Notes under the pieces: generated by a model
Told to the model about the DNA's origin: nothing
Databases searched by the model: none
Seen by the model: the letters and a program-made list of their open reading frames with translations, nothing else
Assembly: GCF_000009045.1 (NCBI RefSeq)
Contig: NC_000964.3
Span: 806,001 to 870,000, forward strand
Source of the DNA: Bacillus subtilis subsp. subtilis str. 168
Lineage (GTDB): Bacteria > Bacillota > Bacilli > Bacillales > Bacillaceae
Direction of reading: 5' to 3'
Length of the DNA stretch: 64,000 nucleotides
Made by a program: the position numbers and the translations under genes
Shown: positions 1-64,000 of the stretch, one piece after another
Layout of the letters: each line of letters begins with the position of its first letter
Position numbering within the stretch: the first letter of the stretch is position 1

Positions 1-841
1 CATAAGGCATCATGCCTGTCAGCACAAGCGATACCGCGATGTACAGAACCGTACAGACGGCTAGAGCTGAAATAATGCCGACGGGCATGTTTTTTTGCGG
101 ATTTTTCACTTCCTCTGATGCGTTAGAAACCGCGTCAAACCCAAGGTACGCGAAGAATACAGTGGCAGCGCTAAGTATGACGCCTTTCATCCCGAATGGC
201 ATAAAAGGAGACCAGTTATCCGGTTTCACATAGCCGATGCCGACAATAATGAACAATAATATGATCGCGATTTTCATCAGTACGATGACGTTGTTAAAGC
301 GTGTGCTTTCCTTGACGCCTCTGCTGACAATCGCAGTGATGAGGAGAATGATCACCGCAGCCGGAAGGTTAAATACGGCGCCCGCCATGCTTCCCGGCGC
401 TCCTGTCAGTGCAGCCGGAATATGAAGATTGAAGCCGGCAAGCAGTGATTGAAAGTATGAAGACCAGCCGGTGGCAACCGCCGACAGTGCAATGACATAT
501 TCAAGCATGAGATCCCATCCGATCAAAAAGGCGAGCAGCTCTCCAAGTGTCACGTATGAGTATGAGTACACGCTTCCCGAAATCGGAATGGAAGACGAAA
601 ACTCAGCATAACAGAAAGCAGCCAGCGCACAGGCGAGCCCCGCTAAAATAAACGATATGATGAGGGCGGGACCTGCACCGGTCGCTGCCACTGTTCCTGT
701 AATGACAAAAATCCCTGTACCGATGACACAACCGATACCGAGCAAGGTTAAATCAAATGCGCTTAACGTACGGGCAAGGCTTTTTGACTTGCTCTGCGCA
801 CTCAATGTTTCAAGCGGTTTTTTTCTAAATAATGAACTCAT
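1..841 (-). CDS. mtrA: APC-family amino acid/methylthioribose permease, partial (runs off left edge; absent from ORF track)
   Basis: Minus strand reads AGGAGG-N8-ATG at 841, then MSSLFRKKPLETLSAQSKSKSLARTLSAFDLTLLGIGCVIGTGIFVITG..., carrying the GxxIGxGIF motif of APC/CAT permeases; position matches yfnA/mtrA. Confidence 0.88.
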   Translation of the reverse strand, partial: MSSLFRKKPLETLSAQSKSKSLARTLSAFDLTLLGIGCVIGTGIFVITGTVAATGAGPALIISFILAGLACALAAFCYAEFSSSIPISGSVYSYSYVTLGELLAFLIGWDLMLEYVIALSAVATGWSSYFQSLLAGFNLHIPAALTGAPGSMAGAVFNLPAAVIILLITAIVSRGVKESTRFNNVIVLMKIAIILLFIIVGIGYVKPDNWSPFMPFGMKGVILSAATVFFAYLGFDAVSNASEEVKNPQKNMPVGIISALAVCTVLYIAVSLVLTGMMPY

Positions 842-1010
842 CAAAAGTTCCTCCTAGAAATATTCAAAATATTCTAATCATTATATGCAGTTCTTGTTGT
901 ATTATATTGTCGAAATTTGACGTAGTCAATAAAATATTTTTCTGCTTTAAATGATAGAAGCGAAACAGCGTTGTCGTATCATAGGATAGTAATTTTTACT
1001 AATCGTATAT

Positions 1011-1037
1011 TCAATTTTATGCAAGATGAACCGATAG
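1011..1037 (+). promoter_or_regulatory. Probable sigma-D promoter of yfmT-yfmS
   Basis: TCAA-N15-ACCGATAG versus consensus TAAA-N15-GCCGATAT; the operon contains a chemoreceptor. Confidence 0.6.
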
Positions 1038-1090
1038 AAAAAATAGATTCGCCCATATTTTGATTTGCGGTTATAAAGGAGATGCTGACC

Positions 1091-2548
1091 ATGTTTCAAT
1101 ATGAAGAGTTGAATAAACAGTTTATCGGCGGGAAATGGCAGGAGGGCAGCAGCCCAAATGTATTGGAAAACAAAAATCCTTATACTCAAAAAACATTCAC
1201 AACATTCCGTAAAGCGACTGCTGACGATGTAGATGAAGCGTATCGGGCAGCGGCGCTGGCAAAGAAAAAATGGGATGCGGTCAACCCGTTCGAGAAAAGA
1301 ACCATTTTAGAAAAAGCCGTCACGTATATTGAAGAAAATGAAGAAGCCATTATTTATTTGATTATGGAGGAGCTAGGCGGTACAAGGCTCAAAGCAGCTT
1401 TTGAAATCGGTCTTGTCAAAAACATCATAAAAGAAGCGGCAACGTTCCCAATCCGCATGGAGGGGAAAATTCTTCCGTCAACAATAGATGGCAAGGAAAA
1501 CAGATTATATCGCGTGCCGGCAGGCGTTGTCGGTGTCATCAGTCCGTTTAACTTCCCATTCTTTTTATCTATGAAATCAGTGGCGCCTGCACTCGGAGCC
1601 GGCAATGGCGTTGTGCTAAAGCCGCATGAGGAAACGCCGATTTGCGGCGGAACGCTGATTGCGAAAATTTTTGAGAACGCGGGAATTCCAGCGGGGCTGC
1701 TGAATGTTGTTGTCACAGACATTGCTGAAATCGGCGACAGCTTCGTTGAGCATCCAGTGCCGCGGATCATCTCATTTACCGGTTCTACGAAAGTCGGCAG
1801 CTACATCGGACAGCTTGCGATGAAGCATTTTAAAAAGCCGCTTCTTGAGCTTGGCGGGAACAGCGCCTTCATCGTACTTGAGGATGCAGATATAGAATAT
1901 GCGGTCAATGCGGCGGTGTTCAGCCGATTTACACATCAAGGGCAGATTTGCATGTCAGCCAACCGCGTGCTTGTTCATTCTTCTATTTATGACAAGTTCC
2001 TTGAGCTGTACCAGGCAAAAGTGGAATCGCTGAAAGTCGGCGACCCAATGGACCCTGATACGATTATCGGGCCATTAATCAACAGCAGACAGACGGACGG
2101 GCTGATGAAGACTGTAGAGCAAGCAATTGAAGAAGGCGCTGTACCAGTGAAGCTTGGCGGATTTAACGGGACGATCGTGGAACCGACGATCTTAAAAGAC
2201 GTCAAACCGTTCATGAGCATTGCCAAGGAAGAGCTGTTCGGACCAGTCGTCTCCTTTATGAAGTTTGATTCAGAAGACGAAGCGGTGGATATCGCAAACG
2301 AAACCCCGTTTGGCTTGAGCGGTGCCGTACATACGTCAAATCTTGAGCGCGGCGTGGCTTTTGCGAAACGCATTGAAACAGGCATGATTCACGTCAATGA
2401 CACGACCATCAATGATGAACCGAATGTAGCCTTCGGCGGTGAAAAGCAATCAGGCCTCGGCCGTTTAAACGGTGAGTGGAGCCTCGAAGAATTTACAACG
2501 CTGAAATGGATCTCGGTCCAGCACGAAAAACGCAGCTTCCCTTATTAA
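1091..2548 (+). CDS. yfmT: Aldehyde dehydrogenase (vanillin/benzaldehyde dehydrogenase type), 485 aa
   Basis: ALDH motifs PFNFP, FTGST, LELGG, GQICMS (catalytic Cys), EELFGPV; RBS AAGGAG favours the ATG at 1091. Confidence 0.93.
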   Translation: MFQYEELNKQFIGGKWQEGSSPNVLENKNPYTQKTFTTFRKATADDVDEAYRAAALAKKKWDAVNPFEKRTILEKAVTYIEENEEAIIYLIMEELGGTRLKAAFEIGLVKNIIKEAATFPIRMEGKILPSTIDGKENRLYRVPAGVVGVISPFNFPFFLSMKSVAPALGAGNGVVLKPHEETPICGGTLIAKIFENAGIPAGLLNVVVTDIAEIGDSFVEHPVPRIISFTGSTKVGSYIGQLAMKHFKKPLLELGGNSAFIVLEDADIEYAVNAAVFSRFTHQGQICMSANRVLVHSSIYDKFLELYQAKVESLKVGDPMDPDTIIGPLINSRQTDGLMKTVEQAIEEGAVPVKLGGFNGTIVEPTILKDVKPFMSIAKEELFGPVVSFMKFDSEDEAVDIANETPFGLSGAVHTSNLERGVAFAKRIETGMIHVNDTTINDEPNVAFGGEKQSGLGRLNGEWSLEEFTTLKWISVQHEKRSFPY

Positions 2549-2561
2549 TGAAAAGGAGTGA

Positions 2562-3422
2562 ATGGAATTGACCATAAATACGGAAAAAGAAACCGCAGAT
2601 ATTCTGGACGCATTTATCAAAGTAGCCCCTTATTTAAACAGCCTGGTTCAGGATGATATTACAATCGGCATTTATGATACGGAAAAACTGCTCGTGAATA
2701 TACCGGCCAAAACCTTTTCGCTGAACGTAAAAGCCGGCGATCCGCTGCAGGAAGGGGATATCATCACAGATGCCATCCGCAGCAATCAGAAGAAGACGAG
2801 CATGGTTCCGAAAGAATTGTTCGGCTTCCCATTGATCGCGCGTGCCATCCCGCTGCACGACGAGAATGGAAGAGTCATTGGAGGCGTCGGCCTCGGAACG
2901 AGCCTTGAGGAGTCGTCAAAGCTGCATGATGTCGCGGAAAGCTTATCAGCTGTTGTTGAACAAACAGCCGCGGCTATTTCCGACATTTCTGAATCAATTA
3001 ACGGGTTTTCAACTCAAATGTCGGGCATTTCCTCTCAGGCGAAAAAAGTAAGCGAAAGCGCCGGTGAAATCGCCGATATTTCAGTAACTGTTAAAGGCAT
3101 CTCGGACCAAAGCAATCTGCTCGGCTTGAACGCCGCGATCGAAGCGGCAAGAGCAGGGGAGTCCGGAAAAGGATTCTCTGTCGTCGCAGATGAGATCAGA
3201 AAGCTAGCGACGCATTCAAAAGAAAATGTCGGCCAAATTGACCAGATTACGAAAAAAATCCACAGCCTGCTGAAAGGGCTGGAGGAATCCATTGAGTCGA
3301 TTAACCAGCATACAGACGGACAAGCCGCTGCTGTTGAACAAATTTCCGCCACGATGCAGGAGATTTCAGGAAGCGCGCAGCATCTTGCGAAAATGGCCGA
3401 AAAAGCGCTTGAGGAAGAGTAA
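2562..3422 (+). CDS. yfmS: Soluble methyl-accepting chemotaxis protein, 286 aa
   Basis: MCP signalling hairpin [32 protein letters not shown]; no transmembrane segment; RBS AAGGAG. Confidence 0.93.
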
Positions 3423-3423
3423 G

Positions 3424-3454
3424 AGACCGGGGACAAACATCCCCGGTCTTTTTC
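3424..3454 (+). terminator. Intrinsic terminator after yfmS
   Basis: AGACCGGGGA / TCCCCGGTCT stem followed by a T run. Confidence 0.85.
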
Positions 3455-3556
3455 TTATCCTGCATTTCCATGAAATTCGTCTGACGTTTTACTAGTTTTA
3501 TTCCAGCGGCTGATTTAAAATGTACACATGAACTTACGTGAGGATTGATAGGAACC

Positions 3557-5446
3557 ATGAGCATATTAAAAGCGGAAAATCTTTATAAAACATACGGAGA
3601 TAAAACATTATTTGACCATATCTCCTTTCATATTGAAGAGAATGAGAGAATCGGATTAATCGGGCCGAACGGAACAGGAAAATCAACGCTGTTGAAAGTG
3701 ATTGCCGGCTTGGAATCTATCGAAGAAGGAGAAATCACGAAATCCGGAAGCGTGCAGGTCGAATTTCTTCATCAAGACCCGGAGCTGCCTGCGGGGCAAA
3801 CAGTGCTGGAGCATATCTATTCCGGTGAATCGGCTGTGATGAAAACCTTGCGTGAATATGAAAAAGCGCTGTATGAACTGGGGAAAGATCCCGAAAATGA
3901 ACAGCGCCAGAAACACCTGCTGGCAGCACAAGCGAAAATGGACGCGAACAATGCATGGGATGCAAACACCTTGGCAAAAACCGTATTGTCTAAGCTGGGC
4001 GTCAACGACGTAACAAAACCGGTCAATGAGCTCTCAGGCGGCCAGAAAAAACGGGTGGCCATTGCCAAAAACTTAATTCAGCCCGCTGATTTGCTCATTT
4101 TGGACGAGCCGACAAACCATTTGGATAATGAAACGATTGAGTGGCTTGAAGGGTATTTAAGCCAATATCCCGGCGCCGTCATGCTGGTGACGCACGATAG
4201 ATATTTCTTAAACCGTGTCACCAACCGCATTTATGAGCTTGAAAGAGGCAGCCTCTACACTTACAAAGGCAACTATGAAGTGTTTTTAGAAAAACGCGCG
4301 GAACGGGAAGCGCAGGCTGAGCAAAAGGAAACGAAGCGGCAAAACCTGCTGCGCCGCGAACTGGCTTGGCTCAGACGAGGAGCGAAAGCCCGCTCCACAA
4401 AACAAAAAGCGAGAATTGACCGGGTAGAGACGCTTAAAGAGCAGACAGGCCCTCAGTCATCAGGTTCACTCGATTTTGCCATTGGCTCGCACCGTCTCGG
4501 AAAACAGGTTATTGAAGCGGAGAACGTCATGATCGCTTATGACGGCCGCATGCTCGTCGACCGTTTTAATGAACTTGTCATACCAGGTGAACGGATCGGG
4601 ATCATCGGGCCGAACGGCATCGGGAAAACAACGCTGTTAAATGCCCTTGCCGGCCGTCATACGCCGGACGGAGGCGATATTACGATCGGACAGACGGTCA
4701 GAATCGGCTACTATACTCAGGATCATAGTGAAATGAACGGTGAGTTAAAAGTCATTGACTATATAAAAGAAACGGCGGAGGTCGTAAAAACGGCAGATGG
4801 CGATATGATTACAGCTGAACAAATGCTCGAGCGTTTCCTCTTCCCGCGTTCGATGCAGCAGACGTATATCCGCAAGCTGTCCGGCGGGGAAAAACGCCGT
4901 TTATACTTGCTTCAGGTTCTCATGCAGGAGCCGAATGTCCTGTTTCTCGATGAGCCGACGAACGATTTGGATACTGAAACATTAAGCGTTCTTGAGGATT
5001 ATATTGACCAGTTCCCAGGCGTCGTCATCACCGTATCCCATGACCGCTATTTCCTTGACCGCGTCGTCGACCGTTTGATTGTATTTGAAGGAAATGGTGT
5101 CATTTCCCGCTTTCAAGGCTCCTATAGCGACTATATGGAGGAGTCAAAAGCGAAAAAAGCGGCCCCAAAACCGGCAGCTGAGGAAAAAACGGCTGAAGCC
5201 GAGCCGAAGAAAAAACGGAAAAAGCTTTCTTACAAAGACCAGTTGGAATGGGACGGCATCGAAGATAAAATTGCCCAGCTGGAAGAAAAGCATGAACAGC
5301 TTGAAGCTGACATCGCCGCAGCAGGCAGTGATTTTGGCAAAATCCAAGAGCTGATGGCCGAGCAGGCGAAAACGGCGGAAGAGCTTGAGGCTGCGATGGA
5401 CCGCTGGACAGAATTGTCCCTCATGATCGAAGAACTGGAAAGCTAA
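3557..5446 (+). CDS. yfmR: ABC-F ATPase (Uup-like ribosome-associated factor), 629 aa
   Basis: Two NBDs (GPNGTGKS, LSGGQ, LDEPTNHLD; GPNGIGKT, LSGGE, LDEPTNDLD), inter-domain linker, C-terminal KKLSYKDQ coiled coil, no TM segments. Confidence 0.95.
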   Translation: MSILKAENLYKTYGDKTLFDHISFHIEENERIGLIGPNGTGKSTLLKVIAGLESIEEGEITKSGSVQVEFLHQDPELPAGQTVLEHIYSGESAVMKTLREYEKALYELGKDPENEQRQKHLLAAQAKMDANNAWDANTLAKTVLSKLGVNDVTKPVNELSGGQKKRVAIAKNLIQPADLLILDEPTNHLDNETIEWLEGYLSQYPGAVMLVTHDRYFLNRVTNRIYELERGSLYTYKGNYEVFLEKRAEREAQAEQKETKRQNLLRRELAWLRRGAKARSTKQKARIDRVETLKEQTGPQSSGSLDFAIGSHRLGKQVIEAENVMIAYDGRMLVDRFNELVIPGERIGIIGPNGIGKTTLLNALAGRHTPDGGDITIGQTVRIGYYTQDHSEMNGELKVIDYIKETAEVVKTADGDMITAEQMLERFLFPRSMQQTYIRKLSGGEKRRLYLLQVLMQEPNVLFLDEPTNDLDTETLSVLEDYIDQFPGVVITVSHDRYFLDRVVDRLIVFEGNGVISRFQGSYSDYMEESKAKKAAPKPAAEEKTAEAEPKKKRKKLSYKDQLEWDGIEDKIAQLEEKHEQLEADIAAAGSDFGKIQELMAEQAKTAEELEAAMDRWTELSLMIEELES

Positions 5447-5478
5447 AAAGCGTGGCCGCAGCAGGCCGCGCTTTTTTT
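5447..5478 (+). terminator. Intrinsic terminator after yfmR
   Basis: AAAGCGTGGCC / GGCCGCGCTTT stem followed by a T run. Confidence 0.75.
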
Positions 5479-5568
5479 CACATAATGGACAAAAACGAAC
5501 CGGCCTGCTTATGTTAGGATAAAGTTGTGTGTCAGCGGCACATGGAAAACTAACGGAGATGATGAAGT

Positions 5569-6015
5569 ATGACATGGGCGATCGTGATGTTAATTCTCAT
5601 GAGTCTGGTGAAAATCGTATTAACCTGTCTTCCTACAGGCGTCATAGAATGGCTGCTCGGCAAATTTGAAGTGCACGCCAAGCTGAGTGACGAAAATGCG
5701 AGTCTCTCTCTAGATGGAAAACGCCTCGAGGGTGCAGAGAAGCAGAAAGTGATTGATCAATTTAACGAAGCTATCTTCCTGGAAAAATATTATATCTATC
5801 CAGGTGATGAAGAGCGTTATTTACATCCGGAAAACGGCGGCACGCCTCTGGTGATAGATACAAAAAAAGGAAAAAAAGACGTGAAGCTGTTCGTGTACCG
5901 CTACGACGACCATATCGACGTCGTGAAACAGTACAAGAAGAAAGTGATCGCGTATCGAGTGCTTTCTGAAAGCCTTCAAAAAGAGTCTCTGTCAGTGGCG
6001 GGAAGTTTAGCTTAA
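5569..6015 (+). CDS. yfmQ: Uncharacterised protein with N-terminal membrane anchor, 148 aa
   Basis: Clean ORF with RBS GGAG; hydrophobic N-terminus MTWAIVMLILMSLVKIV; gene order. Confidence 0.85.
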   Translation: MTWAIVMLILMSLVKIVLTCLPTGVIEWLLGKFEVHAKLSDENASLSLDGKRLEGAEKQKVIDQFNEAIFLEKYYIYPGDEERYLHPENGGTPLVIDTKKGKKDVKLFVYRYDDHIDVVKQYKKKVIAYRVLSESLQKESLSVAGSLA

Positions 6016-6073
6016 ACAGGAAAGTGAAAGACGGGTGCTGTATGCTGCTCGTCTTTTTTATTGTTTTTTAAAA

Positions 6074-6109
6074 CTTAACGTTTACGTTAAGGTTCAAAAG
6101 GTGTATAAT
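6074..6109 (+). promoter_or_regulatory. yfmPO sigma-A promoter with overlapping MerR-type palindrome
   Basis: CTTAACGT-TT-ACGTTAAG at 6074-6091 overlaps TTTACG (6081-6086), which lies 17 bp before TATAAT (6104-6109). Confidence 0.7.
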
Positions 6110-6139
6110 GGTAACAGAAACGGCGAAGGGGGATTTACC

Positions 6140-6562
6140 TTGGAATGGATGAAGATTGATCAAGTGGCCAAAAGAAGCGGGCTGACAAAGCGGACCATCC
6201 GGTTTTATGAAGAAATCGGCTTGATTCCGGCGCCGAAACGGACAGACGGCGGTGTAAGGCTTTATTCAGAGGATGATATGGAGGAGCTTGAGAAAGTCAT
6301 CAGCACAAAAGAGGTGCTCGGTTTTTCCCTTCAGGAGCTTCAGCATTTCATGGAAACCAGCCGCCAGCTAGAGTTAAACAAAGAGGGGTATTTGTTGTCA
6401 CTGGATCCTAAGGAACGGAAAGAAAAACTGGAGGAAATTCAGGAAACCCTGAATCACCAGCTGGATTTGATTGATGAGAAAATCCGCACATTCCAAAGCT
6501 TTAAAGAACGCCTGCAGGGCATGAAAGGCAAAGCGGAACGCGCCATTCAATCAATCGAATGA
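6140..6562 (+). CDS. yfmP: MerR-family transcriptional regulator, 140 aa
   Basis: MerR HTH IDQVAKRSGLTKRTIRFYEEIGLI...GVRLYS; TTG start after GAAGGGGG. Confidence 0.92.
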   Translation: MEWMKIDQVAKRSGLTKRTIRFYEEIGLIPAPKRTDGGVRLYSEDDMEELEKVISTKEVLGFSLQELQHFMETSRQLELNKEGYLLSLDPKERKEKLEEIQETLNHQLDLIDEKIRTFQSFKERLQGMKGKAERAIQSIE

Positions 6563-6627
6563 AAAGTTTGTTAAACGCTATTTTTGTAGCGTTTCTTTTA
6601 ATGGAATAAAGATGGAGGTTAGGTCAA

Positions 6628-7818
6628 ATGGATAAGACAACACAAGTGAATCAGAAAACGGGTTTGCTCAGCCAGCCAAAAGCGGTATGGGCTGTCGCGT
6701 TTGCCTGTGTGATTTCTTTTATGGGAATCGGGCTGGTCGATCCAATTCTTCCGGCCATTGCCGCACAATTGCATGCTTCACCTAGTGAAGTATCACTCTT
6801 GTTTACAAGTTATTTGCTTGTAACCGGATTTATGATGTTTTTCTCAGGAGCCATTTCCAGCCGCATCGGCGCGAAATGGACATTAATTCTCGGACTTATT
6901 TTTATTATTGTGTTTGCGGGGCTTGGCGGCAGCTCAAGCTCAATCGCTCAGTTAGTCGGCTATCGCGGCGGCTGGGGATTAGGGAATGCTTTGTTTATTT
7001 CAACAGCGCTTGCGGTCATCGTTGGCGTGTCAGTCGGCGGCAGCGCCCAAGCGATTATTTTGTATGAGGCCGCGCTCGGTCTCGGGATTTCTGTCGGGCC
7101 GCTTGCAGGCGGAGAGCTCGGAAGCATTTCATGGCGCGCACCGTTTTTTGGAGTATCTGTCCTGATGTTTATTGCGTTAATCGCGATTTCTTTCATGCTT
7201 CCGAAGCTGCCGAAACCGGCGAAACGCGTCGGTGTGTTTGATGCGATGAAGGCACTCAAATATAAAGGCCTGCTGACAATGGCGGTATCGGCATTCCTAT
7301 ACAACTTTGGATTTTTTATTTTGCTAGCTTATTCTCCGTTCGTACTGGATTTAGATGAACACGGTCTTGGATATGTCTTCTTCGGCTGGGGCCTTCTGCT
7401 GGCGATTACGTCAGTCTTTACGGCGCCGCTCGTGCACAAAGCGCTGGGCACAGTGCGTTCGCTAGTCGTTCTCTTTATCGCCTTTGCGGCCATTCTCGTT
7501 ATTATGGGGATCTGGACAGACCATCAGACTTTGATTATTACATGTATCGTTGTCGCTGGTGCTGTCCTCGGTATGGTGAATACGATCATGACAACCGCTG
7601 TGATGGGTTCTGCGCCGGTTGAACGTTCAATCGCGTCTTCAGCCTACAGCTCAGTCCGCTTCATCGGCGGCGCGCTCGCCCCGTGGATTGCAGGAATGCT
7701 GTCAGAACACTTTACTGCAAGCACACCATATACAGTAGGCGGAATCGTCGTTTTTGTCGGCATGCTTGTCCTTCTCATGGGACGTAAACATCTTGCTGGA
7801 ATTAAGGCGGGGCATTAA
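6628..7818 (+). CDS. yfmO: MFS efflux transporter, 396 aa
   Basis: About 12 hydrophobic segments; MFS motif A-like GAISSRIGAK; RBS GGAGG. Confidence 0.92.
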   Translation: MDKTTQVNQKTGLLSQPKAVWAVAFACVISFMGIGLVDPILPAIAAQLHASPSEVSLLFTSYLLVTGFMMFFSGAISSRIGAKWTLILGLIFIIVFAGLGGSSSSIAQLVGYRGGWGLGNALFISTALAVIVGVSVGGSAQAIILYEAALGLGISVGPLAGGELGSISWRAPFFGVSVLMFIALIAISFMLPKLPKPAKRVGVFDAMKALKYKGLLTMAVSAFLYNFGFFILLAYSPFVLDLDEHGLGYVFFGWGLLLAITSVFTAPLVHKALGTVRSLVVLFIAFAAILVIMGIWTDHQTLIITCIVVAGAVLGMVNTIMTTAVMGSAPVERSIASSAYSSVRFIGGALAPWIAGMLSEHFTASTPYTVGGIVVFVGMLVLLMGRKHLAGIKAGH

Positions 7819-7823
7819 TAACG

Positions 7824-7853
7824 AAAGACACTGCGCATATGCAGTGTCTTTTT
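7824..7853 (+). terminator. Intrinsic terminator after yfmO
   Basis: AAGACACTGC / GCAGTGTCTT stem followed by a T run. Confidence 0.85.
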
Positions 7854-7903
7854 ATTCGTTATAATGCATCATAATCGAATTGGTGCAGGAAAGGACAACC
7901 TTT

Positions 7904-8347
7904 ATGACACAATTTTACTATTTTCCGGCTGAAAACTCCCTTTAGAAACCGGTTTTTTCGGTCAGCAAGAACGGCGTTCGCGGAAAGGGCATCCGCTTCG
8001 GTCAGGCATTGATGCGGCTGGGATTTATCTTGCAGAAGCTGAGAATGTGTCCGTTCATTTACGATTGCCATTTCAGTGATGGTTCATGCTGTAGAGGGGA
8101 CGTTTGCCATGGATAAGGCAAAACCTGACGAATATGATCAGAAATGTTTAGAAACGCTCTATCAATACATACACAGCGTCATGAAAAACAGCTTTTCTCG
8201 GTCGAGTGGTTTACCGCTTGGGAAGATGAGGAGGATTTTGAGCTGTCTGCCAAAAGAGAGCTGACACTTGATGAATTCACATCTCCATTGCAGCTCATTT
8301 TAAAAGACAGAGAGCTTTTGAGAATCGTTCAGAAAAAATGGCAGTAA
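7904..8347 (+). pseudogene. yfmN: Probable frameshifted pseudogene containing the short yfmN ORF (8109-8264)
   Basis: AGGAAAGGA RBS and ATG at 7904 stop after 13 codons; three successive -1 frame changes join four segments into about 148 codons ending at TAA 8347 just before a terminator. Confidence 0.55.
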
Positions 8348-8378
8348 AAAACCCGCCCTTTAGCAGGCGGGTTTTTTT
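8346..8378. terminator. Bidirectional terminator between the yfmN region and yfmM
   Basis: AAAAAACCCGCC / GGCGGGTTTTTT. Confidence 0.85.
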
Positions 8379-8383
8379 ATAAA

Positions 8384-9940
8384 TTAAAGCACTTTCGTCG
8401 TCCAAGACTCGCAGTTCCACGTTTCTGTCGCAATATCCATATAAAAGTCTGGCTCGTGGGAAATGAGCAGAATGGAGCCTTTATATTCTTTCAGGGCGCG
8501 CTTGAGCTCTTCCTTGGCATCGGCATCCAAGTGGTTTGTCGGCTCATCGAGCACCAGCAGGTTTGTTTCTGAGTTGATTAGCTTGCACAATCTGACTTTC
8601 GCTTTTTCGCCTCCGCTTAATACGGAGACGCGGCTTTCGATATGCTTTGTCGTCAGCCCGCATTTTGCCAGAGCGGCACGGATTTCATACTGCGTATAAG
8701 AAGGGAATTCGCTCCATACTTCTTCGATGCACGTATTGTTGTTTGTTTCCTTGACCTCTTGCTCGAAATAGCCGGTATAGATGTGCTCACCGCGTTCAAC
8801 AGAGCCTTCGAGCGGCTGGATTTCACCAAGCAAACTTTTCAGCAATGTCGTTTTTCCGATCCCATTCGCGCCGTAAAGGGCGATTTTTTGGCCGCGCTCC
8901 ATGCGGAGGTTGAGCGGACGGGACAGCGGGGAATCGTAACCGATCACGAGATCCTTCGTTTCAAAAATCAGCTTGCCTGACGTTCTCGCCGGCTTAAAGT
9001 GGAATTCCGGCTTTGGCTTTTCTGCCGCAAGCTCGATCATATCCATCTTATCGAGTTTCTTTTGGCGGGACATCGCCATGTTTCTCGTGCTGACACGCGC
9101 TTTGTTGCGGGCGACGAAATCCTTCAGCTCCGCGACTTCCTGCTGCTGCTTTTTGTAGGCCGCTTCAAGCTGCTGTTTTTTCACCTCGTAGACTTCCATA
9201 AACTGATGGTAGTCGCCGACATAACGTGTCAGCTCTTGATTTTCAACGTGATAAATCAGGTTGATGACACTATTCAAGAACGGAATATCGTGGGAAATCA
9301 GGATGAACGCGTTCTCGTATTCCTGCAGGTAGCGTTTCAGCCATTCAATATGCTGTTCATCAAGATAGTTGGTCGGCTCATCGAGAAGCAGAATTTCCGG
9401 CTTTTCAAGGAGAAGCTTAGCGAGAAGGACCTTTGTGCGCTGTCCGCCGCTCAAATCGGTGACATCTCGCTCTAAACCGATATCGCTCAAACCGAGACCG
9501 CGGGCGATTTCTTCCACCTTGGAATCAATGACATAAAAATCATTGTTTGTCAGCGCGTCTTGAATGACGCCGACTTCTTCAAGCAGCTTCTCGAGCTCGT
9601 CGGGATCAGCCTCGCCCATTTTGTTGTAAATCTCGTTCATTTCCTCTTCCATCGCAAATAAATAATGGAATGCGTCTTTCAGGACGTCGCGAATGGATTT
9701 TCCTTTTTCCAGCACGGTATGCTGATCAAGGTATCCGACACGGACATTTTTTGACCATTCGACTTTTCCCTCATCAGGTTCAAGCTTTCCGGTAATAATA
9801 TTCATGAAGGTTGATTTTCCTTCACCGTTTGCGCCGATCAAGCCGACGTGCTCGCCTTTTAACAGGCGGAAGGAAACGTTATTAAAAATGGCCCGGTCCC
9901 CGAAACCGTGGCTTAAATCCTTTACAGATAAAATACTCAT
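8384..9940 (-). CDS. yfmM: ABC-F ATPase, 518 aa
   Basis: Two NBDs (GANGEGKS, LSGGQ; GANGIGKT, LSGGE, LDEPTNHLD), no TM segments; RBS AGAGGTG before ATG 9940. Confidence 0.94.
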   Translation of the reverse strand: MSILSVKDLSHGFGDRAIFNNVSFRLLKGEHVGLIGANGEGKSTFMNIITGKLEPDEGKVEWSKNVRVGYLDQHTVLEKGKSIRDVLKDAFHYLFAMEEEMNEIYNKMGEADPDELEKLLEEVGVIQDALTNNDFYVIDSKVEEIARGLGLSDIGLERDVTDLSGGQRTKVLLAKLLLEKPEILLLDEPTNYLDEQHIEWLKRYLQEYENAFILISHDIPFLNSVINLIYHVENQELTRYVGDYHQFMEVYEVKKQQLEAAYKKQQQEVAELKDFVARNKARVSTRNMAMSRQKKLDKMDMIELAAEKPKPEFHFKPARTSGKLIFETKDLVIGYDSPLSRPLNLRMERGQKIALYGANGIGKTTLLKSLLGEIQPLEGSVERGEHIYTGYFEQEVKETNNNTCIEEVWSEFPSYTQYEIRAALAKCGLTTKHIESRVSVLSGGEKAKVRLCKLINSETNLLVLDEPTNHLDADAKEELKRALKEYKGSILLISHEPDFYMDIATETWNCESWTTKVL

Positions 9941-10112
9941 GTTTACACCTCTATCGTTATCAAACACGCACAATCGGCGTGTAATATTCACCCTTTTGAT
10001 TATAAAGGAGGATTCGGAATGTTGAAAGGTATAGGAAAGAAAAAGAAAAATTGCGTTCCGGGCGAGGTTTTGAGATACTATGGAATAGATTTCAGGAATT
10101 GAGGAGAACAAA

Positions 10113-11243
10113 ATGACGCAAACTTGGCCATTTTTACATAATGCACAATCATTTATACAAGAGAATTGGAATGCTTCCGGCTTTCAAAAGCCAACCCCTG
10201 TTCAGGAGCAGGCAGCCCAGCTGATCATGGACGGAAAGGATGTCATTGCAGAATCGCCGACAGGCACAGGGAAGACGCTGGCGTATGCGCTGCCGGTCTT
10301 GGAGCGGATCAAACCAGAGCAAAAGCATCCGCAGGCGGTGATTTTAGCGCCTTCCCGTGAGCTGGTCATGCAGATTTTTCAGGTGATTCAGGATTGGAAA
10401 GCGGGCTCAGAGCTGCGCGCGGCTTCCTTAATCGGCGGGGCGAATGTGAAGAAACAGGTCGAAAAGCTGAAGAAACATCCGCATATCATCGTCGGCACGC
10501 CAGGCAGGGTGTTTGAACTGATTAAAGCGAAGAAACTCAAAATGCATGAAGTGAAAACGATCGTGCTTGATGAAACGGATCAGCTCGTCCTGCCGGAGCA
10601 TCGCGAAACGATGAAGCAAATCATTAAAACAACATTAAGAGACCGCCAGCTTCTATGTTTTTCTGCCACGCTCAAAAAGGAAACAGAGGACGTGCTCCGC
10701 GAATTGGCGCAAGAGCCTGAGGTGTTGAAGGTGCAGCGAAGCAAGGCGGAGGCAGGGAAAGTGAAGCATCAATACCTGATTTGCGACCAGCGCGACAAAG
10801 TGAAGCTGCTGCAAAAGCTGTCAAGGCTTGAAGGCATGCAGGCACTCGTATTTGTGAGAGACATTGGCAACCTGAGTGTATATGCGGAAAAACTGGCATA
10901 TCACCACGTTGAACTCGGCGTTTTGCACAGTGAAGCGAAAAAAATGGAGCGAGCGAAAATCATTGCCACATTCGAAGACGGAGAGTTTCCTCTTTTATTG
11001 GCGACTGACATTGCCGCACGCGGTTTAGATATTGAAAACCTGCCATACGTGATTCATGCTGATATTCCAGATGAAGATGGCTATGTCCACAGATCAGGAC
11101 GAACAGGCCGGGCCGGAAAAGAAGGCAACGTGCTGAGCCTTGTGACAAAATTGGAGGAATCTAAGCTGAAAAAAATGGCGAAGAAGCTTGGTGTTGAGCT
11201 GAGTGAAGCTGTGTATGCAGGCGGAAAACTGAAGACGAAATAA
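10113..11243 (+). CDS. yfmL: DEAD-box-type RNA helicase, 376 aa
   Basis: Q motif PTPVQ, SPTGTGKT, PSREL, TPGR, DETD, SAT, ARGLD, HRSGRTGRAG. Confidence 0.95.
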   Translation: MTQTWPFLHNAQSFIQENWNASGFQKPTPVQEQAAQLIMDGKDVIAESPTGTGKTLAYALPVLERIKPEQKHPQAVILAPSRELVMQIFQVIQDWKAGSELRAASLIGGANVKKQVEKLKKHPHIIVGTPGRVFELIKAKKLKMHEVKTIVLDETDQLVLPEHRETMKQIIKTTLRDRQLLCFSATLKKETEDVLRELAQEPEVLKVQRSKAEAGKVKHQYLICDQRDKVKLLQKLSRLEGMQALVFVRDIGNLSVYAEKLAYHHVELGVLHSEAKKMERAKIIATFEDGEFPLLLATDIAARGLDIENLPYVIHADIPDEDGYVHRSGRTGRAGKEGNVLSLVTKLEESKLKKMAKKLGVELSEAVYAGGKLKTK

Positions 11244-11245
11244 AA

Positions 11246-11269
11246 AGAAGGGCGAAGAGCCCTTTTTTT
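11246..11269 (+). terminator. Intrinsic terminator after yfmL
   Basis: AAGGGC / GCCCTT stem followed by a T run. Confidence 0.7.
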
Positions 11270-11310
11270 GTTGTAAAATAATAGAAAAGATTTTGCGCGG
11301 AGGTGGGAAA

Positions 11311-11757
11311 ATGGCTTCAATAGACAGGTTTCAAGTAATGCAGGAGCCAGAGCTGAAAATCCTTGAACACTGGTTTGAGAATGAGGATACCAGACGGAGA
11401 ATGGATGGGATGCTGCTATTAGATGAGTGGTATGCACGAGTAAATAAAGATAAACACGATACTGTCATCATGGCGTATGATGGACAGCTGCCGGCAGGGA
11501 TGGTCGTTATTGAGTTCGGAGAGGAGCGGACATATATTGGATTGATCGTCAATCCTTTGTACCGGCTTAAAGGGTATGGAAAACAGATACTGCAAAAGCT
11601 GATGACCGAACCTGATTTTACTAGCGTGCGAGAATGGGTGGCATGCATTGAAGAAGACAATCGAATCAGTTTAGCTTGCTTTCAAGCAGCAGGATTCACT
11701 TTAGAAGACACGGAACCTGATGAAGATGGTTTTCTTACGCTGATTCTTCGCAACTGA
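11311..11757 (+). CDS. yfmK: GNAT acetyltransferase, 148 aa (known as a lysine acetyltransferase)
   Basis: GNAT motif A variant VNPLYRLKGYGK and NRISLACFQAAGF; RBS GGAGGTG before ATG 11311. Confidence 0.9.
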   Translation: MASIDRFQVMQEPELKILEHWFENEDTRRRMDGMLLLDEWYARVNKDKHDTVIMAYDGQLPAGMVVIEFGEERTYIGLIVNPLYRLKGYGKQILQKLMTEPDFTSVREWVACIEEDNRISLACFQAAGFTLEDTEPDEDGFLTLILRN

Positions 11758-11771
11758 TCTCATCGAAACAC

Positions 11772-11800
11772 AAAAGGAGGGCAAAAAGCCCTCCCGTTTT
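11772..11800. terminator. Bidirectional terminator between yfmK and yfmJ
   Basis: GGAGGGC / GCCCTCC stem flanked by A and T runs. Confidence 0.75.
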
Positions 11801-11809
11801 CATCTTCAT

Positions 11810-12829
11810 TCAGCTCGGATCACTGACCTTGATCAGCTGTTTCCCTTTATTTTCTCCCTTAAATAAACCGAGAAACGCGTCAGGAATGTTTTCGAAGCCT
11901 TCTGTGATGGTTTCCTCGTAATGGAGTTTACCAGCCTTCAGCCATTCTGCCAGCTGTTTTGCTCCCTCAGAAAAACGATCGGAGTAGTCGCTTACGATAA
12001 AGCCTTGCATCAGCGACTTCGTTTTAATGAGTTTTGATTGGACACGAGGGCCCATGTCATCTGCTTCGCTTTCTGCGTTATAGGAAGAAATGGCGCCGCA
12101 CACCGGAATGCGGGCAAATTCATTGAGCAGATTCATCACCGCGTCTGAAATCGGTCCGCCGACATTGTCAAAATACACATCGACACCGTCAGGACAAGCG
12201 TTTTGAAGCGCTTTTTGGATATCATCCGCTGTTTTGTAATTGATGGCTTCGTCAAACTGAAGCTCCTGTTTTAAATAGTCGATTTTTTCATCAGAGCCCG
12301 CGATGCCGACGACTCGCGCGCCTTTGATTTTGGCAATTTGCCCGACTGTTGAACCGACGGCTCCGGCAGCTCCTGAGACAACCACGGTTTCGCCTTCCTT
12401 CGGGCGTCCGATGTCCAGCAATCCGAAGTATGCTGTTAAGCCGGTCATTCCCAAAATGCCGAGATAGGCCGAAGCGGGAGCAAGGCTTGTATCAATTTTT
12501 CGCAAGGCAGACTCGCTCACAGCGGAAAATTCCTGCCAGCTGAGATTTCCGATGACGATATCGCCTTTTTTCAGATGATTCCCGTCTGACACAACTTCAG
12601 CGATAACCCCTCCAGAAAGCGCTTTATCCAAGGCGAACGGCTCAACATATGACTTCGTATCCTGCATACGGCCGCGCATATAAGGGTCAACCGATACATA
12701 AAGCGTTTTGACAAGCACTTCCCCTTGCTTGGGTTCAGGAACCGGAATGGTTTCAAAGCGAAAGTCTTCATGAACAGGAATACCTTGTGGACGTCTTGCT
12801 AATTGAATTTGCTGCTGAGATGCTGTCAT
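11810..12829 (-). CDS. yfmJ: NADP-dependent Zn-independent MDR oxidoreductase (CurA/PGR-like), 339 aa
   Basis: LARRPQGIP, SVDPYMRGRM, GMTGLTAYFGL, VSGAAGAVG, DVYFDNVGG, GKQL; RBS GGAGG. Confidence 0.93.
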   Translation of the reverse strand: MTASQQQIQLARRPQGIPVHEDFRFETIPVPEPKQGEVLVKTLYVSVDPYMRGRMQDTKSYVEPFALDKALSGGVIAEVVSDGNHLKKGDIVIGNLSWQEFSAVSESALRKIDTSLAPASAYLGILGMTGLTAYFGLLDIGRPKEGETVVVSGAAGAVGSTVGQIAKIKGARVVGIAGSDEKIDYLKQELQFDEAINYKTADDIQKALQNACPDGVDVYFDNVGGPISDAVMNLLNEFARIPVCGAISSYNAESEADDMGPRVQSKLIKTKSLMQGFIVSDYSDRFSEGAKQLAEWLKAGKLHYEETITEGFENIPDAFLGLFKGENKGKQLIKVSDPS

Positions 12830-12929
12830 TTTCATCCTCCTATCACTTGGTTGACACCACTGTAACATGGACAGGAGAGGAAATACAAAAGGTAAGCTGG
12901 CATACAAAAAAGGTTATAGATGAGCTTAT

Positions 12930-13235
12930 GCTTTCTACAAGCTCTTTTGTTTTAAAAGTTCTCTTTAGTCATTTATCATTATTAGAAAACAGAACAGAAA
13001 AAGAGCTCCTGTACACCTAGCTAAGATTGGCTAGTGTGTATGTCGATTCTTTTTCATATTCTTGCAAGCATCTGCGAGGGGGAGCTTAGTCGTTCACATT
13101 TTGCTTTCGCATCAATCTGCAATAGCAAAGTCTATGCGATTTTTTTACATCAGCAAAGATTTGTTCAATTTTTTCCTTTTATGCCGAGTTTTTCTGAAAC
13201 AGATAATTGATGGTACTCAACCATTTTCTTTTGGT
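12930..13235 (-). mobile_element. Degenerate 3' remnant of an IS1182-family-like transposase (left copy)
   Basis: Minus strand reads ...QLSVSEK / KEKIEQIFADVKKSHRLCYCRLMRKQNVND* / ACKNMKK with stop and frameshifts; resembles, from memory, the IS1182 C-terminus KEKIERSFADSKQLHGLRYCRLRG...ACQNMKKIA. Confidence 0.65.
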
Positions 13236-13310
13236 CAATAAAGTAATGTTTACTTATTAATTAAACACGCGAAAAAGCAAACGAAAACATAATTAAATTT
13301 TATATATTTA

Positions 13311-14531
13311 TTAAAAGCTTATATGTTTATTTACCTTTTTTTTGAATTGTAATTGAGAAAATCCATATATTGCGGACACTAATAAAAGAATACCTGCTGA
13401 AACATAAACTAAACGAACTCCAAGGAAATCTGAAATAGCCCCTATAGCCAGAATTGAAAACATAAAAATGAACTGTACTAAAGAAGACCTTGCAGACATT
13501 ATATTAATTCGAGTTTGCTCGGTTGTTATGTTCTGAATAAGTGTTTCTTGTGTAAGATCTCTTAATATATAAGCCGGCCCCATAAAGAGAACCAAAATTA
13601 GAGCTAAGTATGAATTACTTATAAAACCATATATTAAAGTTAAACTTCCATATGAGACAGCGCCAATTAACATAAAATTAATTAACTTATTTTGAAATCT
13701 CTCCGACAGCTTATATATTATAAATCCCCCTATCATCGAACCTAAATAATATGCTCCATTAATAAATCCCCACCATGATTCTCCTTTATGCAAGACTTCG
13801 TTAACGAAAGCTAAAGAGACAGATCCTATCCAAATCATTCCTGCCCATGACTCAATTAAATCCATAATAATAATTGTTCTAAGTTTCTTTTGGCTAAATA
13901 AATACCGCCAACCACTTACTATACTCTTATTGGGAGAATTTTTTTCACGTATGACAGAATTAGCGTGGCCATGTGGTAGACAAAATAAAAGAGAAAGAAG
14001 AGATGTAAACAACAAAAAGATAGTAAGTATAATGGTATATCCCTCACCTAAAAATGCAATTATGAGACCACCTAAAGACCAGCCTACAAATTGAAAAGTT
14101 TGGTCCACTGTAGATAATAATCCATTTGCTTTTACTCTTCTATCAGGAGAGATTATTTCCCCTATAATTGCACTTTTTAAAGGTGAGAACCATCCATTAA
14201 AAAAGGAAATACAGCTAATAATAATAAAGACTAAAATGAGAGTTTGATTAGAGTAAGTTCTTAATAAAGCATAGAACAAACATATTAATAACAGCATTTG
14301 TATCAATTGAGAAATAATTATTGTAAGAGGCAGTTTTAATCGAATTGTTATTAACGGTAATATAGCACTTCCAAAAATACGAAAAATAATACTTATTAAT
14401 GTCACCATAGAGGCGATGGTTGTCGAATTGGTCATTTTAAACAAAAACGAAATCACTACCATAGTATATAGAGAAAAACCTAAATTTGTAGTGGTCTGGC
14501 TAAATAAAATAGAATAATAACCTTTACTCAT
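13311..14531 (-). CDS. yfmI: MFS exporter (DHA3/MefA-like), 406 aa, AT-rich
   Basis: About 12 TM segments; SQTTTNLGFSLY N-terminus, PLKSAIIGEII, RVKANGLLSTVDQ; RBS AGGGAGG. Confidence 0.9.
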   Translation of the reverse strand: MSKGYYSILFSQTTTNLGFSLYTMVVISFLFKMTNSTTIASMVTLISIIFRIFGSAILPLITIRLKLPLTIIISQLIQMLLLICLFYALLRTYSNQTLILVFIIISCISFFNGWFSPLKSAIIGEIISPDRRVKANGLLSTVDQTFQFVGWSLGGLIIAFLGEGYTIILTIFLLFTSLLSLLFCLPHGHANSVIREKNSPNKSIVSGWRYLFSQKKLRTIIIMDLIESWAGMIWIGSVSLAFVNEVLHKGESWWGFINGAYYLGSMIGGFIIYKLSERFQNKLINFMLIGAVSYGSLTLIYGFISNSYLALILVLFMGPAYILRDLTQETLIQNITTEQTRINIMSARSSLVQFIFMFSILAIGAISDFLGVRLVYVSAGILLLVSAIYGFSQLQFKKKVNKHISF

Positions 14532-14728
14532 ATGTATCCTCCCTTGGAATAATTTTTCTCGGTAAAGAGCTTAAACATATTTAAACACCTTAAAACAACA
14601 AAAGTAAAGAAAAAATTTCCTTGTAAACTATTTACTTTTATTCTATTTATTGTTATTGTTTATTTAAGTTCTCTGACTATTCTATCAATATTCAGGGAAC
14701 CACATATCTTATTAAAGGGGGGAAAACC

Positions 14729-14800
14729 ATGAGAAAATTAAGAAAAAACTGGAGAAAATCGATTGTTAGCCCGGTTCTTTATACTAATGAAAAATGGTAA
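14729..14800 (+). CDS. yfmH: 23-aa peptide MRKLRKNWRKSIVSPVLYTNEKW (below ORF-track cut-off)
   Basis: AAAGGGGGG RBS, 6 nt to ATG 14729, TAA at 14798-14800; directly upstream of yfmG. Confidence 0.75.
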   Translation: MRKLRKNWRKSIVSPVLYTNEKW

Positions 14801-14808
14801 ACACTTAG

Positions 14809-14831
14809 GGAATAGCATTTAATGCTATTCC
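14809..14831 (+). other. Perfect 11-bp inverted repeat between yfmH and yfmG
   Basis: GGAATAGCATT-T-AATGCTATTCC. Confidence 0.85.
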
Positions 14832-14866
14832 TTATTTCAACAAACAAATCGGGAGGTTATCGTAAT

Positions 14867-16330
14867 TTGACTCTATTAATGCAAGATCATAAATCAATTT
14901 ACAATAAAGATATAGAAATATTAATTGAAGTTGAAGAACTTATTACTTCTGTTCCAGAAAATAAAAAAAATGATTTTAAGAGTTTAATCGATAATAGAAT
15001 TATGACTCTACTAAATAAAATTCAACACCCTGTAGCAGCGGAAAATGTGTTTGGGATGTGTATTGCTTATCCGAATACTTACATAAGGTATAGATTAATT
15101 GATTTCGTTGAAAAATGGGTACCTTATTTCTCTGCTGTAGAAACTATAATCAATCTAACCCAGGATCCGGATGATTTAGTTTCTTTTAAAGCTATGGATG
15201 TCTGTGCAAATCATAAAATTGAAGAATCTGTAGCATATTTGTCTTCGATTATTGATGATGTCCGGGAGAGTATAAGCTACCCTAAAAAACCTGTGGGATT
15301 AGGGGCCCAAAAAGTATTAAGTACATTATTAGATATATTCGGTGTTGAAAAACATGAAGAGCTAGTAATGCTAAAAAATTATTTTGATCAAAATGGTATA
15401 CTTCCTAATAACTTTGACTTTGAAGAAAAAATTCCTCAAAGTCTAATAGAGGAATTCGAAAAAACAGAAGAAGATGGGATGATTTTAATTCCGGGTGGCT
15501 TTTTTGAATTCGGTTTAAATGAAAATGAAATTCCTGACAAAACATTTAATTGGAAAGATGCTGTTCCTAGACAAAAAGTATGGTTACCTCCATTTTTTAT
15601 CGATAAGTATCCTGTTACAAATAAAGATTATGATATCTTTACCGAGTTCATAGAGGAAAATGGGCATATATTCTGTCATCCTAATGAACCGCAGAATAAA
15701 CAACATAGAAGAAATACATATTGGGATGATAGGTATTTAGATAATCATCCCGTTACAGGTATAGATTTTTATGATGCATTTGCTTACGCAAGATATAAGG
15801 GGAAAGAATTGCCAACCGAGTTTCAATGGGAAAAAGCTGCTCGAGGCGAAAAGGGTAATGTCTGGCCTTGGGGAGATAAATTTGATCCTGCAAAGGTTCA
15901 ATATGCTGGAAGTCTTTATAATGAACCCATTACTTCTTTAAAGTCCTGGAGAGAAAATTTATTAAAAGCTCATGCTGATAAAGAATTAAATCATTTAACA
16001 AGTGATATTTTTGAACAAAATGGTGAAAGTCCCTATGGAGTATGCGGTATGATCGGCGGAACATGGGAGTGGACTAGAAGTGAGCTTAAAACAAAGAGAG
16101 CTTTCCACCCTATTTTTGAGAATGTACCATTTAATAGTGTTAACTCATTTGCCGTTCTTAAAGGAGGATCATTCTTCTCTCATCCAGGCTTAATGTTCCC
16201 TTCTTTTAGAGCAAAAGATATTCCTTTCTGTCGACACAATGAAATGGGGATTAGATGCGTAAAGAATATTCCAGTATATAAAATTAGAGAATCAATTAAT
16301 GGGCCAATTACTAATAAAGCAATTTATTAA
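14867..16330 (+). CDS. yfmG: FGE/SUMF1-sulfatase-modifying-fold protein with helical N-terminal domain, 487 aa
   Basis: MILIPGGFFEFG, FFIDKYPVTN, HPVTGIDFYDAFAYA, LPTEFQWEKAARG, WPWG, SPYGVCGMIGGTWEWT, LKGGSF, GIRCV; GGGAGG then TTG at 14867. Confidence 0.88.
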   Translation: MTLLMQDHKSIYNKDIEILIEVEELITSVPENKKNDFKSLIDNRIMTLLNKIQHPVAAENVFGMCIAYPNTYIRYRLIDFVEKWVPYFSAVETIINLTQDPDDLVSFKAMDVCANHKIEESVAYLSSIIDDVRESISYPKKPVGLGAQKVLSTLLDIFGVEKHEELVMLKNYFDQNGILPNNFDFEEKIPQSLIEEFEKTEEDGMILIPGGFFEFGLNENEIPDKTFNWKDAVPRQKVWLPPFFIDKYPVTNKDYDIFTEFIEENGHIFCHPNEPQNKQHRRNTYWDDRYLDNHPVTGIDFYDAFAYARYKGKELPTEFQWEKAARGEKGNVWPWGDKFDPAKVQYAGSLYNEPITSLKSWRENLLKAHADKELNHLTSDIFEQNGESPYGVCGMIGGTWEWTRSELKTKRAFHPIFENVPFNSVNSFAVLKGGSFFSHPGLMFPSFRAKDIPFCRHNEMGIRCVKNIPVYKIRESINGPITNKAIY

Positions 16331-16384
16331 TCATTCTAGGTTAGAGACTTGATAAAAGTATACTAACATTGTGTAGTAATGTTC

Positions 16385-16670
16385 AGCTTGTAGAAAAAAC
16401 AATGTTTTTTCTACAAGATTTTATTTTAAATGCTTTTCAAAATTATCAGGGATTGAGAATCAGAAAAAGAGCCATTAAGCTCGATCTTAGCTAGGTATTA
16501 CGATCTTCTGTATATTATTGTGAGAAATATAGAAGATTCAGTTAGTTAGCATTTCGATTTTAAGCTGAGCCTGCAATAGCAAAGCATCTGTTTTGATTAT
16601 TCTTTTTCTGATACATAAGCTAATTTTGTCGCTTTTCTTTTTTGTCTTTTCACGCATTTCGAGGATGACT
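16385..16670 (-). mobile_element. Second, more decayed IS1182-like 3' remnant (right copy), same orientation as the left copy
   Basis: Shares TTTCTACAAG, CAGAAAAAGAGC and CTGCAATAGCAAAG with the left copy in the same order; minus strand reads RNA*KDKKEKRQN*L..., KQMLCYCRL, NIQKIV..LAK. Confidence 0.6.
16387..16427 (+). terminator. 14-bp perfect hairpin plus T run after yfmG (probably also part of the IS end)
   Basis: CTTGTAGAAAAAAC-AAT-GTTTTTTCTACAAG followed by ATTTTATTTT. Confidence 0.7.
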
Positions 16671-16850
16671 TACTATAATTCTTTCAGCTTTTCTATGTGT
16701 TAAGATTCGAATAGATGAAATAACTTTAACAAGTTGGTCAATAAGAACAGATTTAACTTTATGTTAAAAGAGTATCTCGTATAGAACATAAGAAGAATGA
16801 CGAGTTTTTTAAGATTATCATCAATTATGTGAGAATAAAATATTATAAGG

Positions 16851-16883
16851 GAAAATGAAGGCTGTCACGTTTCTCGACAGCCC
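16851..16883 (-). terminator. Terminator of the yfmCDEF operon
   Basis: GGCTGTC / GACAGCC stem; T-rich tail on the minus strand. Confidence 0.65.
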
Positions 16884-16902
16884 TAGGGAATTCCTCTCCT
16901 TT

Positions 16903-17703
16903 TCATTTCGCCCGTAATTTCGGGCACAGTCCCGTCGGCAGGCACATTGGCTTCTGGTCGATCGGGCTTCTCATGATGCAGCATTCCAAGCCGAAGACTT
17001 CACGGAAAAATGGCTGGGTGAACACATCTTCCGGTGTTCCGGCGTTGTATATTTTTCCGTCCAGCACACTGATCAGATAGTCAGCATATTGAGCGGCTTG
17101 GTTTAAATCATGGAGCACCATGACAACGGTGCGGCCATGGTCGCGGTTCAGCTTTTTCAGCAGTTCAAGCACTTCAATCTGATGTGAGATGTCTAAATAC
17201 GTGGTCGGCTCATCAAGCAAAAGCAAATCAGTGCCTTGCGCAAGTGCCATGGAAATCCAGGCTCTTTGTCTTTGGCCGCCTGAGAGGGCATCAAGTGTCC
17301 GATCCTTCAGTTCAATCATGCCCGTTGCTTCCAGCGCCCACTCTACCATGTCATGATCCTCTTGGGTATGCTTGGATAACAGCTTTTTGTGAGGATGTCT
17401 GCCAAAATAGCATAATTCCTCTACCGTCAATCCTTCAGGAGCCTGAGGAGATTGTGGAAGAATGGCCAGTTTTTTTGCGACTTCTTTTGATGGCTGGCGG
17501 TGGATGTCTTTTCCTTCTAGTAGCACTGTACCGCTTTTTGGGGCCATCAGCCTGGCGAGCGATTTGAGGATTGTTGATTTACCGCAGCCATTAGCGCCGA
17601 TGAGCGCAGTGATTTTTCCTTCTTCTATCTTTAAGTCGACTCCGTCAATAATCACTGTACTGTCATATGAAAGAGTGAGCTGGTCTGCAGCCAGTTTTCC
17701 CAT
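16903..17703 (-). CDS. yfmF: Ferric-citrate ABC importer ATPase, 266 aa
   Basis: [43 protein letters not shown]. Confidence 0.95.
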
Positions 17704-17715
17704 GGTATCCTCTCC

Positions 17716-18717
17716 CTACTGTTTCCTCGCTTCGAATTTCAATAAATATAAGAAATAAGGCGCGCCGATCACGGCTGTCAGTATTCCGGCAGGTATTTCA
17801 ACCGGAGGCATGATGCCGCGCCCTAACGTATCTGCAATTAATAATATAATAGCACCAATCAATGCCGATGCAGGCAGTAAATATTTAGCTTTTTCTCCGG
17901 TAAGCCGTCTGGCGATATGCGGAGCAAGCAAGCCGATAAAACCGATTGAGCCGACGACGGCTACACAGCTTCCCGCCAGCGCCACCGCGGTGAAAATCAG
18001 GATGAATCTCAGCCGGTTTGCGTTTTCTCCGAGACCCTGTGCAAGCTCATCCCCGAGTGACATAAGATCCAGCTTCGGTATGAGTATGCAGACGATCGGA
18101 AAAAGAATCAAAAGCCATGGCGCAAGCAGCTTGACTTCTTCCCAGTTTCTTCCCCAGAGGCTTCCTGTCAGCCAAATGAGTGCAGCATTCACGTCGCCTG
18201 GAAACTTGACCATCATATATTGCATTCCGGCGTGGCAGACCGCGCCTAAAGCAATGCCTGATAAAGCCAGTGAAGAGGGCTGAATGCTCTTTTTTCGGGC
18301 TATCATTAATAATAGTACAGCAATAATGGCGGCTCCGGCAAATGCGGAGAACGGAAGCACGTATACCGGCGACTCAGGAAAGATGAGAATCACAGCCATC
18401 GCCGCAAGTCCGGAGCCTTTTGAAATGCCGACAACGTCCGGGGAAGCGAGCGGATTTCGGATCACACCCTGTAAAATCGCTCCGGCAGCGGCAAGTCCAG
18501 CACCTGCCAAAATCGCTAATATAATGCGGGGAAGGCGATATTGCTGGATGATAAATTCAAAGGAATGATCCAGTCCCAGCAGATTCGTCACTACCGCATC
18601 AGGTGAAATGTATAATGCACCGATTCCAATGCTGATGACGGACAGAACGATTAAAATCACGGCCAATATGAGTATCGCCAGTAAGGGGCGTTTTTGTTTT
18701 CTGGTTGTTTTCTTCAT
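17716..18717 (-). CDS. yfmE: FecCD-family permease, 333 aa
   Basis: RLPRIIL, RNPLASPDVVG, IGFIGLLAPHIAR, EIPAG. Confidence 0.95.
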   Translation of the reverse strand: MKKTTRKQKRPLLAILILAVILIVLSVISIGIGALYISPDAVVTNLLGLDHSFEFIIQQYRLPRIILAILAGAGLAAAGAILQGVIRNPLASPDVVGISKGSGLAAMAVILIFPESPVYVLPFSAFAGAAIIAVLLLMIARKKSIQPSSLALSGIALGAVCHAGMQYMMVKFPGDVNAALIWLTGSLWGRNWEEVKLLAPWLLILFPIVCILIPKLDLMSLGDELAQGLGENANRLRFILIFTAVALAGSCVAVVGSIGFIGLLAPHIARRLTGEKAKYLLPASALIGAIILLIADTLGRGIMPPVEIPAGILTAVIGAPYFLYLLKFEARKQ

Positions 18718-19715
18718 TTCAGGTTTCGCCCTTTCCTTGCCAAATATAAGAAAAACGGCGTTCCGATAATCGCGGTGACAATGCCGACCGGTGATTCATA
18801 AGGAAATGCAATCCATCTGGCCAGAACATCTGCGTACACCAGCAAAATGGCACCGAACAGTGCCGAAAACGGAAGCACGTATTGATAATGTTCTCCGATC
18901 AGCTTGCGGACAATATGCGGGACGAGCAGCCCGACAAAGCCAATCGGCCCGGCGACGGCTACGGAAGCGCCGGAAAGAATTAAAATAATCAAACTGATCA
19001 GAATCCTGATGCCGTTCATATTTTGTCCAAGCCCTTTTGCTGTTTCGTCTCCGAGACCGAGAACAGAAACAGAACCGGAAAATACGAGGGCAAGCCCGAT
19101 GCCAATGACAGAAAAAGGAGCGATGGTTATGACGTCCTGCCAGTTGCTGCCGTCGATTGCGCCTGTCATCCAGTACAGAACATCCTCACCTGACTCATTT
19201 AAAATAATGATGGCCTGTGTCATAGAGGAGAGGAACAAGTGCACGGCCATTCCTGACAGCGCCAGCTTGACAGGCGTCATTCCGCCGGATGAGGCAATCA
19301 TATACACAATCGCGCCGCCTGCTGCCGCACCCGCAAAAGCGAATATAACAGATGAATAGGGCGATGCCGGCAGAATGACGAGAGAAGCAACAACAAAAAG
19401 CGATGCACCCGCATTCACACCGAAAATTTGGGGTGAAGCCAGAGGATTTCTGGTCATAGCCTGCATCAGCGCCCCTGCTACAGCTAGGCTGGCGCCGACA
19501 AAAACGCCGATTAATGTGCGGGGAAGGCGAAGAGTAGAGATGATGAGCTGTTCCTTTGAACCGTCCCATACAAAAAGATATTTCAATGAATCTATGATGC
19601 TGATGTCTGAGGCTCCTACTGAAAGATTCAGCCCAAGCCCAAATATAAAAATAATCAGTGCAATGATAAACATCATCAGTCTTGATGATGAGCGCCGTTT
19701 GGCTGAATGATACAA
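18714..19715 (-). CDS. yfmD: FecCD-family permease, 333 aa
   Basis: RLPRTL, RNPLASPQIFG, IGFVGLLVPHIVR, ESPVG; TTG start after AAGGAAGTGAG. Confidence 0.93.
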   Translation of the reverse strand: MYHSAKRRSSSRLMMFIIALIIFIFGLGLNLSVGASDISIIDSLKYLFVWDGSKEQLIISTLRLPRTLIGVFVGASLAVAGALMQAMTRNPLASPQIFGVNAGASLFVVASLVILPASPYSSVIFAFAGAAAGGAIVYMIASSGGMTPVKLALSGMAVHLFLSSMTQAIIILNESGEDVLYWMTGAIDGSNWQDVITIAPFSVIGIGLALVFSGSVSVLGLGDETAKGLGQNMNGIRILISLIILILSGASVAVAGPIGFVGLLVPHIVRKLIGEHYQYVLPFSALFGAILLVYADVLARWIAFPYESPVGIVTAIIGTPFFLYLARKGRNLK

Positions 19716-19786
19716 CAGTCTCACTTCCTTACTGCGTCTGGTTGCAAAAACGAAGAAGCAAGGATTCCCCTCGCTTCTCATTTGTC

Positions 19787-20734
19787 CTATTTATTATACA
19801 CTTTTTTAAGCACATCTTTGGCGCTTGTTTCACTAGACTTGATGCCTCTGAATCTTGTCCAAGTGTCACGGTCCGCATCATAGACTTGTCCATTTTTCAC
19901 CGCTTTGAGATTTTTCCAGAGCGGGTTCGTTTTCCACTCATCTACAATGGTTTTGCCTTCGTTGGCTGAGATGAACAAAATATCAGGATCGATTTTGCTC
20001 AATTGCTCAAGGCTGACCTCTTGATAGGCGTTATCTGACTTCACAGCGTGTGTAAAGCCTAGCATTTTAAAGATTTCTCCGTCATAGGATGATGATGTAT
20101 GAAGCTGGAAGGAATCCGCTCTTGCAACGCCGAGAACGATGTTGCGGTTTTCATCTTTCGGAAGTTCGGCTTTTAGATCGTTGATGACTTTTTTGTGCTC
20201 GGCAAGCTTTTCTTTTCCTTCATCTTCTTTATTTAATGCTTTAGCAATGGTCGTAAAGCTGTCGATCGTTTCGTCATATGTCGCTTCACGGCTTTTTAAT
20301 TCAATCGTCGGGGCGATTTTTTTCAGCTGTTTATAAATGTTTTTATGGCGCTCAGCGTCAGCGATGATTAAATCAGGCTTCAAGGAACTGATGACCTCAA
20401 GATTGGGTTCGCTGCGTGTGCCTACAGATGTGTAATCAATGGAGCTGCCGACAAGCTTTTTAATCATATCTTTTTTGTTGTCATCTGCGATGCCCACCGG
20501 CGTAATGCCGAGATTGTGAACGGCATCCAAGAATGAAAGCTCAAGCACAACCACCCGCTTAGGTGTGCCGCTTACTGTCGTTTTTCCTTCTTCGTCATGG
20601 ATCACTCTGGAATCCTTAGACTCGCTTTTGCCGCTTCCGTTGTTATTCTGGCTTGATGAACAGCCGGATACAATGAGGCAGGCGAGCAATAAAACACTCA
20701 TGATGGCAATCAACTTGTTAGAATAGGTGCGCAT
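19787..20734 (-). CDS. yfmC: Ferric-citrate-binding lipoprotein, 315 aa
   Basis: Lipobox IVSGC; PKRVVVLE, EPNLEVISSLKPDLII; RBS AAGGAG. Confidence 0.95.
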   Translation of the reverse strand: MRTYSNKLIAIMSVLLLACLIVSGCSSSQNNNGSGKSESKDSRVIHDEEGKTTVSGTPKRVVVLELSFLDAVHNLGITPVGIADDNKKDMIKKLVGSSIDYTSVGTRSEPNLEVISSLKPDLIIADAERHKNIYKQLKKIAPTIELKSREATYDETIDSFTTIAKALNKEDEGKEKLAEHKKVINDLKAELPKDENRNIVLGVARADSFQLHTSSSYDGEIFKMLGFTHAVKSDNAYQEVSLEQLSKIDPDILFISANEGKTIVDEWKTNPLWKNLKAVKNGQVYDADRDTWTRFRGIKSSETSAKDVLKKVYNK

Positions 20735-20758
20735 GTCATTCTTCCTTTTTTCAGATTT

Positions 20759-20779
20759 AGTAATGAGAATCATTATCAC
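20759..20779. promoter_or_regulatory. Fur box upstream of yfmC
   Basis: Minus strand TGATAATGATTCTCATTAC versus consensus GATAATGATWATCATTATC. Confidence 0.88.
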
Positions 20780-20842
20780 ATGTAACACTATAATAGCATG
20801 GCTTATCATGTCAATATTTTTTTAGTAAAGAAAGCTGCGTTT

Positions 20843-21316
<474 letters not shown>

Positions 21317-21392
21317 CTATCACTTTACCATGGACGGAAAACAAATAGCTACTACCATTCCTCCTGTTTTTCTCTTCAATGTTCTGGAATCT

Positions 21393-21417
21393 GTTTCAGG
21401 TACAGACGATCGGGTAT
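21393..21417 (+). promoter_or_regulatory. Sigma-B promoter of yflT
   Basis: GTTTCA-N13-GGGTAT. Confidence 0.85.
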
Positions 21418-21454
21418 GAAAGAAATATAGAAAACATGAAGGAGGAATATCGAC

Positions 21455-21802
21455 ATGAAACCAGTTGTAAAAGAGTATACAAATGACGAACAGCTCATGA
21501 AAGATGTAGAGGAATTGCAGAAAATGGGTGTTGCGAAAGAGGATGTATACGTCTTAGCTCACGACGATGACAGAACGGAACGCCTGGCTGACAACACGAA
21601 CGCCAACACGATCGGAGCCAAAGAAACAGGTTTCAAGCACGCGGTGGGAAATATCTTCAATAAAAAAGGAGACGAGCTCCGCAATAAAATTCACGAAATC
21701 GGTTTTTCTGAAGATGAAGCCGCTCAATTTGAAAAACGCTTAGATGAAGGAAAAGTGCTTCTCTTTGTGACAGATAACGAAAAAGTGAAAGCTTGGGCAT
21801 AA
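21455..21802 (+). CDS. yflT: General stress protein (YflT/17M family), 115 aa
   Basis: MKPVVKEYTNDEQL...EGKVLL; RBS AAGGAGG; sigma-B promoter. Confidence 0.93.
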   Translation: MKPVVKEYTNDEQLMKDVEELQKMGVAKEDVYVLAHDDDRTERLADNTNANTIGAKETGFKHAVGNIFNKKGDELRNKIHEIGFSEDEAAQFEKRLDEGKVLLFVTDNEKVKAWA

Positions 21803-21810
21803 AGCAAGGA

Positions 21811-21848
21811 AAAAACCAAAAGGCCAATGTCGGCCTTTTGGTTTTTTT
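21811..21848 (+). terminator. Intrinsic terminator after yflT
   Basis: AAAAACCAAAAGGCC / GGCCTTTTGGTTTTT. Confidence 0.85.
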
Positions 21849-21884
21849 GCGGTCTTTGCGGTGGGATTTTGCAGAATGCCGCAA
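21847..21884 (+). promoter_or_regulatory. ComA-type binding elements upstream of pel
   Basis: TTGCAG-AATG-CCGCAA at 21869-21884 (consensus TTGCGG-N4-CCGCAA) plus TTGCGG half-sites at 21847 and 21856. Confidence 0.65.
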
Positions 21885-21992
21885 TAGGATAGCGGAACAT
21901 TTTCGGTTCTGAATGTCCCTCAATTTGCTATTATATTTTTGTGATAAATTGGAATAAAATCTCACAAAATAGAAAATGGGGGTACATAGTGG

Positions 21993-23255
21993 ATGAAAAA
22001 AGTGATGTTAGCTACGGCTTTGTTTTTAGGATTGACTCCAGCTGGCGCGAACGCAGCTGATTTAGGCCACCAGACGTTGGGATCCAATGATGGCTGGGGC
22101 GCGTACTCGACCGGCACGACAGGCGGATCAAAAGCATCCTCCTCAAATGTGTATACCGTCAGCAACAGAAACCAGCTTGTCTCGGCATTAGGGAAGGAAA
22201 CGAACACAACGCCAAAAATCATTTATATCAAGGGAACGATTGACATGAACGTGGATGACAATCTGAAGCCGCTTGGCCTAAATGACTATAAAGATCCGGA
22301 GTATGATTTGGACAAATATTTGAAAGCCTATGATCCTAGCACATGGGGCAAAAAAGAGCCGTCGGGAACACAAGAAGAAGCGAGAGCACGCTCTCAGAAA
22401 AACCAAAAAGCACGGGTCATGGTGGATATCCCTGCAAACACGACGATCGTCGGTTCAGGGACTAACGCTAAAGTCGTGGGAGGAAACTTCCAAATCAAGA
22501 GTGATAACGTCATTATTCGCAACATTGAATTCCAGGATGCCTATGACTATTTTCCGCAATGGGATCCGACTGACGGAAGCTCAGGGAACTGGAACTCACA
22601 ATACGACAACATCACGATAAACGGCGGCACACACATCTGGATTGATCACTGTACATTTAATGACGGTTCGCGTCCGGACAGCACATCACCGAAATATTAT
22701 GGAAGAAAATATCAGCACCATGACGGCCAAACGGATGCTTCCAACGGTGCTAACTATATCACGATGTCCTACAACTATTATCACGATCATGATAAAAGCT
22801 CCATTTTCGGATCAAGTGACAGCAAAACCTCCGATGACGGCAAATTAAAAATTACGCTGCATCATAACCGCTATAAAAATATTGTCCAGCGCGCGCCGAG
22901 AGTCCGCTTCGGGCAAGTGCACGTATACAACAACTATTATGAAGGAAGCACAAGCTCTTCAAGTTATCCTTTTAGCTATGCATGGGGAATCGGAAAGTCA
23001 TCTAAAATCTATGCCCAAAACAATGTCATTGACGTACCGGGACTGTCAGCTGCTAAAACGATCAGCGTATTCAGCGGGGGAACGGCTTTATATGACTCCG
23101 GCACGTTGCTGAACGGCACACAGATCAACGCATCGGCTGCAAACGGGCTGAGCTCTTCTGTCGGCTGGACGCCGTCTCTGCATGGATCGATTGATGCTTC
23201 TGCTAATGTGAAATCAAATGTTATAAATCAAGCGGGTGCGGGTAAATTAAATTAA
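21993..23255 (+). CDS. pel: Secreted pectate lyase (PL1), 420 aa
   Basis: Signal peptide ...GANA; WIDHCTF, HHDGQTD, QRAPRVRFG. Confidence 0.97.
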   Translation: MKKVMLATALFLGLTPAGANAADLGHQTLGSNDGWGAYSTGTTGGSKASSSNVYTVSNRNQLVSALGKETNTTPKIIYIKGTIDMNVDDNLKPLGLNDYKDPEYDLDKYLKAYDPSTWGKKEPSGTQEEARARSQKNQKARVMVDIPANTTIVGSGTNAKVVGGNFQIKSDNVIIRNIEFQDAYDYFPQWDPTDGSSGNWNSQYDNITINGGTHIWIDHCTFNDGSRPDSTSPKYYGRKYQHHDGQTDASNGANYITMSYNYYHDHDKSSIFGSSDSKTSDDGKLKITLHHNRYKNIVQRAPRVRFGQVHVYNNYYEGSTSSSSYPFSYAWGIGKSSKIYAQNNVIDVPGLSAAKTISVFSGGTALYDSGTLLNGTQINASAANGLSSSVGWTPSLHGSIDASANVKSNVINQAGAGKLN

Positions 23256-23262
23256 GAAAGTG

Positions 23263-23296
23263 AAAAACACAAAGGGTGCTAACCTTTGTGTTTTTT
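23263..23296 (+). terminator. Intrinsic terminator after pel
   Basis: AAAAACACAAAGG / CCTTTGTGTTTTT. Confidence 0.85.
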
Positions 23297-23381
23297 AATT
23301 AATTAAAATGTTTATTAACTTAGTTAAGGAGTAGAATGGAAAAGGGGATCGGAAAACAAGTATATAGGAGGAGACCTATTT

Positions 23382-24818
23382 ATGGCTTCAGAAAAAGACG
23401 CAGGAAAACAGTCAGCAGTAAAGCTTGTTCCATTGCTTATTACTGTCGCTGTGGGACTAATCATCTGGTTTATTCCCGCTCCGTCCGGACTTGAACCTAA
23501 AGCTTGGCATTTGTTTGCGATTTTTGTCGCAACAATTATCGGCTTTATCTCCAAGCCCTTGCCAATGGGTGCAATTGCAATTTTTGCATTGGCGGTTACT
23601 GCACTAACTGGAACACTATCAATTGAGGATACATTAAGCGGATTCGGGAATAAGACCATTTGGCTTATCGTTATCGCATTCTTTATTTCCCGGGGATTTA
23701 TCAAAACCGGTCTCGGTGCGAGAATTTCGTATGTATTCGTTCAGAAATTCGGAAAAAAAACCCTTGGACTTTCTTATTCACTGCTATTCAGTGATTTAAT
23801 ACTTTCACCTGCTATTCCAAGTAATACGGCGCGTGCAGGAGGCATTATATTTCCTATTATCAGATCATTATCCGAAACATTCGGATCAAGCCCGGCAAAT
23901 GGAACAGAGAGAAAAATCGGTGCATTCTTATTAAAAACCGGTTTTCAGGGGAATCTGATCACATCTGCTATGTTCCTGACAGCGATGGCGGCGAACCCGC
24001 TGATTGCCAAGCTGGCCCATGATGTCGCAGGGGTGGACTTAACATGGACAAGCTGGGCAATTGCCGCGATTGTACCGGGACTTGTAAGCTTAATCATCAC
24101 GCCGCTTGTGATTTACAAACTGTATCCGCCGGAAATCAAAGAAACACCGGATGCGGCGAAAATCGCAACAGAAAAACTGAAAGAAATGGGACCGTTCAAA
24201 AAATCGGAGCTTTCCATGGTTATCGTGTTTCTTTTGGTGCTTGTGCTGTGGATTTTTGGCGGCAGCTTCAACATCGACGCTACCACAACCGCATTGATCG
24301 GTTTGGCCGTTCTCTTATTATCACAAGTTCTGACTTGGGATGATATCAAGAAAGAACAGGGCGCTTGGGATACGCTCACTTGGTTTGCGGCGCTTGTCAT
24401 GCTCGCCAACTTCTTGAATGAATTAGGCATGGTGTCTTGGTTCAGTAATGCCATGAAATCATCCGTATCAGGGTTCTCTTGGATTGTGGCATTCATCATT
24501 TTAATTGTTGTGTATTATTACTCTCACTATTTCTTTGCAAGTGCGACAGCCCACATCAGTGCGATGTATTCAGCATTTTTGGCTGTCGTCGTGGCAGCGG
24601 GCGCACCGCCGCTTTTAGCAGCGCTGAGCCTCGCGTTCATCAGCAACCTGTTCGGGTCAACGACTCACTACGGTTCTGGAGCGGCTCCGGTCTTCTTCGG
24701 AGCAGGCTACATCCCGCAAGGCAAATGGTGGTCCATCGGATTTATCCTGTCGATTGTTCATATCATCGTATGGCTTGTGATCGGCGGATTATGGTGGAAA
24801 GTACTAGGAATATGGTAG
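23382..24818 (+). CDS. yflS: DASS-family di/tricarboxylate (malate/2-oxoglutarate) transporter, 478 aa
   Basis: IPSNTARAGGI, SAMFLTAMAANP, SATAH, THYGSG. Confidence 0.93.
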   Translation: MASEKDAGKQSAVKLVPLLITVAVGLIIWFIPAPSGLEPKAWHLFAIFVATIIGFISKPLPMGAIAIFALAVTALTGTLSIEDTLSGFGNKTIWLIVIAFFISRGFIKTGLGARISYVFVQKFGKKTLGLSYSLLFSDLILSPAIPSNTARAGGIIFPIIRSLSETFGSSPANGTERKIGAFLLKTGFQGNLITSAMFLTAMAANPLIAKLAHDVAGVDLTWTSWAIAAIVPGLVSLIITPLVIYKLYPPEIKETPDAAKIATEKLKEMGPFKKSELSMVIVFLLVLVLWIFGGSFNIDATTTALIGLAVLLLSQVLTWDDIKKEQGAWDTLTWFAALVMLANFLNELGMVSWFSNAMKSSVSGFSWIVAFIILIVVYYYSHYFFASATAHISAMYSAFLAVVVAAGAPPLLAALSLAFISNLFGSTTHYGSGAAPVFFGAGYIPQGKWWSIGFILSIVHIIVWLVIGGLWWKVLGIW

Positions 24819-24822
24819 AAAG

Positions 24823-24851
24823 AAAAAGGCAGACGCGGTCTGCCTTTTTTT
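24823..24851 (+). terminator. Intrinsic terminator after yflS
   Basis: AAAAAGGCAGAC / GTCTGCCTTTTT. Confidence 0.85.
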
Positions 24852-24944
24852 ATTTTCACTCCTTCGTAAGAAAATGGATTTTGAAAAATGAGAAAATTCC
24901 CTGTGAAAAATGGTATGATCTAGGTAGAAAGGACGGCTGGTGCT

Positions 24945-26573
24945 GTGGTGAAAAAGCGGTTCCATTTTTCCCTGCAAACAAAAATAATGGGGCTGATTGC
25001 GGCTCTGCTGGTCTTTGTCATTGGTGTGCTGACCATTACGTTAGCCGTTCAGCATACACAGGGAGAACGGAGACAGGCAGAGCAGCTGGCGGTTCAAACG
25101 GCGAGAACCATTTCCTATATGCCGCCGGTTAAAGAGCTCATTGAGAGAAAAGACGGACATGCGGCTCAGACGCAAGAGGTCATTGAACAAATGAAAGAAC
25201 AGACTGGTGCGTTTGCCATTTATGTTTTGAACGAAAAAGGAGACATTCGCAGCGCCTCTGGAAAAAGCGGATTAAAGAAACTGGAGCGCAGCAGAGAAAT
25301 TTTGTTTGGCGGTTCGCATGTTTCTGAAACAAAAGCGGATGGACGAAGAGTGATCAGAGGGAGCGCGCCGATTATAAAAGAACAGAAGGGATACAGCCAA
25401 GTGATCGGCAGCGTGTCTGTTGATTTTCTGCAAACGGAGACAGAGCAAAGCATCAAAAAGCATTTGAGAAATTTGAGTGTGATTGCTGTGCTTGTACTGC
25501 TGCTCGGATTTATTGGCGCCGCCGTGCTGGCGAAAAGCATCAGAAAGGATACGCTCGGGCTTGAACCGCATGAGATCGCGGCTCTATATCGTGAGAGGAA
25601 CGCAATGCTTTTCGCGATTCGAGAAGGGATTATTGCCACCAATCGTGAAGGCGTCGTCACCATGATGAACGTATCGGCGGCCGAGATGCTGAAGCTGCCC
25701 GAGCCTGTGATCCATCTTCCTATAGATGACGTCATGCCGGGAGCAGGGCTGATGTCTGTGCTTGAAAAAGGAGAAATGCTGCCGAACCAGGAAGTAAGCG
25801 TCAACGATCAAGTGTTTATTATCAATACGAAAGTGATGAATCAAGGCGGGCAGGCGTATGGGATTGTCGTCAGCTTCAGGGAGAAAACAGAGCTGAAGAA
25901 GCTGATCGACACATTGACAGAGGTTCGCAAATATTCAGAGGATCTCAGGGCGCAGACTCATGAATTTTCAAATAAGCTTTATGCGATTTTAGGGCTGCTT
26001 GAGCTTGGGGAGTATGATGAAGCCATTGATCTGATTAAAGAGGAATATGCGATACAAAATGAACAGCATGATCTTTTATTCCATAACATCCATTCGCAGC
26101 AGGTGCAGGCCATTTTGTTAGGGAAAATAAGCAAGGCATCGGAAAAGAAGGTCAAGCTGGTGATTGATGAGAACAGCTCACTCGCGCCTCTTCCTGCGCA
26201 TATCGGCTTGTCCCATCTTATTACGATTATTGGCAATTTAATTGATAACGCTTTCGAAGCTGTAGCGGAGCAAAGCGTGAAGGAAGTTTTGTTTTTTATC
26301 ACGGATATGGGCCATGACATTGTCATTGAAGTATCAGACACAGGGCCCGGTGTGCCGCCAGAGAAAATAGAAGCTGTGTTTGAGAGAGGCTATTCTTCAA
26401 AGGGGATGAGGAGAGGCTACGGTCTGGCCAATGTGAAAGACTCAGTGCGTGAACTGGGCGGCTGGATCGAACTGGCGAATCAAAAAACTGGCGGGGCGGT
26501 ATTCACTGTATTTATACCGAAGGAGAAACAAAGGGGGAATCCATTTGATTCACATCGCGATTGCGGAGGATGA
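24945..26573 (+). CDS. citS: CitA-family sensor histidine kinase, 542 aa
   Basis: Two TM segments, PAS-like region, H box RAQTHEFSNKL, GNLIDNAFEA, DTGPG, GYGL. Confidence 0.95.
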   Translation: MVKKRFHFSLQTKIMGLIAALLVFVIGVLTITLAVQHTQGERRQAEQLAVQTARTISYMPPVKELIERKDGHAAQTQEVIEQMKEQTGAFAIYVLNEKGDIRSASGKSGLKKLERSREILFGGSHVSETKADGRRVIRGSAPIIKEQKGYSQVIGSVSVDFLQTETEQSIKKHLRNLSVIAVLVLLLGFIGAAVLAKSIRKDTLGLEPHEIAALYRERNAMLFAIREGIIATNREGVVTMMNVSAAEMLKLPEPVIHLPIDDVMPGAGLMSVLEKGEMLPNQEVSVNDQVFIINTKVMNQGGQAYGIVVSFREKTELKKLIDTLTEVRKYSEDLRAQTHEFSNKLYAILGLLELGEYDEAIDLIKEEYAIQNEQHDLLFHNIHSQQVQAILLGKISKASEKKVKLVIDENSSLAPLPAHIGLSHLITIIGNLIDNAFEAVAEQSVKEVLFFITDMGHDIVIEVSDTGPGVPPEKIEAVFERGYSSKGMRRGYGLANVKDSVRELGGWIELANQKTGGAVFTVFIPKEKQRGNPFDSHRDCGG

Positions 26574-27225
26574 TTTTCGAGTTGCGCAAATCCATGAGAG
26601 ATTGATTAAACAGCTTGATGGATTCAAGATTATCGGCAAGGCGGCTAACGCAAAAGAGACATTGGCGCTTTTGAAGGAACACAAGGCTGATTTGCTTCTG
26701 CTGGATATTTATATGCCGGACGAGCTTGGGACCGCGTTGATTCCTGATATACGAAGCCGATTTCCTGAAGTGGACATTATGATTATCACAGCGGCAACAG
26801 AAACCCGTCATTTGCAGGAAGCGCTAAGGGCGGGAATTGCCCACTATTTGATCAAACCCGTAACAGCTGACAAGTTCAGGCAGGTGCTGCTTCAGTATAA
26901 AGAAAAAAGGAAGCTGCTCATGTCTCAGCCGGAGGTCAGCCAATCCATGATCGACCATATTTTTGGGAACGGTGTGAAGACAGCTTTGCCGGCAGAGGAT
27001 TTGCCGACTGGCATTAATTCGATTACACTGCGAAAAATTAAGGAAGCGCTTCAGACTGCGTCAGAAGGATTGACAGCGGAGGAACTTGGGGAAAAAATGG
27101 GGGCGTCACGAACAACTGCCCGCCGTTATGCCGAGTACCTTGTGTCAAAGGAAGAAGCAAGAGCCGAGCTTGAATACGGGATTATCGGCAGGCCGGAGAG
27201 AAAATATTATTTGGCGGCGGATTAG
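26545..27225 (+). CDS. citT: CitB-family response regulator, 226 aa
   Basis: [20 protein letters not shown]-terminal [11 protein letters not shown]; TTG start after AGGGGG. Confidence 0.95.
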
Positions 27226-27227
27226 AT

Positions 27228-28187
27228 ATGAAAAAATCTATAATCCTATTGAATATTCTATTGATCTTTATGCAGGGTGATATCAGGCAGGCGGCTGCGC
27301 CGCGCCTGCCGGACGGGCCGATAGAAATTGTCGTCCCTGCCGAACCTTCTGGCGGCTGGGATGTCACAGCGCAGGCGATCCAATCAGTTTTGAGGCAGAA
27401 GCAGATCGTGAAGGATGATGTTCATATCGTCTATAAATCCGGCGGCGGGGGAGAGAAAGGCTGGAAATATGTCAACAAAAGCAGCAAACAAACCATCAGC
27501 ATGACGTCCAGCCTAATATTGAGCAATGATCTTCTCGGGCAAAGCAAATTAAAAATGTCCGATTTTACGCCGCTCGCCATTCTCTCCAAGGAATGGCAGA
27601 CGGTTGCATTGCCAAAAGGATCAGCGTTAACAAATGGCAAGGATGTGCTGAATGAGATCAACATGCATCCCGGCAAGGTGAGAATCGGCTTTGCCCCGGG
27701 GTTTGGCAATGATGATCAGCTCTCGTTCGTCAGAGCGGCAGATATGTACGGCATTGACCCGTTTGACATTCAATTCTCACAGTATGACAGCAGCGAACAG
27801 CTCATTCAGGCGCTGATCAGACATGAGATAGAAGCGGCTTCCATGACACTTTCTGAAGCGAAACCATATGAACGAAACGGCGATATCACGTTAGCCGCTG
27901 TAACGTCTGATAAAAGACTTCCCGGTTTTCCAAATGTACCGACGTGGAAGGAGCAGGGAATCCCGTTTGTTTTTTCTCATTGGAGAGGGATTTTGGGCCC
28001 GAAAAATATGTCTGAGGAAGAGATTTCTTACTGGGATCAAGCGCTAAAGAAGGTCACCTCCTCACCTGAATGGAAGCGGAAAATAAACGAACAGGACTGG
28101 GAAAGCTTTTATTTAAACAGCAGGGAAACGAAACGGTTTTTAGAAGAGCAATCTGCTTTTTATCAAAGCATCATGACAGGAAATTAA
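27228..28187 (+). CDS. yflP: TctC/Bug-family tricarboxylate-binding protein, 319 aa
   Basis: [43 protein letters not shown]. Confidence 0.9.
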
Positions 28188-28212
28188 AATCCCGACATCC
28201 CGGGATTTTTTT
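28187..28212 (+). terminator. Intrinsic terminator after yflP
   Basis: AAAATCCCG / CGGGATTTT followed by T run. Confidence 0.75.
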
Positions 28213-28351
28213 CATGCCGAAAATTGATCAAAAAGAACAAAACGGTTTTAAAAAATTAAAAATACAAAAAAACCAAATTATTTACTTGCGGTTGGTTTTC
28301 CCATACGATGGCAAAAAGGCAAGACAAAAAGGGGAGTAAGGGAGAAAAAAA

Positions 28352-28365
28352 TGTAAGCGGATTCA
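28352..28365 (+). promoter_or_regulatory. CcpA cre site in the citM leader
   Basis: TGTAAGCGGATTCA versus TGWAARCGYTWNCA. Confidence 0.75.
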
Positions 28366-28382
28366 TTTAAGGGGGAATGGAT

Positions 28383-29684
28383 GTGTTAGCAATCTTAGGC
28401 TTTCTCATGATGCTTGTGTTTATGGCATTGATCATGACAAAACGGCTTTCTGTTTTAACAGCATTAGTTTTGACGCCGATTGTGTTTGCGCTTATCGCCG
28501 GATTTGGATTTACTGAAGTTGGGGACATGATGATTTCGGGGATTCAGCAAGTCGCGCCGACTGCGGTCATGATTATGTTTGCGATCTTATATTTTGGAAT
28601 TATGATTGATACAGGCCTGTTTGATCCAATGGTTGGCAAAATTTTAAGCATGGTCAAAGGAGACCCTTTAAAAATTGTTGTCGGGACAGCGGTTCTTACA
28701 ATGCTCGTCGCCTTGGACGGAGATGGCTCGACAACGTACATGATTACGACAAGCGCCATGCTTCCGCTCTATTTGCTGCTAGGCATCCGGCCAATTATCT
28801 TGGCAGGAATCGCGGGAGTCGGCATGGGAATCATGAACACGATTCCATGGGGAGGTGCGACGCCGAGGGCGGCGAGTGCGCTGGGGGTTGATCCAGCTGA
28901 GCTTACAGGGCCGATGATTCCTGTCATTGCAAGCGGGATGCTTTGTATGGTGGCAGTTGCGTATGTGCTTGGAAAAGCGGAACGAAAGCGCCTTGGTGTG
29001 ATTGAACTGAAACAGCCAGCCAATGCCAATGAACCGGCTGCTGCGGTTGAAGATGAGTGGAAGCGGCCGAAGCTTTGGTGGTTCAATTTATTGTTAACGC
29101 TTTCTTTAATAGGATGTTTAGTATCGGGTAAAGTCAGTTTAACCGTACTGTTTGTCATTGCGTTTTGTATTGCGCTGATTGTGAATTATCCCAATCTCGA
29201 GCATCAGAGACAGCGCATCGCGGCGCATTCCAGCAACGTGCTGGCTATCGGTTCAATGATTTTTGCTGCGGGGGTGTTCACGGGGATTTTGACAGGCACG
29301 AAAATGGTTGATGAAATGGCGATCTCGCTCGTGTCCATGATACCGGAACAAATGGGCGGATTGATCCCGGCGATTGTTGCCTTAACAAGCGGCATTTTCA
29401 CATTTTTGATGCCGAATGACGCGTATTTCTACGGGGTGCTGCCGATTTTATCAGAAACAGCTGTCGCATACGGTGTGGATAAAGTGGAAATTGCCAGAGC
29501 CTCTATTATCGGCCAGCCGATTCATATGCTGAGTCCGCTTGTGCCATCCACTCATTTGCTTGTCGGACTCGTCGGAGTTTCTATTGATGACCATCAAAAA
29601 TTCGCATTGAAATGGGCGGTTCTCGCAGTGATCGTCATGACGGCTATCGCTCTATTGATCGGTGCGATCTCTATTTCCGTATGA
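28383..29684 (+). CDS. citM: Mg2+-citrate transporter (CitMHS), 433 aa
   Basis: LDGDGSTT, NTIPWGGATPRA, NDAYFYGVLP; GTG start after GGGGGA. Confidence 0.95.
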   Translation: MLAILGFLMMLVFMALIMTKRLSVLTALVLTPIVFALIAGFGFTEVGDMMISGIQQVAPTAVMIMFAILYFGIMIDTGLFDPMVGKILSMVKGDPLKIVVGTAVLTMLVALDGDGSTTYMITTSAMLPLYLLLGIRPIILAGIAGVGMGIMNTIPWGGATPRAASALGVDPAELTGPMIPVIASGMLCMVAVAYVLGKAERKRLGVIELKQPANANEPAAAVEDEWKRPKLWWFNLLLTLSLIGCLVSGKVSLTVLFVIAFCIALIVNYPNLEHQRQRIAAHSSNVLAIGSMIFAAGVFTGILTGTKMVDEMAISLVSMIPEQMGGLIPAIVALTSGIFTFLMPNDAYFYGVLPILSETAVAYGVDKVEIARASIIGQPIHMLSPLVPSTHLLVGLVGVSIDDHQKFALKWAVLAVIVMTAIALLIGAISISV

Positions 29685-29739
29685 TAATTCAGGCGTAATG
29701 ACACACACTAACGGCATACAACATTCCGGAGGTGTCATT

Positions 29740-30534
29740 ATGAGTGATCCTTATATGCCGCTGACTTCAGTCAGAAGCGGAGCGGGGTTCGAAGCGGCAA
29801 AAGGGGTGCACGGCCTGACTGTGCAAATTGCGAATGTCTATTTTATTCAGCTGCCTTCTGAACCTCACTCATTTGTTTTAATTGATGCCGGCATGCCCCA
29901 ATCAGCCGGCGTGATTGTCAATGAAGCCAAACAAAGATTCGGTGAAGGGTTTCAGCTGAAGGCGATTATCCTCACACACGGGCACTTTGACCATATTGGG
30001 GCAATCGAAGAGATCCTTGAGCATTGGGATGTGCCTGTTTATATCCATTCTCGGGAAATGCCTTATGTAACAGGTAAAGAGGATTATCCTCCGGCTCGTC
30101 CTGACAGCAAGAGCGGGCTGGTCGCTAAGCTGTCGCCGCTGTTTCCGCGGCACTCTATCGATATTTCCTCACATGTCCAGGCACTGCCGGAAGACGGTTC
30201 AGTTCCTTTTCTTGACGAGTGGATGTGGATCGCGACACCAGGACACACGCCGGGCCATATTTCGTTATTCCGCGATGACGGCCGCGTGCTTGTGGCAGGT
30301 GATGCTGTTATTACAGTGGAACAGGAGAAAATGGCTGACGTCTTGATACAAAAACAGGAGCTTCACGGGCCGCCGGCTTATTTCACGCCTGACACAGAGA
30401 CGGCCGCTGAGTCCATTCTAAAGCTGGCCGGTCTTGAACCGGAAGCGTTATTGACCGGGCACGGCATACCGATGACCGGCAAAAACTTTCGAAGTGACTT
30501 AACTGAATTGGCAAATCGGTTATCGTCTATTTGA
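29740..30534 (+). CDS. yflN: Metallo-beta-lactamase-fold hydrolase, 264 aa
   Basis: THGHFDHIG, TPGHTPGH, GDA, GHG; RBS GGAGGTG. Confidence 0.92.
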   Translation: MSDPYMPLTSVRSGAGFEAAKGVHGLTVQIANVYFIQLPSEPHSFVLIDAGMPQSAGVIVNEAKQRFGEGFQLKAIILTHGHFDHIGAIEEILEHWDVPVYIHSREMPYVTGKEDYPPARPDSKSGLVAKLSPLFPRHSIDISSHVQALPEDGSVPFLDEWMWIATPGHTPGHISLFRDDGRVLVAGDAVITVEQEKMADVLIQKQELHGPPAYFTPDTETAAESILKLAGLEPEALLTGHGIPMTGKNFRSDLTELANRLSSI

Positions 30535-30559
30535 CACCCGCACCACGCGGGTGTTTTTT
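30534..30559 (+). terminator. Intrinsic terminator after yflN
   Basis: ACACCCGC / GCGGGTGT followed by T run. Confidence 0.8.
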
Positions 30560-30652
30560 ATTGTTTTCCAGGAAGTTGCAGAAAAATCATTTGTCTTGCC
30601 GCTTAAAAACGATACAATGAAAAGCATGAAGTGATGTGAAGGGGAGAGTTTG

Positions 30653-31744
30653 TTGGAAGAAAAAGAAATACTCTGGAACGAAGCGAAAGCGTTTATTGCC
30701 GCATGCTATCAGGAATTGGGAAAGGAGGAGGAAGTGAAAGACCGTCTCGCGGACATTAAAAGTGAAATTGACCTGACCGGAAGCTATGTACATACGAAGG
30801 AAGAGCTGGAGCACGGAGCGAAAATGGCTTGGAGAAACAGCAACCGCTGCATCGGCAGATTGTTCTGGAATTCGCTGAATGTTATCGACAGACGAGACGT
30901 CCGGACGAAGGAGGAAGTGCGTGATGCCCTCTTTCACCATATTGAAACCGCCACCAATAACGGGAAAATCAGACCGACCATTACGATTTTCCCTCCGGAA
31001 GAGAAGGGTGAAAAGCAAGTCGAGATCTGGAATCATCAGCTGATCCGGTACGCTGGATATGAGTCAGACGGAGAAAGAATCGGCGACCCGGCTTCCTGTT
31101 CCCTGACAGCAGCCTGCGAAGAGCTCGGCTGGCGCGGAGAGCGAACGGATTTTGACCTGCTGCCGCTCATTTTTCGCATGAAAGGGGACGAGCAGCCTGT
31201 CTGGTATGAGCTGCCGCGTTCACTTGTGATTGAGGTTCCAATCACACATCCGGACATCGAGGCGTTTTCTGATTTGGAGCTGAAGTGGTACGGCGTGCCT
31301 ATTATTTCTGATATGAAGCTTGAGGTCGGGGGCATTCATTATAATGCCGCGCCATTTAACGGCTGGTATATGGGCACGGAGATCGGAGCGAGAAACCTCG
31401 CAGATGAAAAGCGGTACGACAAGCTCAAAAAAGTAGCGTCCGTGATCGGCATCGCCGCTGATTACAATACGGATTTATGGAAGGATCAAGCGCTAGTTGA
31501 ATTGAATAAAGCTGTGCTGCACTCGTATAAAAAGCAGGGTGTCAGCATCGTTGACCATCATACAGCGGCAAGCCAGTTTAAACGGTTTGAAGAACAGGAG
31601 GAAGAAGCGGGCAGAAAGCTGACGGGGGACTGGACGTGGCTGATTCCGCCAATTTCACCCGCTGCCACTCATATCTTCCACCGCTCCTATGATAACTCAA
31701 TCGTTAAGCCGAACTATTTTTATCAAGATAAGCCTTATGAGTAA
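30653..31744 (+). CDS. nos: Bacterial nitric oxide synthase oxygenase domain, 363 aa
   Basis: [11 protein letters not shown] heme-thiolate motif, [26 protein letters not shown]. Confidence 0.97.
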
Positions 31745-32010
31745 ACAATAGAAAATCGATGATGGCCTTCAAGGCTGCGGGATTCAGTCACAGAGATGTC
31801 GGTAACCTTTGAGAAAGGGCTTCCGTTCTTTACAGCCTCAACAAACGATTGCAGGGCGTTTTCCGGACCCTCTGCCAAAATCTCGACACGCCCGTCATCA
31901 CGGTTTTTGACCCAGCCGGCCAGTTTTCGCTTATCAGCTTCCATTTGAACAAAATAGCGAAAGCCCACACCTTGAACCCGGCCGTCTACAATGATTCGGT
32001 ATTGAAGCAT
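31735..32010 (-). CDS. acyP: Acylphosphatase, 91 aa
   Basis: GRVQGVGFR and [12 protein letters not shown] signatures (yflL). Confidence 0.95.
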
Positions 32011-32076
32011 GTAAAAACCACCTTTTCTTTTTATGATAATCAATCATTTTACAACCTGTAAAGGGGATGTGTTTGT

Positions 32077-32742
32077 ATGAAACAAGAGCGCTATTCAGTT
32101 CTTTCTCTTAATCTGGGAAAACCGCAGACGCTTGAATATGACGGAAAGAAAATCGAAACCGGCATCATGAAGCGGCCGGCTAAATCAGCCGTCATGCTGT
32201 ATCGGGAGAATTTTGAAGGAGACGGACAGGCGGACCTCGTCAACCACGGCGGACCTGATAAGGCTGTCTGTGTCTACCCGGCGGAGCATTATCCGTTTTG
32301 GGAAGAGTTCCTCTCAAGACCGCTGTCAAATGCCGCATTTGGAGAAAATCTGACGGTCGCGGGCCTGACTGAGGAGAATGTTTGCATCGGGGATGTGTTC
32401 AGACTTGATGAAGCTGTTGTTCAGGTCAGCCAGCCGCGCCAGCCGTGTGTAAAGCTGGCGAAAAAGTTTGGTGTAAAAGAAATGGTGCTGAAGGTCCAGC
32501 AAACCGGCTATACAGGGTTTTATTTTCGCGTGCTGGAGGAGGGCAGGGTGTCTCCCGGCGCGAACCTTGAATTGCTGTCCAGAGGAGAGAAAGGCATATC
32601 CGTCCAGTTCGCGAACCGCATCAACTACCATGATGCAAAAAATCTCACCGCCATTGAACGGATTTTAAGTGAGGCTGCACTATCGGAAAGCTGGAGAGCG
32701 TCCTTTATGAAAAAAAAGGACAGGCTGCTGCCGGTTGAATAG
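32077..32742 (+). CDS. yflK: MOSC-domain protein (YiiM-like), 221 aa
   Basis: GDGQAD, HGGPDKAV, AFGENL, VSQPRQPC, GFYFRVLEEG. Confidence 0.92.
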   Translation: MKQERYSVLSLNLGKPQTLEYDGKKIETGIMKRPAKSAVMLYRENFEGDGQADLVNHGGPDKAVCVYPAEHYPFWEEFLSRPLSNAAFGENLTVAGLTEENVCIGDVFRLDEAVVQVSQPRQPCVKLAKKFGVKEMVLKVQQTGYTGFYFRVLEEGRVSPGANLELLSRGEKGISVQFANRINYHDAKNLTAIERILSEAALSESWRASFMKKKDRLLPVE

Positions 32743-32775
32743 AAAAAAGCCGCGCATATCAACGTGCGCGGCTTT
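32743..32775. terminator. Terminator between yflK and yflJ
   Basis: AAAGCCGCGCA / TGCGCGGCTTT. Confidence 0.75.
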
Positions 32776-32782
32776 GCCATAT

Positions 32783-32920
32783 TTAAGATTGTTTTTTCTT
32801 TGATTCAAGCAGGTTGGCAAGAAAATAGGTTTTATAGCTTTGAAGCTTTCTTCCTTCATGGTGCGTGATCCCCTGCTTTTTTAGTTCTGCCACATACCAG
32901 CCTTTACTGCCGTAATGCAT
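32783..32920 (-). CDS. yflJ: Small basic protein, 45 aa, MHYGSKGWYVAELKKQGITHHEGRKLQSYKTYFLANLLESKKKQS (not in ORF track)
   Basis: RBS GGGAAAGGAG before ATG 32920; TAA at 32783-32785. Confidence 0.85.
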   Translation of the reverse strand: MHYGSKGWYVAELKKQGITHHEGRKLQSYKTYFLANLLESKKKQS

Positions 32921-33076
32921 GTCAGAAAACTCCTTTCCCTATCTGATTTCGAAACGATTGGCATTGTAACATCTATAAAAAGATGCTGAAAAGAGATGCG
33001 GGGAAAACTGAGCCTTTCGCACTAGATGTACGAATGTTCTTCTGAATGTATATGCGGAGCAAAAGCCGAATATGAT

Positions 33077-33232
33077 TTAATGGCCGGTTAGTTTGATCAT
33101 GACAACGCCAAATGTCATAATGGCGAAAACAATGCCGATATATGTGAGCATCCCGTTTTTTTTCTTAACGCCGTAAACGGTCATAATGATGCCTTCAATG
33201 AAAAAAATGATGCCGAAAATAATAAACCACAT
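33077..33232 (-). CDS. yflI: Small two-TM membrane protein, 51 aa
   Basis: RBS AAAGGAG; [14 protein letters not shown]... Confidence 0.8.
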
Positions 33233-33304
33233 GCAGATAAAGGCTCCTTTCACAGACATAATAGTAGTGTAGCATATCTGAAAGAGCCGGGCTGTGACAA
33301 TATC

Positions 33305-33332
33305 AAGAAAGCCGGGCGCATATCGCCCGGCT
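33305..33332 (-). terminator. Terminator after yflH
   Basis: AGCCGGGCG / CGCCCGGCT; TTTCTT tail on the minus strand. Confidence 0.65.
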
Positions 33333-33338
33333 CATGTT

Positions 33339-33653
33339 TTATTGTTTATCAACCAATTTGACCAGAAGCTGTGCCAAATGTTCTTTCTCATCTTCGTCTG
33401 CAACGCTCCAAAGCTCTTGCAGCAGCATTTCTTCACCGTTTTGCGGCTCTTCATGCTTTGCGAGGTAGTCTCCCAGGATCGCAGCGCTTTTTACAAGCTT
33501 GCCGTCATCCAATCCCAGCTTTTTGCCTCGGTTGACTTGTTTTTTCAGGTAGCCTTTAAATTCCTCAAAGTCTTTTAAAATGTCTTCTTTTATTGTGCCA
33601 TGCATCGCGTTCATTTCGTTTTCAATTTGGATTTTTTCTTGATCTCTGTTCAT
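33339..33653 (-). CDS. yflH: Uncharacterised protein, 104 aa
   Basis: RBS GAGGAGG; MNRDQEKIQIENE...EEMLLQELWSVADEDEKEHLA. Confidence 0.88.
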   Translation of the reverse strand: MNRDQEKIQIENEMNAMHGTIKEDILKDFEEFKGYLKKQVNRGKKLGLDDGKLVKSAAILGDYLAKHEEPQNGEEMLLQELWSVADEDEKEHLAQLLVKLVDKQ

Positions 33654-33734
33654 TGCAAGACCTCCTCGTACAGAATAATGATGCTTTACCTGCAATTGGA
33701 GGAGGTTAAACCTGCCGGAAGCCCGGAATGTGTT

Positions 33735-34484
33735 TTACAGTTTCGTCAGGATAATCGGTTCATCTTTTGTGATGACGATCGTGTGTTCAACTTGGGCAAC
33801 CATGCTTTTATCCGGCGTCTTGAACGTCCAGCCGTCTCCAGCTTCAACAATCGTTTCTGCTTTCGTTGAAATAAACGGTTCAAGCGCGATGACTGTGCCA
33901 TTTTTGAACAGCGCATTATCAAACGGATCATAATAGTTCATGATGTGGTTCGGCGCTTCATGCAGGCTTCGGCCGATTCCGTGGCCGGTCAGGGTTTTGA
34001 TGACGGTAAAGCCTTGAGAGCGTGCTTCATGATAAACGGCTCTTCCGATCTGGTTTTGGCGCTTGCCCGCTTTTGCCTGCTGAAGCCCCTTTTGAAAAGC
34101 GTTTTCCGCGCATTGGCAAAGCTTATGAAGGCGTTCTTCTCCTTCACCGAGCACAAATGAGATGCCTGTGTCGGAATAGAAGCCGCCAAATTCAGCGGAG
34201 ATGTCGATGTTGACAAGGTCCCCTGCTTTTAAAATTTTGGATGTGCTTGGTATGCCGTGAGCCACTTCATCATTTACGCTGATACATGTCACACCTGGAA
34301 AATCGTATTCCTTCTCAGGAGCTGAAACGGCGCCGTGCTCATCAAGCACAGCTTTTCCGATAAGGTCAAGGTCTTTTGTGCTCATGCCGGGCTCTGCCTT
34401 CCGCTTCATTTCTTCACGCGCAAGCGCGACGATTCTTCCGATTTTTTTCAGGCCTTCTAATTCTTGATCGTTTGTTACAATCAT
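33735..34484 (-). CDS. mapB: Methionine aminopeptidase type I, 249 aa
   Basis: CISVNDEVAHGIP, GDLVNID, DTG, GHGIG, IALEP, QVEHT (yflG). Confidence 0.95.
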   Translation of the reverse strand: MIVTNDQELEGLKKIGRIVALAREEMKRKAEPGMSTKDLDLIGKAVLDEHGAVSAPEKEYDFPGVTCISVNDEVAHGIPSTSKILKAGDLVNIDISAEFGGFYSDTGISFVLGEGEERLHKLCQCAENAFQKGLQQAKAGKRQNQIGRAVYHEARSQGFTVIKTLTGHGIGRSLHEAPNHIMNYYDPFDNALFKNGTVIALEPFISTKAETIVEAGDGWTFKTPDKSMVAQVEHTIVITKDEPIILTKL

Positions 34485-34589
34485 CTGTCATTCCCGCTTT
34501 CTTTTTAAATAATCTAGATTAAGCTTACCACAACTGTCTTAAAAATAGGAAACACACGGACCTGGGAAAAAAGAAATACCCCCGGGAAA

Positions 34590-34605
34590 ATTGGTATAGA
34601 TCACT
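34590..34605 (+). promoter_or_regulatory. NagR dre operator overlapping the nagP promoter
   Basis: ATTGGTATAGATCACT matches the dre pattern; overlaps TTGGTA-N17-TATATG. Confidence 0.78.
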
Positions 34606-34655
34606 AGATATCTTATATGGTATATTTGAAAAAAAAGGGTATGAGGGGGATGGGT

Positions 34656-36014
34656 ATGCTTTCATTTTTACAAAAACTCGGGAAGTCATTTATGCTCCCG
34701 ATTGCGGTTCTGCCTGCGGTTGGAATTATCCTTGCGCTTGGCAGAGAGGATGTATTTAATATCCCGTTTGTCTATCAGGCGGGGACGGCGGTTTTTGATC
34801 ATCTGCCGCTTATTTTTGCGATCGGTATTGCCATCGGCATTTCAAAAGACAGCAATGGGGCAGCGGGTTTATCAGGGGCGATATCGTATCTGATGCTTGA
34901 CGCGGCAACAAAGACAATTGATAAAACAAATAACATGGCGGTGTTTGGGGGAATTATTGCCGGTTTAATTGCCGGTTACACCTATAACCGCTTCAAGGAT
35001 ACCAAGCTGCCTGAATATCTCGGGTTCTTCAGTGGCAGACGGCTTGTGCCGATTTTAACAGCCATTATTACGATCATTTTAGCGGGCATATTCGGAGTGG
35101 TCTGGCCGCCGATTCAATCGTGTATCAACTCGTTTGGAGAGTGGATGCTCGGGCTCGGCGGCATCGGGGCAGGCATATTCGGCCTATTCAACAGGCTGTT
35201 AATTCCGCTTGGCCTTCACCATGTGCTGAACAATATTTTCTGGTTCCAATTCGGAGAATATAACGGAGTGACAGGGGATTTGGCGCGCTTTTTCGCGAAA
35301 GATCCGACTGCGGGCACATATATGACCGGATTTTTCCCAATCATGATGTTCGGTCTTCCGGCGGCGTGTCTGGCTATGGTTGTGACTGCGAAGCCGTCTA
35401 AACGGAAAGCGACGGCTGGAATGATGATTGGATTTGCTTTAACGGCGTTTATCACAGGGATTACGGAGCCGATTGAGTTTGCATTTATGTTTTTATCTCC
35501 GCTTTTATACGCTGTTCACGCGGTCTTAACCGGGTTATCTTTATTTATCGTCAACTGGCTCGGCATCCGCTCAGGCTTCTCTTTTTCAGCCGGAGCTATC
35601 GATTATGTGCTCAGCTATGGAATCGCGGAAAAACCGCTGCTTCTGCTTTTGGTAGGTATATGCTATGCGGCAGTATACTTTATCGTGTTTTATGTACTGA
35701 TTAAGGCTTTGAATTTAAAAACGCCTGGACGGGAAGACGATGATGTGGATGAAGTGCTGGATGAAAATACTGTTCAGGATGTAAATGAAAACATCATGCT
35801 GAAAGGGCTCGGCGGAAAAGAAAACCTTCAAACCATTGATCATTGCGCCACAAGGCTGCGACTGACTGTGAAGGATACCGCTTTGGTGGATGAAGCACTG
35901 CTAAAGAAAGCAGGCGCAAAAGGGGTTGTCAAATCGGGCGGGCAATCGGTTCAAGTCATTATTGGCCCGAATGTGGAATTTGCAGCTGAGGAATTGAGGG
36001 CTGCTGTCAAATAA
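34656..36014 (+). CDS. nagP: PTS N-acetylglucosamine EIICB, 452 aa
   Basis: LQKLGKSFMLPIAVLP, GITEPIEF, KTPGRE linker, EIIB CATRLR. Confidence 0.95.
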   Translation: MLSFLQKLGKSFMLPIAVLPAVGIILALGREDVFNIPFVYQAGTAVFDHLPLIFAIGIAIGISKDSNGAAGLSGAISYLMLDAATKTIDKTNNMAVFGGIIAGLIAGYTYNRFKDTKLPEYLGFFSGRRLVPILTAIITIILAGIFGVVWPPIQSCINSFGEWMLGLGGIGAGIFGLFNRLLIPLGLHHVLNNIFWFQFGEYNGVTGDLARFFAKDPTAGTYMTGFFPIMMFGLPAACLAMVVTAKPSKRKATAGMMIGFALTAFITGITEPIEFAFMFLSPLLYAVHAVLTGLSLFIVNWLGIRSGFSFSAGAIDYVLSYGIAEKPLLLLLVGICYAAVYFIVFYVLIKALNLKTPGREDDDVDEVLDENTVQDVNENIMLKGLGGKENLQTIDHCATRLRLTVKDTALVDEALLKKAGAKGVVKSGGQSVQVIIGPNVEFAAEELRAAVK

Positions 36015-36045
36015 AAAAGCGGAGAGGGCAACCTCTCCGCTTTTT
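36013..36045. terminator. Bidirectional terminator between nagP and ltaS
   Basis: AAAAAGCGGAGAGG / CCTCTCCGCTTTTT. Confidence 0.88.
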
Positions 36046-36046
36046 C

Positions 36047-37996
36047 TTATTTATCTTCGTTATCCTTTGACGTTTCGGAAGAATCTTCGTCATGTTTTGT
36101 GTAATCATAATCAGAAGGATTCACCTTCTTAAAACCTTTCGGCTCGTAGAACCGCAGCAGGTCTCCGTTTATGATTTTATCGGACATTTCAAGTTCCTTC
36201 TTGACGAGTGAGTCTTCTGACTTGTCGACTTCGGATTCATCGAGTTCTTTTCCGGTTTTCGTGTCGTAATACTTACCGGATATTTTCGTGTACTTCGGTG
36301 AAATAAAGTCTCCGTTTCGGAACGGAATCACTTCACGGTGTTCTTTCGATAAAATATCAGAACCGGACATCAGATAGTCCTTCGTATCCACTCCGAGCAG
36401 ATGCAGAATGGTAGGAGCCACATCAACGTCTCCGGCATATTTATGAACTTTCTCGCCCTTCACGCCGGCAGCGTGGATAAAGAGCGGCACCCGTTGAAGC
36501 TGGGCGTTGTCGTAATCAGTGATTTCATCCTTGCCAAGCACTTTCGCCATCGCTTTATTGTGGTTTTCAGAGATGCCGTAGTGGTCTCCGTACATCACAA
36601 TAATCGATTTATCATATAACCCGTCTTTTTTCAGATCATTGAAGAATTGTTCAATGGACTGATCAAGGTAATGGGCTGACTGGAAATAGTTATCGACGAC
36701 AGAGTCACCAAAGTCTCCAGCCGGGAAGTCTGTATCCCCCTCATCCATTCCGAATGGGAAGTGGTTGGAAAGGGTAATGAACTTCGTATAGAACGGCTGC
36801 GGCAGGCTTTCCAGCAGCGGCATTGATTCTTTGAAGAACGGTTTGTCTTTCATGCCGTAGTTTTTCGTGTTTTCTTCGTTCATGTCATAGTAAGCAGAAT
36901 CAAAGAATTTATCAATGCCTTCCGCCTTGTACATTTCGTTACGGTTCCAGAACGTCTGCGTGTTCCCGTGGAAAGTAGCAGATGTGTAATTCTTAGACTT
37001 CAGAATCGCCGGAACGGATTGCAGCGTGTTTTGCGCTTTGTTTACGAAAACTGAACCTTGAGCCAGCGGGTACAGAGAGTTTTCCATCATAAATTCAGCA
37101 TCAGATGTTTTACCTTGTCCCGTTTGGTGGAAAAAGTTATCAAAGTAGAACGTTTCGTTATCATGTGCCAGTTTATTTAAGAATGGTGTCACTTCTTTGC
37201 CGTCAATTTTATAGTCGATGATAAATGACTGCAAAGATTCAAGTGAAACGTAAATGACGTTTTTTCCTTCCGCTTTGCCGAAATACACGTTATTCGGCAC
37301 ATCGTAATTGGCTTTCATGTAGTTTTCTACTTCCGTTACGTCGCTGGAATCGGCAAGCGCGCGCTGGCTGTTGGACTTGATATTCTGTACAGCGTCATAA
37401 ATCGTGAAATTGTATGTTCCCAAGTATTTCACAAGATAGTTCCGGTCGAATGATCTTGTCAGCAATTCAGGACGGTCTGATTCCGCAACTGCCAGGTTGA
37501 TCAAGAACACAAGAATTGAAGACGCAAAAATAATTCGGAACGATTTTTTGCTTGACGTTTCGGCAGGCTTGTTTACTTTGATCGCCAAGATGATCAGGAT
37601 GATCGTATCGATAAAGTAAAAGGCGTCAGTCGGTCTCATCAGCGAAAATGCGCTGTCACCGAGTTGGCCGCCGTTTGTTTTAGCCTGCATAATGACCGGA
37701 ATTGTAATAAAATCATTGAAAAATCTGTAGTACACAATGTTGGCGTACAGTAAAAAAGACATTAAAAAATGAATCACTATAATGGCTGTCTGCTGTAATT
37801 TTTTCTTGAACAAGAGTCCAAAGCCAAGAAAGAACAAGCTTGAGCTAAGAGGATTCACAAAAAGCAATATTTTTTGTATCGTGTTGTCTATTCCTAAGTT
37901 GAAATTCAGGACATAACCGACATACGTTTTGATCCATAACAGGACGACCGCAATTAAGAAGAAGGCCAGTCCTCTTTCTTTTATAAATGTTTTCAT
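36047..37996 (-). CDS. ltaS: Lipoteichoic acid synthase, 649 aa
   Basis: Five N-terminal TMs, ALA cleavage site, LESLQ, GKTSDAEF (catalytic Thr), LSNHFP, YGDHYG (yflE). Confidence 0.96.
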   Translation of the reverse strand: MKTFIKERGLAFFLIAVVLLWIKTYVGYVLNFNLGIDNTIQKILLFVNPLSSSLFFLGFGLLFKKKLQQTAIIVIHFLMSFLLYANIVYYRFFNDFITIPVIMQAKTNGGQLGDSAFSLMRPTDAFYFIDTIILIILAIKVNKPAETSSKKSFRIIFASSILVFLINLAVAESDRPELLTRSFDRNYLVKYLGTYNFTIYDAVQNIKSNSQRALADSSDVTEVENYMKANYDVPNNVYFGKAEGKNVIYVSLESLQSFIIDYKIDGKEVTPFLNKLAHDNETFYFDNFFHQTGQGKTSDAEFMMENSLYPLAQGSVFVNKAQNTLQSVPAILKSKNYTSATFHGNTQTFWNRNEMYKAEGIDKFFDSAYYDMNEENTKNYGMKDKPFFKESMPLLESLPQPFYTKFITLSNHFPFGMDEGDTDFPAGDFGDSVVDNYFQSAHYLDQSIEQFFNDLKKDGLYDKSIIVMYGDHYGISENHNKAMAKVLGKDEITDYDNAQLQRVPLFIHAAGVKGEKVHKYAGDVDVAPTILHLLGVDTKDYLMSGSDILSKEHREVIPFRNGDFISPKYTKISGKYYDTKTGKELDESEVDKSEDSLVKKELEMSDKIINGDLLRFYEPKGFKKVNPSDYDYTKHDEDSSETSKDNEDK

Positions 37997-38249
37997 TGTT
38001 ACACTCCTTTTTTCCGATCCAGTTCGAGCGAAACGATAGAAAAAACGAACGTATCCAATATAACACGAATCAGCAGATTAGAAAAGTGAAAATCGTATGA
38101 GGGAGAAAGTGGCGAAAAACGCCGTCGAATCAACGTTTCGCTTTGATATTACCAAATGTAAAACAAGGTATCTTTCTAGAAATAAAGGAATAAAATGGTA
38201 CATTGAGAATTGTATGATAAAATATAAGGTATAGATAAAAAGAGGTGAA

Positions 38250-38645
38250 ATGATGGATTTTTCCCATATTGTGTCTGAAGATAAAATTAAGCGCGCCATC
38301 AAAGACGGGGACTTTCAAAACCTCCCGGGAATGGGGAAGCCGCTGCCGAAGGATGACGCGGCACACTTGCCGGAATCGCTGCGCATGGGCTATCGTATTT
38401 TGAAAAACGCGGGAATGGCAGAGGACGAGGGCGCGCTCAAAAAAGAGCTTATGACCATCGACCATTTAATCGAAAAGTGCTATGACGAAAAAGAACGCGA
38501 GCAATTAATCAGAAAAAAATCTGAAAAGCAATTGCTGCTTGATAAGCTTGTCGACAAAAAAGGCATGTTTTCAAAGCCAGCATCCGCTTTTTATAAGAAT
38601 AAAGTATATGACCGGCTTGGACGAAACAGACCTTCTTCCAGCTGA
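38250..38645 (+). CDS. yflB: DUF1992 / DnaJC28-like domain protein, about 130 aa
   Basis: EDKIKRAIKDGDFQNLPGMGKPL and RILKNAG motifs; RBS AGAGGTG. Confidence 0.85.
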   Translation: MMDFSHIVSEDKIKRAIKDGDFQNLPGMGKPLPKDDAAHLPESLRMGYRILKNAGMAEDEGALKKELMTIDHLIEKCYDEKEREQLIRKKSEKQLLLDKLVDKKGMFSKPASAFYKNKVYDRLGRNRPSSS

Positions 38646-38659
38646 TTTGTCTTGTCTGC

Positions 38660-38690
38660 AGGATGGCGATTGATAAAAGCCATCCTTTTT
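38660..38690 (+). terminator. Intrinsic terminator after yflB
   Basis: AGGATGGC / GCCATCCT followed by T run. Confidence 0.75.
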
Positions 38691-38769
38691 ATGTTCCAAG
38701 TTCTATGTCAAAAGGTTTATGTTTTTCCATCTATGGGAAATGATTCATAAACGAAAAAAGGGTGATGGG

Positions 38770-40185
38770 ATGGAACGACTATTAGTATGGATAGAGCATA
38801 TATCTGATTGGCTGTGGGGTCCGCCGCTAATCATCCTGCTGACGGGGACGGGCTTGTATTTCACTATTTTGCTGAAAGGTTTTCAATTTCGCTATCCTTT
38901 ATACATTTTCAAACAGACAATCGGCAGTGTAGGAAAAAAGCCGAAGGGAGAAGGCACAGTCACACCGCTTCAGGCATTGACCTCAGCCCTCAGTTCAACG
39001 ATCGGTGCAGCGAACATTGTCGGTGTGCCCGCCGCTATTATGTTTGGGGGACCAGGAGCGGTTTTTTGGATGTGGCTTATTGCCTTATTTGCCATGGCGA
39101 TTAAGTTTTCTGAAAGTGTTCTTGCTGTTCATTACAGAGAAAAAAATGAGCAGGGTGAATACGTCGGGGGACCGATGTATTACATAACAAAAGGGCTGCG
39201 CATGAAATGGCTCGGCGTATTCTTCTCTGTTGCGCTGATTGTGGAGCTGATTCCCAGCATTATGGTTCAGGGAAATTCGGTTTCAGTCTCGCTTGCCGAG
39301 ACGTTTTCTTTCAATAAAATATACGCAGGAATCGGAATTGCATTTTTGATTGGGTTAGTGGTGATAGGAGGGGTAAAGCGGATCGGAAAAGTAACAGAGT
39401 TTGTCGTGCCTCTTATGGCAGGGGCATACGCAGGTGCCGGTCTCCTGATTGTTCTCATGAATCTATCATCAGTGCCGGCGTTTTTCTCTCTCGTTTTTTC
39501 AAATGCGTTTACCTCTTCTTCAGCAGTTGGAGGGTTCGCAGGTGCTGCGTTGGCGGAAACCGTTCGCTGGGGATTTGCCCGCGGGCTGTATTCTAATGAA
39601 GCCGGGATGGGAACAGCCCCGATTGCACATGCGGCAGCAATGACTGATCATCCTGTGCGGCAAGGGTTTTGGTCTGTGATCGGCATTGTCATTGACACCT
39701 TAATCATCTGTACGACTACCGCTTTTATCGTCCTTGCATCCGGTGTATGGACAGGGAAGAACGCCTCAAATGACCCGGCAGCACTGACAACGGCCGCATT
39801 TCAGCACTATTTCGGTTCTGGAGGAGGATACTTCGTTTCGGTTTCCCTGGTCTTCTTTGTCGTATCAACCATTATGGTTGTCATTTTTTACGGCGTAAAG
39901 CAAGCTGAATTTCTGTTCGGGCGGCTGGCAGGACATGTGATTAAATTCGTTTATTTAGCGGCTATTATCATAGGTGCCGCAGGCGGAGCAAAAGCCATTT
40001 GGGGCGTATTGGACTTAGCATTGGTTTTTATTGTTGTCCCGAATGTGATTGCGCTCTTGTTATTGAGCAGAAAGGTAAAAGCGCTGTACACCGAATTCTT
40101 TACATCTGAACAGTACTACCTGAAAGATATAAGAAAAACGAAACAAAAGCCTGTTTATCCAACAAAAGAAGCTAAAAATTCCTAG
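38770..40185 (+). CDS. yflA: Alanine/glycine:cation symporter (AGCS), 471 aa
   Basis: TIGAANIVGV, GGPGAVFWMW, GGPMYY, RGLYSNEAGMG, IDTLIICT. Confidence 0.93.
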   Translation: MERLLVWIEHISDWLWGPPLIILLTGTGLYFTILLKGFQFRYPLYIFKQTIGSVGKKPKGEGTVTPLQALTSALSSTIGAANIVGVPAAIMFGGPGAVFWMWLIALFAMAIKFSESVLAVHYREKNEQGEYVGGPMYYITKGLRMKWLGVFFSVALIVELIPSIMVQGNSVSVSLAETFSFNKIYAGIGIAFLIGLVVIGGVKRIGKVTEFVVPLMAGAYAGAGLLIVLMNLSSVPAFFSLVFSNAFTSSSAVGGFAGAALAETVRWGFARGLYSNEAGMGTAPIAHAAAMTDHPVRQGFWSVIGIVIDTLIICTTTAFIVLASGVWTGKNASNDPAALTTAAFQHYFGSGGGYFVSVSLVFFVVSTIMVVIFYGVKQAEFLFGRLAGHVIKFVYLAAIIIGAAGGAKAIWGVLDLALVFIVVPNVIALLLLSRKVKALYTEFFTSEQYYLKDIRKTKQKPVYPTKEAKNS

Positions 40186-41258
40186 TGTTTTGCTTTTGCG
40201 CCGAACAATGCTTTGCTTTTTATGATCAAATAAATGAGTAAAGGCAGCAAAAGAGAAATCACTACATTAATGATTGGTTTGATTCTGTTAAAGTCGATTA
40301 GCTGATTTGTATTTAAAAAAAACCAAAAGCCGCATACGACTGAGAACATGCCGGTTGGTGTATACATGGCTTTCGGGTCGATTTTTGAGTGTAAAAACGA
40401 AAGGCCGTATACCACGATATATAGGGAACCTGCTATCTTCACCATAATGACCGGAATCCAAAAAGCCGCGATGATCAGGTCTGAGCGATCCAGAAAATCC
40501 GTAATGCGGATCTGCCTGATGACCATATAAGCAGGATCAAAGAAAGTAGATGTCAGGTTGGGACCAAAGACAGAAATTGAAGAAAATAACATCACGGCCA
40601 GCAATAAAGCGCCCAGCAGTATCGCGAAAATGGTGTATTTTAGCGGGACGCTCCGGTTTGAGAAGAGAAGCGGAAGGATAATCAATTCCCCCATTGTCCC
40701 AAACGCGTAATAGCCTGATTGAAGGTATGGGATTAGACCTTCAAAAACAGGTGTCAAGTTTTGAAGCTCAATTTGTGTGGCCAGCGTAAATGGAAGGAAC
40801 AAGACCAGGATGCCGAATGGAAATAGGAATATCTGCGCCATTCTGGTCAATGTTTCTTTTCCCTCTCTGGCAATACAGATCGCCACAAAGATAATAACAC
40901 CGCCAAGAACAGCCATTGGTGTTCTCGGGAGAAATAAAATGTTAATCAAATTGATGAAAAAACGTATATCATGAGCATTGATTAACAGGAAATACAAAGA
41001 AAACAGTAAAATGATAATCCGGCCTGCGATTGGTGAGGAATCGCTCAGCAGCTCATAGATATTTTTATCCTGATGCTTTTTCATCAGCCTATGCATGAGC
41101 CAGAGTGCCGGAATCACGATGACAACGCCGAGGATGTAGCTGTGCCAGGCATTTTGTTTTGCTGATTCGATCATGAGAATCGGAGCATGCTTTAATCCGA
41201 CTGCTAACGTATACAGAGCTCCGAAAAATAATCCTTGGTATGCAGAGGTCTTGTCCAT
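40182..41258 (-). CDS. yfkT: Spore germinant receptor B subunit-like protein, 358 aa
   Basis: About 10 TMs; AKQNAW, LPRTP, MGEL, DFLDRSDL. Confidence 0.9.
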   Translation of the reverse strand: MDKTSAYQGLFFGALYTLAVGLKHAPILMIESAKQNAWHSYILGVVIVIPALWLMHRLMKKHQDKNIYELLSDSSPIAGRIIILLFSLYFLLINAHDIRFFINLINILFLPRTPMAVLGGVIIFVAICIAREGKETLTRMAQIFLFPFGILVLFLPFTLATQIELQNLTPVFEGLIPYLQSGYYAFGTMGELIILPLLFSNRSVPLKYTIFAILLGALLLAVMLFSSISVFGPNLTSTFFDPAYMVIRQIRITDFLDRSDLIIAAFWIPVIMVKIAGSLYIVVYGLSFLHSKIDPKAMYTPTGMFSVVCGFWFFLNTNQLIDFNRIKPIINVVISLLLPLLIYLIIKSKALFGAKAKH

Positions 41259-41281
41259 AAAGCACATCCTTTCTGTCATGT

Positions 41282-41482
41282 TCAAAACGGAATATATTTA
41301 AACAGGTGCCCCAGCCGCGGAAGCAGGGGATTCACTCTCATATAAATCCATAGAAAAGCACTTCCTGCAATTAGCAGGCTGAAGGCCCATTTTGTTAGAT
41401 TGTTAGCGGAACGAAAATTCTTCCATTCATATGCGTATATGGCAATGCACACAATCAATGTCTGTACGATATAGCTGATCAT
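41282..41482 (-). CDS. yfkS: Small two-TM protein within the germinant receptor operon, 66 aa
   Basis: RBS GGAGGTG; two hydrophobic stretches. Confidence 0.82.
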   Translation of the reverse strand: MISYIVQTLIVCIAIYAYEWKNFRSANNLTKWAFSLLIAGSAFLWIYMRVNPLLPRLGHLFKYIPF

Positions 41483-41497
41483 GCTGACGCACCTCCA

Positions 41498-42652
41498 TTA
41501 ATGGCTGATCGTTTTGTATAGGACACCGCCCTGCTCAATCGTCACAATTGGGACGACGTGAACCTCCATATCCTTATATACCTCTTCCCATTCCTTTTTC
41601 AGCAGATTCTTCGTGGTTGCCGTGCTTCTGATGGTCCTGTCTTGAAAGCCGGCCGGGTCCGCCTTTAGCTTTTGCAAACGATGAACGGTGCTGATCACGT
41701 CCTTCTTTATGGTTCTGTTTAATGCTTTTTGAATGATGTAATACTGGTCATTTTCTCTCGTCTCATAGGTTGATTGGTTTTCCATAATAATTCCTTTGGC
41801 TCTGATCTCGATTGTCATTGACAGCTTTCCGTTTTTTTCAGCGGCATGAAAGGATGCATTGGACTTTTGAAGCTGAATGGATGCTTGCCCCATTTGATTC
41901 GGCAGGTCTACTATGAATTCTGGCTGGCGGGCTTGATTCAGCAACATCAGGGCTGCTGTCATGTGTTCATCTTTGAAAATATCCATCAATCTGTCCTTTT
42001 TAAAGATCGCAAGCCCGTCAATTTTCAAATTAGATTTGCCTTTCCCTCCAGGTTTTGTTTTAGATGCAGAGATGACCGGTGCATACGGATCACTGCCTAT
42101 TTCTACTAGATCAGACATGAATCTGCTTAAGAAAACGGGGCGGCTCGTTGCGATAATGGCCAGCTCCCGAATCATTTCCGCCGGAAACTGTTCAAGCTGA
42201 ACATCGGTATTTAAAATGTCCCGCGCTTCTCCCCGGCTGACTAAAATGAGCGCCGTTAATCTGTTCTGCGGATTTCGCGTTAAAATATCAAAGACTGGGG
42301 CAACGCCGTCTCTCGCCATATCCTCTCCAATAATGACTGTACGTCTGTGGGACGTATTGATTGTCCGTGACAAGGAGGTTTGCAGCTTGTTGTTCGCTTC
42401 TCTGATCGTAGTGCCGGAAGCTGAATCAACATACCATGTTTTTGAACCGGCAGTTCCGCCGCCGCCCCCTGTTTGTCCGCCTAATTGGCCGACCAAGGGA
42501 ATCTGCATGGCCACTCGATACTGATCTTTTTTCTTATCAATGGCTGAGCTGACAACAAATGCAATGTCATTGATTTCTGTCCGGTCCCAGCACCCCGTTA
42601 GAAGGATACAAATGAGAAGCGGCAAAACACACTTATATATTGTTTTCTTCAT
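41498..42652 (-). CDS. yfkR: Germinant receptor C subunit lipoprotein, 384 aa
   Basis: Lipobox LTGC followed by WDRTEINDIAFV; IIGEDMAR; DGLAIFK. Confidence 0.93.
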   Translation of the reverse strand: MKKTIYKCVLPLLICILLTGCWDRTEINDIAFVVSSAIDKKKDQYRVAMQIPLVGQLGGQTGGGGGTAGSKTWYVDSASGTTIREANNKLQTSLSRTINTSHRRTVIIGEDMARDGVAPVFDILTRNPQNRLTALILVSRGEARDILNTDVQLEQFPAEMIRELAIIATSRPVFLSRFMSDLVEIGSDPYAPVISASKTKPGGKGKSNLKIDGLAIFKKDRLMDIFKDEHMTAALMLLNQARQPEFIVDLPNQMGQASIQLQKSNASFHAAEKNGKLSMTIEIRAKGIIMENQSTYETRENDQYYIIQKALNRTIKKDVISTVHRLQKLKADPAGFQDRTIRSTATTKNLLKKEWEEVYKDMEVHVVPIVTIEQGGVLYKTISH

Positions 42653-44174
42653 CTTTTGGGTCCTCTCTTTTCGCTCCCTTCTGTCCGTTGCCGCGCGAAT
42701 ACGTGCCCGGCCTTCTGGTCATCGTCCACCAAGGCGCCCTGACAAAAATATCTTTTACTTCATCTCGTTTAAACGGAGAAATCCCGGATAAATAAGGAAT
42801 GCCGAAAGATTGCAGCTTGCATAAATGAAGCACTAAGATAATCGTGCCGAGCATAATGCCGAATATCCCAAAAATACTCGCCAAAAACATAAGCGGGAAA
42901 CGAAGCATCCTGATGGAGATAGCTAAGTTAAACCGCGGAATTGTAAATGACGCGATCCCTGTTAACGATACGATGATCACCATGGGGGCAGACACAATTC
43001 CCGCTTCAACAGCGGCTGTCCCAATGACTAGGGCCCCGAGAATACTGACGGTCTGGCCGATGGTTTTCGGCAGGCGCACTCCCGCCTCACGGAGAGCCTC
43101 AAAAGAAATTTCCATAATCAATGCTTCTATGATGGCGGGGAAAGGAATCGGTTCACGCGCAGAGGCCACACTGAACATTAAGTTTGTCGGCATTAAGTCC
43201 TGGTGGTATGTAATAACGGCAACATAAATAGCCGGCAAATATAAAGCAACGAATAAAAACATATAGCGAAGCCAGCGGATTAAGTTAGACATCAAATAAC
43301 GCTCATAGTAATCTTCACTGGCCTGCATAAGCTGCCAAAACGTAATCGGGCCTGTTAAGACAAAGGGCGTATTATCTGTGAAAATGGCAAATCGGCCTTC
43401 GAGAAGCTGGGCGGCGACGGTGTCCGGCCTTTCTGTGTATTGCAGCTGGGGGAATGGCGAGTACGTGTCGTCTTCGATAAATTCTTCAATATATCCGCTT
43501 TCTAAGACAGCATCAATCTTTATCTTTTTGATTCTTTTTTTTGCTTTGTCAATAACCTTTGGATCGGCAAGCCCGTCAATATAGGCCAAGACAACATCGG
43601 TTTTGGTTTTCGTGCCGATTTTAAAAGAGATCATTTTAAGCTGAAACGTTTTGACGCGAAAGCGCACAAGAGCGGTATTGACCCTGAGGCTTTCAGTGAA
43701 GCCCTCTCTTGACCCTCTGATGGTCGATTCTGTTATCGGCTCTTCAATGCTTCTTCTTTGTCCGCCTTTTATATTTAAGATCAGGCCTTTTGAGTGCCCG
43801 TCGGCAAATAAAACCGCGTTCCCCTCAATGATGGATGCAGCCACTTTGCTCATACTCGTTTCTAATGCAACACTTGAAATTGATAGAGTATTTTGCAGCG
43901 CCTCTTCATGTTCATCTATTTGATCCGTCAAATGCATTAAGAAAGGGCGGAGGGCGTGATCCTGAATATGTTCAGATTTTACAATTCCTTCGATATAAAC
44001 AATAAATCCGCACAGCCCGTTTCCAAAGTCAAATTGTCTAAATACGATGTCTGAGCAGCCTTCTGTTAATAAGGTCAGATTTTCGAGGTTTTCCTTCAAA
44101 TTGGGAGAGATCGGTCTGTCCTGATTGTCTTCAAGCTCTTTGATGAGCTGAAGCGCTTTGTCGCGTTTATTCAT
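42633..44174 (-). CDS. yfkQ: Germinant receptor A subunit, 513 aa
   Basis: RSIEEP...RGSREGF, FPQLQYTERPD, EDYY, PFP, EALREAGVRLP, IGQTVSILGALVIG. Confidence 0.95.
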   Translation of the reverse strand: MNKRDKALQLIKELEDNQDRPISPNLKENLENLTLLTEGCSDIVFRQFDFGNGLCGFIVYIEGIVKSEHIQDHALRPFLMHLTDQIDEHEEALQNTLSISSVALETSMSKVAASIIEGNAVLFADGHSKGLILNIKGGQRRSIEEPITESTIRGSREGFTESLRVNTALVRFRVKTFQLKMISFKIGTKTKTDVVLAYIDGLADPKVIDKAKKRIKKIKIDAVLESGYIEEFIEDDTYSPFPQLQYTERPDTVAAQLLEGRFAIFTDNTPFVLTGPITFWQLMQASEDYYERYLMSNLIRWLRYMFLFVALYLPAIYVAVITYHQDLMPTNLMFSVASAREPIPFPAIIEALIMEISFEALREAGVRLPKTIGQTVSILGALVIGTAAVEAGIVSAPMVIIVSLTGIASFTIPRFNLAISIRMLRFPLMFLASIFGIFGIMLGTIILVLHLCKLQSFGIPYLSGISPFKRDEVKDIFVRAPWWTMTRRPGTYSRGNGQKGAKREDPKDEENNI

Positions 44175-44264
44175 AGAGGCTCACCCTGCTTTTTAATGTC
44201 ATATTCAATAAGTGCTTGTGACTTTTAGGGTAACCTTGTCTGTTTCATATATTCCAGACTAGGA

Positions 44265-44278
44265 TGAAAGCGCTATAA
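44265..44278 (+). promoter_or_regulatory. CcpA cre site upstream of treP
   Basis: TGAAAGCGCTATAA. Confidence 0.72.
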
Positions 44279-44285
44279 AAAAGTG

Positions 44286-44337
44286 TTGACTACCTGTATA
44301 TACAGGAATACAATATGATTATAAGTTGTATATACAA
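44286..44337 (+). promoter_or_regulatory. tre promoter with two TreR palindromic operators
   Basis: TTGACT-N17-TACAAT; palindromes CCTGTATATACAGG (44293-44306) and TTGTATATACAA (44326-44337). Confidence 0.85.
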
Positions 44338-44366
44338 GTTATAAAAACGGATACGGAGGGGTTGGC

Positions 44367-45779
44367 ATGGGGGAACTGAACAAATCGGCACGTCAGATTG
44401 TCGAAGCAGTCGGCGGTGCTGAAAATATTGCAGCGGCAACTCATTGTGTTACACGTTTGCGTTTTGCTTTAATAGATGAAAGCAAGGTTGACCAAGAGAT
44501 GCTTGATCAAATTGATGTGGTAAAGGGATCATTCTCGACAAACGGACAGTTTCAGGTCGTAATCGGCCAGGGAACTGTCAATAAAGTATATGCTGAACTG
44601 GTTAAGGAAACGGGGATTGGCGAGTCAACAAAGGATGAAGTGAAGAAGGCCTCAGAAAAAAATATGAATCCTTTGCAGCGTGCTGTGAAAACGCTTGCAG
44701 ATATTTTTATTCCAATATTGCCTGCGATTGTCACGGCGGGTCTTTTAATGGGGATCAATAACATTTTAACGGCGGAAGGCATTTTCTTCAGCACAAAATC
44801 GATTGTGCAGGTTTATCCGCAGTGGGCGGATCTTGCTAATATGATTAACCTGATTGCAGGCACGGCCTTTACGTTTTTGCCTGCGTTAATCGGATGGTCT
44901 GCCGTCAAGCGGTTCGGCGGCAATCCGCTTCTCGGCATTGTGCTCGGGGTTATGCTCGTGCATCCTGATTTGCTGAATGCGTGGGGATATGGCGCGGCAG
45001 AACAAAGCGGAGAGATCCCGGTATGGAATCTATTCGGCCTAGAGGTGCAGAAAGTCGGCTATCAGGGCCAGGTGCTCCCAATTTTGCTTGCTTCTTATAT
45101 GCTGGCGAAGATTGAGGTATTTTTAACAAAACGCACACCTGAGGGCATACAGCTGCTCGTTGTCGCACCAATTACGCTTCTCTTAACAGGATTTGCCTCT
45201 TTTATCATTATCGGCCCGATTACATTTGCGATCGGTAATGTACTGACTTCAGGGCTTATCTCGGTGTTTGGTTCTTTTGCCGCACTGGGCGGTCTGTTAT
45301 ATGGCGGTTTCTACTCAGCGCTCGTGATTACCGGTATGCATCACACGTTTCTTGCAGTCGACCTGCAGCTCATCGGTTCAAAGCTCGGCGGCACCTTTTT
45401 ATGGCCGATGCTGGCGCTTTCTAATATCGCACAAGGTTCGGCGGCTCTGGCCATGATGTTTATCGTGAAGGATGAGAAACAAAAAGGCCTCTCCCTCACA
45501 TCAGGGATTTCTGCTTATCTTGGCATTACAGAGCCTGCCATCTTTGGGGTGAATCTGCGATACAGATTCCCGTTTATCATTGCAATGGTCAGCTCTGGCC
45601 TGGCCGGAATGTATATTTCTTCTCAAGGTGTGCTGGCAAGCTCCGTCGGTGTCGGCGGCGTGCCGGGGATTTTCTCAATCATGAGCCAGTACTGGGGCGC
45701 GTTTGCAATCGGGATGGCTATTGTATTGATCGTGCCGTTTGCCGGAACATACGCGTATGCGAGATTCAAACATAAATAA
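44367..45779 (+). CDS. treP: PTS trehalose EIIBC, 470 aa
   Basis: HCVTRLRF, QFQVVIG, TGMHH, GITEPAIFG. Confidence 0.96.
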   Translation: MGELNKSARQIVEAVGGAENIAAATHCVTRLRFALIDESKVDQEMLDQIDVVKGSFSTNGQFQVVIGQGTVNKVYAELVKETGIGESTKDEVKKASEKNMNPLQRAVKTLADIFIPILPAIVTAGLLMGINNILTAEGIFFSTKSIVQVYPQWADLANMINLIAGTAFTFLPALIGWSAVKRFGGNPLLGIVLGVMLVHPDLLNAWGYGAAEQSGEIPVWNLFGLEVQKVGYQGQVLPILLASYMLAKIEVFLTKRTPEGIQLLVVAPITLLLTGFASFIIIGPITFAIGNVLTSGLISVFGSFAALGGLLYGGFYSALVITGMHHTFLAVDLQLIGSKLGGTFLWPMLALSNIAQGSAALAMMFIVKDEKQKGLSLTSGISAYLGITEPAIFGVNLRYRFPFIIAMVSSGLAGMYISSQGVLASSVGVGGVPGIFSIMSQYWGAFAIGMAIVLIVPFAGTYAYARFKHK

Positions 45780-45849
45780 CAAGTGGGGAGCGGGACGTGT
45801 TGAACGTTCCCTTTTCCCGTTTTCAATTTAAATATGGTGGTGGAAACAG

Positions 45850-47535
45850 ATGAAAACAGAACAAACGCCATGGTGGAAAAAAGCTGTGGTTTATCAAATT
45901 TATCCGAAAAGCTTTAACGATACGACAGGAAATGGTGTTGGCGATCTGAACGGCATTATTGAAAAGCTGGATTACTTAAAAACGCTACAGGTGGATGTGC
46001 TTTGGCTGACGCCGATTTATGATTCTCCCCAGCATGATAATGGGTACGATATTCGTGATTATTACTCGATTTATCCTGAATACGGAACGATGGAGGATTT
46101 TGAGCGGCTAGTGTCCGAAGCACATAAAAGAGACCTGAAAGTCGTCATGGATCTTGTTGTCAATCATACGTCAACAGAGCACAAATGGTTTCGCGAGGCG
46201 ATCTCTTCAATAGACAGCCCGTACCGTGATTTTTATATATGGAAAAAACCGCAGGAAAACGGTTCTGTTCCGACGAACTGGGAATCGAAATTCGGCGGCT
46301 CGGCATGGGAGCTTGACGAAGCATCGGGCCAATACTATTTGCATCTGTTTGATGTGACGCAGGCTGATTTGAATTGGGAAAATGAAGAGGTCAGAAAGCA
46401 TGTCTATGACATGATGCATTTTTGGTTTGAAAAGGGAATAGACGGCTTTAGGCTTGATGTCATCAACCTGATTTCTAAAGATCAGCGCTTTCCGAATGCG
46501 GAGGAAGGCGACGGCCGCTCTTTTTACACTGACGGGCCGCGGGTGCACGAATTTCTGCATGAAATGAACGAAAAGGTGTTTTCACATTACGACAGCATGA
46601 CGGTCGGTGAGATGTCTTCAACAACCGTAGACCACTGCATCCGGTATACGAATCCTGACAATAAAGAACTTGATATGACATTCAGCTTCCATCATCTCAA
46701 GGTTGACTATCCTAACGGCGAAAAATGGGCCTTGGCGCCGTTTGATTTTTTGAAGCTGAAGGAGATCCTATCTGACTGGCAAACGGGGATGCACGCAGGA
46801 GGGGGATGGAACGCTCTGTTCTGGTGCAATCATGATCAGCCGCGCGTCGTATCAAGATATGGAGATGATGGCGCATATAGGGTGAAATCGGCGAAAATGC
46901 TTGCTACGGCCATTCATATGATGCAGGGCACGCCTTATATTTATCAGGGCGAGGAGCTGGGGATGACGAATCCGAAGTTCACTGACATAAGCTCCTATCG
47001 GGATGTCGAATCGCTGAACATGTATCACGCCTTTAAGGAAAAAGGAATGGCTGATCAAGATATTACAGCCATTTTACAGGCGAAATCCCGTGACAATTCC
47101 AGAACCCCCGTTCAGTGGGATGCTACGGAAAATGGTGGTTTTACAACGGGCACACCATGGATACCGGTTGCAGGAAATTACCGGGAAATCAATGCTGAAG
47201 CGGCGCTGAGGGATCAGAATTCGGTGTTTTACCATTATCAAAAATTGATTCAGATTCGCAAAATGTATGACATTGTGACAGAGGGTACGTATGAGATAAT
47301 TGCAAAGGATGACCCGAACATTTTTGCGTATCTCAGACACGGCAGCAATGAAAAGCTGCTCGTGATCAATAATTTTTACGGGACAGAGGCGGCCTTTACA
47401 CTGCCGGACTCTTTAGCGCCTGACGAATGGAAGGCAGAGGTGCTGTTGACGAACGATGAAGCAAGGGAAGGGCTTCAGAACATGACGCTTCGCCCATATG
47501 AGTCCATTGTTTATCGTTTAACGAAACCGTGTTAA
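45850..47535 (+). CDS. treA: Trehalose-6-phosphate hydrolase (GH13), 561 aa
   Basis: YQIYPKSF, DNGYD, DLVVNH, GFRLDVIN, TVGE, NHDQPR, RDNSRTP. Confidence 0.96.
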   Translation: MKTEQTPWWKKAVVYQIYPKSFNDTTGNGVGDLNGIIEKLDYLKTLQVDVLWLTPIYDSPQHDNGYDIRDYYSIYPEYGTMEDFERLVSEAHKRDLKVVMDLVVNHTSTEHKWFREAISSIDSPYRDFYIWKKPQENGSVPTNWESKFGGSAWELDEASGQYYLHLFDVTQADLNWENEEVRKHVYDMMHFWFEKGIDGFRLDVINLISKDQRFPNAEEGDGRSFYTDGPRVHEFLHEMNEKVFSHYDSMTVGEMSSTTVDHCIRYTNPDNKELDMTFSFHHLKVDYPNGEKWALAPFDFLKLKEILSDWQTGMHAGGGWNALFWCNHDQPRVVSRYGDDGAYRVKSAKMLATAIHMMQGTPYIYQGEELGMTNPKFTDISSYRDVESLNMYHAFKEKGMADQDITAILQAKSRDNSRTPVQWDATENGGFTTGTPWIPVAGNYREINAEAALRDQNSVFYHYQKLIQIRKMYDIVTEGTYEIIAKDDPNIFAYLRHGSNEKLLVINNFYGTEAAFTLPDSLAPDEWKAEVLLTNDEAREGLQNMTLRPYESIVYRLTKPC

Positions 47536-47555
47536 ACTAAGCTGGGTGGTCCATA

Positions 47556-48272
47556 ATGAAGGTGAATAAATTCATCACAATTTATAAAGACATCGCACAG
47601 CAAATTGAAGGCGGCCGATGGAAAGCGGAGGAGATTCTTCCGTCTGAACATGAGTTGACCGCACAGTACGGTACATCAAGAGAAACGGTCCGAAAGGCGC
47701 TTCATATGCTCGCGCAAAACGGTTATATCCAGAAAATCAGGGGAAAAGGCTCCGTCGTGCTCAATCGTGAAAAAATGCAGTTTCCCGTTTCGGGCCTTGT
47801 CAGCTTCAAGGAGCTCGCGCAAACGCTTGGCAAAGAAACGAAAACAACTGTACACAAATTCGGGCTGGAGCCTCCGTCAGAGCTGATCCAAAAACAGCTC
47901 CGGGCCAATCTGGATGACGACATCTGGGAAGTCATCAGGTCTAGAAAGATTGACGGGGAACATGTGATTTTGGACAAGGATTACTTTTTCAGAAAGCATG
48001 TCCCTCACCTGACGAAAGAAATTTGTGAAAACTCCATATATGAATATATAGAAGGAGAGCTCGGTCTTTCGATCAGTTACGCCCAAAAAGAAATTGTAGC
48101 CGAGCCGTGTACGGACGAGGACAGAGAGCTGCTCGATTTACGCGGCTATGACCATATGGTCGTGGTGAGAAACTACGTCTTTTTGGAGGATACCAGTTTG
48201 TTTCAATATACGGAAAGCAGACACCGTCTCGACAAATTCCGATTTGTTGATTTTGCGCGGCGGGGGAAATGA
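47556..48272 (+). CDS. treR: GntR/HutC-family trehalose repressor, 238 aa
   Basis: LPSEHEL, SRETVRKAL, GKGSVV; C-terminal UTRA domain. Confidence 0.96.
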   Translation: MKVNKFITIYKDIAQQIEGGRWKAEEILPSEHELTAQYGTSRETVRKALHMLAQNGYIQKIRGKGSVVLNREKMQFPVSGLVSFKELAQTLGKETKTTVHKFGLEPPSELIQKQLRANLDDDIWEVIRSRKIDGEHVILDKDYFFRKHVPHLTKEICENSIYEYIEGELGLSISYAQKEIVAEPCTDEDRELLDLRGYDHMVVVRNYVFLEDTSLFQYTESRHRLDKFRFVDFARRGK

Positions 48273-48310
48273 GAGAGGCGCCTGCCTGCGGCAGCGCGCT
48301 TTTTTGTTTG

Positions 48311-48326
48311 GTATCAAAATTGATAC
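48311..48326. promoter_or_regulatory. 7-2-7 inverted repeat upstream of hypO (probable HypR site)
   Basis: GTATCAA-AA-TTGATAC. Confidence 0.7.
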
Positions 48327-48411
48327 TATCCAACAAAAATGTGCGTACTTTTACTTTTTATCATAATGGCTACAATAGAGATGAGAGTAATCTAAAGGAG
48401 AGGTGTTTTAC

Positions 48412-49077
48412 ATGGCAGATCTAAAGACACAAATTCTGGATGCATACAATTTCAGGCATGCGACTAAGGAATTTGACCCGAATAAAAAAGTGTCAGACAG
48501 CGATTTTGAATTTATTTTAGAAACAGGAAGACTGTCTCCGAGCTCACTCGGCCTTGAGCCTTGGAAATTTGTCGTCGTCCAAAATCCGGAATTCCGCGAG
48601 AAGCTTCGTGAATACACATGGGGCGCGCAAAAGCAGCTGCCGACCGCAAGCCATTTCGTCCTGATTCTTGCGCGTACAGCGAAGGATATCAAATATAATG
48701 CGGACTACATCAAACGTCATTTAAAAGAAGTAAAACAAATGCCTCAAGACGTGTACGAAGGCTATTTAAGCAAAACAGAAGAATTCCAGAAAAACGATTT
48801 GCATTTGCTTGAAAGTGACAGAACATTGTTTGACTGGGCATCAAAACAAACCTATATCGCGCTTGGCAACATGATGACTGCCGCTGCGCAAATCGGTGTT
48901 GATTCCTGCCCGATCGAAGGCTTCCAGTACGATCACATTCACCGTATTCTTGAAGAAGAAGGCCTTCTGGAAAACGGAAGCTTCGATATTTCTGTGATGG
49001 TGGCATTCGGCTACCGAGTGAGAGACCCTCGTCCGAAAACAAGATCTGCTGTTGAAGATGTTGTGAAGTGGGTTTAA
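48412..49077 (+). CDS. hypO: NAD(P)H-flavin nitroreductase, 221 aa
   Basis: FRHATKEFD, SPSSLGLEPW, DSCPIEGF, FGYR (yfkO); RBS GGAGAGG. Confidence 0.92.
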   Translation: MADLKTQILDAYNFRHATKEFDPNKKVSDSDFEFILETGRLSPSSLGLEPWKFVVVQNPEFREKLREYTWGAQKQLPTASHFVLILARTAKDIKYNADYIKRHLKEVKQMPQDVYEGYLSKTEEFQKNDLHLLESDRTLFDWASKQTYIALGNMMTAAAQIGVDSCPIEGFQYDHIHRILEEEGLLENGSFDISVMVAFGYRVRDPRPKTRSAVEDVVKWV

Positions 49078-49080
49078 AAG

Positions 49081-49115
49081 AAGAAAGCTGCTCGCATAGC
49101 GAGCAGCTCTTTTTT
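49081..49115. terminator. Bidirectional terminator between hypO and yfkN
   Basis: AGCTGCTCGC / GCGAGCAGCT. Confidence 0.82.
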
Positions 49116-52100
49116 ATGCCTGATTCGCTCTATTCTGTTTTCTCCTCTGATGTAAGTACATTGCCGTTCCGAGTGCGCTGATCAGAAATCCGGCCAACAG
49201 GATCGAGTACATGGATGTGGCTGTGTCCGGAAGCAGGCCGCCAGCCGGACCGTCTGTTCCTGATCCGCCCGAACCGTTTCCACCAGAGCCGTTAGTCGGT
49301 TGAGTGCCGGGAGGCGTATCATTTCCTCCGTTTCCGTCAGTTGGCTGTTTTCCGCCTGGTTTGTCGGAGCCTCCGCCATGATTGCCGTCATCACCGCCTG
49401 TCGGTTGATCTGACGGGAATGCCGGCGGTTTGTTGTTTGAACCGGAATTTAAGATCGTGTATTCGCTGAAGTGGTTTGTATATCCTGTCACCATATCATC
49501 ATCGACTGATCCGTGACCTGTCTTTGTGAAAGCTTTCTTTTTTCTATCGACGTGATAAATGGCAGGGTTATGGGCTTCTTCAATATCAAACATGCGAAGC
49601 GAAAGCTGTACGGGCTCCTTGAATGATTTTATTTCTTTTCCTTTTTGCTTCACTGTAAAGTCATATACATCTGACAGTGACACATCCAATTCTCCCGTAG
49701 ACTTGATTCCGATTGCAGTGTCTGCGGTTTTAAGGTTCGCCATTGGCATCTTCATGCTGTACCAGTAGTTGAACATCGTCAATGAAGGATCTGACTCTCT
49801 TTCTTTCAAAAGTTTGACCTGATCTTTTTTCACTTTAAGATTGATAGGCTTCTCTTGAGATCCTTCATGTATTCCATAATAGACAAATGGCGTGTTGGCA
49901 TTTTTAGCATAAATCGCAAATTTGTCTTCATCAAGTGTCCAGCTGCCGTCCTTCTGCTTTGTCGGCAGGAATACTTCTTTGATTCGTCCTTCAACTTTAG
50001 GAGAGACCTTGTTTCCTAGTTTTTTCAGCTGTTCGGTGAAAATCTCATAATCAACGTAGCCAAGGTCTTCACCATGGGAGGCTTCTGTAAAGACAGAATA
50101 TCCGTCTCCTCCGGCACCGACAAAATTATTTGTTGCCACGCGGTAGGTATCATCCGTATTTATAGCAACTTTGTCTCCGTTAGGCGATTCAATTTTCACT
50201 TCTAACACACGGTGTCCAGGTTTGTTGTTTAATGTAAAGGTATATTCGATTCCGGCCACCTGAGGGAAAGCGCCGCCGCCATTTTCCACATTGCTTAGGC
50301 CTTGTTCAAGGGCTTCTTTAATTTGTTTTCCGGTTAAATCGGCCACGTAAAGCGTATTGCCGAACGGCATCACGTTGAGCACCTCGCCGAGTGTGATATC
50401 ACCTTTGTCAATGCCTGCTCTGATGCCGCCGCCATTTGTTATCGCTATTCTGGCGCCGGCTGCTTCTTTCGCTTTTGCCAGCATACCGTCCGCGATGAAG
50501 TTTCCGAGATTCGTTTCTTTCGTGCGCACATGCTCACGCTGGCCGTCAAGCGCCACATCCGTGTAGCCGACTTTTTCATTTTTCACGTCCTCTAATTCAT
50601 TTTTGAACTGATCGAGCTCTTGTTTTGCTTCTGGGTTTTCTTCTGTATGTTCATCAATTGGCAGCACGCTCAGATTTGATTTATCTGTTTGCACAACGCC
50701 TTTTTCATCAAACGCGACATCAACGCGCCCCAAGAATTGGCCGTATTCTTTTGCCTGCGCCACGATCGTCGGTTCTTCGTTGTTCACGACCTCCATTTTG
50801 TCTACGAGGGTGTGAGTGTGTCCGCCGATGATCAAATCAATGCCTTTTACTTTTTTGGCTAGCTCAAGATCCCGGTTATGTCCGATGTGGGTTAAAGCAA
50901 TAATTTTATTTACCTTTTCTTCTTCTTGAATCGCTTTGACGGTGTTTTGTGCTGTTTCAAAGGCATCATTGAATACGATGCTTTTGCCCGGGCTTGATGT
51001 GGTGGCTGTATCTTCTGTTGTCAGGCCGAATACGGCGACTTTCTCCCCGTCAACGTCTAACAGAATGTAAGGGTGAATGCCGGCCTCTTTCTTTTCACCT
51101 GCCGTAAAGGTTTGCGGCTTTTTGACAAATGATTTCAGCTTGGGCTCATTTGACACATCTACGTTTGCACTGACAATCGGAAATTCCGGCGCTTCAAAGT
51201 GATAGCGGTTCGCCGGATCAACGGTTGCGCTGTTTCCGCTTAGAAAATCAGAAAGCACCGTCGGGCCTTTGTCAAATTCATGGTTTCCGAAGGTCATGGC
51301 GTCATAGCCCATCATGTTCATCATTTTCAGATCGGCCAAACCGTTCCATTTAGTAAAATACAGATCGCCGGAAAACACATCTCCCGCATCAAGGAGAATA
51401 TTGTGATTTGTTTCGCTGCGTACTTCGTTGATTTTCGTCATTCGTCTCGCTGCATCATCGAGATGGGCGTGCGTATCATTGGTGTGCATGACGGTCAGAT
51501 CCCACAGTCCGTCTTTAGGAGGATCTGGATTTGAATCATCATCGAATTGCAGCTTATACACACCATAGCCTTCATTCGCAGACTTGCCTACATAAGCGAC
51601 ATCGTCTGCTTTATCGGCAAATGGCTTGGCCAAAAGCGAGGATTCAAACGTCAGATTCGTGCCGGAAACAGGCGCGATTGACCAGTTGTTGTCTGCTTTT
51701 GGATTGACTGTTTTTTGTTCAATAATGTAATCCATCAGCACCTGCCTATTTTCAACTGCAGAGCCGTGGACAATTTTATCGCTCGTCAGATGAGGGAACC
51801 CGCCGCCTCCGGACGCACGATAGTTATTGGTGACTACGAGAAATTCCTGGCTTGGGCTGATCGGCTTGCCTTCATAGGAAAGATTGATGATACGGGATGA
51901 ATCCGCATTGATCACTTTTCCGTTCTCATTGTATTTAGCCGGTTTTGTCACATCGACCTGATATGTGACACCGTCAATCACGTCAAAATTATAGGAGCGG
52001 AAATTCTCGTTCAGCAAGGCCTGGTCGCCGCCTTTAGCTGGATCAATTTGATTGAATTGGCCTGCTGACATCTCCAGCCAGTCCTTGACCTCGCTGCCTG

Positions 52101-53502
52101 TCAGCTTGACGATTTGAACAGTATTATCGTAAAGATACAAGTCACCGACATTTTTAATCGCAAGATCTCCGGCTGGAATGTTTGTATAGTAATTGGCTCC
52201 GTTTCTGCCGCCTGCTTTAAACGGCGCTCCAGCGGATAAAATCGGCAGGTTCTTGTACTCGGTATCCTTCATTTCTTTTTCAGCGTACCACTTTTGCGCG
52301 TCAGTCACGATCTGAATGGAAGGATCATCTTTGACCTGTGCAAAGAAGCTGTTAATATCTGCTTCGGTTTTGCCGACTGGCTTTCGGACATACTCCAGTG
52401 TGTTTTGGTGTGTTTGCTGAATGGTGTTTGTAACGGTTTCGTTTCTTGATGTGACGTTGCCAGCAATAGATTCAATACTTCCTTTGGAATCTGCTACCTT
52501 CCATGAGCCGTCCGCCTTTTCAAGCTTGAGGTCAATCACGCCTAAATATTTGCCCCAGCTGCTTGGCATGACGACAGGAATGCCGTTAATTGTTCCCTTT
52601 TCCACATTGAACTGAGCAACACCCGCATACTCGGCGGAAGGAAAGAGTCCGTGCTGATGGCCCGAGATAATCGCGTCAATGCCTTTCGTTTTGGTGGCAA
52701 GGTCAAACACGGCGTTTTCTGCGCCTGATGATTGCGCCTGCTTTTCAATGCCGGTGTGGGCGAGGGCAATAATGACATCTGCGCCTTCCGCCTTCATTTT
52801 CGGGATCGTTTCATTGGCGGATTCTACGATATCCTGCACCTGAACTTGCCCCTCGAGATTCTTTTTGTCCCATGTCATGATTTGCGGCGGGACAAAGCCT
52901 ATGTAGCCGACTTTTACTTTCTGCTCATTACCGTTTTCATCAATGAGGGTTTTTTCATTAATCACATACGGCGTATAACGGTTTTCGCCGCTAGTTGTTT
53001 TGACGTTGGCATTTACAATCGGGAAATCGGCTCCTTTGATTGTGCCGTCGAGAAAGTCGAGCCCGTAGTTGAATTCATGATTGCCAAGCGTTCCGGCGTC
53101 GTATTTCAGCGCATTCATGACGCTGATAATCGGATGGGTTTTCGTGCCGGAGATAATGTCGTCTTTTTGATATTTCACCGCGTATTCACCCAGCGGATTC
53201 CCTTGAATCAAGTCGCCGTTATCCACAAGCAGGGTGTTAGGGTTTTGCTCGCGGTGCTTTTGGATCAATTGCGCTGTTCTCGCCAGACCGAAATCCGCCG
53301 TTTCTTTGTCGCTGTAGTAATCGTAATCCATCATGTTGGCATGAATATCAGTCGTAGCCAAAATACTCAGATGCACCTGAGGAGCCGCGCTTTCTTCTGC
53401 ATGAATGGGTGGTGTTGGGAGGATTAGGCTAAGTATCATAATTGGGGGCAAAAGAATACGGAGAATGTTTTCGACGTGTGTTCGTCTTTTCTGTATTCTC
53501 AC
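49114..53502 (-). CDS. yfkN: Wall-anchored 2',3'-cyclic-nucleotide phosphodiesterase / 3'- and 5'-nucleotidase, 1462 aa
   Basis: Signal peptide; two metallophosphoesterase modules (TTDIH...DNGD...GNHEF; HTNDTH...DAGD...GNHEF); C-terminal LPDTA, TM helix and basic tail; GTG start. Confidence 0.96.
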   Translation of the reverse strand: MRIQKRRTHVENILRILLPPIMILSLILPTPPIHAEESAAPQVHLSILATTDIHANMMDYDYYSDKETADFGLARTAQLIQKHREQNPNTLLVDNGDLIQGNPLGEYAVKYQKDDIISGTKTHPIISVMNALKYDAGTLGNHEFNYGLDFLDGTIKGADFPIVNANVKTTSGENRYTPYVINEKTLIDENGNEQKVKVGYIGFVPPQIMTWDKKNLEGQVQVQDIVESANETIPKMKAEGADVIIALAHTGIEKQAQSSGAENAVFDLATKTKGIDAIISGHQHGLFPSAEYAGVAQFNVEKGTINGIPVVMPSSWGKYLGVIDLKLEKADGSWKVADSKGSIESIAGNVTSRNETVTNTIQQTHQNTLEYVRKPVGKTEADINSFFAQVKDDPSIQIVTDAQKWYAEKEMKDTEYKNLPILSAGAPFKAGGRNGANYYTNIPAGDLAIKNVGDLYLYDNTVQIVKLTGSEVKDWLEMSAGQFNQIDPAKGGDQALLNENFRSYNFDVIDGVTYQVDVTKPAKYNENGKVINADSSRIINLSYEGKPISPSQEFLVVTNNYRASGGGGFPHLTSDKIVHGSAVENRQVLMDYIIEQKTVNPKADNNWSIAPVSGTNLTFESSLLAKPFADKADDVAYVGKSANEGYGVYKLQFDDDSNPDPPKDGLWDLTVMHTNDTHAHLDDAARRMTKINEVRSETNHNILLDAGDVFSGDLYFTKWNGLADLKMMNMMGYDAMTFGNHEFDKGPTVLSDFLSGNSATVDPANRYHFEAPEFPIVSANVDVSNEPKLKSFVKKPQTFTAGEKKEAGIHPYILLDVDGEKVAVFGLTTEDTATTSSPGKSIVFNDAFETAQNTVKAIQEEEKVNKIIALTHIGHNRDLELAKKVKGIDLIIGGHTHTLVDKMEVVNNEEPTIVAQAKEYGQFLGRVDVAFDEKGVVQTDKSNLSVLPIDEHTEENPEAKQELDQFKNELEDVKNEKVGYTDVALDGQREHVRTKETNLGNFIADGMLAKAKEAAGARIAITNGGGIRAGIDKGDITLGEVLNVMPFGNTLYVADLTGKQIKEALEQGLSNVENGGGAFPQVAGIEYTFTLNNKPGHRVLEVKIESPNGDKVAINTDDTYRVATNNFVGAGGDGYSVFTEASHGEDLGYVDYEIFTEQLKKLGNKVSPKVEGRIKEVFLPTKQKDGSWTLDEDKFAIYAKNANTPFVYYGIHEGSQEKPINLKVKKDQVKLLKERESDPSLTMFNYWYSMKMPMANLKTADTAIGIKSTGELDVSLSDVYDFTVKQKGKEIKSFKEPVQLSLRMFDIEEAHNPAIYHVDRKKKAFTKTGHGSVDDDMVTGYTNHFSEYTILNSGSNNKPPAFPSDQPTGGDDGNHGGGSDKPGGKQPTDGNGGNDTPPGTQPTNGSGGNGSGGSGTDGPAGGLLPDTATSMYSILLAGFLISALGTAMYLHQRRKQNRANQA

Positions 53503-53543
53503 CAGTTCTCCACCTTTCAACGAAATTTGTGTTACAGCTCCTA

Positions 53544-53595
53544 TTGTAAGAATATTTTGTAACTATTTGTAGGTGTTTCTTTATGATTATTGTAA
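53544..53595 (-). promoter_or_regulatory. Possible PhoP boxes upstream of yfkN
   Basis: Several TTACAA/CTACAA hexamers on the minus strand; spacing irregular (13, 10, 23 bp). Confidence 0.35.
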
Positions 53596-53679
53596 AAGGG
53601 AGAAAAATGAGTATTATGTAGCAGTATCAAACGACAAATACTGGGCATTTATGCTTATCGTTTGTCACAATCGCGGAAT

Positions 53680-53703
53680 GTTTATTTTAGTGTGGCTGGG
53701 GTA
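53680..53703 (+). promoter_or_regulatory. Sigma-B promoter of yfkM
   Basis: GTTTAT-N12-GGGGTA. Confidence 0.75.
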
Positions 53704-53744
53704 GAGTGTTTTATGTAGACATATAAAGCGGGAGGTTATGAATC

Positions 53745-54263
53745 ATGGGGAAAAAAATTGCAGTTGTTTTAACATATTATTTTGAGGACAGCGAGTACAC
53801 TGAGCCTGCGAAAGCCTTTAAAGAAGCGGGACATGAACTGACTGTCATCGAAAAAGAAAAAGGAAAAACAGTAAAAGGCAAGCAGGGAACAGCGGAAGTG
53901 ACGGTTGACGCGTCCATTGACGACGTAAATTCTTCAGACTTTGATGCGCTTTTGATTCCTGGAGGATTTTCACCAGACCAGCTTCGCGCTGACGATCGTT
54001 TCGTCCAATTTACAAAAGCGTTTATGACTGACAAAAAGCCGGTATTTGCCATTTGCCACGGCCCGCAGCTTTTAATCAATGCGAAAGCGCTCGACGGCCG
54101 AAAAGCGACGGGCTATACGTCCATTCGTGTTGACATGGAAAACGCCGGTGCCGACGTTGTGGACAAGGAAGTGGTTGTTTGCCAGGATCAATTGGTCACT
54201 AGCCGCACACCGGACGATATACCGGCATTTAACCGCGAGTCATTGGCATTGCTTGAGAAATAA
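53745..54263 (+). CDS. yfkM: DJ-1/PfpI-family general stress protein, 172 aa
   Basis: FEDSEY, LIPGG, AICHGP, TSRTPDD. Confidence 0.95.
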   Translation: MGKKIAVVLTYYFEDSEYTEPAKAFKEAGHELTVIEKEKGKTVKGKQGTAEVTVDASIDDVNSSDFDALLIPGGFSPDQLRADDRFVQFTKAFMTDKKPVFAICHGPQLLINAKALDGRKATGYTSIRVDMENAGADVVDKEVVVCQDQLVTSRTPDDIPAFNRESLALLEK

Positions 54264-54264
54264 G

Positions 54265-54297
54265 AAAAAACGGACGCTCTTGGGCGTCCGTTTTTTT
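54265..54297. terminator. Bidirectional terminator between yfkM and yfkL
   Basis: AAAAAACGGACGC / GCGTCCGTTTTTT. Confidence 0.88.
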
Positions 54298-54302
54298 GTT
54301 GC

Positions 54303-55493
54303 TTAGGCTTGAGCACCTGTCAGTTTCTTGTACCTGTAATACAAGAAAGCAGCTGCAGCCGTTCCGATGACCGCAATGCCGAAGTCGAATATGAAAATAT
54401 GGGCGATGCCCCCCGCTTTTGCGATAAGCCCTGTTGCAATCGGCAGCAGAATCGATGCAAGACTTGAAGCAGTCGCTACAATTCCGGTAACGGTTCCTTT
54501 TCGCTTCCAGAAAAGCTCTGTCATTAACGTAATGGTAATTTGAAACACACCCGCAGTTGAAAAGCCTAAGAAAAAGGCAGTGATGTCCAGCACAACTGGG
54601 ATATGAACGGTCAGCATGACTGCGAGCGTACATAAAGTAATAATAGGATATAAGAGCGTTATGAAGACAGGTTTGACCCATCTATTCAGCAAAACGGCTA
54701 ATAATAAAACAGATGCCAGAGATCCTATACTATAATAGCTCAGCAATTGTACAGATGCTGATTCAGCTAAACCGGCTGCCTTTTGCGCGTAGCTCGGGAG
54801 CCAGATTTGAGAAACCGTAAATAAAGCCGTGGATGTAAAACCGATGATAATCAGTGCGGTGCCTTCCTTCTGAAAAACGGGTTCAGACAAGAAAACGGGA
54901 GATTCCTGTTGGCCGCTATTAGTTGGTTTCTTATGTTTTTTAGGAAACGAAAGCGTTGATAAATAAATAATATTCAGGAGATAGACCGCTGCCGGCAGAT
55001 AAAAAGCAAATCCGTAAAACATGCTGTGGTCTGCTAAAAATGTGATCAAAAGCGGCAAAAGTGCGGCCCCCACAGACATAAAGGCTTTAACCAAGACATT
55101 TGCCGAACCGGAAGCAGACGGAAAGAGCTCGGTTAGGGCCGGATATGTTCCGGCATCCATGGCTGAATTAGCGACTCCGGCTAATAAAGCGAACACAAAC
55201 GCCAGCTCATAGCTCGGTGATAAAGGAATACCGACTAAAAAGACGGCCATAATTCCCGCAGAAGCGACAACAAGCGGCTTTCTGCCGATTTTATCTGATA
55301 GAACGCCGGAAATGCCGTATGTCAGCAGTTTGCCAAACCCGATAGCGGCAATGACATAACTGATGCCGGTCGGATCGGTATTCCACTGTTTTGTTAATGA
55401 AGACATATTGGATGCGAGAATGATGTTGACCATCCCCAGAAAGAAGTAGTTGATATACATTCCGGATGCTGTTTTGATAGATGTCGTTTGCAT
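54303..55493 (-). CDS. yfkL: MFS transporter, 396 aa
   Basis: GVLSDKIGRK motif A; about 12 TMs. Confidence 0.92.
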   Translation of the reverse strand: MQTTSIKTASGMYINYFFLGMVNIILASNMSSLTKQWNTDPTGISYVIAAIGFGKLLTYGISGVLSDKIGRKPLVVASAGIMAVFLVGIPLSPSYELAFVFALLAGVANSAMDAGTYPALTELFPSASGSANVLVKAFMSVGAALLPLLITFLADHSMFYGFAFYLPAAVYLLNIIYLSTLSFPKKHKKPTNSGQQESPVFLSEPVFQKEGTALIIIGFTSTALFTVSQIWLPSYAQKAAGLAESASVQLLSYYSIGSLASVLLLAVLLNRWVKPVFITLLYPIITLCTLAVMLTVHIPVVLDITAFFLGFSTAGVFQITITLMTELFWKRKGTVTGIVATASSLASILLPIATGLIAKAGGIAHIFIFDFGIAVIGTAAAAFLYYRYKKLTGAQA

Positions 55494-55585
55494 GCTTGTA
55501 CTCCTTCAAATCTTATTCGAACACTTTGCTGTTTTGGTTTGGGGAAATGATAAAAAAGACTCGCCGAGTTTCCGGCCAGTCTCCA

Positions 55586-55801
55586 TTATTTACGAAGCGA
55601 GGCTAATTCTTGAGCAATCGCCTGCATTTCACTTGGGCTGAATGATTCTTTTTTCATCACCATTCTGTGAAGGTACGTGAGGTCTTCAATCTTCTCATCA
55701 CTGAAATCCTCCGCTTTGATTACGCCGACGTTCAGCATGTTCAGCTTTTGGGAAATCTCTTCAATCATTTGAGTTAATGTTTCTGTATTTGGGCTGGACA
55801 A
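55586..55801 (-). CDS. yfkK: Small conserved protein (DUF1128-like), 71 aa
   Basis: [28 protein letters not shown]. Confidence 0.85.
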
Positions 55802-55956
55802 AGGGTTCCATCCTTTCTATGCGCAATATAGGTATGTTTTATTCTAACAGAATTCCATCAGAAAAAAACCCTATTCTAAAAGCAGGCTGTTCATTCCAAA
55901 AAAGTGAAGACATCAGTTGAAAAGAAAATGAACATCCTACTAAGATATTCATGAAG

Positions 55957-55981
55957 GTTTCTTTTTAGAGAAATAGGGGCA
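55957..55981 (+). promoter_or_regulatory. Sigma-B-like promoter of yfkJIH
   Basis: GTTTCT-N13-GGGGCA. Confidence 0.6.
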
Positions 55982-56003
55982 AAGAATAGGGAGGTTGCAC
56001 ATC

Positions 56004-56474
56004 ATGATAAGCGTGTTATTTGTTTGTTTAGGTAACATTTGCCGGTCTCCGATGGCGGAAGCGATTTTTAGGGACCTGGCAGCCAAAAAAGGATTAGAGG
56101 GGAAAATCAAGGCGGACTCAGCCGGTATTGGCGGCTGGCACATCGGCAACCCCCCGCATGAGGGAACGCAGGAGATATTGCGCAGAGAAGGAATCAGCTT
56201 TGATGGCATGCTGGCGCGTCAAGTCAGCGAACAGGATCTGGACGATTTTGATTACATCATTGCAATGGATGCAGAAAATATCGGAAGTCTCAGAAGCATG
56301 GCGGGTTTTAAAAACACCTCGCATATCAAAAGGCTCTTGGACTATGTTGAAGATTCAGATCTGGCTGACGTACCCGATCCTTACTACACAGGGAACTTTG
56401 AAGAGGTCTGCCAATTAATCAAAACGGGCTGTGAGCAGTTGCTTGCATCCATTCAAAAAGAAAAACAATTGTGA
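56004..56474 (+). CDS. yfkJ: Low-molecular-weight protein tyrosine phosphatase, 156 aa
   Basis: VCLGNICRSPMAE P-loop, VPDPYY; RBS GGGAGG. Confidence 0.96.
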   Translation: MISVLFVCLGNICRSPMAEAIFRDLAAKKGLEGKIKADSAGIGGWHIGNPPHEGTQEILRREGISFDGMLARQVSEQDLDDFDYIIAMDAENIGSLRSMAGFKNTSHIKRLLDYVEDSDLADVPDPYYTGNFEEVCQLIKTGCEQLLASIQKEKQL

Positions 56475-56491
56475 GTGAAAGGAGAATTTGC

Positions 56492-56812
56492 ATGAACAAC
56501 GAACGTTTAATGCTGAAAGGGATATTTCTCGGAGCTGCGGCAGGCGCGGCGTTATCACTGCTCCATAAGCCGACAAGACAGGCGTGCGGGATGAGATGGC
56601 TGACATGCAAGCATAAACTTTCACTGTACAAAAGCAACCCAGAGCTGTTAAAAAACACTGTCATCACAAAAGTGGATGAGGCCAAAAAGCTCGCCCGAAC
56701 GCTTTCAAAGGAAGTCGACTTTGTGAACCAGCAGGTGAAAGAGCTGAAGAAAACAACGCCGCAAGTGATGGAACTCGTGCAAGAAACGAAAGAGCATTTT
56801 TCAAAAAAATGA
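56492..56812 (+). CDS. yfkI: YtxH-like protein, 106 aa
   Basis: FLGAAAGAALSLL followed by coiled coil; RBS AAAGGAG. Confidence 0.85.
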   Translation: MNNERLMLKGIFLGAAAGAALSLLHKPTRQACGMRWLTCKHKLSLYKSNPELLKNTVITKVDEAKKLARTLSKEVDFVNQQVKELKKTTPQVMELVQETKEHFSKK

Positions 56813-56835
56813 TCAAACATGCGAGGTGAGACGAC

Positions 56836-57663
56836 ATGAGTTTTTTGAAAGAGCTTTTCAGCAGATACACCCTTCATGAAGGACAAAGTAAATCAGCGGA
56901 GCTGGCGTATTTTTTTCTATTGTCACTGTTTCCGTTTTTGATTTTTATGCTGACGCTCACCGCGTATCTTCCGCTTTCTACCGATGATGTTTTAGGAGTC
57001 ATAGAACAATATGCTCCCGCCAGTGCGATGTCACTCGTTGAATCCATTACCCATCAAACCTTAAATAATCGAAATGGCGGTTTGCTGTCATTCGGGATTA
57101 TCGCCGCATTATGGTCTGCGTCTAATGGAATGAATGCGATCGTCCGGTCGCTGAACCACGCGTATGATGTGGAAGAAAACCGCTCTTTTATCATTGTTCG
57201 TCTAACCTCGATTTTTTTGACGATTGCCATGGTATTTACGATTTTAGTGGCTTTGCTTCTGCCGGTATTTGGCCGGGAGATTGGAAGGCTCGCTTCTGAC
57301 TTTGTCGGCGCGTCGGATCTGTTTTTATCCGTCTGGGCCGCCATTCGCTGGGGTGTCAGCCCGCTTGTGCTTTTGATTGTTTTTTCCGCGCTGTATGTGA
57401 TTGCGCCGAACAAAAAGCTGTCTCTCCGGTTTGTCATGCCGGGTGCGGTCTTTGCGACTATCGGCTGGATCATTGTCAGCACATTGTTTTCATTTTACGT
57501 CAGCACGTTTGCGAACTATAGCGCCACTTACGGGAGCATCGGGGGAATCATCGTTCTGATGATTTGGTTTTACTTGAGCGGCATTTTAATTATCCTAGGC
57601 GGAGAAATCAACGCTCTTTTACATAAACGTAAAAAGCTTCCTGATGAAAATCCCTACCATTAG
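56836..57663 (+). CDS. yfkH: YihY/BrkB-family membrane protein, 275 aa
   Basis: SAELAYFFLLSLFP, WSASNG, YSATYGSIGGIIVLMIWFY. Confidence 0.92.
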   Translation: MSFLKELFSRYTLHEGQSKSAELAYFFLLSLFPFLIFMLTLTAYLPLSTDDVLGVIEQYAPASAMSLVESITHQTLNNRNGGLLSFGIIAALWSASNGMNAIVRSLNHAYDVEENRSFIIVRLTSIFLTIAMVFTILVALLLPVFGREIGRLASDFVGASDLFLSVWAAIRWGVSPLVLLIVFSALYVIAPNKKLSLRFVMPGAVFATIGWIIVSTLFSFYVSTFANYSATYGSIGGIIVLMIWFYLSGILIILGGEINALLHKRKKLPDENPYH

Positions 57664-57714
57664 CGCACCCTATAAACGAACTTCGGTTCAAAAAGAAGTC
57701 GGGGGGATATCGTG

Positions 57715-57822
57715 ATGACCAAGCATACGAAAAAAGGCGGAAGCCATAACAAACAAAACTCGAAAAGCAAATCGAGCCATAAAACAAGCGGAAGCGCCAA
57801 CGGACAAAACGGCTACCATTAG
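57715..57822 (+). CDS. 35-aa basic hydrophilic sORF MTKHTKKGGSHNKQNSKSKSSHKTSGSANGQNGYH (not in ORF track)
   Basis: GGGGGG RBS 8 nt before ATG; fills the intergenic gap; TAG immediately before a terminator. Confidence 0.62.
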   Translation: MTKHTKKGGSHNKQNSKSKSSHKTSGSANGQNGYH

Positions 57823-57825
57823 CAT

Positions 57826-57859
57826 AAAAGCCTCCTGACATGATGTCGGGAGGCTTTTT
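57826..57859. terminator. Bidirectional terminator between the sORF and yfkF
   Basis: AAAAGCCTCCTGACA / TGTCGGGAGGCTTTT. Confidence 0.85.
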
Positions 57860-57861
57860 GA

Positions 57862-59037
57862 TTAAGAAGATGAAGAATAGGTTTCAGCCGGTGACCAGCT
57901 TTTCGGTTTGCCCAGCACAAGGGCCAGCCACACAGAGCTAAGCGTGAGAGTAATGAAGTAGAACAAGTTTGCGCTTTCAAATGTCTGCATATACCAGCCG
58001 CCGGCAACTGGGCCGAGGATGCTACCGAGACTGAATGTAATGCCGCAAAGCAGGTTTCCCGCCGGCAGGAGGTGAGGCGGAAGAAGGTCTGTCATATAGC
58101 TGATGCCAAGTGTAAAGGTTGATCCGACTGCCATTCCTGCAATAAAAAAGCAGCCGCCGATCACGTAGGGCGAAGGAAATACACCGGCGATGAAAAAGCA
58201 AAGAGCCCCAGTCAGTAAAATCACCAGCAGCACATTCCGCCTGCCGTATTTATCGCTGAGGATGCCGAGCGGAAACTGAAAGATAATGCTTCCAATCGCA
58301 AATGCGGGAAGGATGATCGCTACTGCGTCTACTGATATCCCCAAACGGAGCGCGTACACCGGAAAGCTTCCGTTCAGCGCCGTTTCCAGAAAGCCATAGC
58401 CAAATGTAGGCATAAAGGCAACCCACCCAAACAGCATGGCCTGATAAAATCGCCTGAAACTATTGTCTGATTTGGTTTCATGAGGACTGGTTTCCGGGTA
58501 TGCATTTTGTAGAAAGAAAACAAAAAGCCACGCAAACAGACTGATGCAGCCGGACACGATAAAAGGAAGCGACGGACTCAGCTTGACAAGCGGCACCATG
58601 AACGGGCCTGCGGCAAAGCCAAGGCCAAAGGAAAGCCCATAAATAGACAGGTTTCTTCCGCGATTTTGTTTTGATGACATGGAGGTCACCCACGTTTGCG
58701 TAGAAAAGTGAAGCATGTGGTCGCCGATTCCAATGAACAGGCGAAGCAGGAACCAGACCCAAACTGACTGAAGCCAAATAAATCCGAATAAGCTTAAAAT
58801 GACAATGCTTCCGCCCATGACGATCAGCGGCTTGAACCCGAGCTTTCTGAGCGGTGCTTCCATAAACGGCGAAGCCAAAAGCACACCGATATACAGCCCG
58901 GTCGCGTGCAGGCCGTTGATAGCAGCGGATTCTCCATTTGTTTCAAAAATGATTGAAATGACAGGCAGCAGCATGCCTTGTGAAAACCCGGAAATGGAAA
59001 CGAGCAAGACAAGGATAAAGAAATGAAATCGTGACAT
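57862..59037 (-). CDS. yfkF: MFS transporter, 391 aa
   Basis: SGFSQGMLLP, GILSDKYGRR; RBS AAGGAG. Confidence 0.92.
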   Translation of the reverse strand: MSRFHFFILVLLVSISGFSQGMLLPVISIIFETNGESAAINGLHATGLYIGVLLASPFMEAPLRKLGFKPLIVMGGSIVILSLFGFIWLQSVWVWFLLRLFIGIGDHMLHFSTQTWVTSMSSKQNRGRNLSIYGLSFGLGFAAGPFMVPLVKLSPSLPFIVSGCISLFAWLFVFFLQNAYPETSPHETKSDNSFRRFYQAMLFGWVAFMPTFGYGFLETALNGSFPVYALRLGISVDAVAIILPAFAIGSIIFQFPLGILSDKYGRRNVLLVILLTGALCFFIAGVFPSPYVIGGCFFIAGMAVGSTFTLGISYMTDLLPPHLLPAGNLLCGITFSLGSILGPVAGGWYMQTFESANLFYFITLTLSSVWLALVLGKPKSWSPAETYSSSS

Positions 59038-59204
59038 CGTGTCAGTTCTCCTTATATGGAATCTATGTTGATCGTACAACGTTTTCCAAAAGCAGGCAAC
59101 CTGAAAAAAGCCTATATCACGCTATACATTTGCCCTCGTGTAATCATGAAGGTTTTTGTGAAGAATAAAAATAAAACAAGTCATAAAAAAGGAGCTATTT
59201 CACC

Positions 59205-60260
59205 ATGAATCGTATCTTTTTTATTTTAGTGGCGGCCGGTGTTCCGCTTTCTGTGATTGGCAGTTTGATGCATTGGCCTTCCGCGGTTCTATTTGCAGTT
59301 TATTGCGTGACGATTATCGCGCTTGCAAGCTATATGGGGAGGGCGACAGAATCACTGTCCATCATTGCAGGACCGCGTATCGGCGGTTTGTTGAATGCAA
59401 CCTTCGGGAATGCGGTGGAGCTGATTATTTCCCTTTTTGCATTAAAAGAAGGCCTGACAGGAATCGTGCTTGCCTCTTTAACCGGTTCAGTGCTGGGGAA
59501 CCTGTTGCTGGTAGCGGGCCTATCGTTTTTTGTCGGCGGTTTAAAATATAAGCGGCAGGAATTTAATATCCATGATGCCCGCCATAACTCCGGGCTTCTG
59601 ATTTTTGCCATCATTGTCGCCTTTGTGATTCCGGAGGTATTCTCTGTTGGTATGGGAAACGCCAGCAAGCTCAATTTAAGCATCGGCATCAGCATCATTA
59701 TGATTCTGTTATATGTGGCGGCGCTGTACTTTAAACTTGTCACGCATCGGGGCGTTTATCAGCCGAATAATGCCGCTCAGACTGAAGAAGAGGAAGAGCC
59801 AGAATGGTCAGGGAAGGTTGCGACGATTGTCTTGTTTGCGGCAACGATTGTGGTTGCATACATATCCGAAAACCTGGTCCATACCTTTCACTCGGTGGCT
59901 GAACAGTTCGGGTGGAGCGAGCTGTTTATTGGGGTCATCATCGTGGCGATTGTAGGAAATGCGGCGGAGCATGCGTCAGCGATTATTATGGCCTTCAAAA
60001 ATAAAATGGACATTGCTGTTGAAATTGCAGTAGGCTCTACGCTGCAGATCGCTATGTTTGTCGCACCGGTTCTCGTCATCTGTTCTATCTTTTTTCCGAC
60101 AAGCATGCCGCTTGTATTTACATTGCCTGAGCTCGTCGCGATGGTATCAGCGGTTCTCTTGATGATCGCGATTTCGAATGACGGGGATTCCAACTGGTTT
60201 GAAGGGGCGACACTGCTTGCTGCATATGTCATTATGGCGATCGGCTTTTTCCTTCTTTAA
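59205..60260 (+). CDS. chaA: Ca2+/H+ antiporter (CaCA family), 351 aa
   Basis: Alpha repeats GNAVELII and GNAAEHAS (yfkE). Confidence 0.95.
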   Translation: MNRIFFILVAAGVPLSVIGSLMHWPSAVLFAVYCVTIIALASYMGRATESLSIIAGPRIGGLLNATFGNAVELIISLFALKEGLTGIVLASLTGSVLGNLLLVAGLSFFVGGLKYKRQEFNIHDARHNSGLLIFAIIVAFVIPEVFSVGMGNASKLNLSIGISIIMILLYVAALYFKLVTHRGVYQPNNAAQTEEEEEPEWSGKVATIVLFAATIVVAYISENLVHTFHSVAEQFGWSELFIGVIIVAIVGNAAEHASAIIMAFKNKMDIAVEIAVGSTLQIAMFVAPVLVICSIFFPTSMPLVFTLPELVAMVSAVLLMIAISNDGDSNWFEGATLLAAYVIMAIGFFLL

Positions 60261-60330
60261 CCTGAAAAAATGATGGATAACAACAAAGCGGGATGAAAAG
60301 ACTAAGGGAAAATGCCATAGAAAGAGTGAT

Positions 60331-61125
60331 ATGATGAAAAAGCTATTTCATTCCACACTTATTGTGTTGTTATTCTTTAGTTTTTTCGGCGTTCAGCCCA
60401 TCCACGCGAAAAAGCAGTTTAAGGTTCCTAATTCTGTCGCAAGCATTTCAAAGGAAAACACGTATCCGAATGCTTCACAGGATCAGCCAATGCTTCAGCC
60501 GAGCAAGCTGGCAAAGGAATTGCTCGATCATTCTGAGGTAAAGATTGAAAATCCGCATCTCATCAAAATGCTGAATGAATCCAACATATCCGGCACACCG
60601 CTTGCAGTAGGGTACCGGGCGACAATATTTCTCGGGAAATGGGCGCTCGGCTATGAATCAAATGAAACAGTCGCAAACTGGGAATATAAAAAAATCAATA
60701 CAAACCGTGCGGATAACCGCGGCGGGAAAGAAACGGCTGAAATGCATTATGCCCAGGAACAGCAGTACAGAGTGAAGGGCGGCTTGACAGCTAAAGTTCC
60801 AAATGCTGAAGATGTCAAAAGCATGATGATGCAAAAAGCAATGAAGAAAACGAACCTCCCGCTTGCATTTGAGACGGTCATCGGGGCTGGCACAAAACGG
60901 GATCAGATTTATAAAGTCGCTCCTAAAAAAATCGGTTATCTACATGCATATGCACCGGCTGTGAATGAAAAAGGAAAAGTGACTTACGGAGAAGTGTACT
61001 TAGTGCTGAAAGGAAATAAACGAAAACTCGTCGTGAAAAATGTCACGTCACAGGGAATCGGCGCGTGGATTCCGGTTCAAGATCATGTCACGTTTGGCTT
61101 TCAGCTTTCCTCACTGCCAAGATAA
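60331..61125 (+). CDS. yfkD: Secreted uncharacterised protein, 264 aa
   Basis: Signal peptide ending IHA; VPNSVASISKENTYPN. Confidence 0.9.
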   Translation: MMKKLFHSTLIVLLFFSFFGVQPIHAKKQFKVPNSVASISKENTYPNASQDQPMLQPSKLAKELLDHSEVKIENPHLIKMLNESNISGTPLAVGYRATIFLGKWALGYESNETVANWEYKKINTNRADNRGGKETAEMHYAQEQQYRVKGGLTAKVPNAEDVKSMMMQKAMKKTNLPLAFETVIGAGTKRDQIYKVAPKKIGYLHAYAPAVNEKGKVTYGEVYLVLKGNKRKLVVKNVTSQGIGAWIPVQDHVTFGFQLSSLPR

Positions 61126-61127
61126 AT

Positions 61128-61161
61128 AAAAAACTGATTCCAACTCGGAATCAGTTTTTTT
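61128..61161. terminator. Bidirectional terminator between yfkD and yfkC
   Basis: AAAAAACTGATTCC / GGAATCAGTTTTTT. Confidence 0.88.
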
Positions 61162-61163
61162 GT

Positions 61164-62006
61164 TTATTGGGTTCTCTCGATTCGGACCGCTTCCTCAAGC
61201 ATTTGCACATTGTTTTGGTAGAGCTGGCGAACGAGAACCCGTCTTACTGCAAGGCTGGCACTGAAATAATCATCATCTTTCACCATGCCTTTAACCGTAA
61301 ATTCGACGCCGCGATTGATTTTATTCAATGCGGTGATGCCGTGGATTTGAAACGGTTCTGTCGGATTGCCGAATTCATCCCGCTTCAATGAATCACGAAG
61401 CTCTTCATTCAGCATGTCACATGCCTCTTCCAACACGCTGTACACGCGGTCCGGATCTTCTTTAAAGCTGATAAGAAAGGATTCGGTAATCCGCATAAAA
61501 TCAATATTATAGTTCTCTATTTGTCTGACCTCGCCGTTGCTGATGGTGAGCAGCTTCCCGCTCCATTCCCGGATTTGCAGCGAGCGGAGGCCGATTTCCT
61601 CCACTGTCCCGTTGAACAAGTTGTTGACGGTGACATAATCGCCTTTGTGCAGCTGGCGTTCATATATTAAGAATACACCAGCCAGCACATCTTTGATCAG
61701 CGATTGGGCGCCAAAACCGATCACGATACCTGCTACGCCCGCCCCGGCCAATATCTTGCCGAAATCATGCACAAATAAAGAAATAACGTAAAAGATAAAA
61801 CCAATTGTTGCCGTATACTGGGTGACAGAACGGACAAGGCTTTCAATCGTTTTTTCCTTTTTTTCTTCAATAAAGTCCGTCCGTTTAAAAAATAGCTGTA
61901 CCAGCCGGTTGATGATAAAGACACCGATCCAAAGGATAACGGCAACGAGGAGAATATCGACGATTTTATTTTGAAAAATCTCCGTAAGTGTTTCTTTCAT
62001 CCGCAT
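61164..62006 (-). CDS. yfkC: MscS-family mechanosensitive channel, 280 aa
   Basis: GAGVAGIVIGFGAQSLIKDVLAG, GDYV, GTVEEIGLRS, ISNG. Confidence 0.93.
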   Translation of the reverse strand: MRMKETLTEIFQNKIVDILLVAVILWIGVFIINRLVQLFFKRTDFIEEKKEKTIESLVRSVTQYTATIGFIFYVISLFVHDFGKILAGAGVAGIVIGFGAQSLIKDVLAGVFLIYERQLHKGDYVTVNNLFNGTVEEIGLRSLQIREWSGKLLTISNGEVRQIENYNIDFMRITESFLISFKEDPDRVYSVLEEACDMLNEELRDSLKRDEFGNPTEPFQIHGITALNKINRGVEFTVKGMVKDDDYFSASLAVRRVLVRQLYQNNVQMLEEAVRIERTQ

Positions 62007-63128
62007 CTAACTCCTGGCTTGACGTTTTGTGAAGTCTGTATCCTGATAATAACTGTTTTTGACAAGAACATTCGGTCCGAGGCACCGGACATTCGGGCAG
62101 TGGCAACTCAGTTCTTTCGCAAGCTTGGTCTCTCTCCACTTTTCATAGGCGGAAGGGAGGCTGTCCGTCTGAATGTTGCCAAGCGGCGGGGTATCACCGA
62201 AATCGGTCACGATAATGTTTCCGTCGAAAATGTTCACATTCAGGCGGGATCGGCCGTCAGGGTCATTTCGCACTGTGACGTTTTTCGCCGCGCGAAGCCG
62301 GCGAAGCAGCTTTTGGTCGTCTTCGTCCGGACTGCAGGCATAAAACGGCAGCGTTCCGAACAGCATCCACGTATTTTCATCACGAATATCCAGCAAGCGG
62401 TGAATGGCCTGTCTCATCTCTTTCAGGCTGAGGGATTCAAGAGCGCTTGCGAAATCGCTTGGATACATTGGGTGGACCTCGTGACGCTGACATTTCATAT
62501 CTTCTGTGATTTGGCGGTGAATATGCTCAATATGCGGAAGTGTTCGTTTGTTCAGCATCGTTTCCGCAGATACCATTACTCCGGCATCCACGAGCGTGCG
62601 GCTGTTTTCGATCATTTTTTCAAAATAGCGCGCGCGCTGTTCGAAGGTCGGTTTTCTGTCCATCATGGCAAAGCCGATTTCAGCAAAATCTTCAACTGTT
62701 CCCCAGTTATGTGAAATATGTAGCACATCGAGATACGGAATGATCCATTCGTACCGCTCGATGTCGAGGGTCAGATTTGAATTAATTTGTGTCCGCACAC
62801 CCCGTTCATGGGCATATTTCAATAAAGGAACAACATATTCTTTTACTGATTTCAACGAAAGCATCGGCTCTCCGCCTGTGATGCTGATGGATCTGAGGCG
62901 CGGGATTTCCTCCAGCCGTTTTAACAGAAGATCTATTGGCAGAGCATTCGGGTCTTTAGGCTGCAATGTATAGCCTACAGCACAATGCTCGCATCTCATA
63001 TTGCACAGTGTCGTTGTTGTGAATTCAACGTTTGTCAGCTGCATGTCTCCGTATTGGTCAACATCCATATAGGCTTCCCAAGGGTCAAACTCGGGCGTAA
63101 TCGGACGCAGCTTCGTGTTTTGTGTCAT
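62007..63128 (-). CDS. yfkA: Radical SAM protein with C-terminal CxCxxxxC motif, 373 aa
   Basis: CNMRCEHC (CxxxCxxC), ITGGEP, C-terminal CHCPNVRC. Confidence 0.94.
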   Translation of the reverse strand: MTQNTKLRPITPEFDPWEAYMDVDQYGDMQLTNVEFTTTTLCNMRCEHCAVGYTLQPKDPNALPIDLLLKRLEEIPRLRSISITGGEPMLSLKSVKEYVVPLLKYAHERGVRTQINSNLTLDIERYEWIIPYLDVLHISHNWGTVEDFAEIGFAMMDRKPTFEQRARYFEKMIENSRTLVDAGVMVSAETMLNKRTLPHIEHIHRQITEDMKCQRHEVHPMYPSDFASALESLSLKEMRQAIHRLLDIRDENTWMLFGTLPFYACSPDEDDQKLLRRLRAAKNVTVRNDPDGRSRLNVNIFDGNIIVTDFGDTPPLGNIQTDSLPSAYEKWRETKLAKELSCHCPNVRCLGPNVLVKNSYYQDTDFTKRQARS

Positions 63129-63272
63129 GACTATCTAACTCCTTTATAAATGGGCATACTAACGCTGCCAACAGTTAATTTTAGACCTGATTTGCCAAGA
63201 TCGCAAGTAGCGCGGCGATTGAAAAACGGCAAAAAATGAGCTACCATAATAAAAAATGAATGGAGGAACAGA

Positions 63273-63458
63273 ATGGGGAACGCCGTAAACAATAAAGATC
63301 AGCAGATTGATTATTTAAAGAACAGACTTGACATGTTTATGAACGTCATCGATTCATTAGACCCTGAAGCAACCGACGTTGAAGATATAGACAGGCTTAT
63401 CAGCATGCTTGATGACCTGGAAGCCAAATACGAACGTTTTAAAAAAGATTGGGAATAA
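63273..63458 (+). CDS. yfjT: Small acidic helical protein, 61 aa
   Basis: RBS GGAGG; followed by a terminator. Confidence 0.87.
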   Translation: MGNAVNNKDQQIDYLKNRLDMFMNVIDSLDPEATDVEDIDRLISMLDDLEAKYERFKKDWE

Positions 63459-63484
63459 AACCGCGTGCCCGCCGCGGTTTTTTT
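63457..63484 (+). terminator. Intrinsic terminator after yfjT
   Basis: AAAACCGCG / CGCGGTTTT followed by T run. Confidence 0.8.
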
Positions 63485-63558
63485 ATTGGCATAAAGCAAC
63501 AGTATAAAACAAAGTCTCTATCTGTAAAATAAGAAAAAATGCAGAAGGAGCGCTGGCC

Positions 63559-64000
63559 ATGAAGTGGATGTGTTCAATATGCTGCGCCGCCGTATTGCTT
63601 GCCGGAGGTGCAGCACAGGCGGAAGCGGTGCCGAATGAGCCGATTAATTGGGGCTTTAAACGAAGTGTCAATCATCAGCCGCCAGATGCCGGGAAGCAGC
63701 TGAACAGTTTAATTGAAAAATATGACGCGTTTTATTTAGGGAATACAAAGGAAAAAACGATTTACTTAACGTTTGATAACGGATATGAAAATGGCTATAC
63801 GCCAAAAGTGCTTGATGTCTTAAAAAAACATCGCGTAACAGGAACGTTTTTTGTCACCGGGCATTTCGTAAAGGACCAGCCTCAGCTGATCAAACGAATG
63901 TCAGATGAGGGCCATATTATCGGCAATCATTCCTTTCACCATCCGGATTTAACGACAAAAACAGCTGATCAGATTCAGGATGAACTTGATTCAGTCAACG
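63559..64000 (+). CDS. pdaA: Spore cortex N-acetylmuramic acid deacetylase (NodB-type), partial (runs off right edge; absent from ORF track)
   Basis: RBS GAAGGAG; MKWMCSICCAAVLLAGG...IYLTFDNGYE...TFFVTG...GHIIGNHSFHHP. Confidence 0.95.
   Translation, partial: MKWMCSICCAAVLLAGGAAQAEAVPNEPINWGFKRSVNHQPPDAGKQLNSLIEKYDAFYLGNTKEKTIYLTFDNGYENGYTPKVLDVLKKHRVTGTFFVTGHFVKDQPQLIKRMSDEGHIIGNHSFHHPDLTTKTADQIQDELDSVN

Follow-up and report, generated by a model that had tools for sequence, protein, structure and literature searches.

A probable fossil composite transposon derived from an IS1182-family insertion sequence underlies the yfmI-yfmH-yfmG island of Bacillus subtilis

We find that the island carrying yfmI, yfmH and yfmG in the B. 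subtilis 168 chromosome is probably, at roughly 80%, one decayed transposable unit derived from an IS1182-family insertion sequence (IS). It occupies positions ~12914–16884 of the window, by which we mean the whole 64,000-nucleotide stretch analysed (NC_000964.3:806001–870000) and to which all coordinates refer unless another sequence is named. The unit consists of a truncated IS copy that keeps end A and the transposase 3′ end and has lost the remainder (IS_L), the three cargo genes, and a second copy in the same direction that keeps both ends around an internal deletion (dIS_R). A preliminary description of this DNA had read the island as a fossil composite transposon, and that reading is supported here.

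Results

The island and its repeats

The repeats bracket an island whose GC content is 26–35%, against 45–50% in the flanks (Table 1). The three exact blocks earlier reported in the same order on both sides are recovered by exact search, and none has a further occurrence within the window. They are TTTCTACAAG at 12932 and 16408, with its reverse complement also at 16387; CAGAAAAAGAGC at 12995 and 16461; and CTGCAATAGCAAAG at 13117 and 16571. The right-hand copy of the third block had been misplaced at 16581; the last two blocks lie 122 bp apart on the left and 110 bp apart on the right, rather than 122 and 120 bp. Local alignment of 12908–13310 with 16331–16902 scores 49, far above dinucleotide-shuffled controls (19.6 ± 3.2, maximum 35, n = 500) and the reverse-complement control (23). 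By blastn, 12932–13180 aligns with 16408–16636 at 62.9% identity over 256 columns (E 4e-6 when the whole window is searched), and no third copy of the repeat is found in the window. An Rfam scan of 12500–17200 at E ≤ 1 returned no match, so the repeats do not belong to a known RNA family.

Table 1. Features of the yfmI-yfmH-yfmG island and its borders, in window coordinates
Feature	Position	Strand	Basis
Native yfmJ upstream region	12830..12913	-	Colinear with empty sites L001, L002, L003 and L007 up to ...CATACAAAAAAGG
IS_L, truncated IS1182-family remnant	12914..13231	-	blastn, tblastn and multiple alignment
Spacer, IS_L to yfmI stop codon	13232..13310	.	No significant IS match
yfmI, MFS transporter, 406 aa	13311..14531	-	Pfam MFS_1, E 1e-22
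yfmH, 23-codon leader peptide with strong ribosome-binding site	14729..14800	+	Sequence reading
yfmG, 487 aa, FGE-sulfatase/EgtB-like C-terminal domain	14867..16330	+	Pfam PF03781, E 1e-68
dIS_R, internally deleted IS1182-family element, 501 bp, both ends kept	16384..16884	-	blastn, breakpoint alignments
Right target flank AGGGAATTCCTCTCCTTT	16885..16902	-	Comparison with empty sites

Both repeats derive from one IS lineage

Both repeats are shown by homology to be IS-derived. The intact reference IS (L087:5977–7533; 1557 bp; inverted repeats CAGCTTGTAGAGAAAA / CAGGCTGTCGAGAAAA) encodes a 450-aa transposase with the Pfam domains DUF772 (PF05598, E 3e-27) and DDE_Tnp_1_6 (PF13751, E 2e-28), and this IS is found on B. 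subtilis and B. pumilus plasmids. Compared with the window, it matches at E 2e-40, 1e-16 and 2e-18, and nothing else in the window is matched.

The first of these matches is IS_L, the left repeat of the preliminary description, in which IS 25–323 falls on 12932–13231 at 71.4% identity; a plasmid also matches IS_L (E 9e-28). This remnant contains a degenerate end-A inverted repeat with its hairpin (12914–12943) and ~290 bp of the transposase 3′ end. In relatives its end A reads TTATAGAGGAAC, where the intact IS has TTGTAGAGAAAA (~10 of 12 positions in the ancestral version). A transposase C-terminal remnant at 13038–13178 on the minus strand is matched by residues 399–445 (tblastn E 4e-5), and its peptide KEKIEQIFADVKKSHRLCYCRLMRKQNVND aligns with KEKIERSFADSKQLHGLRYCRLRGKRNVSEQ of the intact transposase. 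On the evidence of this left-copy match, the transposase-like minus-strand fragments noticed earlier are real remnants of the transposase C-terminus; those of the right copy fall in several frames, within a stretch whose match to the same IS region has E 1e-16. Six-frame reading finds no ORF in either flank. Past 13231, IS_L has no significant match to IS 300–520 or IS 1330–1557, and therefore the deletion breakpoint differs between the two copies. The last 25 bp of the spacer that follows are homologous to a Priestia MFS-FGE module.

In dIS_R, IS 1–233 matches 16384–16596 (E 1e-16), IS 287–378 matches 16608–16695 (E 0.002) and IS 1391–1555 matches 16724–16882 (70.5% identity, E 2e-18). The end-A inverted repeat CAGCTTGTAGAAAAAA with its hairpin occupies 16384–16419, with 15/16 inverted-repeat positions matched, and the end-B hairpin GGCTGTCacgTTTCTCGACAGCC is kept at 16860–16882, two bases short of the element end. 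The transposase 3′ remnant extends to ~16690; a deletion junction near 16691, where ~IS 400–1352 has been removed, is followed by a transposase 5′ remnant and leader. Both hairpins score as terminator-like (−15.7 and −14.4 kcal/mol). The right repeat as first described corresponds to the left two thirds of dIS_R: it is indeed IS-derived, but instead of ending near 16670 it belongs to a whole, internally deleted IS. A possible second yfmI remnant in the right flank, as a tandem unit would have it, was rejected, 16700–16890 scoring below shuffles against the yfmI 3′ region.

Assignment to the IS1182 family rests on homology to a family member with DUF772 and DDE_Tnp_1_6, on terminal inverted repeats that are well kept in dIS_R and degenerate in IS_L, and on insertion into a palindromic or hairpin target, a habit reported for some members of the family. 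Of the transposase gene, a 47-aa C-terminal remnant containing a stop and ~30 N-terminal codons remain; the repeats are fossils and not active ISs. “ISBma2-like” transposases are given separately in the natto genome paper (PMC2867830), and it is this type of IS, active in natto and in plasmid-bearing B. subtilis strains, that is present in the fossil unit. With the ISBma2-like, IS1182-family IS of B. subtilis natto and plasmids (WP_014478984.1; PMC2867830), the remnants have 55–71% DNA identity, both in the terminal hairpin inverted repeats and at the two ends (5′ and 3′) of the transposase gene; unlike it, they are non-coding. The name IS4Bsu1 is not supported for this IS, the natto paper listing the ISBma2-like transposases separately. 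In a tree that included three intact IS copies, the remnants attach close to the base of these.

The unit split a terminator hairpin

The insertion point is shown to be a rho-independent terminator hairpin between yfmF and yfmJ. Comparing the yfmJ–yfmF interval across genomes, as the preliminary description had proposed, yielded empty sites in four related Bacillus genomes (B. mexicanus, B. spizizenii DV1-B-1, B. rugosus and B. mojavensis), where yfmF adjoins yfmJ and the hairpin is intact; in B. spizizenii TU-B-10 the site is occupied. Empty sites read AAAAAAGGAGAGGGGGT(T)CCTCTCCTTTTCAT, and the hairpin, which folds at −27.6 kcal/mol in L002, is split by the insertion in the window. Its A-run and first left-arm bases form the left target flank, AAAAAAGG (12906–12913), while its loop and right arm form the right target flank, to which the left arm is no longer adjacent.

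The DNA missing from the empty-site relatives is shown to start at the outer terminus of IS_L and to stop at the outer terminus of dIS_R, end B. The right boundary is exact and the left lies at most ~10 bp from end A, the left junction being uncertain by that amount and the left inverted repeat degenerate. The inserted DNA is thus larger than the span first described (12930–16670). The junction on the yfmJ upstream side is common to 7/7 island-bearing genomes. No integrase or att-like repeat was found in the island, and an integrase/att or Campbell-type origin was rejected, the integrase being absent and the repeats being IS fragments.

Intact relatives of this IS also sit at hairpins. A 19-bp palindromic terminator is duplicated on either side of the IS in L087 and a 28-bp hairpin is duplicated in L088; hairpins lie at both flanks in L005 and at one flank in L089. 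The left hairpin copy that such relatives leave behind is absent at the window locus. No target-site duplication is visible around the unit, where the left arm of the hairpin is partly missing or altered; decay could have erased one. In staphylococci, IS1272 and TnSha1 (IRL′ + cargo + IS1272) target terminator hairpins, part of which is deleted on insertion, and they generate no target-site duplication (PMC4923244; PMC5678879).

The cargo is maintained while the IS remnants decay

The preliminary description took the cargo to be intact and hence selected, and the dN/dS values it called for bear this out. The reading frames are intact, and dN/dS is 0.09–0.13 against B. spizizenii TU-B-10 (yfmG 0.09, yfmI 0.13) and 0.08–0.17 against Priestia (yfmG 0.08). 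The remnants, by comparison, are full of stops and indels, and variable columns make up 1.9–3.4% of the cargo versus ~31% of the dIS_R interior. Judged by a dN/dS of ~0.1, the cargo is under purifying selection, while the IS remnants accumulate substitutions and indels.

The start codon of yfmG is TTG, and yfmH is part of the yfmG transcription attenuator, whose mechanism is published (doi 10.1101/2020.04.20.051573). We had considered yfmH as a RiPP precursor for YfmG and dropped the idea, given its published role as the attenuator's leader peptide. An MFS gene adjoins the YfmG homologue in every other context examined. The repeats are absent from the closest outside cargo homologue, which is found in Priestia megaterium and is 70% identical at the DNA level; its flanks have no similarity to either repeat and no internal repeat, so the repeats are rejected as companions of the MFS-FGE module. 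YfmG/MFS modules elsewhere lie in an ICE-like context in Priestia and have Tn3-like, Mu/Tn7-like and IS21 neighbours in others. A cassette with this flanking IS was not found at another locus, the homologous cargo elsewhere being without this IS.

One insertion event, decay and exchange

The seven island-bearing genomes examined have identical junctions and the same major IS truncations, which points to one insertion event; later, lineage-specific deletions of 79, 27 and 21 bp lie within the remnants. That decay implies an old insertion, as first argued, holds as a lower bound only: all major truncations predate the common ancestor of the island copies, which come from genomes carrying the labels B. 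subtilis, B. spizizenii and B. cabrialesii. In a tree built by maximum likelihood, each remnant's branch before the island copies diverged is ~6× as long as its branches since, and the equality of this ratio in IS_L and dIS_R fits simultaneous inactivation. Between the window and TU-B-10, cargo dS is 0.04–0.05 and remnant divergence 7–12%, against a flank dS of 0.23–0.49. Thus, homologous recombination has also carried the island from lineage to lineage, and any dating is blurred as a result. An insertion date from the divergence of the two remnants was abandoned, because decay before and after insertion is inseparable and the island has been exchanged.

Discussion

The two repeats carry end A and transposase 3′ remnants of the same IS lineage on both flanks of the cargo, in direct orientation as the preliminary description had it, and the empty-site boundaries coincide with their outer termini. 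All seven occupied genomes (7/7) have the unit at one and the same locus. One complete pair of IS ends survives, and because of this a strict composite with two complete ISs is indistinguishable from a TnSha1-like unit made of a partial IS, cargo and an IS. Within these bounds, the 4-kb unit is a mobile element of an ordinary kind, fossilised in a B. subtilis-type chromosome.

Mobilisation as a unit, proposed from the start, agrees with these boundaries and with a target hairpin of the kind preferred by the IS lineage and its family; as no transposase survives, we infer this mobility. In the course of events we favor, a transposase supplied by one then-intact flanking copy, or in trans, would have cut at the outer end A of the left copy and the outer end B of the right copy. 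The unit would then have moved as a compound, TnSha1-like transposon into the hairpin, a target that intact IS relatives and IS1272 also use. Afterward the transposase genes would have degenerated, the cargo being retained by selection. At present the terminal hairpins of dIS_R lie where terminators of yfmG (+ strand) and yfmF (− strand) are needed, and they probably act as such.

It is useful to weigh this compound move against stepwise assembly, an unlikely alternative in which the IS of dIS_R first entered the yfmF terminator alone. The cargo and a second IS fragment would have arrived later, by recombination with the resident IS or transposition beside it (Campbell-type or translocatable-unit), with no compound move. 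Such a history would suit the complete, well-kept end pair that dIS_R has by itself, the ~2–3× greater divergence of dIS_R than IS_L from intact ISs, and the weak grouping of the two as sisters (63% bootstrap). However, a solo IS occupies the site in 0 genomes examined, 4 being empty and 7 fully occupied with identical junctions, and an end-A remnant lies directly at the left junction, which a move of the whole unit would predict. The faster rate of dIS_R moreover continues after the island common ancestor (ratio ~2.2), and therefore the asymmetry between the remnants is one of rate, not age.

Slightly less probable still is an arrival unrelated to the IS, for instance by transformation and illegitimate recombination or on an integrative element since lost, with the IS pieces as passenger debris from the donor. 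The lack of a visible target-site duplication and of a transposase would be compatible with this, as would the carriage of YfmG/MFS modules elsewhere by other kinds of mobile element. Against it, the inserted DNA is delimited on each side by an IS terminus, and on the right this limit lies exactly at the end-B hairpin; the hairpin that served as target is of the kind used by the IS lineage; and neither integrase nor att-like repeat is present. Chance similarity of two AT-rich intergenic stretches, which an identity of merely ~55–63% between the repeats might suggest, is refuted, since 0/500 shuffles reach the observed score and the copies independently match an annotated IS at E 2e-40 and 1e-16.

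The compound unit we favor has several known counterparts. Classical compound transposons with direct IS repeats, such as Tn9 with IS1, likewise have two direct-orientation copies around cargo, with the outer ends delimiting the mobile unit. Unlike these, the window unit has two decayed ISs with one complete end pair, shows no visible target-site duplication and sits in a hairpin. Mobile insertion cassettes, such as MIC231 from IS231 in the B. cereus group, have IS ends around passenger genes and no transposase, so that movement requires a transposase in trans. The same holds for an element of pBs001 (L089:1501–2918), which consists of IS 1–188, then 861 bp with a 254-aa ORF, then IS 1188–1557; thus, the same IS lineage produces cargo-carrying derivatives. 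The window unit resembles both in its IS ends, passenger genes and lack of transposase, but differs in having a second, internal end A and two transposase-gene remnants, which points to two IS copies rather than one with a replaced interior.

A parallel within the IS family is with TnSha1 and TnSha2 of staphylococci, which are built on IS1272, also of the IS1182 family (PMC4923244). There, too, metabolic cargo lies between a degenerate extra IS end and an IS copy, and insertion into a terminator or other hairpin removes part of that hairpin; those elements make no target-site duplication, and none is visible around the window unit. In contrast to those elements, the left boundary in the window is a real ~320-bp IS fragment with transposase coding remnants and not an IR-like sequence alone, neither transposase gene is functional, the cargo consists of yfmI-yfmH-yfmG, and the host belongs to the B. 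subtilis group. Moreover, intact relatives of the window IS duplicate the whole target hairpin instead of deleting it.

These features raise a further, tentative possibility, to which we give somewhat less than even odds. The terminal hairpins of this IS lineage may be inward-facing intrinsic terminators that make insertion “self-healing,” either by duplication of the host hairpin or by the IS end taking over its role. The ends of dIS_R might then have been exapted and kept by selection as terminators of yfmG (16387–16417, + strand) and yfmF (16884–16858, − strand) while the interior decays. If true, this would account for an IS family being able to specialise on terminators at low cost, and for why fossils are retained in a strain type described as having no typical ISs.

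Our result is one of annotation and evolution and alters no paradigm. B. subtilis Marburg 168 has been described as without typical insertion sequences (PMC2867830). The locus shows that a B. subtilis-type chromosome carries fossils of the very IS1182-family (ISBma2-like) element whose active copies occur in natto and in strains with plasmids, and these fossils explain the origin of the AT-rich yfmI-yfmH-yfmG island. The yfmH/yfmG leader-peptide attenuator had been investigated before the operon's origin was known. More broadly, the locus is a clean natural case of hairpin-targeted cargo transposition outside staphylococci, with empty sites and a series of decay steps preserved, and it suggests that genes can take over IS ends as their terminators.

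Results

The preliminary description held that three repeated blocks flank the yfmI-yfmH-yfmG island and mark it as a fossil composite transposon. All three exist on both sides: TTTCTACAAG at 12932 and 16408, CAGAAAAAGAGC at 12995 and 16461, and CTGCAATAGCAAAG at 13117 and 16571, and an exact-match search finds none of them elsewhere in the window. The last right-hand position had been given as 16581; that coordinate was wrong by 10, and the last two blocks are therefore spaced 122 versus 110 bp, not 122 versus 120. In a local alignment of the kind proposed as a check, the yfmJ-yfmI spacer (12908-13310) and the yfmG-yfmF spacer (16331-16902) score 49, above every one of 500 dinucleotide shuffles (19.6 ± 3.2, maximum 35) and a reverse-complement control (23). 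By blastn within the 64-kb window, the repeats are 62.9% identical over 256 columns (E = 4e-6), with no third copy. GC content is 26-35% within the bracketed segment versus 45-50% outside. Neither ORFs nor an Rfam family were found in the two island flanks.

Against plasmids, a distant blastn search placed the left copy on NZ_CP032858.1 of B. subtilis, at an annotated "IS1182 family transposase" (71.7% identity, E = 9e-28); the right copy matches the same place. The intact reference IS on this plasmid (L087) has a hairpin at each end, and its 450-aa transposase contains DUF772 and DDE_Tnp_1_6. As a query the IS gave four blastn matches in the window (table), and residues 399-445 of its transposase align to 13178-13038 (tblastn, E = 4e-5). 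These matches identify the repeats as remnants, here IS_L (left) and dIS_R (right). IS_L comprises end A, one of the two IS termini, plus the transposase 3′ end, and dIS_R is a 501-bp IS that kept both ends and lost about IS 400-1352. The first block is the inner arm of the end-A hairpin, and the 14-mer block falls in transposase codons ...LRYCRL....

Features of the region, with gene identities from Pfam and gene order, and matches to the reference IS
Feature	Location	Strand	Description
yfmK		-	GNAT
yfmJ	ends 12829	-	ADH_N_2/ADH_zinc_N
IS_L	12914-13231	-	left remnant
yfmI	13311-14531	-	MFS
yfmH	14729-14800		23-codon ORF, strong ribosome-binding site
yfmG	14867-16330		FGE-sulfatase domain
dIS_R	16384-16884	-	right remnant
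yfmF, yfmE, yfmD	from 16903	-	ABC transporter
Reference IS	L087:5977-7533		1557 bp; inverted repeats CAGCTTGTAGAGAAAA / CAGGCTGTCGAGAAAA
IS 25-323	12932-13231		71.4% identity, E 2e-40
IS 1-233	16384-16596		66.1% identity, E 1e-16
IS 287-378	16608-16695		68.4% identity, E 0.002
IS 1391-1555	16724-16882		70.5% identity, E 2e-18

Comparison of the yfmJ-yfmF interval across the B. subtilis group, also proposed earlier, revealed empty sites. A YfmJ-guided scan of species-representative genomes returned seven B. subtilis-group loci. In B. mexicanus, B. spizizenii DV1-B-1, B. rugosus and B. mojavensis, yfmF and yfmJ are separated by 107-169 bp; in B. spizizenii TU-B-10, yfmI-yfmG occupies the site. 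Three of the four empty sites carry the bidirectional terminator hairpin AAAAAAGGAGAGGGGGT(T)CCTCTCCTTTTCAT (computed fold -27.6 kcal/mol); the B. mexicanus spacer is longer and its hairpin different. In the window, the left flank ends ...CATACAAAAAAGG (12913) and the right flank restarts AGGGAATTCCTCTCCTTTTCAT (16885). Thus, about 3.97 kb was inserted into the hairpin, with both repeats inside the inserted DNA. The right boundary, 16884, is the final base of end B, the other IS terminus (GGCTGTCacgTTTCTCGACAGCCCT versus ...GGCTGTCGAGATTTTCTCGACAGCCTG in the intact IS). On the left, the boundary adjoins a degenerate end A: TU-B-10 and four other genomes read TTATAGAGGAAC here, which agrees with the inverted-repeat core TTGTAGAGAAAA at 10/12 positions; an alternative register, with AGAGG assigned to the hairpin arm, shifts this junction by ~10 bp. 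What entered the hairpin was therefore a unit with an outer end A as its left limit and an outer end B as its right limit. DV1-B-1 also has a 60-bp match (L002:495-554, 80% identity) to the end-A hairpin ~9.4 kb from yfmJ, which may be a lone IS end or merely a similar terminator.

Related elements also lie at hairpins. The L087 IS sits in the palindromic terminator ACAGCAATTTAATTGCTGT, duplicated on both sides, and a copy on B. pumilus pBP-T2 (80% identity) in a 28-bp terminator hairpin, likewise duplicated. In Bacillus sp. ISL-51, a near-full-length copy (L005:3833-5283, 82% identity, transposase frameshifted) lies between two different terminator-like hairpins, one per flank; it is 4.7 kb from a yfmJ orthologue, in a neighbourhood without yfmK and yfmF-D. 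Plasmid pBs001 of B. subtilis (NZ_CP045822.1, L089:1501-2918) carries a transposase-less cassette of this lineage resembling a mobile insertion cassette: IS 1-188 and IS 1188-1557 stand on either side of 861 bp of unrelated DNA, in which lies a 254-aa hypothetical ORF. In pBS32 (NCIB 3610) and some 20 sister plasmids, the IS 1188-1557 fragment occurs alone.

Five further assemblies, whose YfmG source names are B. cabrialesii, B. subtilis and B. spizizenii, carry the island at this locus too, and share its junctions and major truncations. These shared features point to a single insertion event, with continuing decay and a conserved cargo. Individual lineages have further lost 79, 27 and 21 bp, as well as smaller stretches, from the remnants. 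Across seven genomes, variable columns make up 1.9% of yfmG, 3.4% of yfmI, 31% of the dIS_R interior and 7-11% of its two hairpins. That the cargo is under selection, as first proposed, is borne out by dN/dS values against TU-B-10 of 0.09 (yfmG) and 0.13 (yfmI); against Priestia, where dS is saturated, they are 0.08 and 0.17.

Discussion

IS homology, boundaries at IS termini and low cargo dN/dS support the preliminary description of a fossil IS-bounded transposon with selected cargo. For the yfmI-yfmH-yfmG unit, the best description is a TnSha1-like or compound IS1182-family unit inserted into the yfmF terminator. IS1272, of the IS1182 family, and the cargo-bearing TnSha1 (IRL′ + sh-fabI + IS1272) target terminator and other hairpins, inserting without target-site duplication and partly deleting the hairpin (PMC4923244; PMC5678879).

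The two remnants share 53-56% identity over the multiple alignment of end A, rising to about 63% in the best-matching local stretch, versus 65-70% (IS_L) and 54-59% (dIS_R) to intact ISs. A maximum-likelihood tree joins them as weakly supported sisters (63% bootstrap); dIS_R evolved 2-3 times faster than IS_L both before and after the common ancestor of the island copies, and each remnant's branch before that ancestor is ~6 times its branches since. This shared ratio fits simultaneous inactivation well before the island ancestor, at the yfmF/yfmJ locus or in a donor. The slower IS_L may be partly constrained by its place between the yfmI 3′ end and the yfmJ promoter.

The sampled island copies coalesce more recently than their flanks, since cargo dS between the window and TU-B-10 (13311-16330) is 0.04-0.05 versus 0.23-0.49 in flanking core genes, 5-10 times higher. 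Cargo dS is also below the remnant mismatch rate (7-12%; identity 92.7% for IS_L, 88.2% for dIS_R). This younger coalescence suggests that the island, or its centre, was recently exchanged among these competent species by homologous recombination.

YfmH is a published leader peptide that controls yfmG, whose start codon is TTG, by amino-acid-responsive transcription attenuation (doi 10.1101/2020.04.20.051573). This identity speaks against reading the 23-codon ORF (14729-14866 region) as a RiPP precursor beside an FGE-like enzyme and exporter. Because the leader lies inside the unit, the entire regulatory device travelled with it. YfmG homologues are patchily distributed (Priestia, an Anoxybacillus-labelled assembly, B. 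thermophilus, B. wiedmannii, Kroppenstedtia, Mammaliicoccus, Staphylococcus), and an MFS gene adjoins the homologue (50-77% identity) in every case examined. No L087-type IS lies beside those homologues among the examined loci; other mobile-element genes often do. More distant homologues in B. thermophilus (L091, L092) and B. wiedmannii (L093), at ~1500-7500, sit in a larger cluster with an MFS gene, a second FGE-like paralogue and a PhyH dioxygenase gene divergent from the yfmG-like gene; the B. wiedmannii cluster adjoins ATP-grasp ligases and an aminotransferase. These neighbours hint at a role for the cargo in making or modifying a small molecule that is exported.

Finally, the two hairpins of dIS_R, which face yfmG and yfmF, each score as an intrinsic terminator (-15.7 and -14.4 kcal/mol). 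These hairpins of the decayed IS have probably been exapted as the terminators of yfmG and yfmF.

Follow-up and report, generated by a model that had tools for sequence, protein, structure and literature searches.

A decayed IS1182-family insertion sequence at the edge of the low-GC yfmI–yfmG island of Bacillus subtilis 168

Palindromic or hairpin targets have been described for some members of the IS1182 family of insertion sequences (PMC5678879, PMC4923244), and IS1272 of staphylococci, a member of this family, inserts into stem-loop targets (PMC5678879). TnSha1 comprises IS1272, a neighbouring gene and an alternative end, which move as a unit (PMC4923244); its insertions occur in terminator hairpins, with partial deletion and without duplication (PMC4923244; PMC5678879). 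In Bacillus genomes, ISBpu1 has been recorded among IS1182/IS3 hits (PMC10780176). Strain 168 of Bacillus subtilis has been described as lacking typical insertion sequences (PMC2867830), in agreement with the first-pass annotation of the present sequence, which regarded the 168 lineage as free of intact elements. No paper on the relics reported here was found in the literature searched.

The DNA analysed, referred to below as the window, is a stretch of 64,000 bp (positions 806001–870000 of the single 4,215,606-bp contig of strain 168). Between approximately 12800 and 16900 of the window the GC content falls from 45–50% to 29–35%, and this region holds a small island (Table 1). The genes encountered in and around it are those of a DEAD-box helicase, an acetyltransferase, the oxidoreductase yfmJ (minus strand, its 5' side ending near 12907), yfmI, yfmG and the ABC ATPase yfmF (16903–17703, minus strand); the names yfmJ, yfmI, yfmH, yfmG and yfmF are assigned from the B. 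subtilis 168 map as we understand it. The sequence of yfmG presumably resembles a formylglycine-generating-enzyme type domain, and we take yfmH to be the leader upstream of yfmG, corresponding to the published leader-peptide switch. Rfam gave no match in window 12500–17200, and neither Rfam nor the list of open reading frames revealed another mobile element in the island. At its left edge lies relic A, which is a decayed and dead 3' end of a 1560-bp IS1182-family insertion sequence and is somewhat longer than the segment 12930–13235 of the first-pass annotation.

The first lead to its identity was a DNA search of the genome itself with window 12910–13310, which returned a better preserved look-alike at 4.172 Mb (relic C). 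Used as a query against 49 genomes of the genus, this look-alike gave hundreds of matches, many of them multicopy, and intact copies encoding a 450-aa transposase were multicopy in other Bacillus species. Comparison of copies within and between genomes fixed the length of this living insertion sequence (IS), which belongs to the B. subtilis and B. pumilus groups, at 1560 bp; an intact copy is L031:1144–2703. The ends are imperfect inverted repeats, with TCAG at the start and CTGA at the finish, and both form strong hairpins with a T-run behind them. Its transposase, P0001, is an uninterrupted 450-aa open reading frame at one locus, is assigned to the IS1182 family by NCBIfam model NF033551 (E 4e-144; 481 bits, the cut-off being 270) and contains the Pfam domains DUF772 and DDE_Tnp_1_6. 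Plasmid copies 94.8% identical to the intact IS bear the PGAP label 'IS1182 family transposase', and we take ISBpu1 to be the IS1182 member among the Bacillus hits mentioned above. At each of the nine intact copies inspected, a terminator-like palindrome of 17–25 bp is directly repeated on either side; the living IS therefore targets terminator hairpins and duplicates them whole.

When P0001 was searched against the whole 4.2-Mb genome by tblastn, relic A was recovered as residues 369–392 and 399–445 (E 8e-6), and an nhmmer search of the whole genome, using a DNA profile of ten intact IS copies from ten loci, returned window 12912–13235 at E 4.8e-37. Relic A aligns to the last ~350 bp of the living IS, that is, to the C-terminus of the transposase and the right end, and it keeps roughly the final 80 transposase codons, residues ~369–445 of 450, with two frameshifts and one in-frame stop. 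The first-pass annotation had read three minus-strand peptides with two shifts of frame and had compared them with an IS1182 C-terminus. Translation bears this out: the three pieces are present in three different frames and are collinear with P0001, the end of which matches the C-terminus given there exactly. The middle piece, covering the region with the conserved glutamate-lysine motif, was the only one significant on its own (E 5e-7) when 2,837 six-frame fragments were searched with a protein profile that we built from intact transposases. A check with the DDE_Tnp_1_6 profile, which had been proposed, did not succeed; no Pfam family, including this one, was matched at E up to 10 by any single fragment of relic A, of its B. 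spizizenii copy or of relic C, because the pieces (20–66 aa) are too short to score. It was thus by comparison with intact IS copies that the relic was identified. In this comparison relic A falls within the DDE_Tnp_1_6 part of the transposase (residues 324–442) and runs on into the IS right end, where an IS1182-type terminal inverted repeat aligns to IS positions 1500–1558. At genome position 3100524, 17 nt of coding DNA match the relic exactly; this was set aside as chance.

Relic A is ~79% identical (ungapped) to the living IS, with many indels, and its GC content is 33%, compared with 41% in the corresponding part of the living IS. It is out of frame and truncated at the 5' side, this inner truncation falling right beside the yfmI stop, and the right end abuts conserved flanking sequence, with a weak hairpin fold (z -1.4). 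The DDE catalytic triad is incomplete, only the C-terminal stretch being left and the region of the two aspartates being absent, so the element is dead; this rules out activity, not ancestry. Relic A encodes nothing usable, having lost both catalytic aspartates and the N-terminal part that binds DNA. A change specific to 168 was considered for the frameshift that separates pieces 1 and 2, since the other two species carrying the relic have an extra base near window 13176, and this was rejected on finding that their translated copies are also out of frame. No terminator-like hairpin was found in window 13261–13310, between the yfmI stop and relic A, and yfmI transcripts may read through the relic towards the promoter region of yfmJ.

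A second IS copy, element B, is found ~3.5 kb from relic A in the same orientation. It has lost ~1 kb of the transposase gene from its middle, with a left part (IS 4–186) at 16706–16882 (nhmmer window 16724–16882, E 3.7e-12) and a right part (IS ~1288–1560) at 16383–16643 (nhmmer window 16384–16642, E 2.7e-11), the last 12 nt of the right end being identical to the living IS. Relic A and element B are 79% identical (ungapped) to each other and each is 79–80% identical to the living IS, a mutual identity compatible with a possible origin from twin copies. In the direction of the IS, the parts follow one another as the left end of B, the gutted B, the right end of B, yfmG, yfmH, yfmI, the truncated A and the right end of A.

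The first-pass annotation had placed the relic at the left edge of an island, and this placing is upheld by seven congeners in which window 12913 is joined directly to 16885, with 2–10 bp between. Immediately past yfmF, the empty site contains a perfect hairpin with a 12-bp stem, bordered by A- and T-runs (-27.4 kcal/mol, z -5.8). In the filled site this terminator palindrome is split inside its 5' arm, with ~0–4 nt missing, and alignment of the filled and empty sites gave no target duplication around the island. The filled site cannot regenerate an intact hairpin and the empty sites are therefore ancestral. Both edges of the island (12914 and 16884) lie within ~5 bp of IS termini, namely the right end of relic A (~12911) and the left end of element B (~16886), and these outer ends face outwards as one left and one right end.

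Table 1. Features of the island, of its IS1182-family relics and of the related relic elsewhere in the genome. Positions are those of the window unless marked as genome.
Feature	Position	Strand	Content	Evidence
Island	12914–16884	.	3,971 bp, 29–35% GC; yfmI, yfmH, yfmG	Seven congeners without it
Relic A	12911–13260	-	IS ~1206–1558 of 1560; transposase C-terminus, 3' untranslated part, right terminal repeat	tblastn, blastn, pairwise alignment, nhmmer
Right terminal repeat and hairpin of relic A, degenerate	12911–12962	-		Alignment to IS 1500–1558
Peptide piece 3	13049–13069	-	Transposase residues 435–441	Translation, tblastn; protein profile rank 5th of 2,837
Peptide piece 2	13089–13178	-	Transposase residues 399–428; in-frame TAA at 13086–13088	Translation, tblastn; E 4.9e-7 alone
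Peptide piece 1	13189–13260	-	Transposase residues 369–392	Translation, tblastn; protein profile rank 2nd of 2,837, E 2.2 alone
yfmI	13311–14531	-	MFS transporter, 406 aa, cargo	Open reading frame and homologues
yfmG	14822–16330	+	502 aa, cargo	Open reading frame and homologues
Element B	16383–16886	-	Internally deleted 504-bp IS copy, both ends kept	blastn, alignments, nhmmer
Right-end hairpin of element B	16387–16417	+	14-bp stem and T-run, 57 nt past yfmG stop	-15.7 kcal/mol, z -5.1
Left-end hairpin of element B	16858–16884	-	Directly after yfmF stop (16903)	
Remnant of yfmF terminator palindrome	16887–16903	.	Loop and 3' arm; other remnant at 12906–12913	Alignment of filled and empty sites
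Relic C	genome 4172097–4172778 (L002:1480–2161)	-	IS 835–1556, better preserved	nhmmer, E 2.8e-159

The island resembles TnSha1 in consisting of an IS, adjacent cargo and an extra terminal repeat, with three IS ends in total; its site, a terminator stem split with ~0–4 nt missing and without a target duplication, may likewise correspond to the insertion mode of TnSha1. It differs in belonging to another genus and another IS species, in that the extra end is a real IS fragment of ~350 bp and not a look-alike repeat, and in being fully decayed with a single known insertion site. With classical composite transposons it shares directly oriented IS sequence at either end, with a left repeat at one outer end and a right repeat at the other; unlike these, one flanking copy lacks the left two-thirds, the other lacks the middle, and there is no flanking duplication. 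Fossil and living IS are alike in their TCAG...CTGA type termini, their hairpin ends and their preference for terminator palindromes, but the fossil is not flanked by a duplication of the whole hairpin.

The same island, with its junctions and truncations at the same site, is present in B. spizizenii TU-B-10 and B. inaquosorum KCTC 13429, and relic A is out of frame in all three carriers (168 included). Identity between 168 and the other two carriers is ~91% for relic A, 83–91% for element B, 98–99% for the cargo genes and 91–95% for the flanking core genes. TU-B-10 and KCTC 13429 are 99–100% identical to each other over window 12098–16587, which covers the island and part of yfmJ, against 94–96% in the flanks, and judged by sequence identity this tract is the product of recent interspecies recombination. 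In a gyrB–gyrA tree, which represents a single locus in a recombining group, the three carriers do not form a clade and each is sister to, or grouped with, empty-site genomes. The simplest reading would be a single insertion, after which the island passed between species via flanking homology. A donor was sought among cargo homologues without success. The yfmI homologues of other Bacillus genomes (78% and 67% identity) have neither yfmG nor IS relics alongside. In Anoxybacillus, Anoxybacteroides, Siminovitchia and a Thermoactinomycetaceae MAG, where yfmG homologues form a pair with an MFS gene, there is no IS1182 relic close by.

We consider it probable that the dead IS1182 3' end is one end of a fossil IS-plus-cargo unit, similar to TnSha1, that inserted into the yfmF terminator and was subsequently disseminated. 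The transposase of this IS would have used the outer left end (element B) and the outer right end (relic A), and the IS, the cargo and the extra end would have moved as a single unit, in the manner of TnSha1 with IS1272. The point of insertion would have been the stem of the intrinsic terminator behind yfmF, a palindromic target of the type used elsewhere by this IS; the IS parts would then have decayed, and the island would have been passed among B. subtilis, B. spizizenii and B. inaquosorum by homologous recombination. Transposition as a single unit is favoured by the presence of three IS ends with the cargo between the second and the third, together with the split terminator without duplication, the loss of ~0–4 nt from the palindrome fitting the TnSha1 mode and not the duplication at intact Bacillus copies. 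Counting against it is the same absence of a target duplication when set against the whole-hairpin duplication at nine of nine intact copies. So does the finding that relic A and element B are no more alike than either is to the living IS. Among 49 genomes of the genus and 91 of the family (one genome per species), none showed the unit at a second site or between intact IS copies, and there is therefore no direct sign of movement as a unit. The homologues of the cargo pair in Anoxybacillus and others, lacking an adjacent IS1182 relic, also count against the proposed history as a whole.

It is unlikely, but deserves weighing, that the relics are genuine and incidental, being separate IS copies that happened to lie near cargo which came by another route, such as recombination through flanking homology after transformation; the agreement of IS ends with island edges would then be a by-product. 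Such an origin would accommodate the missing target duplication, the truncation of relic A right beside the yfmI stop and the movement of the island between species together with flanking DNA, as seen in the 99–100% tract that includes part of yfmJ. Against this, both edges lie within ~5 bp of outward-facing IS termini in the correct left and right polarity, the split target is the type of palindrome selected by this IS, and nothing else mobile is present in the island.

An origin in two steps, which we regard as quite unlikely, would have a single IS entering the yfmF terminator first, with incoming IS-cargo-IS DNA then recombining through IS homology. Bacillus is naturally transformable, which counts in favour of such an origin, and the final anatomy and outer ends would be the same. 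The flank at the inner right end of element B is also in its favour, as it contains a small palindrome of its own, unrelated to the yfmF terminator, so that the joining of this end to the cargo took place elsewhere. The scheme calls, however, for one more step and for an intermediate that has not been seen, and a solo IS at the yfmF terminator was found in none of the 49 genomes of the genus. Finally, chance resemblance, in which AT-rich intergenic DNA gave transposase-like peptides, is scarcely credible and was ruled out by the tblastn, blastn and nhmmer matches: only one of the three peptide pieces is significant by itself and Pfam is blank on all of them, but the DNA profile matches at E 4.8e-37 against the whole genome, the three collinear pieces are in the right order and run on into the non-coding end of the IS, and relic A is conserved in two other species.

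Under the favoured history of a transposed IS-plus-cargo unit, the only plausible activity left would be a passive one, exerted by the end hairpins of the gutted element B at the terminator positions of yfmF and yfmG. These hairpins are the only predicted terminators in the right places behind the two genes. The left-end hairpin is located where the original yfmF terminator was broken and is likely, from its predicted fold and position, to be a replacement for it, while the right-end hairpin likely serves as the present terminator of yfmG. The locus may thus offer a natural case in which the end hairpins of an IS have replaced the terminator that they destroyed.

The island is flanked by a clean fossil of a known kind of element, and involves no new mechanism or element type. 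The fossils demonstrate past activity of an IS1182-family element in the lineage of B. subtilis 168, the reference Gram-positive genome, and they would provide a concrete origin for a small, unexplained low-GC island carrying a leader-peptide switch and an enzyme-pump pair. For annotation purposes, relics A, B and C merit pseudogene or mobile-element features.

In the whole 168 genome, the DNA profile at E up to 1 detected four pieces belonging to three elements only, namely relic A, element B and relic C. Relic C retains transposase residues 252–447 (tblastn, E 1e-36), and lies at the edge of a low-GC islet at 4.172 Mb, the second such islet to be bordered by an IS1182 fossil. Nothing convincing was found as a left IS end at the far edge of this islet. 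The right end of relic C abuts a duplicate of ~230 bp from the 3' end of the MFS gene upstream. This MFS fragment is present in three copies (4171120–4171348, 4171854–4172101 and 4176681–4176882), of which the second and third bracket 4.6 kb of 26–35% GC that is absent from B. spizizenii at this site. A broader proposal can be made tentatively, and on balance we would lean slightly against it: that the yfmI–yfmH–yfmG island is a TnSha1-type fossil whose end hairpins have been kept as the yfmF and yfmG terminators, and that IS1182 elements have been recurrent importers of cassettes into terminators of the B. subtilis complex, with spread by transformation. If true, then taken with relic C at the 4.172-Mb islet, it would make the IS1182 family a recurrent vehicle for small gene cassettes.

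Some smaller traces were also noted. Matches of 16–20 nt and 95–100% identity to the left-end hairpin of the IS occur at genome positions 2599467–2599486 and 3888401–3888416 (E about 0.04 each), and these may represent solo ends or else ordinary terminators that happen to have a similar sequence. A family of MITEs of ~180 bp, with TCAG...CTGA termini and a duplicated terminator hairpin on both sides, is present in 168 at genome ~3107025–3107205, between ytvA and yttB, and at about nine other sites (e.g., 687858–688035 and 737370–737548). These MITEs resemble this IS in their termini (~75% alike), their TCAG/CTGA tips and their location at terminators; they differ from the relics in having no transposase-derived interior, in duplicating the whole hairpin, in their number of ~ten copies and in being missed by the full-length IS profile. 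On plasmid pBS32 of NCIB 3610, the ancestor of 168 (NZ_CP034485.1), positions 49228–49600 contain the first 371 bp of this IS at 92.5% identity, with no annotated feature, and related 84-kb plasmids carry a two-piece, internally deleted copy of it.

Follow-up and report, generated by a model that had tools for sequence, protein, structure and literature searches.

A conserved leader peptide and hairpin accompany a mobile FGE-fold enzyme and exporter pair from Bacillus subtilis to Streptomyces

In the genome of Bacillus subtilis 168, a 23-codon peptide gene (yfmH) and a hairpin precede yfmG, the gene of a large FGE-fold protein, and a gene for a predicted exporter (yfmI) diverges from both. What is such a peptide for: does it govern expression of the enzyme gene in cis, or is it the substrate of a modification and export pathway? 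An earlier note, made from the sequence of the 64,000-nucleotide stretch analysed here (the window; NC_000964.3, positions 806,001 to 870,000), read the three genes as an uncharacterised, RiPP-like system. The first of these adjectives is not wholly apt, as the peptide and hairpin have already been explained by experiment: yfmH is a translated leader, and the hairpin, a NusA-dependent terminator, attenuates yfmG in response to amino acids (PMC7491331). The B. subtilis switch was described there as a one-off device before a gene of unknown function; what is new in our analysis is the cassette to which it belongs and the conservation of its peptide sequence across phyla.

The yfm island and its leader RNA

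The cassette lies in an AT-rich island (window positions 12910..16880, strand not applicable; delimited by composition profile and blastn) with a G+C content of 26-35% (about 30%), against 45-51% in the flanks. Each element that the earlier note had reported, namely the AT-rich unit, the divergent MFS gene, the 23-codon peptide gene with a strong RBS, the hairpin and the FGE-fold gene with its terminator, is indeed found in its place. The exporter gene yfmI (13311..14531, minus strand) is transcribed divergently from yfmHG. On the plus strand, the yfmHG promoter region (14632..14666) comprises a -35 element TTTACT (14632-37) and an extended -10 element TGtTATTGT (14651-59), hexamers that we assign by sequence, and ends at the transcription start, 14666, which follows from the published leader length of 201 nt (PMC7491331) and agrees with the 5' end of the short RNA ncr471 at genome position 820666 (PMC2965217). 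The peptide gene yfmH (14729..14800, plus strand; MRKLRKNWRKSIVSPVLYTNEKW) has its Shine-Dalgarno sequence, AAAGGGGGG, at 14714..14722, 6 nt 5' of the ATG.

Next comes the stem-loop (14806..14841, plus strand), in which 14806-14818 pairs with 14822-14834 through 13 pairs (one of them G.U) around a 3-nt loop; its folding energy is -16.1 kcal/mol (z = -6.65), and none of 200 shuffles folded equally well. The weak U-tract explains why a simple terminator scan missed this hairpin, and it fits the published NusA dependence of what Term-seq and fusions identify as the intrinsic terminator ending the 173-nt ncr471 (PMC7491331). The longest open reading frame for yfmG opens at an ATG (14822) within the hairpin, whereas the true start, mapped in the same work, is the TTG at 14867 behind the Shine-Dalgarno sequence GGGAGG (14851..14856, plus strand; PMC7491331, Fig. 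8 legend). The gene thus spans 14867..16330 on the plus strand (487 aa) and is followed by an intrinsic terminator (16387..16425, plus strand) with a perfect 15-bp stem (16387-16417) and a T-run (-15.7 kcal/mol, z -5.87).

Much of the behaviour of this leader is documented. Ritchey et al. (2020; PMC7491331) reported that yfmH encodes a translated leader peptide, that the hairpin is a NusA-dependent terminator whose termination site was mapped in vivo, and that amino-acid starvation causes read-through into yfmG, the TTG of which sits 201 nt 3' of the transcription start. Amino acids lower expression 8-fold, acting via the leader rather than the promoter; Lys+Arg account for a 2.5-fold drop, Ile+Leu+Val for a 3-fold drop, and all 13 encoded amino acids for almost the full effect (PMC7491331). 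A yfmH'-'lacZ fusion is translated, and an AUG-to-UAG change abolishes its expression; with the same change, downstream expression falls and a yfmG'-'lacZ fusion no longer responds to amino acids, while a transcriptional fusion carrying the mutated start codon retains that response (PMC7491331). An antiterminator was proposed for this leader, and the LB Term-seq set of Dar et al. is reported not to contain the yfmH terminator (PMC7491331). Furthermore, ncr471 (820666-820838) is listed as a sRNA candidate (PMC2965217) and was seen independently as a short RNA enriched 3.6-fold with Hfq (PMC3574147), and yfmHG is among the AbrB-dependent operons with heterogeneous expression, as are sboA-alb and epeXEPAB (PMC8849057). 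The literature searched contained no data on site-specific ribosome stalling on yfmH, no mass-spectrometry data on YfmH modification or release and, in agreement with the earlier note, no described product.

The cassette and its peptide across genomes

The genes yfmI, yfmH and yfmG form one horizontally mobile unit, which bears out their earlier treatment as a single unit. When the island was compared by blastn with the Priestia cassette (L081/L091), only 13336-14530 and 14714-16331 matched, so that, on this comparison, similarity is confined to the genes and the leader. A cassette G+C content below that of the flanks recurs in Kroppenstedtia, Paenibacillus and Anoxybacillus, and the distribution is patchy. 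We found the cassette in at least 19 loci of Bacillota and Actinomycetota, from staphylococci and Bacillus to Streptomyces. In 19 of the 19 loci that have one, the small ORF, with its strong Shine-Dalgarno sequence, immediately precedes the HEAT/FGE-like gene and shares its strand, and 22 of 25 loci have an MFS gene near the yfmG homologue; the co-conservation of an adjacent 20-30 aa peptide and an MFS gene that the earlier note had proposed to look for among YfmG homologues is therefore present, and in two phyla.

The order of leader and enzyme is constant, whereas the MFS gene may be divergent, upstream or downstream: in Anoxybacillus, staphylococci and Paenibacillus it follows the leader and shares its operon, and in B. 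subtilis and Priestia it is divergently transcribed and escapes leader control. Additional enzyme genes (a PhyH dioxygenase, a second FGE-like gene, methyltransferases) also vary by locus, and operons with such variable tailoring genes end in the exporter gene. Five loci are without the small ORF (L011, L012, L098, L009 and the truncated L010); the first three are more distant clades or clusters otherwise organised, L098 having a YfmG-clade gene (41% identity) together with methyltransferases and an MFS gene. Searches of the cassette genes against Pfam and NCBIfam returned FGE-sulfatase, HEAT_2 (weak), PhyH, methyltransferase and MFS families only, and no RiPP maturase class, RRE or leader protease was found with these libraries.

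The peptides themselves share the motif M..[KR]NW[RK]K...P...KW, with NW[RK]K near the N-terminus, a variable middle and KW at the C-terminus. A six-frame scan of 1.06 Mb yielded 17 matches, each directly 5' of a yfmG homologue, and shuffled sequence yielded none. All family copies are 20-30 aa long, a length that would fit within the ribosomal exit tunnel. Most members have two Trp codons in their ~21-25 codons, and in every Bacillota copy with both Trp the first and last are spaced 15-16 residues apart despite N-termini of unequal length. The Pro and Asn positions are conserved as well, and there is no conserved Cys, Ser or Thr. The motif is retained in genomes of 27% to >65% G+C with synonymous turnover: codon differences among Streptomyces copies run 5:0, 4:1, 3:1 and 7:2 (synonymous-only to nonsynonymous), and those between B. 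subtilis and Priestia 6:6. Judged by these codon comparisons, the YfmH-family peptide is under purifying selection, and it is the amino-acid sequence itself, beyond codons or RNA, that is selected. It occurs once per locus and only ever 5' of an enzyme gene with a hairpin; yfmH contains no run of one regulatory codon.

At the RNA level, a hairpin lies 3' of the small ORF in every locus, beginning -3 to 21 nt past the stop where the distance was measured. Some actinomycete loci have a weak U-tract or none, and it is missing from two actinomycete hairpins. When the small ORF was tested for pairing with the terminator's 5' arm in 15 loci, real sequence had no advantage over shuffled sequence (mean z = -0.46, no locus clearly significant), and in B. 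subtilis and Priestia this arm is able to pair with small-ORF codons 12-15. The yfmH leader RNA has no Rfam family match.

The enzyme and the exporter

Pfam, the family alignment and an AlphaFold2 model (pLDDT 86.9, pTM 0.90) describe YfmG as a protein of two parts, the N-terminal ~200 aa all-helical and HEAT-like and the C-terminal part FGE-fold. The FGE-sulfatase domain (PF03781) covers ORF residues 217-481 (E = 1e-68), and Foldseek matches FGE structures with probability 1.0. The fold is common to YfmG and FGE (SUMF1), EgtB, OvoA, OvsA and SenA, and EgtB and OvsA are also two-domain proteins with a helical N-terminal domain. The family alignment further reveals a family-specific cluster of His/Cys/His/Glu/His (H267, C270, H271, E274, H280). 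A role as formylglycine-generating enzyme is ruled out, because both catalytic copper-binding cysteines of FGE are missing: where wild-type human FGE (8aru), GGSYMCHRSYCYRY, aligns with YfmG, GGSFFSHPGLMFP, Cys336 is replaced by the family-invariant Ser438 and Cys341 by Met. No sulfatase-family gene was found near yfmG, either in the B. subtilis island or among the called genes of the annotated loci. A sulfoxide synthase of the EgtB/OvoA type was likewise rejected, given that YfmG has no PF12867 match and a HEAT-like N-terminal 200 aa without any invariant His; unlike sulfoxide and selenoxide synthases, it has no DinB domain with a 3-His site, and it scores 106.7 bits for TIGR03440 (cut-off 360) and 77 for SenA (cut-off 420).

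In sequence and fold searches of the PDB, the closest protein to the C-terminal domain of YfmG is CalU17, followed by FGE, EgtB and OvsA. CalU17 belongs to the calicheamicin cluster (PDB 7ml6/6vqp), matches the YfmG family profile with E = 5e-40 and superposes with a TM of 0.69 on the target; the two proteins share an 'L..WR' insertion that FGE is without. CalU17 differs from YfmG in having neither the HEAT-like N-terminal domain nor the H267/C270/H271 cluster, and no paper on it was found in the literature searched.

YfmI (406 aa) is a predicted 12-TM-type MFS exporter of the MFS_3/DHA3 group, as judged by Pfam and NCBIfam (PF07690, MFS_1, 1e-22; PF05977, MFS_3, 4e-12; TIGR00900, 4e-31). We take TIGR00900 to be the DHA3 group with Mef and Tap, Mef being an established member. 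The MFS_3 and TIGR00900 signatures link YfmI to the ryptide exporter (NF041056), Mef, Tap and EntS, with all scores far under the equivalog cut-offs: the best NCBIfam match, ryptide export MFS NF041056, reaches 169.7 bits against a cut-off of 575, and the Tap match is weak. The proposal that YfmI exports the product of this system is favoured by the identity of its closest curated family, a RiPP exporter, and weakened by a score so far under that family's cut-off. PADLOC and other curated libraries gave no resistance or defence match on the cassette. The likely task of the cassette is to make or modify a small molecule and to export it.

Probable attenuation and other possible roles for the peptide

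We consider it probable, if by no means settled, that yfmH and its hairpin constitute a leader-peptide attenuator, likely a nascent-peptide-dependent one, that gates a horizontally mobile enzyme-exporter pair. Transcription begins at 14666 and in most cases ends at the hairpin, releasing ncr471, and the mode of yfmH translation would set whether RNA polymerase continues into yfmG; YfmG and YfmI are a conserved pair moving between genomes with the leader as one cassette. Nascent YfmH may take part in sensing in the manner of arrest-type leaders such as TnaC and ErmCL, as more than a meter of codon supply, which we infer from selection on the peptide sequence together with the failure to detect a conserved antiterminator pairing. 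The small ORF invariably stands immediately before the enzyme gene and is separated from it by a hairpin, the arrangement that a cis-regulator requires. Established attenuators (E. coli trpL/hisL/pheL, B. subtilis bmrB-bmrCD) share with yfmH a short translated ORF, a long 5' leader, a terminator and translation-dependent read-through; yfmH departs from them in its lack of a single-codon run, in a peptide conserved in two phyla and in the absence of a detected conserved antiterminator, and the genes under it are not an amino-acid biosynthesis operon. With the arrest peptides TnaC, SecM, MifM, ErmCL and SpeFL, YfmH shares a tunnel-length chain, and its KW end, with NW[RK]K ~15-16 residues upstream and Pro between, recalls the TnaC pattern W12...D16...P24; it has no sequence similarity to any named arrest peptide.

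Attenuation is made less certain by several observations. The effect of the start-codon mutant could come from polarity or mRNA stability, and amino acids still affect the transcriptional fusion that carries the mutation; the two actinomycete hairpins without a U-tract and the result of the antiterminator test also count against it, and the range of stop-to-stem distances means that no single model of a stalled ribosome masking the stem fits every locus. Moreover, the same-operon PhyH, second FGE-like and methyltransferase genes resemble a biosynthetic cluster, and in such clusters a conserved small ORF in first position more commonly encodes a precursor than a leader. It is possible, if doubtful, that YfmH peptides are precursors or scaffolds of a RiPP-like pathway, held by the HEAT-like domain and oxidised by the FGE-fold domain, with the conserved Trp/Lys positions as plausible sites; optional tailoring would then fall to PhyH, the second FGE-like enzyme and the methyltransferases, the MFS protein would export, the hairpin would ensure a high precursor:enzyme ratio, and translation would have a secondary effect in cis. 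In its fullest form, to which we give the same limited credence, the peptide would be substrate, or at once in-tunnel sensor and substrate, of an undescribed modification/export pathway centred on a HEAT-like/FGE-fold oxidase with its own His/Cys/His metal site and spread horizontally through Bacillota and Actinomycetota. Such a pathway would accord with a selected peptide co-conserved with enzyme and exporter in two phyla, with a sequence pattern that looks like a recognition motif plus core, with variable tailoring enzymes in operons ending in an exporter whose best curated match is a RiPP exporter, and with the distant or different organisation of three of the five loci without the small ORF. 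The natural substrate of true FGE, too, is a peptide segment. The gene order, co-conserved peptide, variable tailoring genes and AbrB control (with heterogeneous expression, PMC8849057) match those of RiPP clusters (sboA-alb, pqqA-E, mftA-F, streptide, ryptide); unlike these, the yfm cassette has no known maturase class, RRE, protease or product, and it has an experimentally supported cis-regulatory role (PMC7491331). The neighbourhood part of the RiPP-like reading stands, and the more specific claim that YfmG binds or modifies YfmH is not supported. The literature searched offers no precedent for an FGE-fold RiPP enzyme and no known modification or binding, Cys, Ser and Thr are not conserved in the peptides, each locus has a single copy, always before the enzyme gene with its hairpin, the exporter match is poor (170 bits, cut-off 575), and L098 retains a YfmG-clade gene, methyltransferases and an MFS gene with no small ORF at all.

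Other uses of the leader seem less likely still. If yfmH were only a supply meter, as in the published account, a codon string whose rate of translation signals how much of 13 amino acids is available, the peptide would be kept solely through its regulatory codons (Trp, Lys/Arg, Ile/Leu/Val) and overlapping RNA structures. The graded repression by Lys+Arg, Ile+Leu+Val and all 13 amino acids (PMC7491331), the two Trp codons of most members and the possible pairing with codons 12-15 in B. subtilis and Priestia are in keeping with this, but we think it unlikely, as Pro, Asn and the W-W spacing are conserved too, conservation spans the full G+C range with synonymous turnover, and no conserved antiterminator pairing was detected family-wide. 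A variant of the attenuator reading with another signal as its trigger, which we rate as rather improbable, makes the cassette a drug- or xenobiotic-responsive resistance unit: a tunnel-binding compound would stall the leader (cf. ermC, mef/mel, bmrB-bmrCD), inducing a modifying enzyme and, where the MFS gene is downstream, a DHA3 pump. The TIGR00900 and weak Tap matches of YfmI, the patchy mobility of the cassette and the operons of Anoxybacillus, staphylococci and Paenibacillus with the pump behind the leader lend it some weight, and any slowdown of translation, starvation included, would induce such a unit. Against it, the pump escapes leader control in B. subtilis and Priestia, a resistance unit would not usually have dioxygenase, second FGE-like and methyltransferase partners, the curated libraries returned no resistance or defence match, no drug response is reported, and the LB Term-seq of Dar et al. 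did not pick up the terminator (as given in PMC7491331). That ncr471 is mainly a trans-acting small RNA with an incidental ORF we regard as very improbable: its listing as a sRNA candidate (PMC2965217) and its Hfq enrichment (PMC3574147) are outweighed by an ORF that is translated (PMC7491331), by conservation of the peptide and not of the nucleotide sequence, and by the absence of an Rfam match.

That leader peptide, hairpin, helical-repeat/FGE-like enzyme and MFS exporter move as a set among genomes from staphylococci to Streptomyces, with the peptide under selection, changes the question asked of this locus, as regulation may not be the only role of the peptide. Ribosome-coupled attenuation is considered uncommon in B. 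subtilis, and if yfmH represents a widespread arrest-type leader, it would be a rare kind of sensor. If it is instead a precursor from which a new peptide natural product is made, its maker would have an FGE-type fold with no link to RiPPs in the literature searched; should the RiPP-like reading prove true, a new RiPP-like class would lie within the genome of B. subtilis 168. Either outcome would give yfmG and yfmI a function in a model organism and would illuminate the CalU17-like branch of the FGE superfamily.

The yfmH-yfmG island in B. subtilis 168

Between yfmJ (11810-12907, minus strand) and the iron-citrate ABC genes (from 16903, minus strand), the composition profile shows an island of 26-35% G+C set in flanks of 45-51%. 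It holds yfmI (13311-14531, minus strand; MFS_1/MFS_3), the 23-codon yfmH (14729-14800, plus strand) with AAAGGGGGG 6 nt before its ATG, a stem-loop after yfmH (14806-14834; 13 pairs, -16.1 kcal/mol, z = -6.65), and yfmG, followed by a clean terminator (16387-16417). The earlier note's observation of this arrangement is real, with one correction at the start of yfmG: the longest ORF opens with an ATG at 14822, in the loop of the leader-terminator hairpin, while sequence and published data (PMC7491331) place the functional start at a TTG at 14867, behind GGGAGG, for a product of 487 aa. An ORF-based annotation would accordingly give YfmG 15 spurious extra residues (14822-14866). The yfmH hairpin is not flagged by a simple terminator scan because its U-tract is weak, and the evidence for it comes from folding statistics and published Term-seq. 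Rfam searches of the island at E <= 1 and of the 64-kb window at gathering thresholds gave no match. Within the island the cassette is bordered on either side by about 400-480 nt of AT-rich DNA that appears to be non-coding (12908-13310 and 16420-16900), with an additional small hairpin at 16469-16482 (minus strand).

Exactly this yfmH leader element was studied by Ritchey et al. (RNA 2020, PMC7491331), who described a sigma-A promoter of yfmHG that starts transcription at window position 14666, 201 nt before the yfmG TTG, and, by Term-seq, a NusA-dependent intrinsic terminator in the yfmG leader. Amino acids lowered expression 8-fold, acting in the leader and not at the promoter; yfmH was found to be translated by lacZ fusion, with an AUG-to-UAG change abolishing the signal, and removal of its start codon reduced downstream expression and cost yfmG'-'lacZ its amino-acid response. 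Their model comprises anti-antiterminator, antiterminator and terminator structures, with slow yfmH translation favouring read-through (PMC7491331). The prematurely terminated 173-nt RNA had earlier been reported as ncr471 (820666-820838; PMC2965217), with coordinates that agree with the transcription start and terminator located here and so put the window at about 806001-870000 of the genome; it is mildly Hfq-enriched (PMC3574147); yfmHG also stands on a list of AbrB-dependent, heterogeneously expressed operons (PMC8849057). For the regulatory half of the yfmH-hairpin-yfmG feature the literature already has an explanation; the conservation of yfmH is unaddressed, and YfmG and YfmI are given no function, in PMC7491331, the ncr471 papers and PMC8849057. 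The "yfmI" named as an EF-P modification gene in PMC11381351 looks like a typo for another locus, the same passage also writing ymfI.

A small ORF and hairpin conserved ahead of yfmG homologues

The earlier note, which read the locus as a RiPP-like system, had named homologues mostly lacking an adjacent peptide as evidence against itself; such a peptide was found, encoded by a small ORF with a strong SD directly 5' of a HEAT/FGE-like gene at 19 distinct loci, and its sequence is conserved: MRKLRKNWRKSIVSPVLYTNEKW in B. subtilis, MKKMTKNWKKSIVNPVLYTNAKW in Priestia, MKKLNKNWRKALSQPTICMQNEKWG in Anoxybacillus, MKRNWRKGITKPVAFSGAKWG in Kroppenstedtia, MKKNWRKRLSVALPVFSNEKW in B. wiedmannii, MRKNWRKSLKKQVVVQTNEKW in Paenibacillus, MKTLERDWKESIFEPVLNVSNDKWD in Mammaliicoccus, MKTLRQWNALRSQRKGGVRPAGKYFKWAA in Streptomyces and MKVVRKWNALRSERVGAVRPAGRHFKWST in Spirillospora. 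A regular expression for the peptide motif, run over 1.06 Mb in six frames, returned 17 matches, all directly 5' of a HEAT/FGE-like gene, and none in five shuffles. Synonymous-only codon differences exceed nonsynonymous ones among the Streptomyces small ORFs (5:0, 4:1, 3:1 and 7:2), from which it follows that the amino-acid sequence is under purifying selection. The sequence is kept over host G+C contents of 27% to more than 65%, and the W-W spacing in Bacillota is 15-16 residues. A strong hairpin follows every small ORF, its stem starting -3 to 21 nt past the stop where measured.

These peptides match no NCBIfam family and, by exact look-up, are absent from the collection or annotated only as hypothetical. 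The FGE substrate motif C/S-x-P-x-R is absent from them, only its Pro being conserved. With staphylococcal copies that are net acidic, the idea of a cationic Trp-rich antimicrobial peptide was dropped.

The small ORF is absent from L009 and L010 (truncated), from the more distant L011 and L012, and from L098, where a YfmG-clade gene stands with methyltransferases and an MFS gene. At L011 (Streptomyces sp. NPDC001843, 5841-5966), an acidic 41-codon frame ending ...EIHKW lies 4 nt upstream of a distant HEAT/FGE-like gene (31% identity) without a hairpin, followed by PNPOx and EgtD-like (Methyltransf_33) genes; the frame is open further upstream too, so there may be no separate small ORF. At L101, on a Priestia aryabhattai plasmid, a paralogue-type FGE-like gene and an MFS gene are accompanied by a 30-aa peptide variant of their own, MKNFNSIKKARLKVKFNPSLATKWGGGEDD (5803-5895), whose KW is not C-terminal, and then a terminator. 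In Bacillus thermophilus (L095), about 1 kb with IS110-like transposase fragments (2968-4000) separates the yfmG homologue from the small ORF and terminator (2902-2967), which are intact; the insertion uncouples the leader from the gene. At the actinomycete loci L004-L008 and L015 the hairpin lies about 10-15 nt past the small-ORF stop, and its core, CCTGTGGAGGG / CCCTCCACAGG, is invariant across three genera while the small ORF varies. GGAGG, resembling an SD, and CCTCC, resembling an anti-SD, occur in its arms, a hint that translation too may be controlled; the hairpins of L008 and L015 have no U-tract.

YfmG, YfmI and the wider cassette

An AlphaFold2 model of YfmG (pLDDT 86.9, pTM 0.90) has two domains, an all-helical, HEAT-like part of the first ~200 residues and a C-terminal FGE fold; a weak HEAT_2 match is present in a Streptomyces homologue. 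In the alignment, Cys336 of human wild-type FGE corresponds to the family-invariant Ser438 and Cys341 to a Met, which rules out YfmG as a formylglycine-generating enzyme. Nor is it an EgtB, having no DinB domain and scoring 107 bits on TIGR03440 against a cut-off of 360. The closest solved relative is CalU17, a calicheamicin cluster protein (E = 5e-40), for which a literature search found no paper. The family alignment reveals a conserved cluster of its own (H267, C270, H271, E274, K278 and H280), a candidate metal site. YfmI is, as judged from its sequence, an MFS_3/DHA3 exporter, and the ryptide (RiPP) exporter is its best curated match, scoring 170 bits where the cut-off is 575. PADLOC found no defence-system match for YfmG and YfmI.

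In Bacillota, full-length relatives of YfmG have a patchy distribution: Priestia (77%), Anoxybacillus (66%), B. wiedmannii and B. thermophilus (about 56%), Kroppenstedtia (54%), Mammaliicoccus and Staphylococcus kloosii (50%) and Paenibacillus; those of Actinomycetota are more distant (30-40%). Most contexts come from exact-protein look-ups; generic FGE domains dominated a genome-collection scan with the full-length YfmG profile, in which even B. subtilis went undetected, and the N-terminal domain found only five loci in a metagenome scan. Of 25 loci, 22 have an MFS gene adjoining the yfmG homologue. The two genes diverge in B. subtilis and Priestia; in Kroppenstedtia the MFS gene precedes the homologue on the same strand, and in Anoxybacillus, staphylococci and Paenibacillus it follows immediately or overlaps. 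A PhyH dioxygenase and a second FGE-like paralogue share the operon in Streptomyces, Spirillospora, B. wiedmannii and B. thermophilus, as do SAM methyltransferases in Paenibacillus gansuensis and two metagenomic loci; no PhyH remnants were found in the B. subtilis island. In several hosts the cassette has a G+C content below that of its flanks, and B. subtilis-Priestia homology is confined to the three genes; the peptide-hairpin-enzyme-exporter cassette is therefore horizontally mobile as one unit.

At L087 (Mammaliicoccus, 10784-13452), genes with Endonuclease_NS_2 and Ntox21 domains, which are polymorphic-toxin-like, lie near the cassette. In B. wiedmannii (L096, 5587-9476), the cassette's immediate neighbour is an operon encoding a HAD hydrolase, an aminotransferase and two ATP-grasp/L-amino-acid-ligase-like proteins; it may be an unrelated small-peptide pathway.

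Attenuation, peptide modification and other proposed roles

While the remaining cassette order is shuffled, the small ORF always immediately precedes the enzyme gene on its strand, with the hairpin between. Since this position is a requirement of a cis-acting leader and fits the published genetics, we lean towards attenuation as the primary role of yfmH and its hairpin. Two results do not fit the simple version of the attenuator, in which yfmH is a meter of 13 amino acids: the peptide sequence and W-W spacing are conserved over the whole range of G+C contents, and conserved antiterminator pairing was not detected (mean z = -0.46, not significant). The 20-30-residue peptides have a conserved C-terminus and a second conserved site about 15 residues upstream, as an in-tunnel arrest peptide would. 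The macrolide "+x+" stalling motif is not conserved across the family. A drug-sensing resistance cassette appears unlikely; a purely trans-acting sRNA is more improbable by far.

That YfmG modifies the peptide as a RiPP precursor, including the case in which the peptide is sensor and substrate both, we regard as possible but less likely than attenuation. Operons with variable tailoring enzymes and the exporter last, the AbrB control of yfmHG (PMC8849057), and the action of the fold's founding member on peptide segments all speak for it. However, known RiPP components are absent from the cassette, a regulatory role is already demonstrated, and L098 shows that an enzyme-methyltransferase-MFS set exists without the peptide. 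The literature searched also gave no precedent, with no FGE- or EgtB-like RiPP enzyme found; CoiH is unrelated.

As far as we found in the literature, it is new that the peptide-hairpin-enzyme-exporter cassette is conserved across phyla, and this conservation makes the question directly testable in B. subtilis 168.

Follow-up and report, generated by a model that had tools for sequence, protein, structure and literature searches.

Upstream of yfmG, in the window analysed here (the whole stretch of 64,000 nucleotides from the Bacillus subtilis 168 chromosome), lies an open reading frame (ORF) of only 23 codons, and the question raised by this locus is whether such a short peptide is made for its own sake or serves to control the gene that follows. 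Three possibilities had been considered in the original prediction, i.e., a peptide oxidized or crosslinked at a C-terminal Y-x4-W segment, a cationic membrane-active peptide and a regulatory leader peptide controlling yfmG. The ORF is present as described, on the + strand (14729..14800, from ATG 14729 to TAA 14800 in the ORF listing), and it encodes MRKLRKNWRKSIVSPVLYTNEKW. Its translation contains the anticipated features, namely six Lys/Arg within residues 1-10, the segments SIVSP and VLYTNEKW, two Trp codons (14750-14752 and 14795-14797) and neither Cys nor a C/SxPxR motif. Regarding the start, placed at 14711, the ATG is at 14729, and the segment from 14711 onward includes a strong Shine-Dalgarno (SD) sequence, AAGGGGGG (14715..14722, +), read from the sequence 6 nt before the ATG. 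A 23-residue ORF is by itself not above chance, because 95 ORFs of at least 20 residues overlap the surrounding 8 kb in the ORF listing. It is accepted as real because it possesses this SD site, because its motif is exclusive to the regions upstream of YfmG (see below) and because expression of a yfmH'-'lacZ fusion has been published; likewise, a chance ORF within the small RNA ncr471 was a candidate ruled out by conservation and by the published translation data. The gene order and sequence of the locus agree with yfmI-yfmH-yfmG of B. subtilis, and the ORF is yfmH, an already-known gene with a published regulatory function. YfmH had no match to any peptide family in Pfam or NCBIfam.

Exactly this ORF and locus were studied by Ritchey et al. 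(2020; RNA 26:1431; PMC7491331). A single transcription start was located 201 nt upstream of the yfmG TTG codon, which corresponds to position ~14666 of the window (PMC7491331). Expression of a leader-lacZ transcriptional fusion was ~8-fold down with amino acids, an effect of the leader and not of the promoter, and a yfmH'-'lacZ translational fusion was expressed and lost its expression upon an ATG-to-TAG change (PMC7491331). The same change in yfmH lowered the expression of yfmG'-'lacZ 3-fold and abolished its response to amino acids (PMC7491331). Expression fell 2.5-fold upon addition of Lys and Arg and 3-fold upon addition of Ile, Leu and Val, and the 13 encoded amino acids repressed nearly as strongly as complete amino-acid medium (PMC7491331). 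Between yfmH and yfmG, a NusA-dependent intrinsic terminator was seen by Term-seq (as cited in PMC7491331). When yfmH is not translated, or when all amino acids are supplied, most transcripts stop at this terminator to give a 173-nt RNA, and amino-acid limitation leads to read-through into yfmG (PMC7491331). In the model of the authors, anti-antiterminator, antiterminator and terminator hairpins overlap and the speed of yfmH translation is the readout (PMC7491331). The terminated leader is ncr471, a 173-nt RNA between yfmI and yfmG (Irnov et al., 2010). Because Ritchey et al. (2020) showed both translation and an attenuator role, the regulatory leader peptide, third of the initial possibilities, is the experimentally established function (PMC7491331). 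We hence read the ORF as yfmH, encoding the leader peptide through which a ribosome-dependent transcription attenuator operates in the 201-nt yfmG leader, with a probability of about 0.87.

The elements of such an attenuator can be located in the window. A probable sigma-A promoter of yfmHG occupies 14631..14659 (+), with a -35 element TTTACT (14631-14636), a 17-nt spacer and an extended -10 element TGtTATTGT (14651-14659); with its weak -35 and extended -10, it was missed by the consensus promoter scan. From a start near 14666, the terminated leader transcript of ~173 nt (14666..14838, +) runs to a 3' end in the U-tract after the terminator. ncr471, at 820666-820838 in strain 168, coincides with this leader given a window start of ~806001, and it is an abundant and stable 173-nt RNA in its own right. 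The SD and ORF of yfmH both lie inside the leader (14666-14866), on the same strand as yfmG. Before the ORF, a 5' stem-loop (14668..14700, +) is predicted in both the RNAfold MFE and centroid structures. Inside the ORF, the hairpin published as the anti-antiterminator (14747..14776, +), in which the Asn7-Trp8 codons are paired with the Pro15-Val16 codons, is weak (-6.6 kcal/mol, z = -0.1). The antiterminator pairing (14764..14817, +) joins 14764-14772 with 14808-14817, overlaps the 5' arm of the terminator and shows up on folding the leader without the terminator 3' arm; a duplex search gave z = -1.5 for it in the window. The intrinsic terminator (14806..14838, +) combines a 13-bp stem (14806-14818/14822-14834) with a U-rich tail and begins 5 nt past the yfmH stop codon. 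RNAfold assigns -40.8 kcal/mol to 14666-14845 (z = -3.4 versus dinucleotide shuffles), with the terminator in the centroid, and the published 1:2, 2:3 and 3:4 pairing scheme is reproducible in the window sequence. The yfmG gene (14851..16330, +, 487 residues) has an SD, GGGAGG, at 14851-14856 and a TTG start at 14867, and a terminator at 16387..16417 (+) closes the operon. No Rfam family matched the yfmHG leader or five orthologous loci.

In this leader, transcription begins near 14666, and ribosomes loading at the strong SD translate the 23 codons. According to the published model, a ribosome advancing slowly through the Lys/Arg-rich first half would block the intra-ORF hairpin 14747-14776, and 14764-14772, thus freed, would pair with the terminator 5' arm. 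Where the ribosome stands would set whether the terminator forms. This model, in which 13 amino acids are sensed generically via alternative helices, rests on one species. We do not see novelty in the identity of yfmH or in its regulatory function, which are already known and to which confirmation adds nothing; what a comparison across species can address is the part of this system that is actually conserved.

Orthologues were sought with YfmG against one genome per species, with a YfmG alignment against metagenomes and among the contigs of protein-search homologues. The set retained consists of the intact YfmG orthologues with at least 50% identity, and it comprises 14 distinct upstream peptides. 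A small ORF of the same family precedes yfmG in every one of them, among Bacillaceae, Paenibacillaceae, Thermoactinomycetaceae and Staphylococcaceae, and this occurrence of a yfmH-type ORF upstream of all intact YfmG orthologues examined is new in this analysis. Two metagenome contigs (L015/L016) encode MKKMTKNWKKSIVNPVLYTNAKW and a YfmG 78% identical to that of the window, to be compared with 77% for P0002 of Priestia megaterium; B. spizizenii has an ORF identical to that of B. inaquosorum (L001). Other members of the family are MKKLNKNWRKALSQPTICMQNEKWG in Anoxybacillus, MKMKKNWRNRLAIVMPVLQEEKW in Anoxybacteroides, MKKNWRKRLSVALPVFSNEKW in B. wiedmannii, MKRNWRKHITKPLTFSREKW in Thermoactinomycetaceae, MKRNWKKGFSTPMPFFSEIKWG and MRKNWRKSLKKQVVVQTNEKW in Paenibacillus, MKTLERDWKESIFEPVLNVSNDKWD in Mammaliicoccus and MKSLKRNWKETIIEPSLSISGKWD in S. 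kloosii. Identity to the B. subtilis peptide ranges from 30 to 74%, that of the corresponding YfmG from 50 to 78%, and the peptide tracks the enzyme.

In all 14 peptides, [N/D]-W-[R/K] is found close to the N-terminus and K-W at the other end, zero or one residue ahead of the stop; 15-16 residues separate the two Trp of this invariant motif. Both Trp and the Lys before the last Trp are kept throughout, a hydrophobic residue occupies position 12 in every case, 13 peptides contain Pro and six have one extra residue after the last Trp. The Trp pair, to which the original prediction had drawn attention through its two codons, is the best-conserved feature of YfmH. In six-frame translations of 527 kb, the pattern [ND]W[RK]-x12-13-KW-x0-1-stop occurs 21 times, in each case just upstream of a YfmG orthologue and on the same strand, and nowhere else. 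The surroundings are equally constant: a strong SD precedes the small ORF at each of the 14 loci, and the layout SD - small ORF - hairpin - SD - yfmG recurs in all of them, with hairpins of -20 to -31 kcal/mol located 0-17 nt past the stop. The terminator stem starts at most 10 nt past the stop codon in 10 of the 14 loci and after 12-17 nt in the other four. The SD and start of yfmG follow the small-ORF stop by 63-153 nt, the exceptions being Anoxybacillus (326 nt) and Siminovitchia (1033 nt), in the latter of which a putative transposase (IS) remnant, as read from the sequence, intervenes.

Beyond this set, distant YfmG homologues (35-41% identity) are preceded by a short ORF and a hairpin at L081:~290-359, L082:~2800-2895 and L018:2430-2585. 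The ORF on a Priestia plasmid ends with ...NPSLATKWGGGEDD, the one on a high-GC metagenome contig reads MDILRERLVAVTSRLPKVKDWPG and that of a second high-GC contig ends with ...ETKEWG. They have in common the C-terminal ending K-x0-1-W-(x)-G-stop, and the N-terminal NW[RK] motif is absent from them. On the other side, the module of peptide, enzyme and exporter appears to be decaying in some Anoxybacillus: the peptide ATG is replaced by ATA in Anoxybacillus kestanbolensis (L003:~724-801), and in A. ayderensis (L007:1-812) a transposase-like gene stands where the peptide would be expected and the MFS gene is split.

These alignments make it possible to ask what selection acts on. Compared pairwise, the ORFs differ at rates of 0.43, 0.34 and 0.52 at the first, second and third codon positions, as expected of a coding sequence. 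For the Arg following the first Trp, five sequences use AGA and five others CGC or CGT, and the Asn, Lys, Pro and Glu codons also vary synonymously among the orthologues; the switch between AGA and CGY indicates that selection acts on amino acids or codon identities. The RNA behaves differently. From the codon before the first Trp to the stop, the folds of the orthologues are no stabler than shuffles (mean z = -0.14), and the pairing of the first Trp codon with the Pro codon is found only in the window, in B. inaquosorum and B. spizizenii and in Kroppenstedtia; a hairpin built on the first Trp codon was thus rejected as the cause of the Trp and Pro conservation. The best pairing between the ORF and the terminator 5' arm reaches a mean z of -0.56 versus shuffles across the 14 loci, and only about six of them have it in the expected segment, a weak signal from which conservation of the antiterminator is not claimed. 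The conserved parts are hence the peptide, or the codon identities, together with the terminator close by, to the exclusion of the alternative helices. Since the peptide is conserved and the helices are not, something sequence-specific remains beyond the published model, which may be the sensing of Trp, Lys and Arg codons, an arrest by the nascent chain or a second role as YfmG substrate.

With helices that vary and a peptide and terminator that do not, the attenuation mechanism probably hinges on the position at which the ribosome pauses. We propose as an amendment to the published model that the determinant would be a ribosome pause, on the two Trp codons or else on the stop codon. In B. subtilis, the first Trp codon stands at the start of the first hairpin and the second just before the terminator. 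Once the stop codon has entered its A site, a ribosome would cover ~10 nt downstream, a distance within which the foot of the terminator is reached at 10 of the 14 loci; speaking against the attenuator model, the four terminators that begin 12-17 nt past the stop lie beyond the direct reach of a terminating ribosome. As to the signal itself, a generic sensor of translation speed leaves the invariant Trp pair, the Lys before the last Trp and the 15-16-residue spacing unaccounted for.

A classical form of codon sensing, centred on Trp with a contribution of Lys and Arg, would take the two invariant UGG codons as the regulatory codons: when charged tRNA-Trp is low, the ribosome would stall at the start of the first hairpin or before the terminator, and read-through would follow. 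Trp is generally among the rarest residues, and its conservation at both positions in all 14 peptides speaks for such a sensor. However, B. subtilis already senses Trp via TRAP and a T-box, YfmG has no known link to the synthesis of Trp, Lys or Arg, and the hydrophobic position 12 and the Pro of 13 peptides are left unexplained. The enrichment of Lys and Arg at the N-terminus of YfmH and the 2.5-fold repression by these two amino acids (PMC7491331) fit this explanation, which we nonetheless regard as doubtful.

The same conservation may reflect the peptide rather than its codons. It is possible, and we put it forward tentatively from sequence comparisons, that YfmH is a sequence-specific ribosome arrest peptide, a candidate role that would refine the attenuator rather than replace it. 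With K-W at the peptidyl-transferase centre and N-W-R/K deeper in the exit tunnel, 15-16 residues away, the nascent chain would slow either termination or the last step of elongation, and the parked ribosome would hide the base of the terminator stem; this arrest might respond to a small molecule linked to YfmG/YfmI. In favor of an arrest are the conservation at the amino-acid level, focused on the C-terminus and on residues a fixed distance away, the alternation of AGA and CGY for Arg, the lack of conserved intra-ORF helices and the proximity of terminator and stop (at most 10 nt in 10 of the 14 loci). To these can be added the K-x0-1-W-(x)-G-stop endings before distant high-GC YfmG homologues, where conservation at the RNA level is impossible, and the precedents of TnaC and PepNL, which arrest at stop codons (PMC11890864). 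On the other hand, the register to the stop is not fixed, as shown by the additional residue after the last Trp in six of 14 peptides, and the published effects of Lys plus Arg and of Ile plus Leu plus Val (PMC7491331) are compatible with plain codon sensing.

Whether YfmH could in addition be a substrate depends on the enzyme encoded downstream. YfmG matches the FGE-sulfatase family (Pfam PF03781, E = 1e-68), its other family matches being limited to weak EgtB/SenA/GldK models. The AlphaFold2 model (pLDDT 90.8) comprises a helical domain (residues 8-176) and an FGE-sulfatase fold; Foldseek matches are EgtB/OvsA, CalU17 and FGE, with EgtB and OvsA as the nearest two-domain structural relatives. 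The predicted model thus places the protein in the FGE/EgtB/CalU17 fold and indicates no substrate. Aligned to a human FGE chain, YfmG carries Ser438 where the latter has Cys336 and Met443 where it has Cys341, Cys336 and Cys341 being the catalytic cysteines in human FGE residue numbering; Ser438 is invariant in all 31 aligned homologues and Met443 in the six closest. With both catalytic cysteines replaced, YfmG is not a canonical FGE. YfmH was likewise said not to be a canonical FGE substrate, and the absence of a C/S-x-P-x-R motif together with that of both catalytic Cys in YfmG agrees with this statement. The YfmG orthologues share a near-invariant His/Cys/Glu-rich loop, GHIFCHPNEPxxKxHxRNTYWD (residues ~267-294, window 15665-15750), predicted as coil, which could be a candidate metal site replacing the missing FGE cysteines.

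Regarding oxidation or crosslinking at Y-x4-W, the comparison of orthologues does not support this site. Conservation of both aromatic residues had been suggested as a check; Trp is kept in 14 of 14 peptides, and Tyr18 is found in only three of the 14 distinct peptides. Position 18 is Tyr or Phe in eight and otherwise Gly, Met, Leu, Gln, Val or Ser. If a modification took place, its site would rather be the C-terminal Lys-Trp. We regard as unlikely a dual role of this kind, in which YfmH would act as a cis regulator and, once released, its C-terminal Lys-Trp would serve YfmG as substrate, precursor or scaffold, with YfmI exporting the product. Several observations nevertheless lend themselves to this scenario: the co-occurrence of peptide, enzyme and MFS exporter is strict, peptide and enzyme diverge at a roughly equal rate (30-74% versus 50-78% identity), the best NCBIfam match of YfmI, below the family cut-off, is a ryptide (RiPP) export MFS, certain clusters additionally contain genes for a PhyH dioxygenase, a second FGE-like protein or methyltransferases, and the yfmHG promoter is AbrB-dependent and listed alongside the sboA-alb (subtilosin) and epeXEPAB (EPE) operons. 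Against it, no RiPP recognition domain was found in YfmG or in the locus (Pfam/NCBIfam), no protease gene in any YfmG neighbourhood examined, no GG/GA-type cleavage motif in the 14 YfmH peptides and, in our literature search, no RiPP class using an FGE-fold enzyme. Moreover, the substrates of EgtB and OvsA are free amino acids, a small-molecule pathway of this kind would suit the methyltransferase neighbours, Tyr is not conserved, and a cis element requires just such a strict placement upstream, together with a terminator. Should the dual role be true, an FGE-fold enzyme would for the first time be at the heart of a RiPP-like pathway, and the precursor gene would double as the attenuator of its operon.

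The proposal of a free cationic, membrane-active or antimicrobial peptide fares worse, and we consider it very improbable. Its net charge of +6 in B. subtilis, and of +4 to +6 in 11 of the 13 other distinct peptides, would suit such an activity. However, the charge drops to -2 in Mammaliicoccus and to +2 in S. kloosii with the W...KW motif retained, and this reading fails because the charge is lost in these staphylococcal peptides and the motif is not. A Met-Lys-Lys N-terminus is furthermore frequent in well-translated short ORFs, neither a signal-peptide motif nor a long hydrophobic stretch is visible in YfmH by eye, and no immunity gene was identified adjoining yfmH.

Returning to yfmH as an attenuator gene, its neighbourhood recurs with it. 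Divergent from yfmHG lies yfmI (13311..14531, -), encoding an MFS_3-type exporter of 406 residues, and an MFS exporter gene adjoins yfmH/yfmG in every locus. The block yfmI-yfmH-yfmG (window 13000-16500) has a GC content of 26-33%, compared to 43-52% in its flanks, and is 98-99% identical to those of B. inaquosorum and B. spizizenii, compared to 88-94% for the flanks; YfmG orthologues are patchy across Bacillales and are also found on plasmids. The low GC content and an identity exceeding that of the flanks suggest that the module was exchanged recently or acquired horizontally. In Siminovitchia and the B. wiedmannii group (L009:1-2775, L078:1-2753, L086:2226-5841), the peptide and yfmG stand opposite a divergent operon for a PhyH-type dioxygenase, a second FGE-fold protein (~433-450 residues) and an MFS exporter, and other homologous clusters (L080, L081, L083, L084) add one to three SAM methyltransferases. 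Such groupings look like a small biosynthetic gene cluster, and a small-molecule pathway would fit, since EgtB and OvsA use free amino acids and since SAM methyltransferases are present in the clusters. Farther downstream, at 16903-19781 (-), an ABC ATPase and two FecCD-type permease genes, presumably the iron-citrate uptake genes yfmF/E/D, are unrelated to yfmH.

Taken together, a mobile three-gene module composed of a peptide, an FGE-fold enzyme and an MFS exporter is found in one of the best-studied bacteria. Over four Bacillales families, its two Trp, Lys and spacing are conserved and the proposed helices are not. Neither the conservation at the peptide level, nor the fixed Trp-Trp spacing, nor the mobility of the module is accounted for by a model derived from one species, and the signal or mechanism may be more specific than assumed, through Trp-tRNA, an arrest of the nascent chain or a relationship between peptide and enzyme.

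The closest known system is the yfmHG attenuator itself, which is the same locus and agrees in its 23-residue ORF, yfmG TTG start, 201-nt leader and terminator (PMC7491331); what departs from the published model is that the peptide and terminator are conserved over four Bacillales families and the proposed alternative helices are not. The enterobacterial trpL, hisL and leuL attenuators share with yfmH a short translated leader ORF, an intrinsic terminator, overlapping 1:2/2:3/3:4 pairings (for yfmH, in the B. subtilis sequence) and a ribosome stall leading to read-through. In contrast to them, yfmH has no run of codons for one amino acid, yfmG falls outside the amino-acid biosynthesis genes, the proposed regulatory helices of yfmH lack conservation and conservation spans the whole peptide. 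Among peptide modification systems, streptide StrA (with its Lys-Trp crosslink), the ryptides and PqqA have precursors of 20-30 residues encoded beside a modifying enzyme and an MFS exporter. By analogy, YfmH may be likened to these precursors for its conserved aromatic and Lys residues near the C-terminus. Their maturases are radical SAM enzymes or belong to other known types, whereas the enzyme of yfmHG has an FGE fold. TnaC and PepNL (PMC11890864) are, like yfmH, upstream ORFs of 14-24 residues with critical C-terminal residues, others at a fixed distance back and a link to Trp, and their stalled ribosome governs transcription or expression of the downstream gene. YfmH shares no sequence similarity with them and is a candidate arrest peptide only. 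The targets of the stalled ribosome would also differ, as TnaC blocks the access of Rho whereas the yfmH leader has an intrinsic terminator.
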